From: Malacoraja senta
Taxonomy: Eukaryota
Assembly: GCA_038087875.1 (NCBI GenBank)
Contig: CM075989.1
Span: forward strand, 1,116,001 to 1,180,000
DNA: 64,000 nt
Reading direction: 5' to 3'
Shown piece after piece: positions 1-64,000 of this stretch; the stretch's first letter is position 1; each line of letters starts with the position of its first letter. A model generated the notes under the pieces. The model was not told where the DNA came from and searched no databases. It saw nothing but the letters and a program-made list of their open reading frames with translations. Position numbers and translations under genes: made by a program.

Positions 1-528
1 ATGGCGGTGCTGGCTCGAAGGGCCGAATGGCCTCCTCCTGCACCTATTTTCTAAGTTTCTATGTTTCTAAGATACAGAACGCAGTATATTGTTATCAGAA
101 TTGTAGCGCATCAGTTCCATAGTCTAATGCCTGCAATGGTGTAGCTTGTGGTAGGATGGTTCAGAAGCTGGATAACACAGGGAAAGAAGCTGTTTCTGGA
201 TGTGTGGTGCTTGCTTTTAAACCTGTGTACTTTCTGCCAGAGGGAAGCATGTAGGAGGAGGAATGACTAACACTGGGACGTCCTTAATTTTGTTGGCTGT
301 GTTTCCAAGGAAGTGTAGCGTTTAGTTTAGTGTAGTTTAGTTTAGAGATACAGCGGGGAAACAGGCCCTTCAGCTCACCGAGCGTAGAGACGATATACGC
401 GGATGTCGCCAGGACTCGAGGGGCTGAGGTATAGGGAGAGGTTGAGCAGGCTGGGACTCTAATCCTTAAAGCTCAGGAGGATGAGAGGTGATCTTATAGA
501 AATGCATAAGATCATGAGGGCAACAGAT

Positions 529-1557
529 TAGCAATGTAACAAAATTTTGAGATTTAAAAAATAAAGTCTGTAATTTATCCCATCAGATAAAGCATATAAA
601 GAAGTTTAATTTGACACCTAATTCACTTTCATATCTTCAGTATTAAAAAGGTTATGGCCATTTTCATACTCAGAAATTAGTATTGCTTTTCCATTGACAA
701 CACAAAAGCTGTGATCAAGGACAGCCAAAAGCCCATAACTTTCTTAAAAATTAAGAGAACTGAAATAAATGTTCAGTTATTATAGATTGAAGCATTCTGA
801 AACAAATATGAAACAATCTTACTTAGAAGACATGAAAGTAAAGCATATAATTAGTTAGTTACCTAATTGTAGCTAATTACAAAATTCAATTACTAGATCT
901 AAACATCTATCAATTTCTTAAGAATAGATTAACATTTTTTAATAGCCTAAGTGTCCAAATAACATTCACACAATAATTCACAATATAACATAATTTTTAA
1001 ATCTGATTGTCATGGATTTACAGGCCAAATGGAAGGAATTTAATGTTTAATATCTGTAAATTAATGGCCATTTAAATCATCTTGCAAGTGGGGATTTCTG
1101 GTACGCGATCATTTTGAACGTTGATTTGCGGTGAATTTAACCCCGTATCGGTATGAAAAATTCTGCCGTTAGTTCAAGGAAAATAATTACCGTTTCGCAT
1201 TAAAAAATGTGAATTACAGGCTTCTTAAGAAGCACTTTTATACAAAAAAATGAACTGCTTTCGTTTACCTGTCCCATGTGTGAAATCCGTCCCCGTTGTC
1301 GGCGTTGACGGCTTTCGAAGCTGATTTTAAAATGACTCCAGCGCTGAAATTGTCGATCGAATAAAAATAAAAAATACACAAAACGCCCGTAGGAACGATT
1401 TTTCAGCAAAAGGTTGCACTCCAACGAAATATAATTCAGGACAAGGTAGGAGAATCCCGCGTTTTAACCCCGCCCCCCCCTTAAAGGCGGCAAAATCGCG
1501 CACACGGCCAGTGGAAGATTTGCAGCGCCGCTGAAGGTAAGTATTGTAACATACCTA
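529..1557. mobile_element. Non-autonomous DNA transposon with TAG..CTA ends and 7-bp TSD (hATw-like)
   Basis: Imperfect TIRs TAGCAATGTAACAAAATTT / TAGGTATGTTACAATACTT; flanks aacagat (522-528) and aatagat (1558-1564) inside a LINE. Confidence 0.65.
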
Positions 1558-1752
1558 AATAGATCGGGTGCACAGAGTCTTTCACCCAGAGTTGGGGAAT
1601 TAAGAACTAGGGAACATAGGTTTAAGGTGAGATGGGAAAAGATTTAATAGGAACCTGAGGGGCAATGTTTTCACACAGAGGATGATGGGTATATGGAACG
1701 AGCTGCCAGACGAGGTAGTTGTGGCAGCTACTATAACAACATTTAAAAGACA

Positions 1753-2693
1753 CTAGACCAAGTGCAGACCCGTTGGGTGTGCTCCCCAAACGCAGGATTC
1801 CACCACTCACCCATTCCCCAAACGCAATATTCCACCACTCACGCAGAGCCCCCAACTGCACAGGCGTGGCTAATTTCTCCTCATCCCCCAGCTCTCCCTC
1901 CTCCTCCTCTTCACCCTCCCTCTTCAATCTCTAGAGAGGGAGGGGTGTAGAGAGTGATGGGTGGTAGAGAGGGAGGGGTGGTAGAGAGGGTGGGCTAGAG
2001 GGAGAGGGGGCAGAGAGGGAGAGGGAGGGAGAGGGAGGGGGTAGGGGTAGAAAGGGAGAGGGAGGGGGGTAAAGAGGAAGGGAGGTCGAGAGGGTGGGAG
2101 TGAGGGTAGATCAGGAGGGGGCATCTCCCTCCTCCAGCCATCCCCATCTCCCTCGTCCACACCCCCCCCCATCTCCCTCCTCCACACACCCCCCCATCTC
2201 CCTCTACCTGCCCACCCCATCTCCCTCCTCCTCATTTCCCTCATCCTCCACCCCTCACTCCCATTCCCAGCCCCAGGATCTACCCAAGTCGTAGAGTAGC
2301 GCCAGGGCCTGGAACTCGGCCTGGTTCTCGTACTTGGCCCGGCCCTGGCTGGGCTCGGCCCTCACTCCAGCGCCACCCTCCCCGTCATGCGTCGGATGCC
2401 GGCAGCCACCGCCACGCGAGCGCTGGAGTGCCCCTCCCTCCCGGAGCGTCCGTCCTGCCTTGCGAGTGCATTGTGATGTCACTCAGGTTTCTTTCCCGAA
2501 ATGGGTGAGTTTTTGGGCTGTTTTTAAAACTTTAAACGATTAAAAAGTTTGGAAATAGTGGGAATGAGATGGGAAGATGTACATCGCCATCGCCAGATAT
2601 CTATCTATCTACACACACACACACGCACACACGCACACACGCACACACGCACACACGCACACACACAAAAGAGAAGAGGTTTAGTAATATAGA
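1753..2693 (-). mobile_element. Non-autonomous Helitron, complete (941 bp)
   Basis: Minus strand starts TCTATATTAC and ends with a short hairpin then CTAG; sits between A and T of the LINE sequence aaagaca|tttggatagg with no TSD. Confidence 0.88.
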
Positions 2694-2982
2694 TTTGGAT
2701 AGGTACATGGATAGGATAAGTTTAGAGGGATATGGATCAAACGCAGGAGGTGGCAGCAGAGTAGATAGGGCATGATGGTTGGCATACGCAAGTTGGGCTG
2801 AAGGGCCTATCTCCATGCTCTATGACACTAATGCCTCTAAAATCGACCTTGCCCTAATTTAGGACCTTAACGTGGGCCAGTCTCTTCATAACTACTTTAA
2901 AACTAATTGTATCACAAAGAGGTGGTTTTGAGACACGTGCCACAGACCAAGTGTAGTCTCCTAATCAAAACAAATTTGAGGG

Positions 2983-3278
2983 TGGCACGGTGGAGTAGTG
3001 GTAGAGTTGCTGCCTTACTGCTCCAGGGACCCGGTTTTGTTGCAGACTCCGAGTGCTGTCTGTACAGAGTTTATACATTCTCCCTATGACTGGGTTAGTT
3101 TTCTCTGGGTGCTCTGGTTTCTTCCCACACTCCAAAGATGTACAGGTTTATAGGTTAATTGGTTTCGGTAAAAATTGTAACATTGTTCCTAGGATGGGAT
3201 AGTGTTAGCGTGCTAGGTGATTGCTGGTTGGTGCAGACTCGATGGGCCAAAGGGCCTGTTTCAATGCTGTATCTCTAA
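2983..3278 (+). mobile_element. HE1-type tRNA-derived V-SINE
   Basis: tRNA-like head, V-domain (gagttt..ttctccc..ggtttc.tcccacactccaaaga), LINE-derived tail gggccaaagggcctgtttc. Confidence 0.85.
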
Positions 3279-5975
3279 AGCAGCTGTGCTTTATCTTATT
3301 CATAATATAAACCACTGCAGTGCTGGCTCGAAGGGCTGAATGGCCTATTCCTGCACCTATTGTCTATTGTCTGACAAAATGTAAGTTCAAAAAATAATTC
3401 CAGTGGCAACTAACGTTGAAGAGACAATATAAAGAACATGAATTATGAGACTGGTATGGGGAATCTAAAACCGCAACATCAAATGATGGCCATGATGTAC
3501 TGAATCTAAACTTGCCAGTATGAATGATAGCATTGGTATGGGGAATGTGAATATTATGATGGCTGCAGTGCAGTGAGTTTGAAATATAAGCATGAAAAAT
3601 GACATGTGGGATCAAAGCCGTGCTAGAAAGTGGAAACAAAGCATCACCCAGTCGGTGGTGAACACTGCCTCGCACGATGGTTGCAAACACATTCTTGTCT
3701 TTGTAAGAAACTTTCCATATTTATCTGTACTGAGAAAGTGAGCAGGCACCCGCAATCTATTGGAGCAAACGTAAACGTATACCGAAGCAAAAAGTATACG
3801 TCCTATCGAAAGACAGACAGATGGGCAGAGGTGGTGGGGTAGCTTTGTTGGTGAGGAATGAGATTCAGTCCCTTGCGAGGGGTGACATAGAATCAGGAGA
3901 TGTAGAGTCAGTATGGATAGAACTGAGGAATTGTAAGGGTAAAGATACTCTAATGGAAGTTATCTACAGGGCTCCAAACAGTAGCCTGGATATAGGGTGC
4001 AAGTTGAATCAAGTTAAAATTGGCATGTTGCAAAGGTGATGGGAGATTTCAACATGCAGGTAGACAGGAAAAATCAGATTGGTACTGGACCCCAAGAAAG
4101 GGAGTTTGTGGAGGGCCTCCGAGATGGATTCTTATAGCAGCTTGCACTTGAATCTATCAGGGAGAAGGCAATTCTGGATTTAGTGTTGTGTAATGAACCA
4201 TATTTGATAAGGGAACTCGATGCAAAGGAGCCATTAGGAGGTAGTGACCATAATATGATAAGTTTTAATCTACAATTTGAGAGGGAGAAGGGAAAATCGG
4301 AAGTGTCTATTACAGTTGAGCAAAGGGGACTATGGAGCCATGAGGGAGGAGTTGGCCAAAGTTGACAGGAAAGATACCCTAGCAGGGATGACAGTGGAAC
4401 AACAATGGCAGGTATTTCTGGAAATAATACAGAAGGTGCAGGATCAGTTCATTCCAAACAGGAATGAAAGATTCTGAGGAATAAGAGGTGACCGTGGCTG
4501 ACAAGGGAAGTCAGTGACAGTATAAAAATAAAAGAGAACAAGTATATAGCAAAGATGAGCGGGAAGGCAGAATATTGGAAATGTTATAAAGAACAACAGA
4601 AGATAACTAAAAAGACAATACGGGGAGAAAAGATGAGGTACGAAGGTAAGCTAGCCAAGAATCTAAAGGATGATAGTAAAAGCTTCTTTAGGTATGTGAA
4701 GAGGAAAAATTTGGTTAATACCAAAGTTGGACCCTTGAAGACAGAAACAGGTGAATTTATTATGGGGAACAAGGAAATGGCAGATGAGTTGAACAGGTAC
4801 TTTGGATCTGTCTTCACTAAGGAAGACACAAACAATCTCCCAGATTTACTAGTGGCCAGAGGACCTAGGGTGATGGAGGAACTGAAGGAAATTCACATTA
4901 TGCAGGAAATGGTGTTGGGTAGACTGATGGGACTGAAGCCTGATAAATCCCCACGGCCTGATGGTCTGCATCCCAGGGTACTTAAGGAAGTGACTCAAGA
5001 AATTGTGGACGCATTGGTGATCATTTTCCAATGTTCTATAGATTCAGGATCAGTTCCTGTGGAATGGAGGATAGCTAATGTTATCCCACTTTTTAAGAAA
5101 GAAGAGAGAGAGACAACAGAGAATTATAGACCAGTTAGCCTGGCATCGGTGGTGGGGAAGATGCTGGAGTCAATCATAAAAGATGAAATAGCGGCATATG
5201 TGGATAGCATTAACAGGATCAATCCAAGTCAGCATGCATTTCCGAAGGGGAATTCATGGAATTTTTTGAGGATGTAACTAGGAAAATAGACAAGGGTGAG
5301 CCAGTGGATGTAGTGTACCTGGACATTCAGAAAGCCATTGGTAAGGTCGCACATAGGAGATTAGTGGGCAAAATTAGAGCACATGGAATTGGGGGTAGGG
5401 TACTGACATGGATAGAAAATTGTTTGGCAGACAGGAAACAAAGAGTAGGGATTAACAGGTCCCTTTCAGAATGGCAGGCAGTGACTAGTGGGGTACCGCA
5501 AGGCTCGATGCTGGGACCGCAGCTATTTACAATATACATTAATGATAAGATGAAGGGATTAAAAGTAACATTAGCAAATTTGAAGATAACACAAAGCTAG
5601 GTGGCAGTGAGAACAGTGAGGAGGTTGCTATGAGGATGCGGGGTGATTTGGACAGGTTGGGTAAGTGAGCAGATGCATGGAAATGCATTTTAATGTGGAT
5701 AAATGTGAGATTATCCACTTTGGTGGCAAGAACAGGAAAGTAGATTAGTAAGATTAAACGAGAACTTACCTAAGTTTGAAGTTTGATCTTTATTTTATGA
5801 GGAGTTACGTAGGTGATTACGTGAAGAACCCCACCAGTGCGCCTGCGCGTCAATCTTCAAAGCAGCGGTGTGAAATCACAAAAAACAACAACCGAAGTAA
5901 TATAGTCTCATAATAAAACGAGTAATACAAGAACTTCCATCTGACCTTTATGATAGAGGGTAGGGTCGTGGCGGG

Positions 5976-6089
5976 CACGTAATCACCTACGTAACTCCTC
6001 ATAAAATAAAGATCAAACTTCAAACTTAGGTAAGTTCTCGTTTAATCTTACTATTTTACTTCGGAGTCACGTGAGTGACTACGTGAAGA
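5976..6089. repeat. DIRS A internal complementary region (ICR)
   Basis: 5976-6053 is the exact reverse complement of 5746-5823; 6052-6089 is the reverse complement of 10472-10509 with one mismatch. Confidence 0.95.
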
Positions 6090-6269
6090 TTTTAAAGCTT
6101 TGTGATTTCATGCCGTAGATCAATCCCGGCTTCTCACTGCATTGATTGACTCGGAACAAGAAATAATCAATCATGCATTCATAATAACATTTGTACCACA
6201 AATGCAGTAATTCATTTCAATAATGAAATGAATCAGATCCCCTTTAAACCAGAGGAATTTACACAGAAC

Positions 6270-7190
6270 TTAAAATAGTTTCTGCAAACAATCCCGCATT
6301 AACAATAGGCCGATGGTAAAAATGTTGAAACATCAACTCATTGGACCATCACATTGGCTGTGAGGATATGGTCGACGGGGACGTCTTATGCCCTGGCCAC
6401 CGACTTTTCTGCTGCCCGAGTCGAGTGAGACGTAAAAACATAAGTGTTAATACCAGCAGCTGTTATGACTTCTTTTATCCATCAGGAAATAGTCTGTATT
6501 GAAACTCTCTTGTGTGGTTTCTTGTGTGTGATTAACAACCCAGTTTCCGTATTTCTTAAATTCTTTGTGACCTCAATGCATTGTCACAAATATGTCTTAA
6601 CACAGAGACAAGGATCATTTGGATATGCTGCTAGCATAATTTTAAATCCTGTCACACCTGGCCTAATTTGCTTTAATAGGTCATAGTTATAGAATGTAAC
6701 CTTGTCTTCAGTTACTTCCATAGTGTCTATTTGTAATTTTCCAAGTGTTTGCACTCGTTGTGCTGTCACTCATGCCATAAGCATGAATACTTTCATCCTG
6801 AGCTTGACCAAAGGTAAAGGCATACTTGGTGACCATTCACGAAGTAGTTTCAGTACCACACTTACATCCCAGATTGTCATGTACCTAGGTTTCGGTGGTT
6901 TGGAATTAAAGATTCCTTTCATTAGTCTGGAAAGAATTGGGTGTGACCCAATTGGGTTTATTTCTGAATCCAGAACCAAATATGAGGGCAATGCACTTAT
7001 GGCTGAATTAATTGCACTACAACTCAGACCTTCATCATAATAGAGTTTTGACAGATTTTCTAAACATTTGAAATATCTGCAGTACTATATTGCAAATTCT
7101 TTTGTACACAGAACTTTTCACATTTCTTAATATAAGAAAGGTACTGTTTTTTGAGTGCTCTTCCTCCAAGCTGCTGTAAGCATGTCCACA
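6270..7190 (-). pseudogene. DIRS A tyrosine recombinase, disrupted
   Basis: GSHPILSRLMKGIFNSKPPKPRY..WDV, AQRVQTL, KQIRPG and HSTRAA motifs in broken frames. Confidence 0.88.
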
Positions 7191-7196
7191 GTACAC

Positions 7197-7600
7197 TCAG
7201 ACAGTCCTCGCCCCAGAAAAGGCCTTCTTAAACCTGCAAATCAACAAATCCAAACGATCATATAATGGATGTTGTTTCCCTGTTACAGGGTGCAGCAATA
7301 AATTACTCCTTTTTGGGACTTTCATCAACATTTGTGTTGTTAATTCTAATATCAACGGATACCATGGCTGTGTAGGCCAATCTGGTATTACCAATACACC
7401 TAAATCAGCATCTTGCCTGACTTTAAGCAAACACTGGCTTCTGAGGCAGAAAAGTGGAAATATATATGACAACATAACACTCCAATGTAGCGAGAAAGAA
7501 TCAATCGCCACTGCTCCTGGATCTGATTCACATGAGACATATCTCGATAGCTGATGATTCAGTCTAGATGTAAACAAGTCAATGTCAGGCATTCCAAATC
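7197..7600 (-). pseudogene. DIRS A DNA N6-adenine methyltransferase-like domain
   Basis: PDIDLFTSRLNHQL..DSFSLHW..FPLF..IPDWPTQPWYP, typical of the DIRS MT domain. Confidence 0.85.
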
Positions 7601-7630
7601 TGATTACTATATCATTGAATACCTCTCAAT

Positions 7631-9130
7631 TCAACATCCATTCTTATTATCATGGAACTTTCGTGACCTGGTGTCTGCTATCGTGTTCATTCTACCTGGT
7701 AGATAGATAGCTGAAATGCAAATATTATTTTCAATACACCCAGTCCAAAGTTGATTAGCCATTTTGTCACATGACCCTGACTTGATTTCATCCATATCAT
7801 TAATATAGGCAACTGCTGTTGTGTTTATCAATCTGAACTTGAACATGCCTTTTAGTTGTGTTAGAACAATAACCTTGGAGTCCATAGAAACATCCTAAAA
7901 CTCCAAATAGTTAACTGCCCATGTCTGCAGTAACAATGACTCTTCCTGATTCCATCTGCCTCCGCAGCTAGATGCTAAGTCCGTTTCACCCCATCCTAGT
8001 GCACTGGCATCTGTTTGTAATATCATGGAAGGTTTGTTTAATCAGCACTTTGCTGGAACTGCTTGAGACATGTAGAATCCACCACTGCAGATCAGAAACA
8101 GCATTTGTTGTCAGTTGCATGGTTCTATCAAAATGACCACCATGCATTCTCAGTGCCTGTTCTTTAACTCTCTTCAGCTGTTGATAATGTAATGGTCCGA
8201 ATTGGACTGCTGGGAATGCTGCTACTAATTTTCCCAGTACTCGAGCCACCTGTCTGATTGAGGGTTTTTGCTCGTTTACCAGATTACTGCAATCTTTAAT
8301 CAACTCCACCCTTTTTTCACTGGACAAAGTAATTTTCATTTGGACTGAATCAATTGTGAACCCCAAATAATCAATCGAGGTACATGGTGTTAACCTTGAT
8401 TCCTTTGGATGAATTAGAAACCCCAAACTTTCAAAAGTTGATTTCACAACTGCCACAGATGCTTCTGTTGACTGTTTTGTCCTTCCTATAATCAGGTCAT
8501 CATCCAAAATATGCCATTAGTACATGCCCCTGGCTTCTTAGCAACCCCAGAATTGGTTTTAATAATGTTGTGAATATTCTGGGAGCGGACGTTAACCCAT
8601 TAGGCAAAGGTTTGAACTGCCATAACTGGTTCATCCATGTAAATTTAAGATACTGAATATGTATCTTTTAAATCTATAGTTGCCATATGACATGCTTCTG
8701 AAATAAGTTGTTTGGCAGTCACAAATGTCTCTTTTAAAATGTTTAAATTAAACAATAGGATTCAGACTTGTCAAGTCTAGAATAATCCCACATCCTCGAT
8801 CCTTTTTTGATCGAGGGAATATATTTAACACAAATTGGTGAATTTGGTAGACTGATTCTTCAATAACACCTTTTATATATTGGGTTTGAAACGCAGCTTG
8901 AACCTCCATCACTTCTTTTTGTGCAAACCATATGACAATTACAGCAGGAAAACAGGCCATCTCGGCCTTTCAAGTCCATGCCGAAGAAGTGGAGAATTCT
9001 GCTAGGAACATGCTGGACAGGCAAATCCTAATTTGGATTGAATTCAATTCGAAATCCTTGTATACTATTCAGAATTACCACATCTGAAGTAATCTTCCAA
9101 TTGTTTATAGAAGAGACATAATCTGCCTCC
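7631..9130 (-). pseudogene. DIRS A reverse transcriptase / RNase H, disrupted
   Basis: KKD.GC.IILDL..LN, degenerate YLDD (..DDLII), LGFLIHPKES, YLGFTIDS, DLQWW, YLPGRMNTIADTRSR. Confidence 0.9.
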
Positions 9131-9192
9131 AACTTTTGGACTTAATCCAGTTAGTATGTTCCCATGAGAACCAGGTCCACCTACCTCTTGAG

Positions 9193-10296
9193 TCATTTGA
9201 GTACTCTGAGATTCCTGGATTCTCCCGGAAGCACCCTCACTGGTTCTTGCTCCCTCTGCAGGCCGCCAGCTACGTCCCTGCGTTTAATGAGCGACTTGGT
9301 CCTGTCCAGGATCCGTATGACGTCTGAAAGGATATTCCTCTTTACAGACTTTACAACCATTGATGTTTTCATCAATCCTGTTTTCGCTTCATCTTCCAAC
9401 TCTTTAACACATCTCTCGAGATCCTCTCCAAAGAGTAAGTTGGGTAATTGTACATTACTTGGTTTGCAGAGTGCTGCGAATTTCGGATTCATAATAGGCC
9501 GTATAGCACCTTTCCTTGGACAATTGATCTCGAAGTGGGTGCTGCATAGCAACCCCAGTGCTTCCTGATGCAACTCCGTCATCTCTTGGCTTTTATCCGC
9601 TATTCTGGCAAAGCAGTTATTCCAGATTCCAGCAGCTTTAATATTCTCTGCCATTTCAATTCTTGAGTTCTCATAATCATACTCAACTCATATTTTCTTG
9701 CATTCTCATCTATTTCCTGCTGTTCCAGCTGATGGGAAACCAAGTAATTTATTAGGGAGGCCAATTCTCTTCTAATGGCTCTCCTGACTCTGGCAGGGCA
9801 GCGAATCGTACTGCCAGGAATGGAACTTCTGGCAGCTGCCGTTCTTCGCCTTGTACAGCCTTACCGTCAGAATCGGGGTCTGAAATCTCATGACCCGTGG
9901 CACGCTCCTCATCCCTGAGGGTGCATTTTATCAGCCGTGAACCAGGAGCTGTTGAGCTGCTTCCAGCACATTGGATTTCAGTACACTCTTACCTGAGTGT
10001 GCTTTGCTCCAACAGCCTATGTAGCAGGCTTTCCATTTGGGCAATACGCTTTAAAAGCAGTATCTAGCCCTGGAGCTTCCATTTCCTGGGACTCCTCCTC
10101 CGTGGCCCGTTTCAATTCAGACTTGGACTTGCGCCCGACAGGCGTTGACTGCCCCAGGTCCACAGTCGCTATGCTTCACCGCTGACGACTGTACCGGGGT
10201 ATTAGAGGCGGTTGGTTGCTACCCGCAGACTCCCGACTTTCCCGACTTTCTGTCGGCTGTGTTGCTCGCCTCTTCCCCCTGCCCGTTTTTTCCCAT
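9193..10296 (-). pseudogene. DIRS A gag-like ORF1, disrupted
   Basis: AIRP.MNPKFAALCKP...LLFGEDL motif in the ORF1 position; frameshifts upstream. Confidence 0.65.
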
Positions 10297-11144
10297 GGCA
10301 TCTGTGGAAGAAATCCCCACAGACCCACAGTAAACGGACATGAAAAAATACTAAAAAAGTTTTTACTTACCTTGTAGTTAAAAAACTACAAATCCACTGA
10401 GGAGCTCTGCTCCTCACGTCCGTTTGCGACAAGGCGTCTGACGTAATGACGCGCAGGCGCACTGGCGGGGTTCTTCATGTAGTCACTCACGTGACTCCGA
10501 AGTAAAATATTATCTGAATGGTGTCAAGTTAGTAAAAGGGGAAGTACAATGGGATCTGGGTGTCCTTGTTTATCAGTCACTGAAAGTAAGCATTTAGGTA
10601 CAGCAGGCAGTGAAGGAAGCTAATGGCATGTTGACCTTCATAACAAGAAGAGTTGTGTATCGGAGCCAAGAAGTCCTTCTGCAGTTGTGCAGGTCACTCG
10701 TAGAGTATTGTGTGCAGTTTTGGTCTCAAAATTTGAGGAAGGACATCCTTGTTATTGTGGGAGTGCAGAGTAGGTTCACAAGGTTAATTCCTGGGATGGC
10801 GGGACTGTCATAAGAATGGAGCGACTGGGCTTGTATGCACTGGAATTTAGAAGGATAAGAGGATATCTTATTGAAACATATAAGGTTATTAAGGGATTGG
10901 ACAGAACCGGGGTCCAACATTTAAGAATAAGGGGTTGGTCATTTAGAACGGAGATGAGGAAAAACATTTTCACCCAGAGAGTTGTGAATCTGTTGAATTC
11001 TCTGCCTCAGAAGGCAGTGGAGGCTAATTCTCTGGATGCTTTCAAGAGAGAGTTGGATAGAGCTCATAAAGTTAGCGAAGTCAAGGGATATGGGGAGAAG
11101 GCAGGAACGGGGTACTGATTGTGGTTGATCAGCCATGATCACAG

Positions 11145-11284
11145 GGTGGAAGATTGCAACCTTCACGTGGTCCGCCTTGTTTCGACGAATGCAATCAACC
11201 CGGCGTGCACAATCAAATAAGATCAAATAGAACAAGTTGTCGTACAACTTTAGGCTGTGCACGCCATACGCAAGAAGAAGAAGA
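11145..11284 (+). mobile_element. 140-bp retroposon with (AAG)n tail and 14-bp TSD (RTE-type tail)
   Basis: Perfect TSD agccatgatcacag at 11131-11144 and 11285-11298; tail aagaagaagaag. Confidence 0.8.
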
Positions 11285-11878
11285 AGCCATGATCACAGTG
11301 ATTGGCAGTGCTGGCTCAAAGGGCCAAATGACCTACTCGTGCACCTATTGTCTATTGTCTACTGTCAAACAGGACTGCAAGTGCAGCAGTTGGGATTGTC
11401 TAGATGGCTTAGACTGCAGAGAGCTATGAGTGTAATCGTGACATGCATTGCCATCGCCACACCAGATCAGAATGTGAGCCCAACCCAGACCACGTGAGCC
11501 TGAAACTGCTCTGGAATCTTTCCTGCTTGACATTTTTAGCTGCAGAGATTAAATTGTCTTCATCCCACAAATCTCCACTGCAAACCTATACATATGGTGT
11601 AGAATTAACTGATATAAAAAGAAGCGTTTGGGTCTCCAATGCATATTTAACATTGTGTGCATGCTTTCTGACCTCTATAAATATATTATAAGCCTCTGCC
11701 TGCTGGAGTTGGCTATTTGCATTAAATGTAAGAAAATATTTTAATTCATCTTAGATTTCTAATTTAAAAACAAGAGAATGATTTTTTTTAATAGAAATTG
11801 AACTCCTGTGATTAGAAAGTGAAGCATTTTACCATGAAAGATTTCCTTGTGTTCATTTTTGAACTTGCAACTGCAGCA

Positions 11879-13075
11879 CAGAGCTGGATTGACATATAAG
11901 CTTGAAAACCTAAAGCTTAGGGCCTCGAGGCCTAGGGGGCCTCGGCAGGGCCGGATTTACCTACAGGCCTCATAGGTTGAAACCTAGGGCCTCAAAATCT
12001 AGGGGGCCTCTGGCCAAGGTGTTTTTCCCCCAGAATAAAAAAAAATCTAGAGAAAAAAAAAATTGGAGCGCAATCAGCGTTTCCACTTTGACAGAAATTA
12101 CCCAGAATTCTGGTTCCGGCCGCTGGGAGTTTTGGGGGAAAATTGCGACCATTTGGGGTTGGACCAAATTGCGCAGTTGGGGGAGGCAAGTAGTGACGCA
12201 AAATGATGCTGTCTCTCCCCGCGTGCGCAGTGGGCCTGGGCGGGTTCAGATCTCCATTTGCACTCCACACAATCACCTCGATGCCTCGTGTGGACTCCAG
12301 GTAAGTAGTGGAATATTGCGTTGCGGGAGTGCCCGTTTCTCAGGGCCGGGGGGGGGGCTGCAGGGTCTGTGGCGCAGAGCCGGAGCCTTGCTGCGTGGGA
12401 GGGAGAGCGAGGAGGGAGGGAGAGAGAGGGGGGGATGTGAGAGGGGGAAAGGGGGGTTTGAGACAGAGGGGGGAGAGAGAGGGAGGGGAAGTGGAGAGAG
12501 AGAGAGGGGGGAAGGGGAGAGAGAGAGGGGAAGGGGGGATGGGGAGAGAGAGATGGGGAGGGAGAGAGAGGTGGAGGGAGAGAGAGGGGGAAGGAGGAGG
12601 GGGAGAGGGGAAGGGGGGATGGGGAGAGAGAGATGGGGAGGGAGAGAGAGGTGGAGGGAGAGAGAGGGGGAAGGAGGAGGGGGAGAGGGAAAGGGGGATT
12701 ATCTTTAGTGAGATGCACCAGAGAGCATCTAAACCCCAGAGCTTCCAGGACCCTTAAGCGGGCCCTGGACCCCAGCCACAAGGGTCTTTAAGCTTCGCGC
12801 TTGTGATATGCGCTGCATGCACTTATTTCACATAACATTTTTGTAATCCTGCCATGTCACCCCTCTTTTTGAAAATCTTTGATAACTTGACACTAGTAAT
12901 GGCAATAAATAAAAAGCTCAGCTTTCCAGCCCTTATCTCATTGGCCGCGCTTGGCTGCACATCGGTGTCAATCTGGTGGACTCTTCCATTTTCCTCTCGT
13001 CGTGGGGGTGGGGGATTGTGAGGGGCCTCACAAATGGAATAGCCGAGGGCCTCTCTTCATCTAAATCCGGCCCTG
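11879..13075. mobile_element. Non-autonomous hAT element with 8-bp TSD and doubled left end
   Basis: TIR cagggccggattta (11946) / taaatccggccctg (ends 13075); degenerate outer left end at 11879; TSD ctgcagca / ctgtagca. Confidence 0.85.
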
Positions 13076-14085
13076 CTGTAGCATCAAAAGTCTCATCAAC
13101 CACCAGAAATTGAGCACAAAATGCTTGTCTATCAGAAATGACGTGGTCTCCTGAGTTTGTAAAGGGTAGTTTTCACTCACAATTGATTCAAAAGGAGACC
13201 ATTCAGCCCATCAAATCTATCCTGTATCTCTGTGGATCAGAATCCATGCCATCACATTTACCGATGGCTCTGTATTTCAAGTGCTCATTCCATTTCCTCT
13301 AGAAATCCTTGATCATCGTTTTTTTGGTGCTCTCGTTGTTCCGGGTCAATGCCAGTCACGATGTGCAAAAAAGAACAAAACTCCTTGAATCTATGTTCCT
13401 CAATCAATGTTGCATCAGCTAATGGGAACAGATTGACCTTATCTACCTTATCTTATGTGTCATAACCTTTGTCAAATCTCATCTCAGCCTTTGCTTCAAA
13501 GATGAGCTGGCATGAAATGGGATGATTTGAAAATACAACAAAGGTTAGCCCTTGTGGACACTTTACCAAATCCATGGTACACTGATGGAGGATCTGAAAT
13601 AGGAGAGGTGGAGTTGAGACCATACCCATGGCAGACACATCAATGTTTTCATGTAGCATCTTTTATGATCTCAGGGCAATGCAGTACTTCCTTGTATGTG
13701 AATACTTGGCCAATAAACTTACTTACTCATATCCATACTTACACTTGGAATGGTTTCAGGACCTTTCGAACTTTCATCCCTCATTGATTTGTGAGGATTG
13801 AGCTCTGCATTTGACACCATTTGAAATAGTCTGATTTGGCTAATGATGAACTTGATTGATGTACTGGATGTTGTGTTAGTTGGGTGAGTTTTATTCATTC
13901 ATCAACAGAACCTCCAAAAGGCAAGGGTCAAGAGACAAGCATCAAGTGTCCAGACGCACGGACGAAGAGGAAAGAGACAGGGTGTTCTGAGCTGGAGAGA
14001 GGTTGAGCAGGCTAGGAATACATTCCTTGGAATGCAGGAAGCTGATGGATGACCTTATAAAGGAGTATAAAGTCAGGATAAAGGA

Positions 14086-17000
14086 AACTAGAAACATAGA
14101 AAATAGGTGCAGGAGGAGGCCATTCGGCCCTTCGAGCTAGCACTGCCATTCATTGTGATCATGGCTGATCATCCCCAATCAATAACCCGTGCCTGCCTTC
14201 TCCCCATATCCCTTGATTCCACCAGCCCCTAGAGCTCTATCTAACTCTCTCTTAAATCCATCCAGTGATTTGGCCTCCACTGGCCTCTGTGGCAGGGAAT
14301 TCCACGAATTCACAACTCTATGGGTGAAAACGTTTTTTCTCACCTCAGTCTTAAATGGCCGCCCCTTTATTCTAAGACTGTGGCCCCTGGTTCTGGACTC
14401 GCCCAACATTGGGAACATTTTTCCTGCATCTAGCTTGTCCAGTCCTTTTATAATTTTATATGTTTCTATAAGATCCCCCTCATCCTTCTAAACTGCAGTG
14501 AATACAAGCCTAGTCTTTTCAATCTTTCCTCATATGACAGTCCCACGATCCCAGGGATCAATCTCGTGATCCTACACTGCACTGCCTCAATCACAAGGAT
14601 GTCCTTCCTCAAATTAGGAGACCAAAACTGTACGCAATACTCCAGATGTGGTCTTACCAGAGCCCTATACAACTGCAGAAGAATCTCTCTACTCCTATAC
14701 TGAAATCCTCTGCTTTCAGTGACAAGGACAAGTACAAGGACACCCAGGTCTCGCTGCACCTCTCCCTTAACTAACCTAACCCCATTGAGATAATAATCTC
14801 CCCACTTGTTTTTGTGACCAAAGGGGATAACCTCACATTTATCTATATCATACTGCATCTAAGATAGTAAGACCTGAGTGATCTCCTGGACAAGTGTCGA
14901 TCGCCTGGATTGGGGTCGGAGAGGAATTTCCCAGATTTTTTTCCCGAATTGGACCTGGGTTTTTATCCGGTTTTTTGCCTCCCCAGGAGATCACGCGGTT
15001 CTTGGGGTGGAGAGGGGTGATAGCGATATAAAGGGGAGGGTAGTGTCTTGTGTTCTGTGTCTTGTGTCTACTGTTTGTGGGTAAGGGTGTCTGTTTAGTG
15101 TTCAGCCATGAGCGAATGGCGGTGCGGGCTCGATGGGCCTGGTGGTCTACTCTCGCACCTACTTTCTATGTTTCTATGTTTCTATCTGCCACGCATCTGC
15201 CCACTCACTCAACCTGTCCAGGTCACCCTGCAACCTCCAAACATCCTCTTCACAGTTCACACTGCCACCCAGCTTTGTGTCATCCGCAAACTGGCTAGTG
15301 TTGCTCCTAATTCCCTCTTCCAAATCATTATTATATATGGTAAACAGTTGCGGCCCCAACACCGAGCCTTGCGGCACTCCACTCGCCACTGCCTGCCATT
15401 CTGAAAAGGACCCGTTCACTCCTACACTTTGCTTCCTGTCTGCCAACTAATTTTCTATCCATGTCAACACCCTACCCCCAATACCATGCGCTCTAATTTT
15501 AGTCACCAGTCTCCCGTGCGGGACCTTATCAAAGGCTTTTTGAAAGTCTAGATACACTACATCTACTGGCTCCCCTTCATCCATTTTACTTGTCACATCC
15601 TCAAAAAGCATGAGCATGATTTTCCTTTCATAAATCCATGTTGACTTGGACCAATCCTTTTACTGCTATCCACATGCCCCATTATTACATCTTTAATAAT
15701 TGACTCCAGCATCTTTCCCACCACTGAAGTCAGGCTAACTCGTCTGTAATTCCCCGTTTTCTCTCTCGCTCCTTTCTTGAAAAGTGGGATAACATTAGCT
15801 ATCCACAGGAACTGATCCTGAATCTATTGAACATTGGAAAATGATCACCAATGCATCCACTATTTCTAGAGCCACCTCCCTGAGAACCCTGGGATGCAGA
15901 CCATCAGGCCCAGGGGATTTATCATCCTTCACTACCATTAGCCGACCCAATACTATTTCTCACCTAATGAAAATTTCTTTCAGTTCCTCGACCCCCTTAG
16001 ATCCTCTGTCATCCAGTACATCTGGGAGATTGTTTGTGTCTTCATTAGTGAAGACAGATCCGAAGTATATGTTCAATTCTTCTGCCATTTCCTTGTTCCC
16101 CATAATAATTTCACCCGTGTCTGCCTTCAAGGGACCCACATTTGACTTTGCTACTCTTTTTCCCTTAACATATCTAATGAAGCTTTTACTGCCCTTCTTT
16201 ATATTCCTGGCCAGCTTCCGTTCGTACTTCATCTTTTCAGCCCGCATTTCCCGTTTTGTTTCCTTCTGTTGTCCAATGAAAGTTTCCCAATCCTCTGGCT
16301 TCGGCTACTCTTTGCTGTGCTATACATCTTTTCTTTTAGTTTTATTCTATCCCTAACTTCTCTTGTCAGCCACGGTTGGCTCCTACTCCCCTTAGAATCT
16401 TTCTTCATTTTTGGAATGAAATGATCCTGCGTCTTCTGGATTATGCCCAGAAATTCCTGCCATTGCTGTTCCACCGTCATTCCTGCTTGTATCCCTTTCC
16501 AGTCTACCTTGGCCAGCTCCTCTCTCATGCCTTCATAATCCCCTTTGTTCAACTGCATCACTGCCACTTCCGATTTAATCTTCTCCTTCTCAAATTGCAG
16601 ATTAAAACTAATCATATTATGATCACTACCTTCAAGCAGTTCCTTTACCTCGAGTTCTCTTATAAAATTTGGTTCATTGGACAACACTAAATCCAGAAAT
16701 GCCTTTTCTCAGGTCGGCTCCATTACAAGCTGCTCTAAGAATCCATCTCCGAGGCACTCTACAAACTCTCTTTCTTAGGGTCCTGAACCAACCTGATTTT
16801 CCCAATCTACCTGCATATTGAAATCCCCCATCACCACAGTGGCATTACATTTGTTACATGCCAGTTTTAACTCCTGCTGCAACTTACACCCTACATCTGG
16901 TCTACTATTTGGGGGTCTGTGGATAACACCAATTAGTGTCTTCTTGCCTTTGCAATTCCTCAACTCAATCCACAGTGACTCTACCAAATCAGTCCCTATG

Positions 17001-17690
17001 TCTTCCCTCGCAAGGGACCTATTTCCATTCCTCACCAGAAGAGCTACCCCCCTCCTCTGCCCACCTGCCTGTCCTTTCTATAGGATGTTTAACCCTGAAT
17101 ATTAAGTTCCCAGACCCGATCCTCCTGCAGCCACGTCTCGGTAATCCCCACAATGTCATATCTACCAACCTCTATCTGAGCCTCAAGCTCATCTACTTTA
17201 CTTCTAATACTTTGCGCATTCAAATACAGTACTTTTAATTCCTTGCGCATCTCACCATTCACATTGATCCCCACTACACTTGGTCATACTCTCCTATCCC
17301 TTTGTGAGCTTTCTTTCCCATTAATTCTGGGGTCATTAAATATCCCTTTGTTCCCTTTCCCTTTAACTCTGTCATTGACTATCCCATTTGACCCCCCCCC
17401 CCTTATTTAGTTTTAAACCACCTGTGTCATAGTGGCAAACCTGCCTGCCAGAATGCTGGTCCCCCACCTGTTAAGGTGCAATCCGTCCCATTTTGTTCAG
17501 TTCCCCCTTACTCCAAAACAGATCCCAGTGATCTAAGAATCTAAATCCCTGCTCCCTGCACCAGTTCACCAGCCACACATTCAGGTCCTGTATCTCCCTG
17601 TTCCTGCTCTCGCCAGCACGAGGAACTGGAAGCAAACCGGAGATAACCACCCTGGAGGTCCTGCTTTTCAGCACTTTTCCGAGAATCTGA
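14086..17690 (-). mobile_element. CR1 LINE: end of ORF1 (SGNH esterase-like) plus full-span disrupted ORF2 and tail
   Basis: VVISGLLPVPRA..WCREQGFRFLDHW (ORF1), LYLNAQSIRSKVDEL..GITETWL (EN), GVPQGSVLGP, FADDTKL; (TTCTATGT)-type tail. Confidence 0.95.
14861..15182 (+). mobile_element. 5'-truncated retroposon with CR1-type tail and structured 3' region, inserted antisense into the CR1
   Basis: Interrupts tactgcatct|gccacgcatc; atct on both sides; ends in (ttctatgt)n; contains a gggtcggagaggaatttccc motif. Confidence 0.7.
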
Positions 17691-18325
17691 GGAATGCTTA
17701 CCCAGCGTAGATAAATCAAGATCTAGAAGATATATGTTTTAGTAAAGAGAGGCAAGTTTTTATAGGAACCTGAAGGAACGAACTGCCAGAGGAAGTCATT
17801 GAAGCAGGTACAATAACAACAGTTAAAGTGCCCTTAGACAGGTAGATGGACAGAACAGTTTTAGAGGGATATAGGGCAAATGGGACCAACTTTGAAGGGG
17901 GCATCTTGGTTGCATGGACAAGTTGGGCCGAAGCCAATGAAAAAAAAAATCTTACTTGCTGCAGCGGGTCTATTTAACAAGTCCATTAACACAACAACAT
18001 GCAAATAAATACACCATAACCAATAATATGATACATGAATAATTAGTTATAAGTAACCATAATAGTGTAAAACAAAGTATGTAGAGTCAGAGTCATTGAG
18101 TGATACAGCATGGAAACGGGCCCTTTGCCCCAGCTTGCCCACACCGGCCAACATGTTCCAGCTACACTAGTCCCATCTGCCTACATTTGTCTCATATCCC
18201 TCCAAACCTGTCCTATCCATGTACCTGTCTAACTGTTTCTTAAATGTTGCAATAGTTGCTGCCTCAACTATCTCCTCTGGCAGCTGGATCCATATACCCA
18301 CCACCCTTTGTGTGAACAAGTTACC

Positions 18326-18525
18326 NNNNNNNNNNNNNNNNNNNNNNNNNNNNNNNNNNNNNNNNNNNNNNNNNNNNNNNNNNNNNNNNNNNNNNNNNNN
18401 NNNNNNNNNNNNNNNNNNNNNNNNNNNNNNNNNNNNNNNNNNNNNNNNNNNNNNNNNNNNNNNNNNNNNNNNNNNNNNNNNNNNNNNNNNNNNNNNNNNN
18501 NNNNNNNNNNNNNNNNNNNNNNNNN
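18326..18525. other. Assembly gap (200 N)
   Basis: Run of N. Confidence 1.
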
Positions 18526-19154
18526 CAATCGTCTGCACTCGTTGTGCTGATACTAGTGTCATGACTAAGGAAGTAGCTGGTCCCTGGTGAAGTATTGTTA
18601 ACACAATGTCAATATCCCATACTGCCTCTACTTGTACTGGGAGAACTTGTGTTAAAGATATCGTTTACAAACTCGATATCCAGGGTTGAAACCCAACAGA
18701 GTGGGTCCTGTGTGTTGCAGCTAATATGATGGGAAGGCACGTTTGGCACAGTTAATGGCCCTAAACTCAATTATTGTCAGAAGACCACTTAAGAATGAAC
18801 TGGAAGACGTCAGTAATCTGTACCGTATTAAATGTAACATTAACATTAAACAAAACCGCTTCCCACCTGAATAGGGAATATACTGTTTTTTTGGTGCTAT
18901 CGCTGCACCCTGCAGTGAGCACATACATGGATTGATGTGACAACCTGAGCTGTAGGGCAGTCTATTCAGAATCTGCAAGTCAATAAATTGATTTTATCAT
19001 GCAGAGGCTGGTTTCCTGAACCACAGTTTGAACCAGCAACGTTTTTTAGAATAACCGTATATGTTTGTATTATTATGCCTGACAGAAGTGGGAATCATGG
19101 CTGCATAGCCAGTCAGACAGTACGAAAACTAAAGCGAAAATTTTGCTGGCTTTA
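18526..19154 (-). repeat. Near-identical duplicate of DIRS B interior 24556-25181, next to the N gap
   Basis: About four differences in ~630 nt, three of them single-base insertions. Confidence 0.92.
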
Positions 19155-20218
19155 GGAGGAGGAGGTGTCCGAGAGGTGACCGAGAGTTGGCACGTGGCCT
19201 CAACTTTGTAGAGATCGACGCGCCAGACTACCACGGCACCTCCCTTGTCGGCGGGTTTGATAACCCAATCTAGGTTGTTGCGGAGTGAGTCGATGGCAGT
19301 GCGTTCAAGGGGGGAGAGATTGGATTGAGACAGGGGAGTGGTGAAGTTGAGGCAGTTGATGTCACGGCGGCAGTTTTTGATGAAGAGTTCTAAAGCCGGA
19401 AGGCTACGAGGGGGGGTTCCACGAAGAGGGGGTGCGTTGGAGACGGGAAAAGGGGTCATTAGTCGGGGGCGAGGACTCCTTCCCATGGAAGTGAGCTGTG
19501 AGGCGGTGGCGACGGTAGAAGCGTTCCAAGTCATGGAGGGCGCGGAACTCATTGAGGTGGGGACGGAGGGGGACAAAGGTAAGACCTCTGCTGAGGACAG
19601 ACCATTCGATGTCGTAGAGGGGGAGGTCGGGGGGGATGGTGAACACCCGGCAGGGATGGGGGTTGGGTCCGGAGGAAGGCAGGTGGGTGGAATGGGGACG
19701 AGGCGATGTGTGGTGGGGGGGTGGTCAGTGGTGGGGGGGTGGTGGGTGGTCAGGGGGTGGGGGGGGTGAGAGGGCTGTAGTGTGGGTGTGGAAGAGAAGG
19801 GGTCCCATAGTTGGAGAAGGATGGGGAAGTATCAGTGGAACTAACACTGAGATAACCAGGGCTAGGCAGACTAGCGCTAGGACTCAGTGGAGTCAAACCC
19901 AGGAGAGTGGGAGTGAGCAGCGTGGAGGCTTCAGGCCCAGTACAGAGACCAGTCTGCAGGCGAGGCGACGGCTGCGGGCTGCTGGAGGGCGGTGCAGTGG
20001 CGAGGGTCGGCGGACCCGACGGTAGGAGTCCTCGGGCAGTGGAGTCGGGGTCGGCGGGGCTAGAGGGCGGTGTGGTGGCGTGGGCCGGCGGACCCAATAG
20101 TGGGAGTCCGCGGGCCGTAGAGTCGGGGTTGGCCGGGCGTAGCAGTGGCGAGGGTCAGAGGACCCGATGGTCGGAGTCCTCGGGCAATGGAGTAGGGGTC
20201 GGCGCGGCTGGAGGGATC
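19155..20218 (-). mobile_element. Penelope-like element, N-terminal part of the ORF, 3'-truncated
   Basis: SVLSRGLTFVP, SNLSPLERTAIDSLRNN and VIKPADKGGAVVVW motifs; ~70-bp GC-rich tandem units at 19960-20215. Confidence 0.88.
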
Positions 20219-20734
20219 TTAGATATAAGATGTTCTGTCACTCATCTTAAAGGAAGCTATTCATTTAAAATTTAAAAGCAAACCCTCTGTTTTCACCATT
20301 TCCCAAATATGCATTTTGTTTTCAATAAATAAATGTCAGTGTCAGGTTGTGATTGCTGGTGGGTAGTTCTAGACTGCATTGCAATCATGTAGTAGGGAGT
20401 GCGTTGCTGGCAAGAGACTTGAACCTCGGTAAGGAAGGTCAGATGGAGAATTGCTTGGACAGTTTGTAAATCTGCTGCTTAGCATTGCAACTCCATTCTG
20501 TTCCTGTGTGTAAGATGAGTAGGTTACACCAGAAACTCTACACTGGAGGATGAAGTTCCTTGGGGTATAGGGATTTAGGAATTGTCTTTTCAGTCCCATG
20601 CTTTATTAAGAGATGCTACTTACAGATGTCAGCTTTCAGATATTTTAACACAAATTTAGCCCATCAAGTCTATGCCAGCTTTTGGAATCATGCCATTAAT
20701 CCCATTCTCCGGACTATTTCTCTCTGACCCACGG

Positions 20735-21015
20735 CGGCACGGTGCCACAGAAGGTAGAGTAGCAGCCTTAGGTCCAATGCTAACTATGTGTGCTGTCTGT
20801 ATGGAGTTTGTGACCATCTGGGTTTTCTCCGTGTGCTCCGGTTTCCTTCCACACTCCAAAGACGTAGAGGTATGTAGGTTAATAAGTTGTAAAATCATCC
20901 CTAGTATGTGTCGGTTAGTGTAAGGGGTACAGGAACAGGATGATCACTAGTCGGCATGGGCTTGGTAGGCCGAAGGGCCTGTTTCGGCTCTGTAACTCTG
21001 AAGTTTAAAGTAAAG
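20735..21015 (+). mobile_element. HE1-type V-SINE
   Basis: Same head, V-domain and tail. Confidence 0.82.
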
Positions 21016-21214
21016 TTGTTCTCTCTCACATGCTCATCACCTCCCTCCTGAATCTCCCGCCATGCATCACCACACTAGGGGCAATACAAATATAAGTAAC
21101 CAACCAATCTCCAAGTCTTTGGGATGTGGGAGAGAAGGGGAGCACCTGATGGAAACGCTCATGGCCACAGGGGGAACGTGCAAACACTACACTGACAGCA
21201 CTGGCAGTCAGGAA

Positions 21215-21585
21215 TGTTAAGGGTCTGGACATGCTAGAGGCAGGAAACATGTTCCCGATGTTGGGGAATCCAGAAACCAGGGGCCACAGTTTAAGAATAA
21301 GGTGTAAGCCATTTAGAACGGAGACGAGGAAACACTTTTCTCACAGAGAGTGGTGAGTCTGTGGAATTCTCTGCCTCAGAGGGCGGTGGAGGCAGGTTCT
21401 CTGGATACTTGCAAGAGAGAGCTAGATAGGGCTCTTAAAAATAGCGGAGTCAGGGGATATGGGGAGAAGGCAGGAACGGGGTACTGATTGGGGATGATCA
21501 GCCATGATCACATTGAATGGCGGTGCTGGCTCGAAGGCCGAATGGCCTACTCCTGCACCTATTGTCTATTGTCTATTGTCTATTG
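21215..21585 (+). mobile_element. CR1 3' fragment with (CTATTGT)n tail
   Basis: Homologous to the 3' end of the CR1 at 3780-11352. Confidence 0.9.
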
Positions 21586-22544
21586 AATGTGGCAGCAACA
21601 GTAACTGCTGCATCAGTGTGGTTTCCTATTAAACTCTGAGACTATGAACCGTAGGGCTTCAATGTTAATGTAAAAGGTGGTTCCATGTTACATCTTGATG
21701 TTCTGTTATCCAGAGCTAAATCGCCAAGCAAAGCTATTGATGGTTATCTAGTAACTTAGTTAGGTAGGATCTGCCTCCAAACAGTGCTTTATCTCTCAAT
21801 ATAAAACACAGCCATCACTGATTGGGAAGTATTTTGAGATGCTTTGAGGTCAATTATAATACAGTATGAAATGCACATTTTCCTTTTGATCTTAAACCAG
21901 TCCCTTTTTCTTTTGGAGCACCGATCACACGAGATGGGAAACATTGCTAGTTAGTTAGTTTGTCAGTTAGTTAGTTTAGTTTATTGTCACATGTTCCATG
22001 GTACAGTGTAAAGCATTTGTAGCGTGCTAACCAGTCAGCGGAAAGAAAATACATGATTACAATCGATCCAATTACAGTGGATAGATACATGATAAGGGAA
22101 TAACTTTTTGTGCAAGGTAAACATAGAATCATAGGAAATGGGTGCAGAAGTAGGCCATTGGGCCCTTTGTGCCAGCACTGCCATTCTGCTTCTTCTTCTG
22201 CTTGCTACTGCACAACCGCCAACAGCTGGGCTAACTCGTGCAGGAGGAGGTTTACAAGAATGATTCAATATGATGATCCAAAATCAGTACCCCTTTCATG
22301 CTTTTCTCCCACATCCTTTGATTCCTTAAGCCCTGAGAGCTAAATCAAACTCTCTCTTGAAAACATCTTGAAAACAAAGCCAGCAAAGTCCAATCAAGGG
22401 TAGTCCGAGGGTCACCAAAAAGGTGGATAGAAGTTCAGAACTGCTCTCTAGTTGTGGTAGGATGATTCAGTTGCCTGATAACCGCTAGGAAGTCATTGAG
22501 TCAAAAAGAGGGGTGTTACGGTCTCTGATGGAACATTTTATTTC

Positions 22545-23490
22545 AAGCTAACATTTATTTCAAGAGGGCTAGAATACAAAAGCAGGGATGTAATGCTGAG
22601 GCTCTATAAGGCGCTGGTCAGACCACATTTGGAGTACTGTGAGCAATTCTGGGCACCAAATCTGAGGAAGGATGTGCTGGCTCTGGAAAGGATCCAGAGG
22701 AAGTTTACAAGAATGATCCCAGGAATGAGTGAGTTAACATATGATGAGCATTTGATGACACTGGGCCTGTACTCACTGAAGTTTAGGAGCATGTATGCTA
22801 GCTCATTTAAATGTGCCGAATAGTGAAAGGCTTGGATAGAGTGGATGTGGAAAGGATGTTTCCACTAGTGGGAGAGTCTAGGACTAGAGGTCATAGACTC
22901 ATAGACTCAGAATTAAAGGACGTTCATTTAGGAAGGAGATGAGGAGAAATTTCCTTAGTCAGAAGGTGCTGAATCTGTGGAATTCTTTGCCACAGAAGGC
23001 TGTGGAAGCCAAGTTAATGGACGATTTTAAGGCAGAGATTGATAGATTCTTGATTAGTACGGATGTCAGGGGTTGTGGGGAGAAGGCAGGAGAATAGGGT
23101 AATGGGGCAATCCCACTGTACGAGCTAATTCAAGAGTTCTCCCGAGATTCCCCTGATTCGAACTCGGAGAATAACGGTAATGGCCGCTCGTAGGTACTCT
23201 GGGCACTCGTGGACATTTTTCAACATGTTGAAAAATCTTCTTGAGTCTTCACGAGCTTACCGTGTTTCCTGAGTACCTGCCGTTAGCGTTACGAGCCGCT
23301 AAGAGACGTCCCCGAGCTCCGACGTACCCACAACGTACATTCTACGTGCTTACCACGAGTTTTTTTTTTAAACTCGGGAGAGCTCTTGAATTAGTTCGTA
23401 CAGTGGGACAGCCCCTATAGGAGGGAGAGGTAGATCAGCCATGATTGAGTGGCGGAGTAGACATTCTGCTTTCACTTATGACCTTATGAC
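22545..23490 (+). mobile_element. CR1 3' fragment (split by the Harbinger-like MITE)
   Basis: LYKALVRPHLEYCEQFWAPNLRKD motif and 3' UTR. Confidence 0.88.
23103..23416. mobile_element. PIF/Harbinger-like MITE inside a CR1 3' UTR
   Basis: ~40-bp TIRs ggggcaatcccactgtacgagctaattcaagag / ctcttgaattagttcgtacagtgggacagcccct; degenerate 3-bp TWA-like flanks. Confidence 0.75.
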
Positions 23491-23576
23491 CTAATTTATC
23501 CACTTACATATATGGACATGGCTGGCAATGGAAATATTTACTGTCCGTCTACAATTGCTCCTGAAAGGGCTGCAAG

Positions 23577-26500
23577 AATAGTAAGATTAAACGAGAACTT
23601 ATCAGTTTGAAGTTTGATCTTTATTTTATGAGGAGTTACGTTGGTGATTACGTGAAGAAGCCCCGCCAGTTCGCATGCGCATCAATCTTCAAAGCAGCGG
23701 TGTGAAATCACAGGTAACAGTAATTGAAGTAACATAGTAAGATCAGAAACTTGAGAAATACCAGATGACCTTTGTGAGAGAGGGTTTGGAGTGGAGGGCA
23801 CCTAATCACCAACGTAACTCCTCATAAAATAAAGATCATACTTCAAACTGGTAAGTTCTCGTTTAATCTTACTATTTTACTTCGGAGTCACGTGAGTGAT
23901 TCAAAGCTCTGTGATTTCATGCCGTAGATTCAAATCCCAGCGTCTCACTGCATCGATTGACTCAGGATGAGTGAATAATCAACAATGCATTATACATTAC
24001 ATTGATTTAAATGTATTAATGGTTTACAATAATAAAGAAAATCAATAGCAACCCCTCTATCTCAGGGGAGGCTAAAGTGGACGCAAAACAGAATGGGCAA
24101 ATAGCCCCGGGTCGGCAAATGGCCTATGGTAAAAAAAAAATTGAAAATTAATTCACTTGACCATCCTGTCGCCGTGAGGATATGGTCGATGGGAACATCC
24201 ATTGCCCTGGCCGCTGACGTTGATGCCGCCCTGGTGGAATGAGATGTAAAATTGTCAGTGTTAATACATGCATAAACCAGAACCTGCTTCAGCCACCTTG
24301 AAATAGTCTGAACCAACTTTTTCTCGTGTGGTTGTTTGTGGCTAATAAACAATGCTGATTCCACACCTCTTAGGATTCTGGTGGCCTTGATGTAATATAG
24401 CAAGCGTGCCCTCACACATAGACGTGAGTCCGTGGGGTATGCCGAAATATGATCTTAAACCCTGTCGCCCCTGGTCTGCTTTGCTTGTGTAGACCAGAAA
24501 TGTAAAACGTAATGGCATCTGCAGCCACTTCCATCCTATCTAGCCGCAGCTTTTGCAATGTCTGCACTCGTTGTGCTGATACTAGTGTCATGACTAAGGA
24601 AGTAGCTGGTCCCTGGTGAAGTATTGTTAACACAATGTCAATATCCCATACTGCCTCTACTTGTACTGGGAGAACTTGTGTTAAAGATATCGTTTACAAA
24701 CTCGATATCCAGGGTTGAAACCCAACAGAGTGGGTCCTGTGTGTTGCAGCTAATATGATGGGAAGGCACGTTTGGCACAGTTAATGGCCCTAAACTCAAT
24801 TATTGTCAGAAGACCACTTAAGAATGAACTGGAAGACGTCAGTAATCTGTACCGTATTAAATGTAACATTAACATTAAACAAAACCGCTTCCCACCTGAA
24901 TAGGGAATATACTGTTTTTTGGTGCTATCGCTGCACCCTGCAGTGAGCACATACATGGATTGATGTGACAACCTGAGCTGTAGGGCACTCTATTCAGAAT
25001 CTGCAAGTCAATAAATTGATTTTATCATGCAGAGGCTGGTTTCCTGAACCACAGTTTGAACCAGCAACGTTTTTTAGAATAACCGTATATGTTTGTATTA
25101 TTATGCCTGACAGAAGTGGGAATCATGGCTGCATAGCCAGTCAGACAGTACGAAAACTAAAGCGAAATTTTGCTGGCTTTATTTCAAGCCACGACTGATG
25201 AGGCAAAATGGAGGAAGACATAAAAGAACATTCCTCCTTCCTGTAGCGAGAATGTATCTCTCAACACTGTTATGCCACAAATTTTTGCAATCTGAATAAG
25301 CATGAAACCAACATGTCGATATTCGGTGTTTCATTGAACCATACTTTCATAAATACTTTGTGATCCAACACCTATTCTGTGTTGTCATCGATCTGAACTT
25401 GATGATACACCAGTGGCAAAGGAGATTAGGTAAATTATTACAGGATACTTTTAGTTGATTGCCATGTGACTAACATATGCCACCACCGTAGTGTATCAAC
25501 TTGAAGTTGAGCATGTAGATTATGTATATTTGCTCAATAACCCTTTACCCATGGGGTGCATCTAGTGTCTATAGCTAGTTGATTCCAATAGCTGAAGAAT
25601 TGGCAACTCATGCAAATCTCCTCCACCTCCAACCTAGAGATGACATTCGCAATTTTCCACCTTAGAGCCCTTAGCATCAGTTTGTAAAATTACTGAAATT
25701 CAACTGACCAAACTACTGGAGCAATGATGAATACTGTTTGTTCATCATTGTGACTTAGGTAGCTTCAACTGGTCATAGTATAAGCCTGTTAACAATGACC
25801 TACATGTCATATGAGAGGTTGCTACTTAGCAAGATGTCAGTTCCCAACTTGCACAGCTGAATCACAGCTACTGTATTACCAATTACTCTTGATGAATAGA
25901 ATTCAGCTTAATAACAGGATTCTATTAACTCCAATCTCATGCCACAAGGCAGAGTCATAGGCTAATTAATAGATAAAGGTAAATCCCAATGACCAACAAG
26001 TCTATTTGGTAACAACTTAAAGTTAACTGGATGGATGAGCCCAATTTCTCAAAAATAGTTTGAGGCTGAAACAGGTGATTTTAACAAAATACAGCATTAG
26101 AATATCATCCAGTCAAGACATAACAAGTGTTTTCGAACTCTGAGTCCAAACACCGATTTACTAATTAGTTAAATAACCTGGGGAAATAGTTTATCCCATT
26201 TTGCAATGTTTTACTGTTATTAGTACAGTTATCATCGCCTTTTGATAATTTCCAATGTCTCTTATGATCCCTGTAATGGAAACTGCATAGAATGGATCTT
26301 TGAGACCCTTATGAATCCGTTGTTAGTCAGTAAATAAGTTTCCTATTTGGAAAGTTCATATGCGAGTTAAACGACATTCTCCATTTTTCATAATGAACAG
26401 GCCACTCCTGCCATCATTCCATGGGTGCTTCGCACCATAACTCTGGCCCGATTTCCGAGCCTGTCTTGAAACCGACAATTCTGGCCCTAATTCCAAACTT

Positions 26501-28023
26501 ACTTGGAATGCTAGTATTGTGCAGTTTTACATGGTTAGATGCCTCTAAGCAGATGACAATGCCTTTATCCTTTGTGTGCTGTACAAACAAGTGTAAATAT
26601 TACCAACTTGTGAGTGGTCCACTTACCCATGGTTCGGAAGTGCCAGACCCAACTTGTTAAGTAGGACTGGTAGGGTGCGTGGAAACCTCTGCCCAGCTGT
26701 CATGCTGCCACCAGCTTCAGTGAACCGCTTACTGCCAATGAAGGCATGGGGTGCATTCTGAACCGATGAACCTTTGCCCACCTTTGGTCTTGATTGGTCC
26801 GACAGCTTTTGCTTCGTCCGCCAGGTTTTTGCTGTTGAATAGAGCTTACCTGAATAGACGATTCGGCGGCTGGCTCTCATATCCCCCTGATAGCGCTGTT
26901 CATTGCCGGCACACATGTGTTCCAGTACGTTCCACGGATATCTTTAGAATCTGAAGTCTGTTACATCTGACCTTTCGCGCCCCCCTCCTTAGAGAGGGCG
27001 ATTCGTAGGCAGCCCTAAACAGTTGCTGCCGCAGGCCCCTGGGGATACCTGCGCGGATACGGCCCCCAATGGACCTATACCAGGATGGAACATTCTGTTG
27101 GGATGGCAAACTTTGTTGTCAGGAAATGATACCTCTGACACGTGCCCTTCATCCCTTGAGGTATGCTCCACCGCTATACCTTCAGACTCAGCATCAGAAT
27201 TACACTGACCCGGCATGCTCTCTTCAAAGAGGGAGACATTAAGTAGCCCTGTCCCAGGCGCTGCTGGCGCGGGCTCTCCCGCAGGCCGGCGCTGTGACAG
27301 ATTCGGCGTCAGCAGTATACTGACCCGTGATGGTCTCCCCCTCCAACAGGGAGATAATAAGCAGCCCTGTCCCAGGCGCTGCTGGCGCGGCCTGTCCTAT
27401 AGGCCCGCGCTATTACAGATCCGGTGTCTGAGGTGACCTGACCCGACATGGTGTATTCAGCTCGGGGAATGCATGTCCAAATTCAATTTTAGAGTGTGGA
27501 GCTTCATCTGTAAAGGGTTAAAATGACAACAGAATCCATCCAAATACATACTTTTTTCCCGAAGGGAATCCTTGCAACCCGACTCCTCCGAGTTCAATAG
27601 GGCTGATCGATGTATCGGTGATTTCACCCCATGCCTGGGGACCACCGAACGACGATATGTCTGTGAGCCGCTGACCTGCTTGATTTGCCCTCCCGGGGAA
27701 CCACAGCAGGCTGGAAAATCACGAACCTGACATCTGCCGACTATCCGCTTTCGCGGTCAGAACCGGGGTCTCCCCACAGCCCATAGCCAGTTCACTCGCC
27801 GGAATTCGCCAATATCTAGCAGGATGCCTCTGTGAAAAGATGTTCCTGCAATAAATTCAAAAAACCTGATAAGTAATACAAACTTCCCTGAAGTTTTAAA
27901 CTTACCGCCGGCAGGAGCGATGCCCTGCCAGTCTGGTGCTTCGCAATGTGAACGACGATATGACGCGCATGCGAACTAGCGGGGCTTCTTCATGGAATCA
28001 CTCACGTGACTCCGAAGTAAAAT
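23577..28023 (-). mobile_element. DIRS1-type retrotransposon, copy B (different subfamily, indel-riddled interior)
   Basis: Same terminal sequences as copy A with subfamily changes; ICR at ~23799-23900; YR motifs SAQRVQTL, KQSRPG, FTSHSTRAAS; AAT present at both junctions. Confidence 0.93.
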
Positions 28024-28148
28024 CTACATTGAATGTGCACTAGGAGGCAGGGTTCTAGTGATAACTCCCATTAACCAGAATCCAGCCACTGATTTGCCTC
28101 AGATGTAGATGGCATTATGATCAGATGTGAATCTAGCCTCCACTGATA

Positions 28149-28364
28149 GTGTAGGAAGGAACTGCAGATGCCAATTTACACCGAAGATAGACATGAAATG
28201 CTGGAGTAACTCAGCTTGTCAGGCAGCATCTCTGGAGAAAAGCAATAGGTGAGGTTTCGGGTCAAGACTTTGGGGTTGAAGTAGGGTCTCGACCTGAAAT
28301 ATCAGCTATTGTTTTTGTTCAGAGACGCTGCCTGACAAGCTGAGTTACTTCAGCTCTTTGTGTC
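28149..28364. repeat. Penelope pLTR-derived inverted repeat (palindrome); related copies at ~30595-30795, 31140-31205, 34115-34385, 38452-38615, 50130-50390, 52920-52990, 59008-59180, 59270-59395
   Basis: Arms gctggagtaactcagc..caggcagcatctctg and its reverse complement; same sequence as the 3' end of the PLE at 50670-51312. Confidence 0.8.
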
Positions 28365-30241
28365 GATCACTGATGGAAGTGTGACAGGGTCAGATCCCCA
28401 GGGCTGTGGATTTTCTGTTAGTTGTGTGGTGTTCAAACATGGCATACAAACTGACTTGCTTACCGTCAATACCCTCCTGGACTGGTGGCCCCTGCTATCT
28501 CAGCATGTTTGTTCTGGTGCCTGTTCAAGATCTCTCTGAATAGAATCTTCTGCTCACTGTATTCAGTGGTAAACAGGTCCAAGATCAGACTGAAACCTGT
28601 AATGAATCTTCACAGCCCGCTCATCATGACCGCCGGCAATGCAATCCTTGCCCTCCTCTGAGCTCGTTGTGAGTGGAACTGTGTCTTATTTCAGTGGAGC
28701 ATTCCTAGCGAAGCACAAGGATCTTTCACATGAATCCTGTGGTAGGAGAGGGTGGTCAAGAAGGCTTTTGATACATTGGCCTTTGTCAGTCAAGGTGTTG
28801 AGTATAGAAGTTGGGACATTACGTTGCAATTGTACAAGATCTTGGTTTGGCCACATTCAGAGTATTGTGTTTGGTTATGAGCTTGGACAGGTATATCTTT
28901 AGGAAAGAGTTAGAGGGATGTGGGCCAAACGCAGGAAAATGGGATTTGCAGGGATGGGGCATCTTGGTCAGCATGGACAAATTGGGCCAAAGGGCCTTTT
29001 CCTGTGCTGTATGAGTATGACTCTTATCAGTCCTCAAAGATTCTGCATGGATACGGCCTCTTACTAACTGCCCTTCTCCTCTCCTACTCTTGAATCTCTT
29101 ACGGCATTTCATCTTATCTTCTGCGCCCCTACTTATTCCTATATTATGCTATTTTCTAGGACGTGTCTAATAACAGGAGTGAGTGGAGGAGTATTGCCCT
29201 ATTCTGGAGGTGCACCACTCCTGTAGACTGCAGGAACAGAGTCAGGAACGCTGCTCACACCCGGACTATCATGGCACCAGCCAGGAGAAATCAATCAGCA
29301 ACTCAGCCAGAAAGTAGTTGACAATTTCTTTAAATAGGTCCGAGAGGGGGATCCTTGCTCCGGTTGTGCGAGGCCAAGAGGGGGCATTAGCGGGAGCACT
29401 GAGCTCTGAAATATCACTCTGGTATCAAGTCGTCATTGATGGTAATTGATGTCACAACCTACGCACTCTAACGGACTCTGGGCTAATGCCCTTACAGGTG
29501 ATGAGTTTGATGCACCTCAAATCACTGTGTGGATCTGGTGCATTTTCTAAACCCATTTGGCAGGAAACCCTAAAGATTCACGTGGCTGATCATGGGGCCA
29601 TTTCCTGCCACTGACACAGCAGCACTAGTCCTTTTGACGTTTTGCTGTTAACATGGTTTCAGTGAAACTCTTTATCTTATCCTCTGCCACGCAGCACATT
29701 CCACGTTTAAAAGGCAATAACATTCTCTGGGACTTATCTATGACTCTACTGGGTATTCAAATCCGCAATGGCTTCTCTGGTTTAACAAGAAGCAGGGTTA
29801 CAGGGGCAGGGTAAGTACACTTTGACATTAACTCTCCCCTAAAGACAACATTGCAGAACTTGTTGCGTTTAATTTCATTTGGAGGCACTGATGGAAAAGT
29901 GTCAACACTCTTTCCCTTTGGGATTGATAAACAGCTCAGCTGGGAATGTGGTGAGCTTGTCAGCTCAGCTTTCCTGCCCTTCTCTTGTTCCTTGTTGGGG
30001 CCGCCCCTTGGTGTCCACAACTAGCTGTTTAGTGCACAGATATTTGCTATTTTGTGACCAGTGCTCATCAAAATGTTTTACAGCAGAAAATTGATACCTC
30101 CCTCTGTGCCAGAGACAAGTAAATGATGCCAAACTCTGGTATGCATGCAGTGCAGTCAGTATTGAACACAGCAGTCAGTGTTCTCTGCACTTTCAAACGA
30201 GAGAGAGCTCTCACACTTCTGCTTGAAGTCAGTCAGGAGTC

Positions 30242-30307
30242 ATGGCAGAGGTGAATGCTGCTTCGGAAAACACAACAGGCTTGGAAGTTCTGCTATCAAC
30301 ACTCAAG
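30242..30307 (+). CDS. AGBL1: AGBL1/CCP4 coding exon 1 (MAEVNAASENTTGLEVLLSTLK)
   Basis: ATG in gtcATGG context, 22 codons, AAG|gtaaat donor (phase 0); resembles the recalled AGBL1 N-terminus MAE..SGLQVLLHTLQ and joins exon 2 in frame. Confidence 0.85.
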
Positions 30308-31509
30308 GTAAATTGGGGGAATGACGCCATGAATTTTGGAGTTCCTGAATTTTTTTTCATTCAAGGTCTGATTAATTGAGGATGGTTTTTCTCAGTCATT
30401 TCAGAGGATGGAAAGATTGTTATTGACCTAATCTTCTGGGCTGGGCTATGCTTTAAATTAAAGGGACTCTGCTTAAATTAAATCAAATCCAGATTCTGCT
30501 CCTACAGATGATCCATCTCTGAAATGAAATAAACTGGTTAGAAATGGGTCAACATTCCTATTTACTGTTAAAATAAATAATCTAATCTCAAGTAGAATGA
30601 AGGAACTGCAGATGCTGGTTTACACAAAAGGACGCAAAGTGCTGGAGTAACTCAGCAGGTCAGGCAGCATCTCTGGAGGACATGGATAGGTGATGTTTCG
30701 GGGTGGGTCTGAAGAAGGGTCTGGACCGAAACATCACCTATCCATGTTCTCCAGAGATGTTGCTTGACCCACTGAGTTACACCAGCACTTGATGTTTTTT
30801 AATTCTCATCTCATGTTTGCTGAATGAAGTAGTACTTCTTTTACATGTTAAGAAATATCTAAAGTAGCATTCACTATGTACTTTTAATCTAATTGTTCTT
30901 AGTTTTGCCTAAATGTTTTTGCTATTCCTGCCCACAAAGGGAGGAGTTAGTAATGTTTTTGAGACGTATTTCTCAACATTTTAGGTTAAATAACCTTAAT
31001 TAACCACTAACTTTAAAAAGCACTAACTTTAAAAATGAGTATAGCCAAAGATTGTGGCCACAGAAAGTAGGAAGTGTTTGTGGGAGTTGTTCATCTCATG
31101 AACAAATCTTAATAATAATTGGAAACTGGCACATGCAAACACAGCGGGTCAGGCAGCATCTCTGGAAAAAAGGAATAGGTGACATTTCGGATTGAAACCC
31201 TTTTTGCATACTAATAATAATAAATCAGAGGTAATATTGTTAAAGTAAGATTAATGATCAGATGGACTACAGTAGTGAATAAGCATAGTTGGTTGAAAAA
31301 GAGAATATATGCCACTAGTTAGTGGGAAGGGAATAGCCAAAGCACTACAGGTGGCGAGGCAGAAGTGAAGAAAGAAATATATATTGGAGCTGTGGGTTTC
31401 GCAAACAGGAAGGACTTAACATTCACAGAAGTGAGCAGGATTAGTAGTGACAAAAAGGATTCAATTGTTGGGAAACATCAGGAGAGCATGTGAAAAAAGA
31501 GGAATCAAA

Positions 31510-31727
31510 TGGCGCGGCGGTAGGGTTGCTGCCTTACGGCACCAGAGACCCAGGTTCGATCCTGACTTGAGTGCTGTCTGTACGTAGTTTGCATGTAGGT
31601 TAATTGGCTTCGGTACAAATGTAAAATTGTTCCTAGTGTGTGTAGGATAGTGTTAATTTGTGGTGATCGCTGTTTGGCGTGGACTCAGTGTTTCAGCGTT
31701 GTATCTCTAAACTAAACTAGACTAAAA
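31510..31727 (+). mobile_element. HE1-type V-SINE, internally deleted
   Basis: B-box ggttcgatcc; (TAAAC)n tail. Confidence 0.82.
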
Positions 31728-32037
31728 ATGCTGAAACGTATTAAGTGAAATGGAGAAGATGTCTAATTAAATTAATTATTTCAGTAGGGACTGGATACAG
31801 CCAAACAAAAGAAGGAAATATTGAAAAAGTAGTCAAAGGAAAATTGTATTAAAAGTTGAGGTCAGACTTGTGGTTTACCTTTAGGCAGTTAACACAATAA
31901 TTACTGGAAGAAAACACCAGTTTAAGAAATATTTTAAATTACTACAAAGTAGCCTTAGGGAAATACATGTCAGGAAGACAGAGGCTGTGGAAAGGAGCAG
32001 AGCATTCACAGGAGGCTTGAAACATTTTGGGTAGCAG

Positions 32038-34014
32038 TCAGGATACAGAATAAATTGGAATAAAAGTGAAATTATGCCAATAAGGGAACATAACAAACAC
32101 ATAATACAACAATTTCCATTTAAAATAGTAAACGAAAAATTTAAATACCTAGGTATCTATGTAACTAAGATATATACATCATTATTTAAAGCAAATTTTC
32201 CCCCACTACTGAATAAACTACATAAGAATATTCAATACTGGAAAACACTTCCTATCTCAATGATTGGCAAAATTAATGCCATAAAAATGATTTTTTTACC
32301 GCAAATATTATACCTTTTTCAGACAATTCCGATATATTTGTCAAAAAACTTTTTTTTTAAATTGGACTCTATTGTTAATGATTTTATCTGGGATTATAAG
32401 AATCATAGGATAAACAAAAGACATTTGTGTAAATCAAAAATAAATGGAGGTTTGGTTTTACCCAACTTTCTGTTTTATTTTTGGGCAGTTAATATTAAAA
32501 ATATGAATTTCTGGTTGGAAGAAATAGAACAACAACCAGATTGGTTAAAAATGGAAAAGGAAGATTGTTTGCCTTTTGATATCGGTTCGATATTATTTGC
32601 TACATCTAAATTAAACAAAAAAAATTATAGGGAAAACCCTATAATATTTAGTGCCATACGAATTTGGAAACAAATAAAAAAGACATTAAAATTAGATAAT
32701 TTATCACTTTTTCTCCCAATTGTGGATAACCCTTTGTTTAAACCCTCATAGTTGGACAGGGGTTTTACACAATGGAGGAATTATGGAATTAAAAATATGG
32801 GACAACTTTATAAGGAAGGCACCTTTCTGACATTTCAGGAGTTGCAACAGACTTATGGACTTCGAGGAAATGATTATTTCAGATATCTTCAACTCAGAGA
32901 TTATGTAAAATCGAATACTCAAAACTTTCGAATTAGAAATTCAGAAATTCTTGACGAATGTTGGAATAAACATCCTAATACAGAAAAATTAATATCTTAT
33001 ATATATAATATCTTATTAGACAGTGACATTCCATCGACGGACTTACACAGACAAACATGGGAAAAAGAATTAAACCAAATAATAACGAAAGATACTTGGG
33101 AAGAAAGTTTACAACATATACATCAATGTTCATTAAATGCCAGACATTCTTTAATACAATTTAAAGTAATACATAGATTACATTATTCAAAAACAAAATT
33201 ACATAAAATCTTTCAACATATCTCACCTATATGTGATAAATGTCAACATTTAGAAGCCACCTTATCTCATATGTTTGCAAACTGTACAAAAATTAAAAAA
33301 TTCTGGGTAAATATTTTTAGTATAATATCTAAAGTGACCAGCACACAAGTGGACCCGGATCCAAAATTTATAATACTTGGAACATCAGAATTAAATCAAA
33401 CATTTACAACAACACAAAGAAACTTTATTGATTATAGTATAATAACAGGAAAAAAATTAATTCTAAAATTTTGGAAAGGCCCTACGACCCCCACAATCAA
33501 AATGTGGATTATAGAAATGACGGAGACCTTAAACGTGGAAAGAATCAGATTTTCCCTGTTGGATAAACAGGAATTATTCGTTGGAACATGGTCTCCCTTT
33601 ATTGATTATTTAAAGGGTCAGAATGGTTCAGCACGGGAACCTGACTAATGCTCGGGCTAAAAAATGGATGAAATGCTATATTCTGAAATGTACGAATATA
33701 TCTCGAATGAAGTTTTTTATTTTAATAAATTTTTCCACTCTTCTTTAACTATCTTTCTCTTTTGTTTTTTTGTGTTTTTTGGGGGTTTTTTGTGTGGTTT
33801 TTTTTTTCTCTCTTTTCTTCTTCTCTTTCTTTTCTTTCTTTACTTCATCTATCTTTTAAGTTCTATCTAGTTTAAAATTTTTAAAAAAAGGTAAAAAGTA
33901 TTGGAGACAATGTAATAATAATTGATAATATTATCATTTTAAAAATGTAAGACTGTAATGATGTTAATAGGTTGTGTACTTATCTCCAATAAAAAATATT
34001 TTCAAAAAAAAAAA
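32038..34014 (+). mobile_element. 5'-truncated L1 LINE (ORF2 C-terminal part, 3' UTR, polyA) in AGBL1 intron 1
   Basis: SGYRINWNKSEIMP, KYLGIYV, GKINAIKM, GGLVLPNF, C..C........H....C zinc knuckle; two in-frame ORFs split by a single TAG at 32749-32751; AATAAA 33988 and A tail 34004-34014. Confidence 0.93.
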
Positions 34015-34467
34015 GAAAAGGCTGGAAATAGGATGGGAGAAACTACAAAGAGCCGCGGAAAACATGGTCTCTGACAGCAAGTAGTCAGAACATAGAATAG
34101 TACAACACAGGAGCAGTGTAGGAAGGAACTGCAGATAGATGTCAGTTTAAACCAAAGATAGACACAAAGTGCTGGAGTAACTCAGCGGGACAGGCAGCAT
34201 CTCTGGAGAGAAGGAATGCGTGATGTTTCAGGTTGCGACTCTTCTTCAGACTGGTTATGCACTGCAGCTAAGAGATGCAGTTCTTCAGACTAGAGTCAGG
34301 GGAAAGGGAAACGAGTGATATGGATGGTGATGTAGAGAGATAAAGAACAAATGAATGAAAGATATGCAAAAATGTAACAGGGATAAAGGACACAGGAGCA
34401 GGCTCCTCAAGCTCGCATGGCCTTTGCCAGACATGATACCAAGTTAAACTAGTCTCTTCTGCCGCAA

Positions 34468-34780
34468 CAGGTGTTGCATCTCCCGTAATTGCAGGGGAAA
34501 GTACCTGGGGAGGGGGTGGTTTAGGTGGGAAGGCGTGAGTTTACCAGGGAGTTGCAGAGGGAACGGTCCCTGCAGAAAGCAGAAAGGGGTTGAGATGAGA
34601 AGTTGTAGCTAGTGGTGCCATCCCGTTGGAAGTGGCAAAAATGTTGGAGGATTATGTGCTGTATGCGATAGCTGATGGGGCGAAAGGTGCGGACTAGGGG
34701 GACTCTGTCCCTGTTGGATGGAGGACGGGGAGCGAAGGGAGCTGCAGGTTATGAGGCGATCCATGTGAGGGCATCATCTA
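34468..34780 (-). mobile_element. Penelope-like element linker fragment
   Basis: Minus-strand reading PLSAFCRDRSLCNSLV..PGTFPCNYGRCNTC. Confidence 0.75.
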
Positions 34781-34928
34781 TGAAGCTATTTAGAGTATTG
34801 TGTTCAATTCTGGGCACGACTTTATAGGAAAGATGTTGTCAAGCTGGTCATTGTACAGAGAAGATTTACAAAGATGTTGCCAGAACTCAGGGGTCTGAGC
34901 AGGAGGATGAGGGGTGATCTTATAGATC

Positions 34929-35950
34929 TAACTGTCTAACTGTTTCTTAAACATTGGGATAGTCCCTGCCTCAACTATCTCTTCTGGCAGTTCGTTCCAT
35001 ACACCCACCACCTTTGTGACTAAATTATCCCTCATATTCCTATTAAATCTTTTCCCCTTCACCTTAAACCCATGTCCTCTTGTCCTCGATTCGCCTACTC
35101 TGGGCAAAAGACTCTGTGCATCTTCCCGATCGATTCCTCTCATGATTTGTATACACCTCTATAAGATCATCCTTCATTTTCCTGTGCTCCAGGGAATAGA
35201 GTCCCAGTCTACTCAACCTCTCACTATAGCTCAGACCCTCTAGTCCTGGCAACATCCTCATAAATCTTCTCTGTACCCTTTCTAGCTTCAAAACATCTTT
35301 CCTATAACATGGTGCCCGGAACTGAATACAAAACTCAAAATGCGGCCTCACCAACGTCTTATACAACTGCAACATGACCTCCCAACTTCTATACTCAATA
35401 CTCTGACTGATGAAGGCCAATGTGTCAAAAGCATTTTTGACCACCTTATCTACTTGCAACTCGACCTTCAAGGAACCATGCACCTGTACTCCTAGATCCC
35501 TCTGCTCTACAACACTCCCCAAAGCCCTTCCATTCACTGTGTAGGTCCTGCCCATGTTAGACTTCCCAAAATGTAACACCTCACATTTCTCTGTATTAAA
35601 TTTCATCAACCATTCCTTAGCCCACCTGGCCAATCGATCCAGATCCTACTGCAATTTTTCACAACCATCTTCACTATCTGCAAAACCACCCACTTTTGTA
35701 TCATCTGCAAACTTGCTTTTCTTGCCATGTATGTTCTCATCCAAATCACGGATGTAGATGACAAACAGTAACGGGTCCCACACCGAACCCTGAGGCACAC
35801 CATTAGTCACAGGCCTCCAGTCCAAGAAGCAACCTTCCACCATCACCCTCAGCCAATTATCTATCCATTCAGCTATCTCTCATTCGATCCCATGCATTCT
35901 AATCTTCCAGAGAAGCCTACCAAGCGGAACCTTGTTGAATGCTTTGCTGA
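34929..35950 (-). mobile_element. HER1/CR1-type LINE RT C-terminal fragment; further fragments on + at ~35955-37000
   Basis: GVPQGSV, FADDTKVGG, KCEVLHFGKSN, LYKTLVRPH. Confidence 0.9.
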
Positions 35951-37004
35951 AGTGCTGGAAGATGGAGGGTGGCAAATAGTGATTCTCTATTTAAGAAGGA
36001 CTGCAGGGTAACGCGTCAGCTCCACAGGCCAGTGAGCCGAACAATTGTGTTTGGAAAGTTACTGGACAGTATTCTGAGGGATAAAATATACTTGCATTTA
36101 GATGGACAAGGGTTGATTAGGGATTTAGAGTATTGTTTCCGTTTTGGTCACCATGTTGAAGGAAACAGCTGTCAAACTGGTAAGGGTACAGCAAAAATTT
36201 ACAAGGATATTGCCAGGACTCGAGGGCCTTAGCTATCGGGAGAGGTTGAGTAGGCTCAGATTTTATTCCTTGGAGCGCAGGAGGATGAGGGATGATCTTA
36301 TAGTGTACAAGATCATGAGAGAAATAGAATAGGTAAATGCATAAAGTCTTTTGCCCAGAGTAGGGGCATCGAGAACCAGAGGACATAGGTTTAAGGTGAG
36401 GGGGGGGGGGGGAGATTTAGTAGAGACCTCAATGCTGTCATACATCCAAATAGGATGTTTACTGTGGTGAGTTTGTGAGATGGAGGCAGATGGAGCAAGT
36501 GTTGCAATTTGAGAGGTCAAATGCAAGGGGATAATTTTCAATTAATGACAAGATACTAAACACCATTGATGTACAGAACTATCTTCAGGTCTAAGTTGAT
36601 AAGTCCCTGAAAGTGTCAACATGAATAGATGCACTGTTAAAGAAGGTGTATGATGTGCTTCCTTGCATAGGCTGAACATATGTAGTGAGCATTGAGTGTG
36701 AGATACAACACGATGCAGCTTTTACCATCGGACTTTGGTTTGGCCACATTTGGAGTACGTTGTGCAGATCTATTTCTCCACTACAGGATGGATGTGGAGG
36801 CTTTGGAAAGGGGGCAGCAGAGGTTTACCAAAATCCAGAGGCAGATATAATAGTGCTACTTAAGAGACTTTTGGATCGGCACATGGATATGTTGGGAATG
36901 GAGTGATATGGATTATGTGCAGGCGGATAAGAGTTAATCTTGGCATCATGTTTCACACAATATTGTGGGCTAAAGGAACTGTTCCTGTGCTGTACACTTC
37001 TATG

Positions 37005-37292
37005 GTCGGCACTATGGAGTAACAGTAGAGCTACTGCCTAACAGCACCAGGGACCCGGGTTCCATCCTGACGACGAGTGCTTCGCTGTAAGGAGTTTGTA
37101 TATTCTCCCCGTGACCTGTGTGGATTTTCTCCGGGATCTATAGTTTTCTTCCATACTCCAAAAATGTACGGTTAATTGGCTTGGTATGAATGTAAAATTC
37201 TCCCTAATGTGTGTAGCGTAGTGTCAGTCTGGACCCGTTGGGTCGAAAGGCCTGTTTCCGTGCTGTTTCTCTAAAACTAAAAACTAAAACTA
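37005..37292 (+). mobile_element. HE1-type V-SINE
   Basis: Same head, V-domain and tail. Confidence 0.82.
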
Positions 37293-37389
37293 TGTTCAAT
37301 GTTCTAACTGCCTGCAATTCTCTGAATGTGGTTTAAAACCACAGTCCCATAAATCTGCATTGTGACTTCAATTACATTTTTAAAGACTA

Positions 37390-37954
37390 CTAGACCAAGT
37401 GCAGACCCGTTGGGTCTGGACACTGAACGTGCTTCAGACCCCGGGGTTTTAGATCCCGAACGTGCGTCAGACCCCGGGGTGAAAATCGCTAGCGAACAAA
37501 ATCTCGAACATGCAGATCCCGGGGAGAAAATAGCTTGCGAATAAAACACAGAACATGCTTCAGACCCCGGGACACAGAACGTGCTTCAGACCCCGGGGTT
37601 TTAGAGCCTGAACGTGATTAAGATCCTGGGATGAAAATCGCTCGCGAAAAAAATATGGCGTCGTTTTCGGAGCAGAGGCGGTCGACAGCAGCCGTTATGG
37701 TGGCTGACCAGCAGGAGGAGACAAAATGAGTGAGTGGGGGGGGGGTGATGGATTTTATTTTAAAATGTGTACATAAATACGACGATATGTAATGAGGAGT
37801 GACTAATCGTAAAGAAAAATGAAATCTCTACCGAAATGGTAAAAAATATCGGCGTTTCTGCATGCGGTATTGGCGTAGCGCGGTATCAAAGGGGCTGGCT
37901 GCCACAAGTCAAGCAGGCAGCCAGCCAGCCACCACACACAGTTTTAATATTATA
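37390..37954 (-). mobile_element. Non-autonomous Helitron, same family, with internal tandem repeats
   Basis: Same ctagaccaagtgcagacccgttggg terminus with perfect cagaccc-gtt-gggtctg hairpin; repeats at 37420-37650; other end gttttaatattata resembles the 5' end of the first copy but lacks TC. Confidence 0.82.
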
Positions 37955-40100
37955 CTAGACCAAGTGCAGACCCGTTGGGTCTGGACACCGAACGTGCGTT
38001 TGCGGGTGGGGGGTTGCTGTGGCGTCACACTAACCACCCCCTTTCCTCCAAAGCACGGTTGCGGGGTGGGAAAATGGCAACCACAAACACACACACTCAT
38101 CACAACCCTTTTAATTTGCTTCTTTTATCCCATCTCCACCCTATCCACTGACGAATAGCCCTCACCTCTCAGGTGCGTCTAGAGGGGGGGGGGGGCAGAG
38201 AGATAAAATTTAATGTTAGAATTTAAAAAATTTGAAGAGGGGGAGGAGGAGGGTGGAGAGGGAGGGGGGAGAGGAAGGGGGAGGAAGGTGGGAGAAGAAG
38301 GGGGAGAGAGAGGAGGGTGTGGAGAGAGGAAGGTGAGGATGTGGGAGATAGGTGAAGGGGGGGTTTGAGCGGGTGTTCATGAGTTGAGCTGCGGGCTGTG
38401 AAGAGAGAAGGGCAGAGAGAGAGAGAGAGAGAGGGGAGAGACAGAGAGACTGGTACACCAAAGAAAGCTGGTGATACTCAGTGGGTGCAGCAGCATCTAT
38501 GGAGCGAAGGAAATAGGCAATGTTTGTAGCCAAAACCCATCTTCAGACGTGTTTTGTTATGAAACATTGCCTATTTCCTTCGATCCAAAGATGCTGCTGC
38601 ACCCGCTGAGTTTATACTTCATTTTTTTGTTTTCCTTGCGTTTGGGGGGGGGGGGGGCTGCGGCTGCGGCATCACACTCACACTAACCACCCCCCAAACA
38701 CACAGGCGGGGGGAGGGGGGGAGAGGGAGACGGGGTTGGGGAGAGAAGAGGGGAGGGAGGGGAGGGAGGGGAGATGGGGACGGAGGGGAGAGGGGGAGGA
38801 GGAAAGGGGAGAGATTGGGGAGGGAGAGGAGATCAGGGTGGGTGAGAGGGATTGGGAGGAGAGTGGGGAGTGGGAGGAGAGCGGGGAGGGCAGGAAAGGG
38901 GGAGAGGGGGGGAGGGGATGAGTGGAAGGGGAAAGGATTAGGGGAAGAGAGGGAGAGAGGGAGGGGGAGAGGTGGGGGAGCGGAGGGGAAGAGTGGGCAG
39001 TGAGGGGCAGAGGGGTAGCAGGGAGTGGTGCAAGAGAGGGGAAGGGGGTGGGGGGAGATGGGGATGAAGAGGGGTGGTGGAGGGGGAAGAGAGGGGAGGG
39101 TGTGGGAGGGGAGGGAGGGGGAGAGGAGTGAGGGGGAAGAGTGGGGAGGGAGAGTTGAAGTGGGAGGGTTAGGGACAGTCCATCTGTTACCCATTCCCTA
39201 TCACCCCCAATCCTCTTTCTCTATTCCCACACACGTGACGACGCCCTTCGACACAGGCTGCGGGGTTGGGGGGGAGGGGCTGGGGCTGTGGCTGCTGCAA
39301 AGGCATATGTAAACGGATCCATTCCGATTTGTCACACGTGTCACAGGGCGTCGCCACGTGTGTGGGGGGGATAGGGAATGGGGAAATTTCAAAATGTTAA
39401 ACAAACAGCTCTCAGCAATAGAATGTAAATGAAGGTTCCGTTTTGTGATGTCACAATGCCCAATGCTGCGGGGGTTGGGGGGGAGGGGCTGGGGCTGCTG
39501 CCAAGGCATATGTAAATGGATCCATTCCGATTGGACATCTGTGACCATTGTGCATTGTGACATCACACAACGGAATCTTTACTAACATTCTATGGCTGAG
39601 CTGTTTTTTAAAAATTTTGAAATGTTTGGTTTGGGGGGGGGAGAGGTATTTTATTTTAAAAAGTGTACATAAACACGACCAAATTTAATCAGGAGTGTCT
39701 CTTCGTAAAGATAAATCTTTAGAAATGGTAACAAATATCGGCGTTTCCACGTGCTGCGTGGGCATAGGGCGGTATCAAAGGGGCTGCGTGGCACAAGTCA
39801 AGCAGGACGTTGGACGTACAGACGGATGGGTGTGGGTGTGGGTGTGGGGGGGTGGGGGTGGGGTTGGGGGTGGGTGTGGGTGTGGGTGGGTGTGGGTGTG
39901 GGGGGGTGGGGGTGGGGGTGGGTGGGGGTGGGTGGGTGTGGGGGTGGGTGGGGTGGGTGGGTGTGGGTGTGGGTGGGTGTGGGTGTGGGGGGGTGGGGGT
40001 GGGGGTGGGTGGGGGTGGGTGGGTGTGGGGGTGGGTGGGGTGGGTGGGTGTGGGTGTGGGTGGGTGTGGGTGTGTGTGGGTGTGGGTTTGTGGGTGTGTG
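37955..40100 (-). mobile_element. Non-autonomous Helitron, same family, abutting the previous copy; 5' end not visible
   Basis: Same CTAG/hairpin terminus; 39645-39810 is homologous to 37750-37920; cattgtgacatcac motif shared with copy 1; polypurine and (GGGT)n tracts. Confidence 0.75.
39826..40100. repeat. (GGGT/GT)n low-complexity tract with internal higher-order repetition
   Basis: Direct reading; lies where the other Helitron copies carry a (CA)n-type microsatellite. Confidence 0.9.
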
Positions 40101-40102
40101 GG

Positions 40103-40917
40103 AAAAGGGGAAAGCAGGCGAGCCACGTAACACAAACTACACGGGACACTTATTACCAAGAGGATCTTGTTAGACGTAGGGAGGCGTGTCCTGTACGGGC
40201 TGCTCCTCCACACTCTGCACTTCCTCACCCTGGTTCACCGTCCGGACACTAAATGGCAGTGGGTTTGCATTTCGGTTGTGAGGGTTCCTCTATGGAGGGA
40301 TTCTCCCCCTCTACATCGGGGACCTGGGGTGGTGGGTATTGCACTGAGGAGTCCTTTGCAACCTGTTTCTCTCGCGGTTCACGGACTCGCCAGCCGCTTG
40401 CCACTGTTGCGGCTGGAAGAGTCTGTGTACCACGTGTATATGGAGTGTGTGAGGTTGCAGCACCGTTCCAATATCTAAAGGGGCTGTTCCTTGCCTTCTG
40501 GCTGTACTTTTCACCCACCATCCTCATCTTTGTACACCCTGTGTGTATGGGAGAGGGTAGGGCCAAAGATGTCCTGGTAGGGTTGCTCCTGGGCCTGGCC
40601 AAGCTGGCCATCCACGAGTCATGGTACCAGGCGGAAGAGGGCTCTGCCCGAGCTGGCGGCCTGGCCCTTTTCCGGGGTTACATCTGTGCCCGGGTGGTTT
40701 TGGAAAGGGACTTCATGGGGGATTTCCAGGACCGTTGGGCACCGCGTGGGGTGGAAGCCATCTTGGATGGGGATTGTAATATAGTTGTACAGTAGTTCAT
40801 TTAGTATATTTGTTTGGCTTGTATTACGGTGGTGGGTTTTGTTTGATTTTATATTGTACTGTAAATATCATTTTTAATAATTGATTAAATTATTTTTGGT
40901 TAAAAAAAGGGAAAAAA
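40103..40917 (+). mobile_element. Tx1-clade LINE 3' fragment
   Basis: EESVYHVYMECVRLQ..FSPTILIF..LLLGLAKLAIHES; A-rich end; possible TSD aaaaggg(g)aaa. Confidence 0.8.
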
Positions 40918-41044
40918 AGATTAAAAGGTTGCTGTGAAAAAAGGAATAATTTCCTTTCTATTCAACTCCCTCTACCCAGTTCATTAAGACTGCCATTCAC
41001 TAGGTTTATACACCCCTGCATGTTGAGCCAGGATTGATCATTTA

Positions 41045-41940
41045 AAAAAATGTAAATACATTTTATTTAGAATAAAAAAATATACAAAACAAGAACTGTG
41101 CAAAGATTCTTCCGACTTTCTCATCGGCTTTCCATGCATTCACTAGCATCGCATTTGGTTGTATTCACAGGAATATTACACCTGGCTCCATTGTCATTCA
41201 TGTGCTCCCTGGGGTGATATCCCTCCCCTCATTTGTGGGGCGTCTTTACCACACTCTGCCTCTCAATGTCCAGCAGCTGAAGGACCCTAGACTGTGGTCC
41301 TCCCGCACAGAGCCTTGGTGTTGGCTGTGCTGAGCTTCAGTGCGTCCCTCAGCATGCACTCCTGCAGTCTGCAGCGGGCCAGTCGGCAACATTCCCCGAT
41401 GGACATCTCGCTCTGCTGGGAGGGCAACGTTCTGGGCAGACCAAAGAGCATCTTTCATTAAGTTGATGACGTTCCAGCAGCACTAGACGCCCATCTCCGA
41501 ATATGTGCCTGAGACCAGTGCTCTGTTTCAGAGCTGTTGGAATAAACAGTTACAAGGACCCAAGCAAAATTCTCCAGACCCTCTCTGCAAATCCACACTC
41601 TGTGAAGAGGTTGGCAACTGTCTCCTCTCCATAGCAGCCATCCCGAGGGCAACTGAGTCCCAACGGTGCAGAAGGATCTGACTGGGAGGTCTCCCCTCAC
41701 TGCCAGCCAAGCTGGCTGCTTGTTGGTGACTTCTGAGGATGAGGCATTTCACCAGACAAGCTGGGCAGTGTGTGCTCTGGGAACCACGCCACAGGATCCA
41801 TGGAGTCATTTACGTGCAGAGACTGCAGGATGTTCCATTCTGACCACTGATGTGATTGTTCTCCTCTCACCAGCCCTCTCAATGCATTCTTCTGTTATTA
41901 ACATTCCCCATCCTGTGGGTCAGTGTACGAGAACTAGCCG
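41045..41940 (-). mobile_element. Tx1-clade LINE 3' fragment (second family), degraded
   Basis: KDALWSA..CCRLA.CRLQE.MLRDALKL motif on the minus strand; tttatt polyA signal near 41062. Confidence 0.72.
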
Positions 41941-43319
41941 ATAATAAAGGCTGATGCACAACCTCATCAATTCCAAACCGCAGCACTAAGGTGAGAGCAG
42001 AGGGATTTCACAGGGACATCAGGGAGTGTCTTTTCATTAAGAGGGTAGTCCATATTTGGAACTAAGCTGTAGAAGCGGATTTAATAATGGTGTTTAAATC
42101 ACGTTTGGACTGATATTTGCATGGGAAGGGTTAAGAGGGCTTAGAGACAAAATGAAGCAAATGGGATATCCAAAGGACCAGCTTGGTTGGCATGGACAAA
42201 GTGGGGCACAGGGCCTGTATCTGTGCTGTACTCAATGACTTTATGAATCTGTTTTTATGTGAGTCTCCATCCACTGTTACAATTTCTACACATACTGATA
42301 GGCACCGTTATTCCTTCTGCCCTTGGCTGCAGTATAACCGGATCTGACATGCACATAATTTGTGTCTAATGATCCTGTACTCGCTGTATATTCTGGCTAA
42401 AATACCTGCCATTTGTTACACAGCGTTGCTGTAGTTTCTGTCGTACATACGGCTCCCTTTGTTCCTAAAGCAGACATTGCCGCTGATTAGCATGATGATG
42501 ATGTCATGATACTTAATTGTCACGCATAGTGAAATGCTTTGTTTTGCATTCAACCCGTTAGAATCAAGCATCAGACCCCACCTAGGCAGTACACAAGAGT
42601 TGCCACGTTTCTGGTGCCGAGAAAGTTACATAACGTTAATCAAACAGTTTTATCCCGCAGCAATGAATTGGGCCTGCTGCCACACCTTCCTCCTAAGCGA
42701 CCCCCCCTTTGGGTCCCACTCTCACTGTCCATGGCCCCCCCTCACTCTAGACGCTGCCCCCTCACTCTTCACTCTCCCCCTTACTCTCGCCGTTCCCCTG
42801 CGTTCTCGCCGTTTGCCCGCAGATCCCACCTCACTCTCAGCGTCGCTCGGGGCTGAGTTTGTAGCCCATGGTGGACAAGCCGGGCCAAAAGGACGGGTCC
42901 CCGTCCTCAGTGAGAGAGTCTTTGGTCCGTGGTGCGTGAGCTCGGCCCACCGGCGGGTCCTCCGTCCTCGGCCTGAAATAGTTAGCGACCTGAAATAGTG
43001 TCCAAACTATTGCCTGACTCAGATTTATAAATAAATCCTTTCTATTATCATAATGTACTTTGAGAATGAGTTTGAATCATATCTGATTAATACTGCTGTA
43101 AATTGTCTCTAATGTGTAGGTGTATGGGTTAGTGCGGACATGTTAGTCTGAAGGGCCCGTTTCCAGGTTATATCTCTAAACTAAACTAAAATATATGTCT
43201 GCACATTGACCTGAGGCAGAGTCTGTTCTTCCTAAAATAAAAAATAAAAATTTGATTCCATCTTTTTGGAACGTTACTGTTTGGAGTTGATTTTTGTTTG
43301 TCTGCCTGTTTTATTGCAG

Positions 43320-43383
43320 AATTCCCATGATATGAAAGGTACGCTCAGCATGTTGCAAATCCTGGATACACTGCTGTCAGCAG
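43320..43383 (+). CDS. AGBL1: AGBL1 coding exon 2 (NSHDMKGTLSMLQILDTLLSAG)
   Basis: Pyrimidine tract + ttgcag acceptor, 64 nt, G|gtgagt donor; similar to recalled [22 protein letters not shown]. Confidence 0.88.
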
Positions 43384-44027
43384 GTGAGTGTGGAAACAAC
43401 ATTCAGTCATAGTTCAGACACAGCGGGAAGGAATTGTAACTAGTGTGGTGTCGTAAACCAATCTTACTTGGTGATGTTGTCCTCATCCTCCTTCTTCCAG
43501 TTGAGATGGGAATTGGACACACATCTCGTGGTGGGATAGTGGCGCAGAGGTAGAGTTACTGCCTTACAGCACTACCGGGTTCAATCCTGACTACGCATTA
43601 AACCTCTTACGTACAGCGCCAGAGAGTAGGTCCGACTGAGAAAGAGCTGGGGTTGCAATATGCGTTGTTCATGGCCTGCCCAGGTCTGTGGGTCCCGTAA
43701 AGCCCCTCCATGTGACACCATGGAAATACAAACGGCCTTGCACTGAGCTGCAATGGGTACATAGGAATATCAGCACCAAACATGGAAGTGTGAGCATTGG
43801 CCACTCTGCATGTGTCTCGTGTTAACATTTTAAAATGTACGTCACCCTACACTGGCCGTAATTGGAAATACATTACACCCACTTAATATTACACCTGTTA
43901 CTGGACAAACACCTTGAATCCTTGCCTTATTACTCAAAGTAAACTAGAACTTGAACACAGTATAATTACCACAAATAATTTGTGCCACAATTTTAGGTGT
44001 AAAATTAATTTCAACACCTTCTATGTA

Positions 44028-44345
44028 GTTTAGTTTGGTTTAGTTTAGTTTAGAGATAGAGCGCAGAAACATGCCCTTCCTCCCACTGAGTCTGCACCGA
44101 CCTGCGATCCCGGCACACGAACACTCCCCTACACACATAAGGGCCAATTTACAATTATACCAAGCCAATTAACCGACAAACCTGTACATCTTTGGAGTGT
44201 GGGAGGAAACCATTGAAACCTATGCGGTAACGGGGAGAACGTACAAACTCCACACAGACAGCATCCGTAGTCGGGATCAAACAAGGGTCTCCGGTGCAGC
44301 AAGAGCTATAAGGCAGTAACTCTATGTCTGCGCCACTGTGCCGCC
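44028..44345 (-). mobile_element. HE1-type V-SINE
   Basis: Reverse complement of the family; (GTTTA)n tail. Confidence 0.85.
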
Positions 44346-45119
44346 CTACTGGGATGTACTTGGAGAATGTGTGTTTTCCTGACCAGACAGTAGTTGCCTC
44401 CCATTGTATCATCTCTGATGTGATTACCAGTCGATGGAAGAGTCGACCATATCACTGTGTACACTGAGTCATGTACAGGTCAGGCCAAGTAAAAATGGAG
44501 CTTCTCTTCTCTGAAGGATACAAGGAAACAAAGAATACTGTTACAATCCAGTCATTTCATATTCATCATTATTTTTTGATCATAAATTTATTCAACTCGG
44601 TGTTAATGTAAACGTAGCTGACAGTAAGGGAAGATATTTTCAATTTTCTGTGTTTTTGCATTCTTTGTGTAGATTATGAAAATGTTAATTACTTCACATA
44701 ACATGTCATTCTATGGGCCATACTGAGAGATGTGGTGGGGTGTTTTGAAAATTATTTTGCAGGCCACAAATGTTTAAAATGAAGCCATCTTTCTCCGGTC
44801 CATATTGACGTCTGGCTTGCCATACGACACATTGTTCTCTGGCACCTTAACTGAGGATTGACCTGTGTAATGAGCAGGATGTTTTCCCTTTCCTGTCTGG
44901 GTCAGAGGGCATCCTTTACTGAGTGTTTTATTACCAACTATTATCAGGAGTGAAGAAATGAACAAGTAATGGAGATGTTTGGTTCACCATGCCTCTGCAA
45001 TCTCGTTGACATATGTAGTTATGCCATCAATCACACTCCCTTATTTTTCTACACACACCCTTCCAATTATTCACTTTGGAAAATTGCAATTGAACCTTTC
45101 ACTGGTCGACCCTCATATG

Positions 45120-45385
45120 GGTGGATGGTGCAGTGATAGAGTTGTTGCCTTACAGCGCCGGGTTTGATCCTGACTACGGGTGCTGTCTGTGCGGAGTTTG
45201 TACGTTCTCCCTGCCATCTCATGGGTTTCCTCCCACACTCCTGACGTACAGGTTTGTATGTTAATCGGCTATTGGAAATTGTCCCTAGTGTGTAGGAAAG
45301 TGCTAGTGTATGCGGTGATCGCTAGTCGGCATGGACTCAGTAAACTGAAGGGCCTGTTTCCACGATGTATCTCTAAGTCTAAAGA
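45120..45385 (+). mobile_element. HE1-type V-SINE
   Basis: Same head, V-domain and tail. Confidence 0.85.
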
Positions 45386-46362
45386 TCGAGGCCTCACTCC
45401 TCAGTACAGACTGTAGGATTACTTGATTCGGTTTTCACATAGAAAAGCACAAATGTTCTCCCTTTGAACATTTACTTATTTCCAATATTGGTTGGCACAA
45501 AATTTGTGTAATTCTTTGCAAATCAGGAATGAATATCCAGAATATATATAATTAATCAAATGTATTGATGGTATTTAGTAGTTTCTAGCACACTTGTATA
45601 ATTGTGATATACATCCTTTATTTTCAGAAACAAATGTGTGCTTAATACTTGAGTCAAAGATTCACATGGCTACTGGCTCACACATCACAGACATTTTATC
45701 AGGATTATTGATGAAAAAATGTAATTTGGTCCACTAGCTTTATGGTCAATTTTCCTTTTCCTGATTCTAAAACATAGCCAGGAGACAAGAGGTCTTCATT
45801 TCTTTGAATGTGACCTCTTAACATAGAATGTAGAACAGTTCAGCACAGGAACAGGTTTTTGGCCCATAATGTCTGTGCGACACTTGAATGTTGTGATAAA
45901 CTAACCTCATCTGCCTGCATATGATCTATACCCCTCCATTCTCTGCATATCCATACGCCCGTCTAAAACCCTCTTAAACACCACTGTTTCCACCAACACC
46001 ATTGGCAACACATTCCAGCCACTCAGCACCTTGCATGAACAAAACTAGCCCCCCACATCTCCTTTAAAGTTCCCCCTTTCACCTTAAATCGATGTCCTCT
46101 AGCCTTTGGTATTTCCACCCTGGGAAATAGGTTCTGACTATCTTGCTCAATTCTATCATGCACTTGCTCAGCTCACATATCCCACAGTTTGTGTCTCTAC
46201 ACCAGCCTTCCAATTGCTTAGCTCTGTAATTTCATCTCTGTCCTACTGGAGGCGTTCTTTAAAATCTTCTTCAGTGTTGACCAAGTTCATTCTAACCCAG
46301 TGTGTAATTACAGCTGTGTAATACGGATGCTGACTGGGGCTGCCTTTCTTTACATTGCTCAG

Positions 46363-46509
46363 GTACAGTCAAACGGGTCAGTTACCTGATCACGAAGGGT
46401 GGCAGCGAGGCGTTGCTACACACGCTGGTGAACGTGACACAAGTACTTCCACTGGATTATGACGTCATCTTGCCTTTAATGTACTTAATCGTCAAAGTTG
46501 GACAAAGAG
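46363..46509 (+). CDS. AGBL1: AGBL1 coding exon 3 (TVKRVSYLITKGGSEALLHTLVNVTQVLPLDYDVILPLMYLIVKVGQR)
   Basis: ctcag acceptor, 147 nt, phase 1-1, G|gtaagg donor; KGGSEALL..DYD.LLPL..KVG motif of AGBL1. Confidence 0.93.
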
Positions 46510-46549
46510 GTAAGGAACAGCAGTCACCGTTGTATCTGAAGCTTGGGTA

Positions 46550-46941
46550 CAGCTCCACCACTGATTATCCAACACCCTTGGTTCCAGAGGCTTTCTGGAT
46601 TATACATTTTGCCGGACCAACAGAGGTCATGGCCTCTGAATGGGGTCCAATGGTACCAGAACGTTCCGCCTAGGCCGCCGAGAGACCGAGATACCGGCCC
46701 GCAAAGTCGGCATCGGAAGTTGGCTATGGAAACGGATCTGCGGACTCTGGCTGTGCCGGAATTCCAGAGCCCCGGCAAATTCAACCCCACTGCTTGGTGC
46801 AGAAGTCCTGCTGAGTTAGAGATCGGCCGCCTCACCTGGCCTAGGTGCCACATTTTCGGGGGGGACTTCCAGAGGAAAATGTGAGTGCGCTCTTGCAATT
46901 TTGTCCGGATTAAAGTTGCCTCAAAATCGGTGGTGGAACTG
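46550..46941. mobile_element. Tc1/mariner (Tigger/pogo-like) MITE, 40 nt downstream of AGBL1 exon 3
   Basis: TIRs cagctccaccactgatt / aatcggtggtggaactg; TA on the left, AA on the right. Confidence 0.65.
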
Positions 46942-47865
46942 AACTGTGAACAATGACGAATAACAGGACAAAAGGAAATGTCTATGAAATTGCTGGGTGA
47001 AGTTTCAACAAACCAACAAATTGGCCCATTTGCACACAATCTGATCCATCCCAAAGATACACTGACTTATGGTGGCAAATATTGTACAAAGTTAATTTGT
47101 GAGTTAATTTGGAAAATACTATTTCATTATTCTTCACACGTTCAGGGCTTTGAAAAGAGACCTGGATTGAGGGAAGTAATTGGCAGAGCTACTCTGAAAG
47201 TGCAGGGCAATGGGACACATTGGTTGTCATGAAGGAAGATAGCACAGACTGAATGGACCGAGCGGCCTCCTCCAGTGTTATAATAATACCACAATGGCCA
47301 CGAAGGCACAAACAGAGATCGTTTCACTTGGGGCCAGAATAAACAAAGGTGCCGTCTTAAGAGGGAACCAAACCTTTGGTTTTGTATCGAGCAGATCAAA
47401 CGGCAAAGCATCGAACATGATTCTGATCAAAGGAAGTGACAATGGGGCCAAGGATACAACTGGTAGGAAGTTTGTAACTGATCATGGCGCACATTTTCTA
47501 ATATTCCTTTTAAAAATAGATATAAAGGGGAATCAAGATATAGGAAGGAAAAGTGGCTCTTGGGTCAAAACTCAGCCATGATCAGACTGAAAGACAGGGC
47601 AGTCTACACGGGACTTTGTATTGAAAGCAAGTCGAAGTAAAAAGAGCTTCCAGATCAATGGCCTGTGAGTGGAAATGTGGAGAAAATCATCACAGGCCGC
47701 TGAACTGAAATTATTTCTTACAGTGGATTGATGCTGCAAGGTTGTCAGAGGCCAGAGTGCAGCCACACTGGGACTATAACTCATCACCATTCAACAGGGA
47801 ATGCAAACACAATGTGTTCTCATGGAATTTGTACTGTATTAGAAAAAACTGATATGTTGTTGCAG

Positions 47866-47997
47866 ATAAGAGGTTTGGACAAAAAGCTCAAGAAATTGGA
47901 GCCTTAAGTGAGATCCTGAACTTAACGAAGTGTAGTCTACCCCAAGCCAAGTACGTCACTCCCTGTTTGTGGGCCATCAAGATCTGTGCCTCTAGTG
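47866..47997 (+). CDS. AGBL1: AGBL1 coding exon 4 (DKRFGQKAQEIGALSEILNLTKCSLPQAKYVTPCLWAIKICASS)
   Basis: ttgcag acceptor, 132 nt, phase 1-1, G|gtaagt donor; DK..G.KA.E..AL and CLWA...ASS motifs. Confidence 0.92.
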
Positions 47998-48361
47998 GTA
48001 AGTAGCACTCAGAATAAAAACTCCATGTGAGATGTTTGAATGTTGACTGCAGCTACGAGGGCTATGTTAGCACAGTGAATATGTTAGAACATAGAATAAA
48101 GAACAGAACAGCACAGGGACAGGCCGTTTGGCCCACAATATCTGTGCTAACATGATGCCAAGTTAAACTAATCTCCTCTGTCTGCACATGATCCATGTCT
48201 CTCTATACCCTGCATATCCGTATGCCTGTCTAAAACCTTAAATGCCACTATCTGCCTTCACCACCACTCCAGGCTCCATAAGGTCACCACTCTTTGTGTA
48301 AAATACTTGACCTGCATATCTCCTTTAAACTATGCCCTTTTCACCTTAAAGCTATGCCTTC

Positions 48362-48625
48362 TAGTTTAGTTTAGTTTAGAGATATAGCATGGAAACTACC
48401 CACCGAGTCCACACCGACCATTGATCATCAATTCACAGTAGTTCTATGTTATCCCACTTTCTCATCCACTCCTTACGCATAGAGGGCAATTTCATAGTAA
48501 CCTACACATCTTTAGGACGTGAGAGGAAATCAGAGCATCGGGAAGAAACCTATGTGCAAACTCCACACGGACAGCACTGAGGTCAGCATCAACCCTGGGA
48601 CTCTGACCCTGTGAGACAGCAGTTA
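48362..48625 (-). mobile_element. HE1-type V-SINE nested in a HER1 fragment (48085-48850)
   Basis: (GTTTA)n tail and reverse-complement body. Confidence 0.75.
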
Positions 48626-48856
48626 GACTTTGACATTTCCAGCCTGGGAAAAAGGCTCTGATTGTCTATCCTATCTATGTCTCATAATTTTATATACTTC
48701 TATCAGGTCTCCCCTCATCCCTCCATCGTTCAAGAGAAAACAATCCAATACAAATGTATCCAATCTCTCCTCATTATCAAACATGCCCCAAACCAGGCAG
48801 CATTCTGGTAAAACCTGCACCCTCTCCATAGCCTCCACATCCTTTCTGTCACAGAT

Positions 48857-49488
48857 TGTTGGAGGGAATGTTATGTTTAACCTGTATCTGGCTTCACGTG
48901 GGGTCCAGTTGCCCTCTTAATTAAGGATCAGATAGGGACAGACACAGAGAACATCTCCCAGAGCAGTGGTGAGTTTCTCAAACTACTCAATTTATTCAGG
49001 GCCTTAACAATGCACACTGAAGACCCCTGTGAGAGAACCCAAAGTGTTTCAAAGATTCACAGCACCCACAGCATTTTTATATTCTCACGACACAATATTA
49101 CACGTGCCTTTTACATTTTTGAAATAATTCATCATTCATCAAAATCTCTGTAGCCTTTCACCAGAGATTTTCCCCAGAGTTATATTTAACCCTCTGTCCT
49201 CAAAACCACTCTCCTATTTGTCTTACAAATGGATGCAATAAAAGACACTATTTCCTGATCAGTTTTATTGCCTTTAGCTTAGTTTACAACCCCCATGTGT
49301 ATTTTAACTCAGTCTAGGTTTGCTGTGGAATCTAAATACCATGATAAATCTATTTATTGCTTCTCTTAACATCCTTTAGTTTCCTTTCCTATGTTAGCAT
49401 TTTCCATCATGATTCCCCAGTATGTAAACTCTTGGGTTAAAATATTACAAACTACTAATCTTTCTTATCATTTTCAGAATTTCCTACA
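48857..49488 (-). mobile_element. Candidate solo LTR inside a HER1 fragment
   Basis: TGTTGGA..TCCTACA ends; minus-strand TATAAAAA (~49075) upstream of AATAAA (~48992); no convincing TSD. Confidence 0.45.
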
Positions 49489-49589
49489 TCACACAGTAAT
49501 CAGATTTAGGCAATTCTCCAACTGCAGCTGATCCAAGGTCTTACAGAGCTGCAATGTAACTTCCTGATGTTATTGAAGCAATACTGAAA

Positions 49590-50130
49590 GCACACCAATG
49601 CCTCTATGTCCTTAGAAGGCTTAGGAAGTTGGGCATGTCCCCTACAACCCTCACCAATTACACCATAGAAAGCATTTGTTCAGATGTTTGGGAGATCGCA
49701 ACAAACTGCAGAGAATTGTGGACATAGCCCAGACCATCACACAAACCAACCTCACTTCCATTGACTCCATTCCACTTCACGCTACCTCAGCAAGGCCACC
49801 AGCATAATCATGGACTAGCCTCAACCGGACAATCTCGTTACTCCCCTCTCTCATCAGGCTAGAGGTACAGAAGTGTGAAAATGCATTCCTCCAGATTTAG
49901 GGACAGTTTCTTCCTAGCTGTTATCAGGCAACTGAACCATCCAATCTCCAAATAGAGATCAATCCTGAGCTACCATCTACCTCATTTGAGACCCTCGGAC
50001 TATCTATAATTGGACTTTACTGGACTTTATCTTACTCTTCCCTTTATCATGTATCCATACATTGTGGACGGCCTGATTGTAATCACATATAATCTTTCCG
50101 CTGACTGAATAGCGTGCAACAAAAAAGCTC
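49590..50130 (+). mobile_element. Rex1/Babar-type LINE 3' fragment; related minus-strand tails at ~100-320 and ~21965-22490
   Basis: LRRLRKLGMSPTTLT, KLQRIVDIAQTITQTNL, RFRDSFFLAVIRQLN. Confidence 0.7.
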
Positions 50131-50669
50131 TTCCCCAGCCAACAATGGACCATTATGGGCTCCACACTTTCTTGTTCATCTGTTGCTGGTTTTGATTTGT
50201 CCTGGCCTTTTCCTACCTCCAGCCTCTGATTGTCTATCCCCCCCCCCTCTACTTTCAGTCTGAAGAAGGGGTTCTGACCCAAATTGTCACCCATCCTTTA
50301 TCTCCAGAGATACTGCCTGACCAGTTAAGTTACTCCAGCACTTTGTGTCTATCTTCGGTATGAATCAGCACCTGCAGTTCCTTCCTACTTTCAGTCTGAA
50401 CAAATTCACAAGCATGGCCCTTACTCCCTGATACATAATCACCATTAAACTCTCTGTTCTTTTCTGTTCCATTCTGTGTTTTATCTCGAGTACATCACTA
50501 ATCTGTTACATGTCTTGCCTGTTTGATAAATTCCCCTCACCTGAATTCTCCCCATGTTATCCCAGCCCTGGTTAACTTGTTTAAATAGAAGTAAACCAAG
50601 CAAACTGCTCTCCCTTTCAGCAGCATCTAATTAACTGAAGCCCTTAACTGAAGCTCATTCCACCTGGAT

Positions 50670-51312
50670 GTACCTGATCTCTCGGTTGCCAAATATTTTA
50701 CCTCCCCTTCCCATTCCCACACTGACCTTTCTGTCCTGGGCCTCCTCCACTGTCAGAGTGAGGCCAAACACAAATTGAAGGAACAGCACCTCATATTTCA
50801 CTTGGGCAGCTTACAACCCAGCGGTATGAACATTGATTTATCTAACCAAGTAATCCTAGCATCACCTCTCTCTCTGTTCCTCCCCCACCCAAGTTGTTGA
50901 CTAACTTCTAATTCATCTTGTGTAGGAAGGAAATGCAGATGCTGGTTTAAACCAAAGCTAGATGCAAAATGCTGGAGTAATTCAGCGTGACAGGCAGCAT
51001 CTCTGAAGAGAAGGAATGGGTGACGTTTCGGGTCGAGACCCTTCCTCAGACGATCTTGTTGAGTCTTATTGTCTGTAACTCGTTTTCACGTAGCCCTCGG
51101 CTAACAATGGCCTGTTTCCTTTATCATCTTTACTTCTTTGCATTCCTTTCAGTAATTGGTTTTATATCTCTCTATATCACCATCTGTAGCTCTTGTTTCC
51201 CTTTCCCCTGACTCTCTGTCTGAAGAAGGGTTATGACACGAAACGTCACCTATTCCTTTTCTCCAGAGATGCTGCCTGATCCGCTGAGTTACTCCAGCGT
51301 TTTGTGTCTATT
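50670..51312 (+). mobile_element. Penelope-like element 3' end (GIY-YIG C-terminus + pLTR) with an antisense pLTR piece nested at ~50920-51051
   Basis: SHSHTDLSVLGLLHCQSEAKHKLKEQHLIFHLGSLQPSGMNID, followed by a UTR ending ctgaagaaggg..cgaaacgtcacc..ctgagttactccagc. Confidence 0.85.
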
Positions 51313-52031
51313 TTCCCTTATCTTTCAATATCTCAAGGAAGAATTTTGGGAAACAATTGACCCCCTAAATTGTGCTTCTCTGGGTAACAATTCACTAAAA
51401 CTTTGCGCTTTCTCCTGATCTGAGTGGAGATCCTCAACAGGGGTAATCACCGCTAAACATACCTCCAGGTGACACAGTGACACAGCTGGTGGAGCTGCTG
51501 TCTGACAATGCCAGAGACCCGGGTTTGATCCTGATCTCAGATGCTATTTAGTTTAGTTTAGTTTAGAGATACAGCGCGGAAAAAGGATCTTTGGTCCACC
51601 GAGTCCGCACCGATTAGCGATTCCCGCACACTAACACTATCCTGAGCTGGTGTTCCAGCTTGAAGAATGTTTGTCAGAACTTTAAGAGAGAAGCAAAATG
51701 AGTTTTAAATTGCAGAGTATGATGGAGGCAAGCACAGCATACAAGGAGTATCTCAATAGGGGAGGCATGAAGCATTTGGTTGATGGGTTCTTGAGGATGG
51801 TTAGAAATAGTAACAATGAAGGAACTGTCCCCTCCCCAATCCCTGCCTCCCTCCCATTCTCTGCAATTTAAAACAAGTTTGTTTTCTCTGTGTCTCAGCT
51901 CCACTTAAAACATTAATTCTTTCCACAGATGTTGTCTGACCTGTCGAATGTTTACAGCATTTTCTGTTCATTCCACGGTGACGTTTTCAGATTCTGTTTA
52001 CATGGCTGATTTATGTCCCTTATCCTTTCAG

Positions 52032-52125
52032 TCACAGCAGGTGCTGCAATGGGGAAGAGTGGGATCACCAGATTTGTGCTAAACCTGCTCTCCCCCTACA
52101 CAACTAGGAACACAAAGGCTATAAG
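52032..52125 (+). CDS. AGBL1: AGBL1 coding exon 5 (VTAGAAMGKSGITRFVLNLLSPYTTRNTKAIR)
   Basis: ctttcag acceptor, 94 nt, AG|gtaaga donor; PYT...T.AIR motif. Confidence 0.9.
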
Positions 52126-53094
52126 GTAAGAAGTGGGAACAGCTGCAAGGTGATTGTGCATTGCAGCTTTCTGGAGAACAAGCAGACTCAGGGCAATCTC
52201 TGTGCTCCGTGGAATGGTGTTCTTTTCAGATGATATATTGTGTCGATCGAAGAGATGTTATTTTGCATTAATGCCTTTTTGTGCTCAAGGCTGAATCTAA
52301 CTCATGTCAGCACCATATCAGTGAGTTGCTTACTGTGGAAGCCAGTTTTTCTCTTGCTTATCCTTAGTTTAAATTATCTTGCAAAGTCCACTAGATAATC
52401 CTGATGCTAACTGATATATATTAGATTCTATTATTTACTGGTCTATATGGCACGCAAGCAGCACAACAGTGAGTACTGCTGTTCACAGCTCTCAGGACCT
52501 CGTTCAATCCTAACTGCTAGTGTTTACATGCTCTCAGTGTTACCGTGTGGGGATCCTATGCATACTCCGGTTCTCTCCCACATTGCAAATAAGTAGGTTC
52601 ATTATCAACTTTAGGTTAAGTTGGGAACAAGTGGGCATCTTGCACAGATTACGTTACAGGGTAGATAGAGGGTAATAGTTTAGATCCCTTTATGATTGTC
52701 ACCTGTACCAAGGTACAGGGAAAACGTTTTGTTTGCGTGCTATTCAGTCAAAGGGAGAATCAGACTGAATGCATTGTTCTGCTGAGAACTGCCAGAGACT
52801 CTGTGGGCCGAATGGCCTACTGTGTTGTAATCATGGAGTGAATTCTTATGCTGATTGCTTGTTAATACTTACCAGCATGCTGTATACTTACCAATTTACT
52901 TATATTAGTAAAGAAAGGCCACAAAGTGCTGGGGTAACTCAGTGGGCCAGGCAGCTTATATGGAAGAGCTGGCATTTCAGGTCAGACTGAGCTAGTTACA
53001 GCTGCAGGATCTGGCTGCTTTCGTTAATCAAGTACTCACTACTATAATTGGTCATAAAGTCCTAGAGACATACAGTCCTGGCGTCATAGTCCAA

Positions 53095-53640
53095 TAGAAA
53101 CATAGAAACATAGAAACATAGAAAATAGATGCAGGAGGAGGCCATTCGGCCCTTCGAGCCAGCACCGCCATTCATTGTGATTATGACTGATCGTCCCCAA
53201 TCAATAACCCGTGCCTGCCTTCTCCCCATATCCCTTGATTCCACCAGCCCCTAGAGCTCTATCTAACTCTCTCTTAAATCCATCCAGTGACTTGGCCTCC
53301 ACTGCCCTCTGTGGCAGGGAATTCCACAAATTCACAACTCTCTGGGTGAAATTTTTTTTTCTCACCTCAGTCTTAAATGGCCTCCCCTTTATTCTAAGAC
53401 TGTGGCCCCTGGTTCTGGACTCGCCCAACATTGGGAACATTTTCCTGTATCTAGCTTGTCCAGTCCTTTTATAATTGTATATTTATCTATAAGATCCCCC
53501 CTCATCCTTCTAAACTCCAGTGAATACAAGCCTAGCCTTTTCAATCTTTCCTCATATGACAGTCCCGCCATCCCAGGGATCAATCTCGTGAACCTACGCT
53601 GCACTGCCTCAATCACAAGGATGTCCTTCCTCAAATTAGG
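53095..53640 (-). mobile_element. Young CR1 3' fragment
   Basis: Nearly the same sequence as 14086-14630 and the reverse complement of 57428-57940; (TTCTATGT)n tail. Confidence 0.92.
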
Positions 53641-56380
53641 TCAATAGCACTGAAACAGGCCCAACTCATCCAGGCTGACCAAAATGCCTTATCTAAGCTA
53701 GTCCCATTTACCAACATTTGGCCCATATCACTCTAAATGTTTCCTAACCATGTACCTGACCAATTGTCTTTTAAATGTTGTTATTGCACCTGCCTCAACT
53801 ACCTCCTCTGACTTCTCATCCGATATACCCACAACAGTGTGAAAACATTGCCCCCTGGGTTCTTATTAAATCTTTCCCTTATTAACTTAAACCAATGCCC
53901 TTTAGTTCTTATTTACCCGACATCGAGTAAAAGTTTCTGTGTATTCACCCTATCAATTCTCCATATTATTTTACACACCTCTATAAGGTCACCCTTCAGC
54001 CGCCTACATTTCAAGCCTGGTCTGAGCCTGCCTAATCTCTCCCCATAGCTTAGGCCAGAGTCCTGGCAACATCTCAGCACTCTTTTCAGCTTAATGGGAT
54101 TTCTCAGCAGGGTGACCAAAACTGAACACAATATTCCAAGTGGAGCCTCAGCAACATCTTGTATAAGTAGAACATAACGTCCCAACTTGGCTACTCAAAA
54201 CCCTGACTGATGAATGCCAATGTGCCAAAAACAGTCTTCACCACCCTAGCTAACTGCAGCATCACTTTCAGAGAATCATGTACTTGGACTCCTAGATCAC
54301 CCTGCTCTACAACACTCCAAATAGTTCACTGTGAAGTTCCTGCCCTGTTTCGACTTCCCAAAATGTAATACCTCACACTTATCTGAATTAAGGTCTTAGA
54401 GTCCTAGAGTCATACAACATGGAAACAGGGCCATCAGCCCAACCTGCCCAACTAACCAATATGTCCCATCTACACCAGTCCTACCTGTTTGCATTTGGCC
54501 CATATTCCTCTAAACCTGTCCTATCCATGTACCTGTCCAAATGTTTCTTTAACATTGCCATAGTACCTGGCTCAACTACCTCCTCCGGCAGCTCGTTCCA
54601 TACACCCACCACTGTGTAAAAAAGTTACTTCTCAGGTTATAGACAATAGACAATAGGTGCAGGAGTAGGCCATTCAGCCCTTCGAGCCAGCACCGCCATT
54701 CAATGTGATCATGGCTGATCATCCCCAATCAGTACCCCTTCCTGCCTTCTCCCCATATCCCCTGCGCTATTTTTAAGAGCCCTATCTATCTCTCTCTTGA
54801 TCCCTATTAAATCTTTCCCTCCTTACCTAAAACCTATGTCCTCTGGTTCTTGATACATCTACTTTGGGGAAGAGACTGGATTTACACGATCCTCTCAAGA
54901 TTTTTGTACTCTTCCATAAGATCATCCCTCATCTTCCTGTGCTCCAAGGAATAGAGTCCCAGCATACTCAACCTCTCCCTATAGCTCAGACCCCTCAGTC
55001 CTGGTGACCTCCTCATAAATCTTCTCTACACCCTTTCCCGCTTGACAATATCTTTCCTAACATGGTGCCCAAAACTTTCCTATAACATGGTGCGGCCTCA
55101 CCAACATTGTATCCAACTGCAACGTGATACCCCAACTTCTATACTCAATACTCTGATGAAAGCCAATGTGCCTGAAGCCTATTTTGACCACCCTATCTAT
55201 GTGTGGTGCCATTTTCAAGGAACCATGCACCTGCACTCCTAGATCCCTCTGCACTACAACACTCCCCAGAGAACCTGCCATTCATAATGTAGGTCCTGCC
55301 CATGTTAGACTTCCCAAAATGTAACACTTTATCTTTCTTTGTATTAAACTCCATCAACCATTTTTCAGCCCACCTGCCTAGCTGATGGATCCTGCTGTAT
55401 TTCTTCACTGATAACCATCTTCACGGTCTACTATACCACCTACGGCTGTGTGAGATGCAAATGTAGAACATATAAACTGTCTCTTTAAAAAGAACATTGA
55501 ACTGTACAGCACGGAACAAACCCTTCAGCCCACAAAGGTCTGTGCCGAACATGATGCCAAGATCAAACGTATCTGTCTGCACATAATCCATATCTCTCCA
55601 TTCCCTGCATATTCATGTGCCTACACAAAAGTCTCTTAAATGCCACTCTTGTATCTGCCTCAACCACTACATCGACAGTGTGTTCTAGGCACTCTGTGCA
55701 AAAAGGCTAGCCCCGCACATCTCCTTTAATCTTTACCCCTCATACATTAAAGCTATGCCCTCATGTATTGGATTTTGGAAGAATTCTGGGACTCTATCTA
55801 TGGGCAGCACAGTTGCTCAGGGTTAGAGTTGCTGCTTTACGGAGCCAGAGACCCGAGTTCGATCCTGACTAGGGTGCCATCTATACAGAGTTTGTATGTT
55901 CTCCCTGTGACCGCATGGGTTTTCTCCAGGTGCTCCAGTTTCCTCCCACACTGCAAAGACATACAGGTTTGTAGGTTAATTGACTTCTGTAAATTGGCCC
56001 TGGTGTGTAGGATAGTGCTAGTGTACGGGGTGATTGCTGGATGGCCTAGTCTCAGTGGGCCGAAGGGCCTGTTTCCATGCTGTATCTCTTAAGTCTAAAG
56101 TCTAAAGTCTAAAATTTAAAGTGAAGTAAAGTAAGGTCTTAAGCATTTGCTTCCCTTAATTTCATAAACTTCTATCAGGTCTCTCTGCAACCACTGGTGT
56201 TTCATAGAATACCATCCAAGTCTGTCCAACCTCTCCCTTTAGTTAATGCCCTCTAATCCAGGCATTGTTCTGGTAAACCTCCACAAAACCCTTTCCAAAG
56301 CCTCCACACCCTTCATGTAAAAAGGCGAATGGAACTACACACAATACTCCAACTGCGGCCTAACCAAAGTCCATTCAAGC
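53641..56380 (-). mobile_element. Cluster of HER1/CR1-type 3' fragments with a nested CR1 tail (54640-54800) and SINE (55802-56110)
   Basis: Repeated KVLHFGKSN, DLGVQVHGSLK and HER1 3' UTR sequence. Confidence 0.8.
55802..56112 (+). mobile_element. HE1-type V-SINE with (TCTAAAG)n tail
   Basis: Full head, V-domain and tail. Confidence 0.87.
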
Positions 56381-56784
56381 TGAATCATTACATATTGAGC
56401 AGTGACCCAGGAATTGTAAATCCTTTTTGCCTCTGGGTACGTCTCTTGACTGACTCCATTGACTTTATGCTATTACCTTAAGGTTAAAATTAATGGACTA
56501 AAATTCATGAGGTGGTTGTATATTTTCAAATATACGAGGCGTAACATTGATTTCTGAATGCTATGTTAGTGATTTTCTCCATTAAAGCAGTATTTAATAA
56601 AAACAAATCGACAAAAATAATAAAAAAATCACTAACTAACTACTCAAAATTGAGTTTGCATTTTATTCAAAATCTTATAAAAATCCTTAAACATATAAAT
56701 ATGCAGTGGCATAAGTGAGTGACTAAAATGCATTTTCAGTTTGCAATTTATTTTTCTTTCATTATATCATGTAATAAAGTACAA

Positions 56785-57172
56785 TTCCAAAGACGTACAG
56801 GTTTATAGGTTAATTGTCTTTGGAAAGAATTGTAGTTTGCAATATGCTACTAGTGTGCGGGTGATCACTGCTCAGTGTGGACTTTGTGGGCCGAAGGGCC
56901 TGTTCCTATGCTGCATTTCTAAACTAAACTAAACTAAACACTAAGTCTGTGGTGACCAGCAATCCCCACACAGTAACACTATCCTACACACACTAGGAAC
57001 AATTTACAATTTTTCCAAAGCCAATTAGCCTACAAACCTGTACATCTTTGGAGTGTGCGGGTCTTGGGGAGAACGTACAAACTCCGTACAGACAGCATCT
57101 GCAGTCAGGATTGAACCCGGGTCCCTGGAGCTGTAAGGCAGTAACTCTACCGCTGCGACACAGTGCTGCCCC
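56785..57172. mobile_element. Tail-to-tail HE1-type SINE pair (+ 56785-56940, - 56945-57172)
   Basis: 3' half on + directly followed by a reverse-complement copy. Confidence 0.8.
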
Positions 57173-57427
57173 TGCCAGGCCTTGTCCTCCTGCCACCCCC
57201 CGCACTACAATCAGTCTGAAGTGAGCCCACACTGTCTGCAAGTACCTCTCCAGTGGCCAGCATGAAACTAGCCGTGTTACAGTCTCAGTGAGTCCCCCTC
57301 ACACGCATTCCACCAGCTTCATTGAGCTGACACTGGCCGCACTACTGTCTGGGAATGTCATTCCAGACAAGAATTTAATTTGTAATTTCCTGCCAATTTC
57401 CAATCCTTAGACGAATTGAAGCAGCTG

Positions 57428-57940
57428 TGATTGAGGCAGTGCAGCGTAGGTTCATGAGATTGATCCCTGGGATGGTGGGACTGTCATATGAGGAAAGATT
57501 GAAAAGACTAGGCTTGTATTCACTGGAGTTTAGAAGGATGAGGGGGCATCTTATAGAAACATATAAAATTATAAAAGGACTGGACAAGCTAGATGCAGGA
57601 AAAATGTTCCCAATGTTGGGCGAGTCCAGAACCAGGGGCCACAGTCTTAGAATAAAGGGGAGGCCATTTAAGACTGAGGTGAGAAAAAACGTTTTCACCC
57701 AGAGAGTTGTGAATTTATGGAATTCCATGCCACAGAGGGCAGTGGAGGCCAAATCACTGGATGGATTTACGAGAGAGTTAGATAGAGCTCTAGGGGCTAG
57801 TGGAATCAAGGGATATAGGGAGAAGGCAGGCACGGGTTATTGATTGGAGACGATCAGCCATGATCATAATGAATGGCGGTGCTGGCTCGAAGGGCCGAAT
57901 GGCCTCCTCCTGCACCTATTTTCTAGGTTTCTATGTTTTT
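57428..57940 (+). mobile_element. Young CR1 3' fragment
   Basis: Open 138-aa ORF2 C-terminus ..GLSYEERLKRLGLYSLEFRR..KAGTGY and tail. Confidence 0.92.
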
Positions 57941-58024
57941 ATGGATGCTGTTCTACTGATGCACTTGTTAGAAGCTGAAAGAGTCTGCAACTTGTATTTG
58001 CTTGTAACAATATCTCTCTTACCT

Positions 58025-58312
58025 TTAGTTTAGTTTAGAAATACAGTGCAGAAACATCGTGCTGACCAGCAATCCCTGCACACTGACACTATCCTACACA
58101 CACTAGGGACAATTTACAATTATACCAATCCAATTAACCTACAAACCTGCACATCTTTGGAGTGTGGGTGGAAACTGAAGTGTCCCGGAGTAAACCCACA
58201 CATGTCATGTCATGGGGAGAACGTACAAACTCCGCACAGACAGCTCCCATGGTCAGAATTAAACCCGGGTCTCTGGTGCTGTGAGGCAGCAACTCTACTG
58301 CTGTGCCGCTTT
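58025..58312 (-). mobile_element. HE1-type V-SINE
   Basis: Reverse complement of the family. Confidence 0.83.
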
Positions 58313-59434
58313 GCTGCCATATTGAGGTAAAAACTATCACAAAGCCCTGACTTTATGAGAAAGACCAATTTCCCGAAGTATAATAAAAGGCACAGTTAAT
58401 ATGTGAATATGTTTGCTATTTGTCTTCAATTGTGTTATTTTCACAAGGCACAAGATACAAGTGTCATGTGTACAAGCAACAGAACAAACAAACTCTTACT
58501 TGCTGCAGTTTTACAGCCCTTTATATTTCCTTTAGTTTATTTTGTTCACATCTGGGTGTTTGAAATTTCAAATGCAAAGACACAAGTTGCAGCTAGAAGT
58601 CTTTTCAGAAAGTATTTTTCTAACTCAATAACTGTTGGTCGATGCCAGATTATTGCATTGTAAACCACGATATGATTTTTCTGAGTCTCTCTGTTGTAAG
58701 TATTTATGTAGGCAGTTTTTATTTAACGATTATCATGAAAACGCCATGATGCAGAAAGGCAGATTTGTAGACAGAATATGTTCCGTGTTGTCTGAATTTT
58801 TAAATAATGCTTGTAATTCACATGCAGAAACAGGTGCGTTCCACACCAGTCGGTGCCAGCTTTGCCAGGCTGAGTTCAGAGACAGCGTGGGGACATTCGC
58901 CTTTCCGTGCTCACGAGCTGCCCTCTGACCATTTCTTACCAAGATACTCTTGGGCCAACGATAAATACAATTGAGCTAACAACTTGTCTGTTAGTCTGGA
59001 GGAATTGTGTAGGAAGGAACTGCAGATGCTGTTTAAACCAAAGATAGACACACAAACCTGGAGTAACTCAGCGGGTCAGGCAGCATCTCTGTAGAAATGG
59101 AATGGGTGATTTTTTGGGTCGATACCCTTCTTCAGAGATGCTGCCTGACTTGCTGAGTTACTCCAGTTTTTTGTGTTAGTCCTGAGGAGATGAAGCTGAC
59201 CCCTGCTAGTTTCATGAAGGCCTGTTACACCAACGCAATATTCCAAAATATAGCCCAGTGAGAGACAAAAGGAATTGCAGCTACTGGAACCTTGATTCAA
59301 AATACAAAGTGCTGGAGGAACTTAATTGGCCAGGCAGTTTCTGAAGAGGGGATGGATAGGTGATATTTTGGGTTGGCATTGTTCTTCAGACTGATTGTAG
59401 TGTGGTAGGAGTGGGGAGGACAAATCCTGGTCTG

Positions 59435-59746
59435 TGGTAGAGTGGTAGAGTTGCTGCCTTACAGCGCCAGAGAGCTGGGTTTGATCCTGACTACGGGTGC
59501 TGTCGGTATGGAGTTTGTACGTTCTCTCCGTGACCACGTGGATTTTCTCCAGGAGCTCCGGTTTTCTCCCACACTCCAAAGACGTACATGTCTGTAAGCT
59601 AATTGGCCTGATATAATTATAAATTGTCCCTAGTGCGAGTAGGATAGCGATAGTGTGCTGGGATCTCTGGTCGTTATGGACTCGGTGGGCCGAAGGGCCT
59701 GTTTCCACACTGTATCTCTACATTGAACTAAACTAAACTAAACTAA
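59435..59746 (+). mobile_element. HE1-type V-SINE
   Basis: V-domain and (TAAAC)n tail. Confidence 0.87.
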
Positions 59747-61346
59747 GTGATAGGTGGATACATGGGAGGGGGTGGGGATGATTGGCAGATGCGTGGAGAA
59801 AGTGACAAAAGCTTGAGGTTGAAAGTAGACAAAAGGGTGTCGGAGAAAAAGAGGAGTGAAATGTAAAGACGGAGGGAGTAATATAGATGGAAGGGACAGG
59901 GAGAGGGGAAGTAGGGGGATAAAGGGGAAAGAGGGACTGGGGGATGGGAGATGAATGTATGCAGGAGTGGAAGGGAGAAGGGTGACTGCAGGGGTGGGAG
60001 AAATGGGTACACACCAAGGTGGGCGGGGGGGGGGGGCAGGGAACGGAGGGGTGGAGAGTCTTGACACAGAATGTCTGCCGTCTGAGTGAAGCAGTTGGGC
60101 TCAGTTGGCAACAGCACTAATGACTGGTATTTGACCCAATGCTGTAACAGGACCCCTCTCAACATGCAGAGGATCAAACTTCAGCTGGCCCCACGGTTTG
60201 CTGAGAGGAATGGTCCAAAGATAAGGAAATAAATGATTAGGAGGCTATAGGATTCTACGAGGCAAAGCGAGTCAGCAGTAGGAGTCTCTCACCTCCCGCT
60301 TTGGAGTGCTACAATTTTAATAATCAGGATTGAGTAACATAGTGTAAAAATAGACTCATTCAGGCAGAAGGCACACTACTCTGTGCTGTGGAAATAGAGC
60401 TGGGGGCTGACCTATCAGTAAACTATTGGGCACTTTAGGTCCCAACCTCTTGCATGAAGAGGCTGCTAGAAAACTGAAATGCCAAGGAATTTGATCCTGG
60501 AAGCTGATGTTGGTGTTTGCTGATATAACTGAAACCCAAGCTGTGTTAGAGATGTTTCCTGCTGCCTGCCTCTGAGATATTACTGAGCCCATGTCCGAGG
60601 CAGTACCAATATGTCTGTTACTTGGCATTTTGTTACAATACATACACTGTTGTCCCATTGTCCTCCTGCAACTACGGGCCTGGATATGGGCAGTGAGGAA
60701 ATCTGTGTAGAGTTGCCTTGATGAGTAGCGTTTGGCCATTGACATAGTATAGAGATAGCTGCAGCACAGGAAACATGGCTAGCTAATTTCCTATCCACCT
60801 CTACAAACAACAATGTGTAATAAGGAGATCATAGTGAACATTGGCCAGGGGATTACAGGTAAAACCTCTGCTCTGCTGCCATTAGTGCTGAGACTAAAAA
60901 TGCCCCCATTTATTCAGTGGCCAGTGTTTGTGGGTTTTGTCAATAAACCATGTACACAGAAGTAACTTTCAGATCACAAGAATATTCCTCAATCGTAAAG
61001 CTTTTAGTTCAGCACTTCAGCAGGTCTAACACCTGTTTTTTATAAGGGGTGCATTTTTTAAGACAAGAACACATTGTGTAATGGTAACATCCTTCAAGCA
61101 TTTGACAATATGGTAAACAATATTTAATACCAAGGAGACATTAGCAAAAGTGACTAAAGGCTGAATGATTGAGAAACAAACAAGTCTACAGGTGTAGTCG
61201 ATCTGAAACAAACACAAGTTGCTGGAACCATTCAGCAGATGAGGTAGCATCTGTGGAAAGAGAAACAGAGTTAATATTTCACGCTGAATGACTTAAGGCC
61301 GAAAGAGAGTTCATGGGAGGGACGTTTGGAACAAGAGGGCTGGATA

Positions 61347-61546
61347 NNNNNNNNNNNNNNNNNNNNNNNNNNNNNNNNNNNNNNNNNNNNNNNNNNNNNN
61401 NNNNNNNNNNNNNNNNNNNNNNNNNNNNNNNNNNNNNNNNNNNNNNNNNNNNNNNNNNNNNNNNNNNNNNNNNNNNNNNNNNNNNNNNNNNNNNNNNNNN
61501 NNNNNNNNNNNNNNNNNNNNNNNNNNNNNNNNNNNNNNNNNNNNNN
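61347..61546. other. Assembly gap (200 N) in AGBL1 intron 5
   Basis: Run of N. Confidence 1.
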
Positions 61547-61574
61547 TGAATAAAAATATAAATTCTAATTTCAG

Positions 61575-61614
61575 AGCTGCCAACAGAAGCTCTTTCAATC
61601 CTTACTGAAGTCGA
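61575..61614 (+). CDS. AGBL1: AGBL1 coding exon 6, two apparent 1-nt insertions (corrected reading RAATEALSILLKS)
   Basis: tttcag acceptor and gtaagt donor; 40 nt observed versus 38 nt needed; as written it has an in-frame TGA at 61606-61608; begins 28 nt after the N gap. Confidence 0.8.
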
Positions 61615-62684
61615 GTAAGTTTCTATTCATTTCACGTTTGATTATACTTTTATAAAACCTAAGATTTAAATCTGCAACATCTGTCTTATGCTGTAAATCT
61701 GCACATGTATCTGAAATAACATTGGTTCTTTCTACTAGCCTGCTTAGGTAGAAAACCAAATTAATTAAAAATGAAAGCAAAAGTTATTCATATGTTGGTT
61801 GGTTTTAGTCTAGAGTTCATTTGATGTAAATGTTTACAACAGGCTTTTTGAATCTCAGGCCCCGTTTACAACTGTAACCTCACCATCTCCCCTCGCAATC
61901 TGACCGCGAATCCCCATGTTTCCATACATAACTTTGCTATTAACAGTCCTGCTCTAAGGCTGCACCTTTTCATGGACTGTTCCTTTATCCATGTGCTCTG
62001 TGCACAGTTCAGTCTCCCAGAGAACAATACCCTTCAGAGATAAATAATTGGTTGTAAAGTATCTGGGGACAAGCTGAAATCTAGCAAAATTTCTTTTTAA
62101 TCTCTTCACCTTGATCCATACCTTTCCTTTGAATCTTCTGCACTGTGACTGCACTACTAATATCACCGGCTAGTGTCCCTGCTTTGAATTTTCCTCACAC
62201 CATTCACCTGATTGCTATTCCAGTTTCCGTTCAATCATTCCTACTCCTTTTCTTTGTATTTTCCTTTGCATTTGCATCGCTAGTTGCACATACAATTTAC
62301 AACCGTACATTTTGATTGTCGGGATACTATTGGTAAATATATTTATTTTGATTGATCGCAAACCAGTTCACCTGCTGAGTTTGTGGTCAAGTGGGATGCA
62401 GAAATATAAAGATCATTGGTATTTCAGCTCTGTTATCAGTTGCCCGAGAGTTCCTTTGCCAAGAAACTCTTGAGATTGTTGTGCAGTTGCACTGTGGTGT
62501 TGTGGGAGATGTTAGTGCTCAGATTATAATGGCATGAATTGTATTATAATCTGTAGCAGGTTGTGTTACGAGGTTCAAGGCGCAGCTATAGAAACGTCCA
62601 CAGGGGGCCACTGTTGTCCATTAATTGGGTGAAAGGGAAGGTTCAGGGTAAATCTGATGGCCTGTTGTTGACCATATATTTCAG

Positions 62685-62894
62685 AATGGAACAGCAGGCG
62701 AGCTGCGGACAGTGGCTACATCCACAGGCTCTTGAAACTATATGAGGACTGGCATCAGCGAGACAACAGCAAACCATTATGTTCCCATCCAGCGGGGCTC
62801 TGCTCAAATGCATCAACAACATCACCAGTCTCCGCAAGGGAAGAAATCCTTTCTCGAGGCTGATGGGATGAGCGTCCTGCTCAACACCTCACGG
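62685..62894 (+). CDS. AGBL1: AGBL1 coding exon 7, three apparent indels (corrected KWNSRRAADSGYIHRLLKLYEDWHQRDTANHYVPIQRALLKCINNITSLRxGKKSFLEADGMSVLLNTSR)
   Basis: tttcag acceptor and CGG|gtaagt donor; DWH..DTAN.YV.I and FL...GM motifs spread over three frames; 210 nt versus 209 expected from recalled orthologue length. Confidence 0.88.
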
Positions 62895-62984
62895 GTAAGT
62901 TTTCTCAGCCCCAAGATAACACAAAATGTCCACGGCTTAATCTTTGTCCTTGTACCACATTGTGGGGGAGTTTCAGAAAGTGTA

Positions 62985-64000
62985 GGTCATCGAGTCATAG
63001 CGTGATACAGCATGGAAACAGGCCCTTCAACCCAACGTTTCTATAATGACCAACGTGTCCCATCTGCAGTCGTCCCACCTGCCTGCATATGACCCATATC
63101 CGTCTAAACCCGTCCTATCCATGTACATGTCTAAATGTTTAAATGCACCTCCAGTTTAAATTCCATTTGGAATATTTTGGAGGACCAAGAAACCAAGAAC
63201 CAAGAAACACTGTGATAGTACCTGCCTCATCTACCTCCTCTGACAGCCTGTTACATACACCTAGTGGAATCAAGGAGTATGAGGAGAAGGCAGGCACTGG
63301 TTACTGATTGTGAATGATCAGCCATGAACACAATGAATGGCAGTGCTGGCTCGAAGGGCCAAATGGCTTCCTCCTGCACCTATTTTCTATGTTTCTATGT
63401 TTACCACCCTTTGTGTGAAAAAATCACCCCTCAGTTTCCTATAAATCTTGCCCTTAAACCTATATCCTCTGGTACTTGATTTCCTTTCTCTGAGCAAGAG
63501 ACTCTGAGCTTCTACCCGATCTATTCCTCTCATGATTTTATGCACCTCTATAAGAAGAGCCTTGTCTTCCTGTGCTGCAAGGAAGGTAGTCCCTGAGGCC
63601 CCATGAGGCGCTAGTTAGGCTGCATTTGGAATATTTGTGTGCAATTTTAGGCCACCATATCTGAGGAAGAATGTGTTGGCTCTGGAGAGTCCAGGGGAGG
63701 TTGACAAGAATGATCCCAGGAAAGAGTAAAATTAACCTATGATGAGCATTTGTTGGCACTGGGCTTGTACTCACTGGAGTTTAAGATGAATGAGGGGGGA
63801 CCTCATTGAAACATACAGAATAGTGAAAGGTTATAGAATAGAGTAGATGTGGAGAGGATGTTTCCACTAGTGAGAAAATCTAGGACTAGAAGTCATAGCC
63901 TCAGAATTAAAGGACGTTCTTTAGGAAGGAGATGAGGAGACATTTATTTAGTCAATGTGGTGAATCTGTGGAACTCTTTGCCACAGAAGGCTTTGAAGGC
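62985..64000. mobile_element. HER1 (minus) and CR1 (plus) 3' fragments in AGBL1 intron 7
   Basis: Homology to other copies in the window. Confidence 0.8.

What the first reader, a model, noticed from the sequence alone, without database searches (positions are those of the whole stretch)
10294..10375. Position-conserved GT-AG intron in the 5' leader of both DIRS retrotransposons
Seen: on the element (minus) strand, DIRS A has AAG|GTAAGT at 10370, a 69-nt spacer and TTTCTTCCACAG| at 10302, directly followed by ATGCCATGG (Kozak-like) at the start of ORF1. DIRS B has GCG|GTAAGT at 27905 and TCTTTTCACAG| at 27830 (76 nt; alternative TTGCAG at 27846). Both donors lie about 120-140 nt from the 5' end. 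The leader and spacer sequences have otherwise diverged, while the splice signals are kept. Inference: a functional leader intron retained by an element that replicates through RNA implies that unspliced RNA is the replication template and spliced RNA is the gag mRNA. Introns are rare in retrotransposons and some YR elements are reported to have them; I cannot tell whether this one is described.
Basis: partly seen in the sequence, partly recalled or inferred. Interest (0 to 1): 0.75.

Follow-up and report, generated by a model that had tools for sequence, protein, structure and literature searches.

The report
Short leader intron in DIRS retrotransposons
Two decayed DIRS-type jumping genes carry splice signals around a 69-76-base stretch just before their first gene, and some distant relatives keep similar signals at the same spot, so this is likely a short, partly spliced intron that separates protein-making RNA from the RNA that gets copied; no spliced RNA was seen here.

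Summary
Verdict: probably a real 5'-leader intron, not yet shown in RNA. Coordinates are exact in two decayed DIRS1-like elements (ITR/ICR, gag, RT, YR). One correction: the ATG right after A's AG is private to this copy (96% of family depth reads otherwise); the likely start is ATG 10296. A strict GT-AG rule calls a leader intron in 7 of 27 leaders (A, B, 5 of 25 relatives) against 0.31 expected and 0 antisense; A and two relative lineages sit apart among intronless ones. One relative pair keeps donor, branch point and tract (27/28) while spacers drift (23/37). No intronless copy appears among 6735 contigs of A's family. The only RNA-like run does not cover the leader, so splicing is untested. 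In A the acceptor and start codon lie in a hairpin whose 5' arm is intronic. A second donor follows the gag stop (15 of 26 relatives). Best reading: weakly spliced intron, spliced RNA translated, unspliced RNA copied (0.55). It works like Penelope's 75-nt 5'UTR intron; not found in print for DIRS in my searches; the scan noted similar DIRS leader modules on other DNA.

The parts
5738..10512 (-). DIRS1-like element A, decayed copy of an abundant family
   Evidence: self-BLAST termini/ICR; RT hit 63% to a skate protein; gag relatives; family depth in X1
10440..10512 (-). A left terminus (ITR plus ICR-matched 5' end)
   Evidence: matches ICR 6089-6049 and right ITR 5852-5791
10365..10373 (-). A leader splice donor AAG|GTAAGT (GT at 10370)
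   Evidence: no variant at 5% or more over 10364-10379 in X1, X3; unpaired in centroid fold
10302..10370 (-). A candidate leader intron, 69 nt
   Evidence: bridged unspliced by an X3 contig, no skipping joint in X1
10293..10330 (-). predicted 16-bp hairpin: intronic arm 10330-10315 pairs over acceptor AG (10302) and ATG 10296
   Evidence: z -4.8; AUG unpaired 0.01, 0.49 with the intron barred from pairing
10332..10425 (-). predicted exon1-intron helix (10425-10416 with 10341-10332) enclosing two hairpins
   Evidence: inner 8 bp kept by family variants, outer pairs broken
10294..10296 (-). likely gag start codon of A (GCCATGG)
   Evidence: one search shows the upstream ATG is copy-private; start inferred
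9193..9687 (-). A gag C-terminal frame
9179..9187 (-). A donor-like site 9 nt after the gag stop (GAG|GTAGGT at 9184)
   Evidence: same placement in 15 of 26 relatives
7986..8516 (-). A RT/RNase H piece
   Evidence: RVT_1 E=0.0046, under cut-off
7234..7248 (-). A acceptor-like site at the end of pol, ahead of the YR frame (AG at 7234)
   Evidence: overlaps C-R codons
5976..6089 (-). A internal complementary region
5738..5852 (-). A right terminus (ITR + right extension, with a donor-like AG|GTAAGT at 5769)
23575..28026 (-). DIRS1-like element B, more decayed
   Evidence: YR piece PF00589 E=0.003; RT gave no tblastn hit
27900..27908 (-). B leader splice donor GCG|GTAAGT (GT at 27905)
   Evidence: predicted paired with an intronic complement, unpaired 0.02
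27830..27905 (-). B candidate leader intron, 76 nt (60 nt if AG 27846 is used)
   Evidence: no reads laid on B
27782..27784 (-). first ATG after B's acceptor
   Evidence: start inferred
26621..26629 (-). B donor-like site after gag (TGG|GTAAGT at 26626)
25001..25015 (-). B acceptor-like site at the end of pol (AG at 25001)
23799..23902 (-). B internal complementary region
23575..23684 (-). B right terminus

Best explanation
The stretch is likely a short spliceosomal intron in the 5' leader of DIRS1-like retrotransposons that would be spliced from only part of the RNA, the spliced RNA likely serving as mRNA and the unspliced RNA likely being the one copied. Shown: canonical GT-AG signals 119-140 nt from the 5' end in both elements, the same placement in two other lineages, and no intronless genomic form in A's family. 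Predicted: in A the intron's 3' half pairs over the acceptor and the gag AUG, and in B the donor pairs with an intronic complement; with a length near the lower limit for vertebrates (recalled) this would slow splicing and keep an unspliced pool. Inferred: splicing removes the hairpin arm and frees the AUG; leader-spliced RNA is mostly kept out of reverse transcription, since otherwise intronless copies would pile up; intronless lineages arose by loss, or the intron was gained more than once.
For: Strict intron call in 7 of 27 leaders vs 0.31 expected, 0 of 27 antisense; donors at +117 to +145, first acceptors 60-87 nt away. L020 vs L032: signals 27/28 identical, spacers 23/37, p=9e-4, with a CACTAAC branch site. 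A, the L020 clade and L047 lie apart on the RT tree. Intron-bearing leaders are longer (median 227 vs 182 nt, p=0.01) and no longer differ once the intron is subtracted (162, p=0.19). 6735 X1 contigs give two small joints, neither skipping the intron. A donor after the gag stop in A, B and 15 of 26 relatives (0-3 of 26 in 12 other windows) suggests these RNAs meet the spliceosome anyway. In Dictyostelium DIRS-1 a marker intron placed between left LTR and ORF1 stays partly unspliced in cDNA (PMC7192593, section 27).
Against: No junction read seen. Conservation of signals inside A's family is weak (p=0.054 or 0.29). Structured leaders also mark A's intronless nearest relatives (z -2.4 to -4.5) and are absent from the L020 clade (z -0.6 to 0.7), so structure and intron are not tied. 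Of 6 variable paired sites in A, 4 break a pair, among them a 45% variant in the acceptor hairpin that also makes an in-frame ATG inside the intron. Freeing of the AUG is seen for A only (0.01 to 0.49) and weakly L062 (0.00 to 0.17), not B, L020, L032, L069. A and B have no clear branch site. 20 of 25 relatives lack a strict call. The calling rule was set after seeing A, B and L020, and the 5 relatives form only two lineages.
Confidence: 0.55

Rival explanations
1. The leader is a structured RNA signal (packaging, priming or promoter region) and the splice-like words in A and B are by-products that are hardly ever used.
For: A's leader folds at z -4.8 and the acceptor lies wholly in a stem; intronless sister leaders are also structured; 12 of 18 variable sites are unpaired where 41% of bases are; no intronless copy exists, as expected if nothing is spliced.
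Against: A's donor hexamer is unpaired yet invariant; shuffles give the pattern in 3.4% and 0.6%; unstructured relatives keep donor, branch site and tract.
Confidence: 0.2
2. The donor is real but works mainly as a U1-binding or major donor: it boosts transcription or joins the leader exon to a distant acceptor such as the one before the recombinase frame, and the nearby AG is seldom used.
For: L009/L012 have the donor at +86-88 with no acceptor call; A and B have an acceptor-like site at the end of pol; most A-family copies read a second AG only ~31 nt after the donor, too close to splice (length limit recalled).
Against: Five relatives pair the donor with a tract and AG 60-87 nt away, two with a branch site; a separate post-gag donor already faces the pol-end acceptor, also in intronless-leader families.
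Confidence: 0.13
3. The intron is spliced efficiently and survives as in models for Penelope: by an antisense template, or because intronless copies are poorly translated and die out.
For: Penelope's 75-bp leader intron is mostly spliced and its deletion abolishes reporter protein (PMC2377424, passages); X7 holds edited contigs that point to antisense RNA of this family.
Against: Dead-end intronless copies should still collect in the genome and none shows; DIRS-1 reverse-transcribes spliced marker RNA (PMC7192593, passages); intronless lineages thrive.
Confidence: 0.08
4. The leader GGTAAGT is a copy of the terminal motif and pairs with the ICR during cDNA end repair.
For: The ICR holds an 8-nt complement of both leader donors; the motif stands in A, B and 13 of 16 relatives whose ICR start was found.
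Against: The ICR motif is near universal while the leader donor is patchy; the ICR has an 86-bp partner in the right extension; it does not explain branch site and tract.
Confidence: 0.04

Closest known systems
DIRS1-like tyrosine-recombinase retrotransposons (PMC3266345, passages; PMC7192593, sections 3 and 27 and passages)
   Same: gag, RT/RH/MT, YR; inverted termini, ICR, right extension
   Different: no native intron is mentioned: 'intron' and 'splic' occur 0 times in PMC3266345, PMC9210276 and PMC3783388; introns in some YR elements are recalled from Goodwin and Poulter 2004, which is not held
Penelope 75-bp 5'UTR intron and Chlamys-3_cRei 398-bp 5'UTR intron (PMC2377424, PMC8557442, passages)
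   Same: short GT-AG intron just behind the promoter and ahead of the ORF, kept through retrotransposition, splice sites conserved between diverged elements; spliced and unspliced RNA coexist
   Different: other order of retroelements (RT with GIY-YIG endonuclease, pLTRs); splicing shown by RT-PCR there, not shown here
Retroviral and LTR-element major splice donor with partial splicing (recalled)
   Same: donor in the 5' leader; unspliced RNA is the genome; structure near the donor
   Different: there the removed part is coding and gag comes from unspliced RNA; here the candidate intron is a short non-coding piece upstream of gag

Membership tests
DIRS1-like retrotransposon | inverted termini with ICR complementary to both outer ends, right extension | tested here: met
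   both elements
DIRS1-like retrotransposon | gag-like ORF1 | tested here: met
   167 relatives at E<=0.001 for A; frame broken; B only faint hits
DIRS1-like retrotransposon | RT/RNase H/methyltransferase ORF | tested here: met
   A; B too decayed for a tblastn hit
DIRS1-like retrotransposon | tyrosine recombinase ORF | tested here: met
   B piece PF00589 E=0.003, below the curated cut-off; A-B 42% over 278 aa
DIRS1-like retrotransposon | no target-site duplication, 3-bp junction | not tested
   joints at A's ends in X1 were seen but not analysed
U2-type spliceosomal intron | GT donor with consensus context; pyrimidine tract and YAG | tested here: met
U2-type spliceosomal intron | branch site | tested here: inconclusive
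   clear CACTAAC in L020/L032; only weak candidates in A and B
U2-type spliceosomal intron | signals better kept than spacers | tested here: inconclusive
U2-type spliceosomal intron | junction reads in RNA | tested here: inconclusive
   X7 does not cover the leader
Penelope-like element | RT fused to GIY-YIG endonuclease, pLTRs | tested here: not met
   YR and ITR/ICR instead; resemblance is in the leader intron only

The most novel reading that the evidence does not exclude
Animal DIRS elements run a retrovirus-like splicing programme in which an optional leader intron acts as an RNA switch: unspliced, its 3' half locks the acceptor and the gag AUG and marks the RNA for copying; spliced, the AUG is freed. 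The intron sits at the same distance from the 5' end in at least three separate lineages and may have been gained more than once, beside a second, more widespread splice that removes pol.
Probability: 0.25. Interest if true: 0.7.

Novelty: new variant of a known kind. Interest (0 to 1): 0.45.

Why it matters
Retroelements should lose introns because they are copied from RNA; Penelope-like elements are the textbook exception. A leader intron in DIRS would be a second case, in an element whose template strand is known, and its patchy spread gives natural intron-plus and intron-minus relatives to compare. It makes testable how DIRS elements sort their RNA between translation and copying, and it marks a short region in which to look for the unknown packaging or priming signal.

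Tried and rejected
No whole genome was held, so copies could not be aligned one by one. No RNA holder listed. X7 looks like RNA (A>G at 110 places vs 45 in X1) but has only 3 contigs on 10170-10515 and none on the leader; no reads were laid on B. Pattern and protein scans of viral and prokaryote collections found nothing. First gag search empty. No Rfam match in 5600-28200. TCAG|GTAAG in B near 26850: decayed codons of a conserved gag motif, rejected. 78-nt GT-AG stretch in A's gag (9992-9915): aligns as coding to P0087, weak. HUSH evasion as the purpose: unlikely, since a small artificial intron did not protect and protection rose with length (PMC8770142, passages). IQ-TREE failed or timed out; the FastTree tree leaves out B, uses 177 columns for A and has weak deep support, so gain versus loss is not resolved.

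Full report
Setting. Self-BLAST shows two minus-strand elements, A (10512-5738) and B (28026-23575), each with short inverted termini, an internal complementary region and a right extension. A's RT piece is 63% identical to a skate protein, its gag piece has 167 relatives, and B's 3' frame gives a weak phage-integrase hit: DIRS1-like elements, likely in a cartilaginous fish (inference). Both are decayed. No genome was held.

Observation. The donors, acceptors and lengths are as reported. Dinucleotide shuffles of the leaders give a GTRAGT donor with a tract and YAG 58-130 nt later in 3.4% (A) and 0.6% (B) of 1000 trials. The first 110 nt of A and B align at 77%; beyond that alignment is ambiguous.

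A's family. Ten runs were listed, none on record as RNA; I laid five of them. X1 (2132 million letters of contigs, read as DNA; it may be the source sample) holds the family at great depth. On 10170-10515, 6735 X1 contigs gave two small joints, neither skipping the intron, and an X3 contig bridges the intron unspliced. Contigs can drop rare forms, so this bounds rather than excludes intronless copies. No variant at 5% or more falls in 10364-10379, 10301-10309 or 10321-10339; variants and indels gather in 10340-10363 and at 10320. Leaving out two sites (10310, 10340) where the window copy alone differs, signals vary at 0 of 18 positions and the interior at 9 of 51 (p=0.054), or p=0.29 if the low-depth cluster 10348-10353 counts once. 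At 10300, 96% of depth differs from the window, so the ATG right behind the AG is private and ATG 10296 in GCCATGG is the likely start. At 10340, 97% differ, which gives most copies a second AG about 31 nt after the donor. At 10320, 45% carry an ATG inside the intron, in frame with 10296. X7 looks like edited RNA, mainly antisense, and does not cover the leader.

Relatives. A profile of RT relatives fetched the best 80 of 213 metagenome loci (hosts unknown). I kept 25, one for each distinct leader with its 5' part on the contig, dropping near-duplicates and loci without a 5' end; for L053 and L066 the contig start stood in for the end. With A and B, 7 of 27 leaders pass the strict rule against 0.31 expected, and 0 of 27 on the antisense strand; the relatives alone give 5 of 25. 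The rule was set after viewing A, B and L020. Donors lie at +117 to +145. L020 and L032 keep donor, CACTAAC and tract at 27 of 28 columns but spacers at 23 of 37 (p=9e-4). On a FastTree RT tree of 37 rows (B left out) A, the L020/L032/L062/L069 clade and L047 are separated by intronless leaders, among them A's nearer relatives L001, L002, L015, L034. L009 and L012 have a donor only; L003 and L021 pass only a looser rule. Intron-bearing leaders are longer by about an intron.

Structure. A's leader folds at z -4.8, B's at -2.4, L020 and L032 not at all. In A an intronic arm pairs over the acceptor and AUG; barring the intron from pairing lifts the AUG's unpaired probability from 0.01 to 0.49. 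In B the donor is paired (0.02 unpaired). The AUG effect is missing in B, L020, L032 and L069, strong folding also marks A's intronless relatives, and 4 of 6 variable paired sites break a pair. Structure is thus a plausible damper of splicing in A and B, not a general part of the intron.

Wider splicing. Following earlier scan notes I checked the gag end: A and B have a donor just after it, as do 15 of 26 relatives within 5-55 nt of the stop, against 0-3 of 26 in 12 other 50-nt windows; a YAG at the pol-end C-R codons stands in A, B and 9 of 26 relatives, where coding constraint could contribute. These RNAs therefore likely balance spliced and unspliced forms anyway.

Mechanism. Shown: signals, placement, recurrence, no intronless DNA form seen. 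Predicted: masking hairpins. Inferred: partial splicing; spliced RNA translated; unspliced RNA copied (0.55). I put the chance that the intron is spliced at all at about 0.7.

Literature. Ten full-text searches listed no paper on a native DIRS leader intron. Term searches found no 'intron' or 'splic' in PMC3266345, PMC9210276, PMC3783388. Read: PMC7192593 (passages, sections 3 and 27): a marker intron between left LTR and ORF1 stays partly unspliced in cDNA. Passages only: PMC8557442 and PMC2377424 (Penelope and Chlamys 5'UTR introns), PMC3846280, PMC8770142, PMC9341512, PMC5718144, PMC13465315, PMC12477816 (nothing on this). No supplements were read. Goodwin and Poulter 2004 is not held; I recall that it reports introns in some YR elements, so print novelty is uncertain, and Repbase could not be searched. 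The scan has noted a hairpin-held leader mini-intron and a pol-removing splice in DIRS elements of other genomes; these are unchecked notes.

Verdict. New variant of a known kind; interest 0.45, held down by the lack of junction reads, the Penelope precedent and decayed copies.

Noticed in passing
window 9184 and 7234 (A); 26626 and 25001 (B); relatives L001-L075: Donor right after the gag stop and acceptor-like site at the end of pol, framing a ~1.9-kb (A) pol intron; donor in 15 of 26 relatives. Most stop-to-donor distances are under 55 nt, which would escape nonsense-mediated decay (rule recalled).
   Followed up: partly
window ICR 5976-6089, right extension 5769; L001-L075: The ICR carries an ACTTACC motif in A, B and 13 of 16 relatives whose ICR start was found (2 cut by contig ends, 1 interrupted), so the right extension carries a perfect donor-like GGTAAGT about 30 nt from the 3' end. 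Could be a U1 site near the RNA end or a recombinase site; one paper search listed nothing on it.
   Followed up: partly
window 27551-27508: 44-nt GTATGT...TTTACAG stretch in B's gag, directly before a segment that aligns with A's gag; short for a vertebrate intron.
   Followed up: no
window 9992-9915: 78-nt CAG|GTAAGA...CCCTCAG stretch in A's gag holding a stop; aligns as coding to P0087.
   Followed up: partly
window 5930-6061, run X7: Contigs with dense A>G changes over the ICR and spacer, absent or rare in X1: likely A-to-I editing of antisense RNA of the ICR/terminus hairpin.
   Followed up: no
window 10440-10500 and 27960-28015: Left termini hold E-box-, NRF1- and CRE-like words (labels recalled); a GCGCATGCGC-like word recurs in many relatives.
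   Followed up: no
window 18526-19154: 99% copy of B 24556-25181 beside an N gap: a recent duplicate or an assembly artefact.
   Followed up: no
window 5738 / 10508: A sits inside a common LINE-like repeat; X1 contigs join both flanks without the element.
   Followed up: no
window 27183-27452: Tandem duplication of about 117 nt in B's gag.
   Followed up: no
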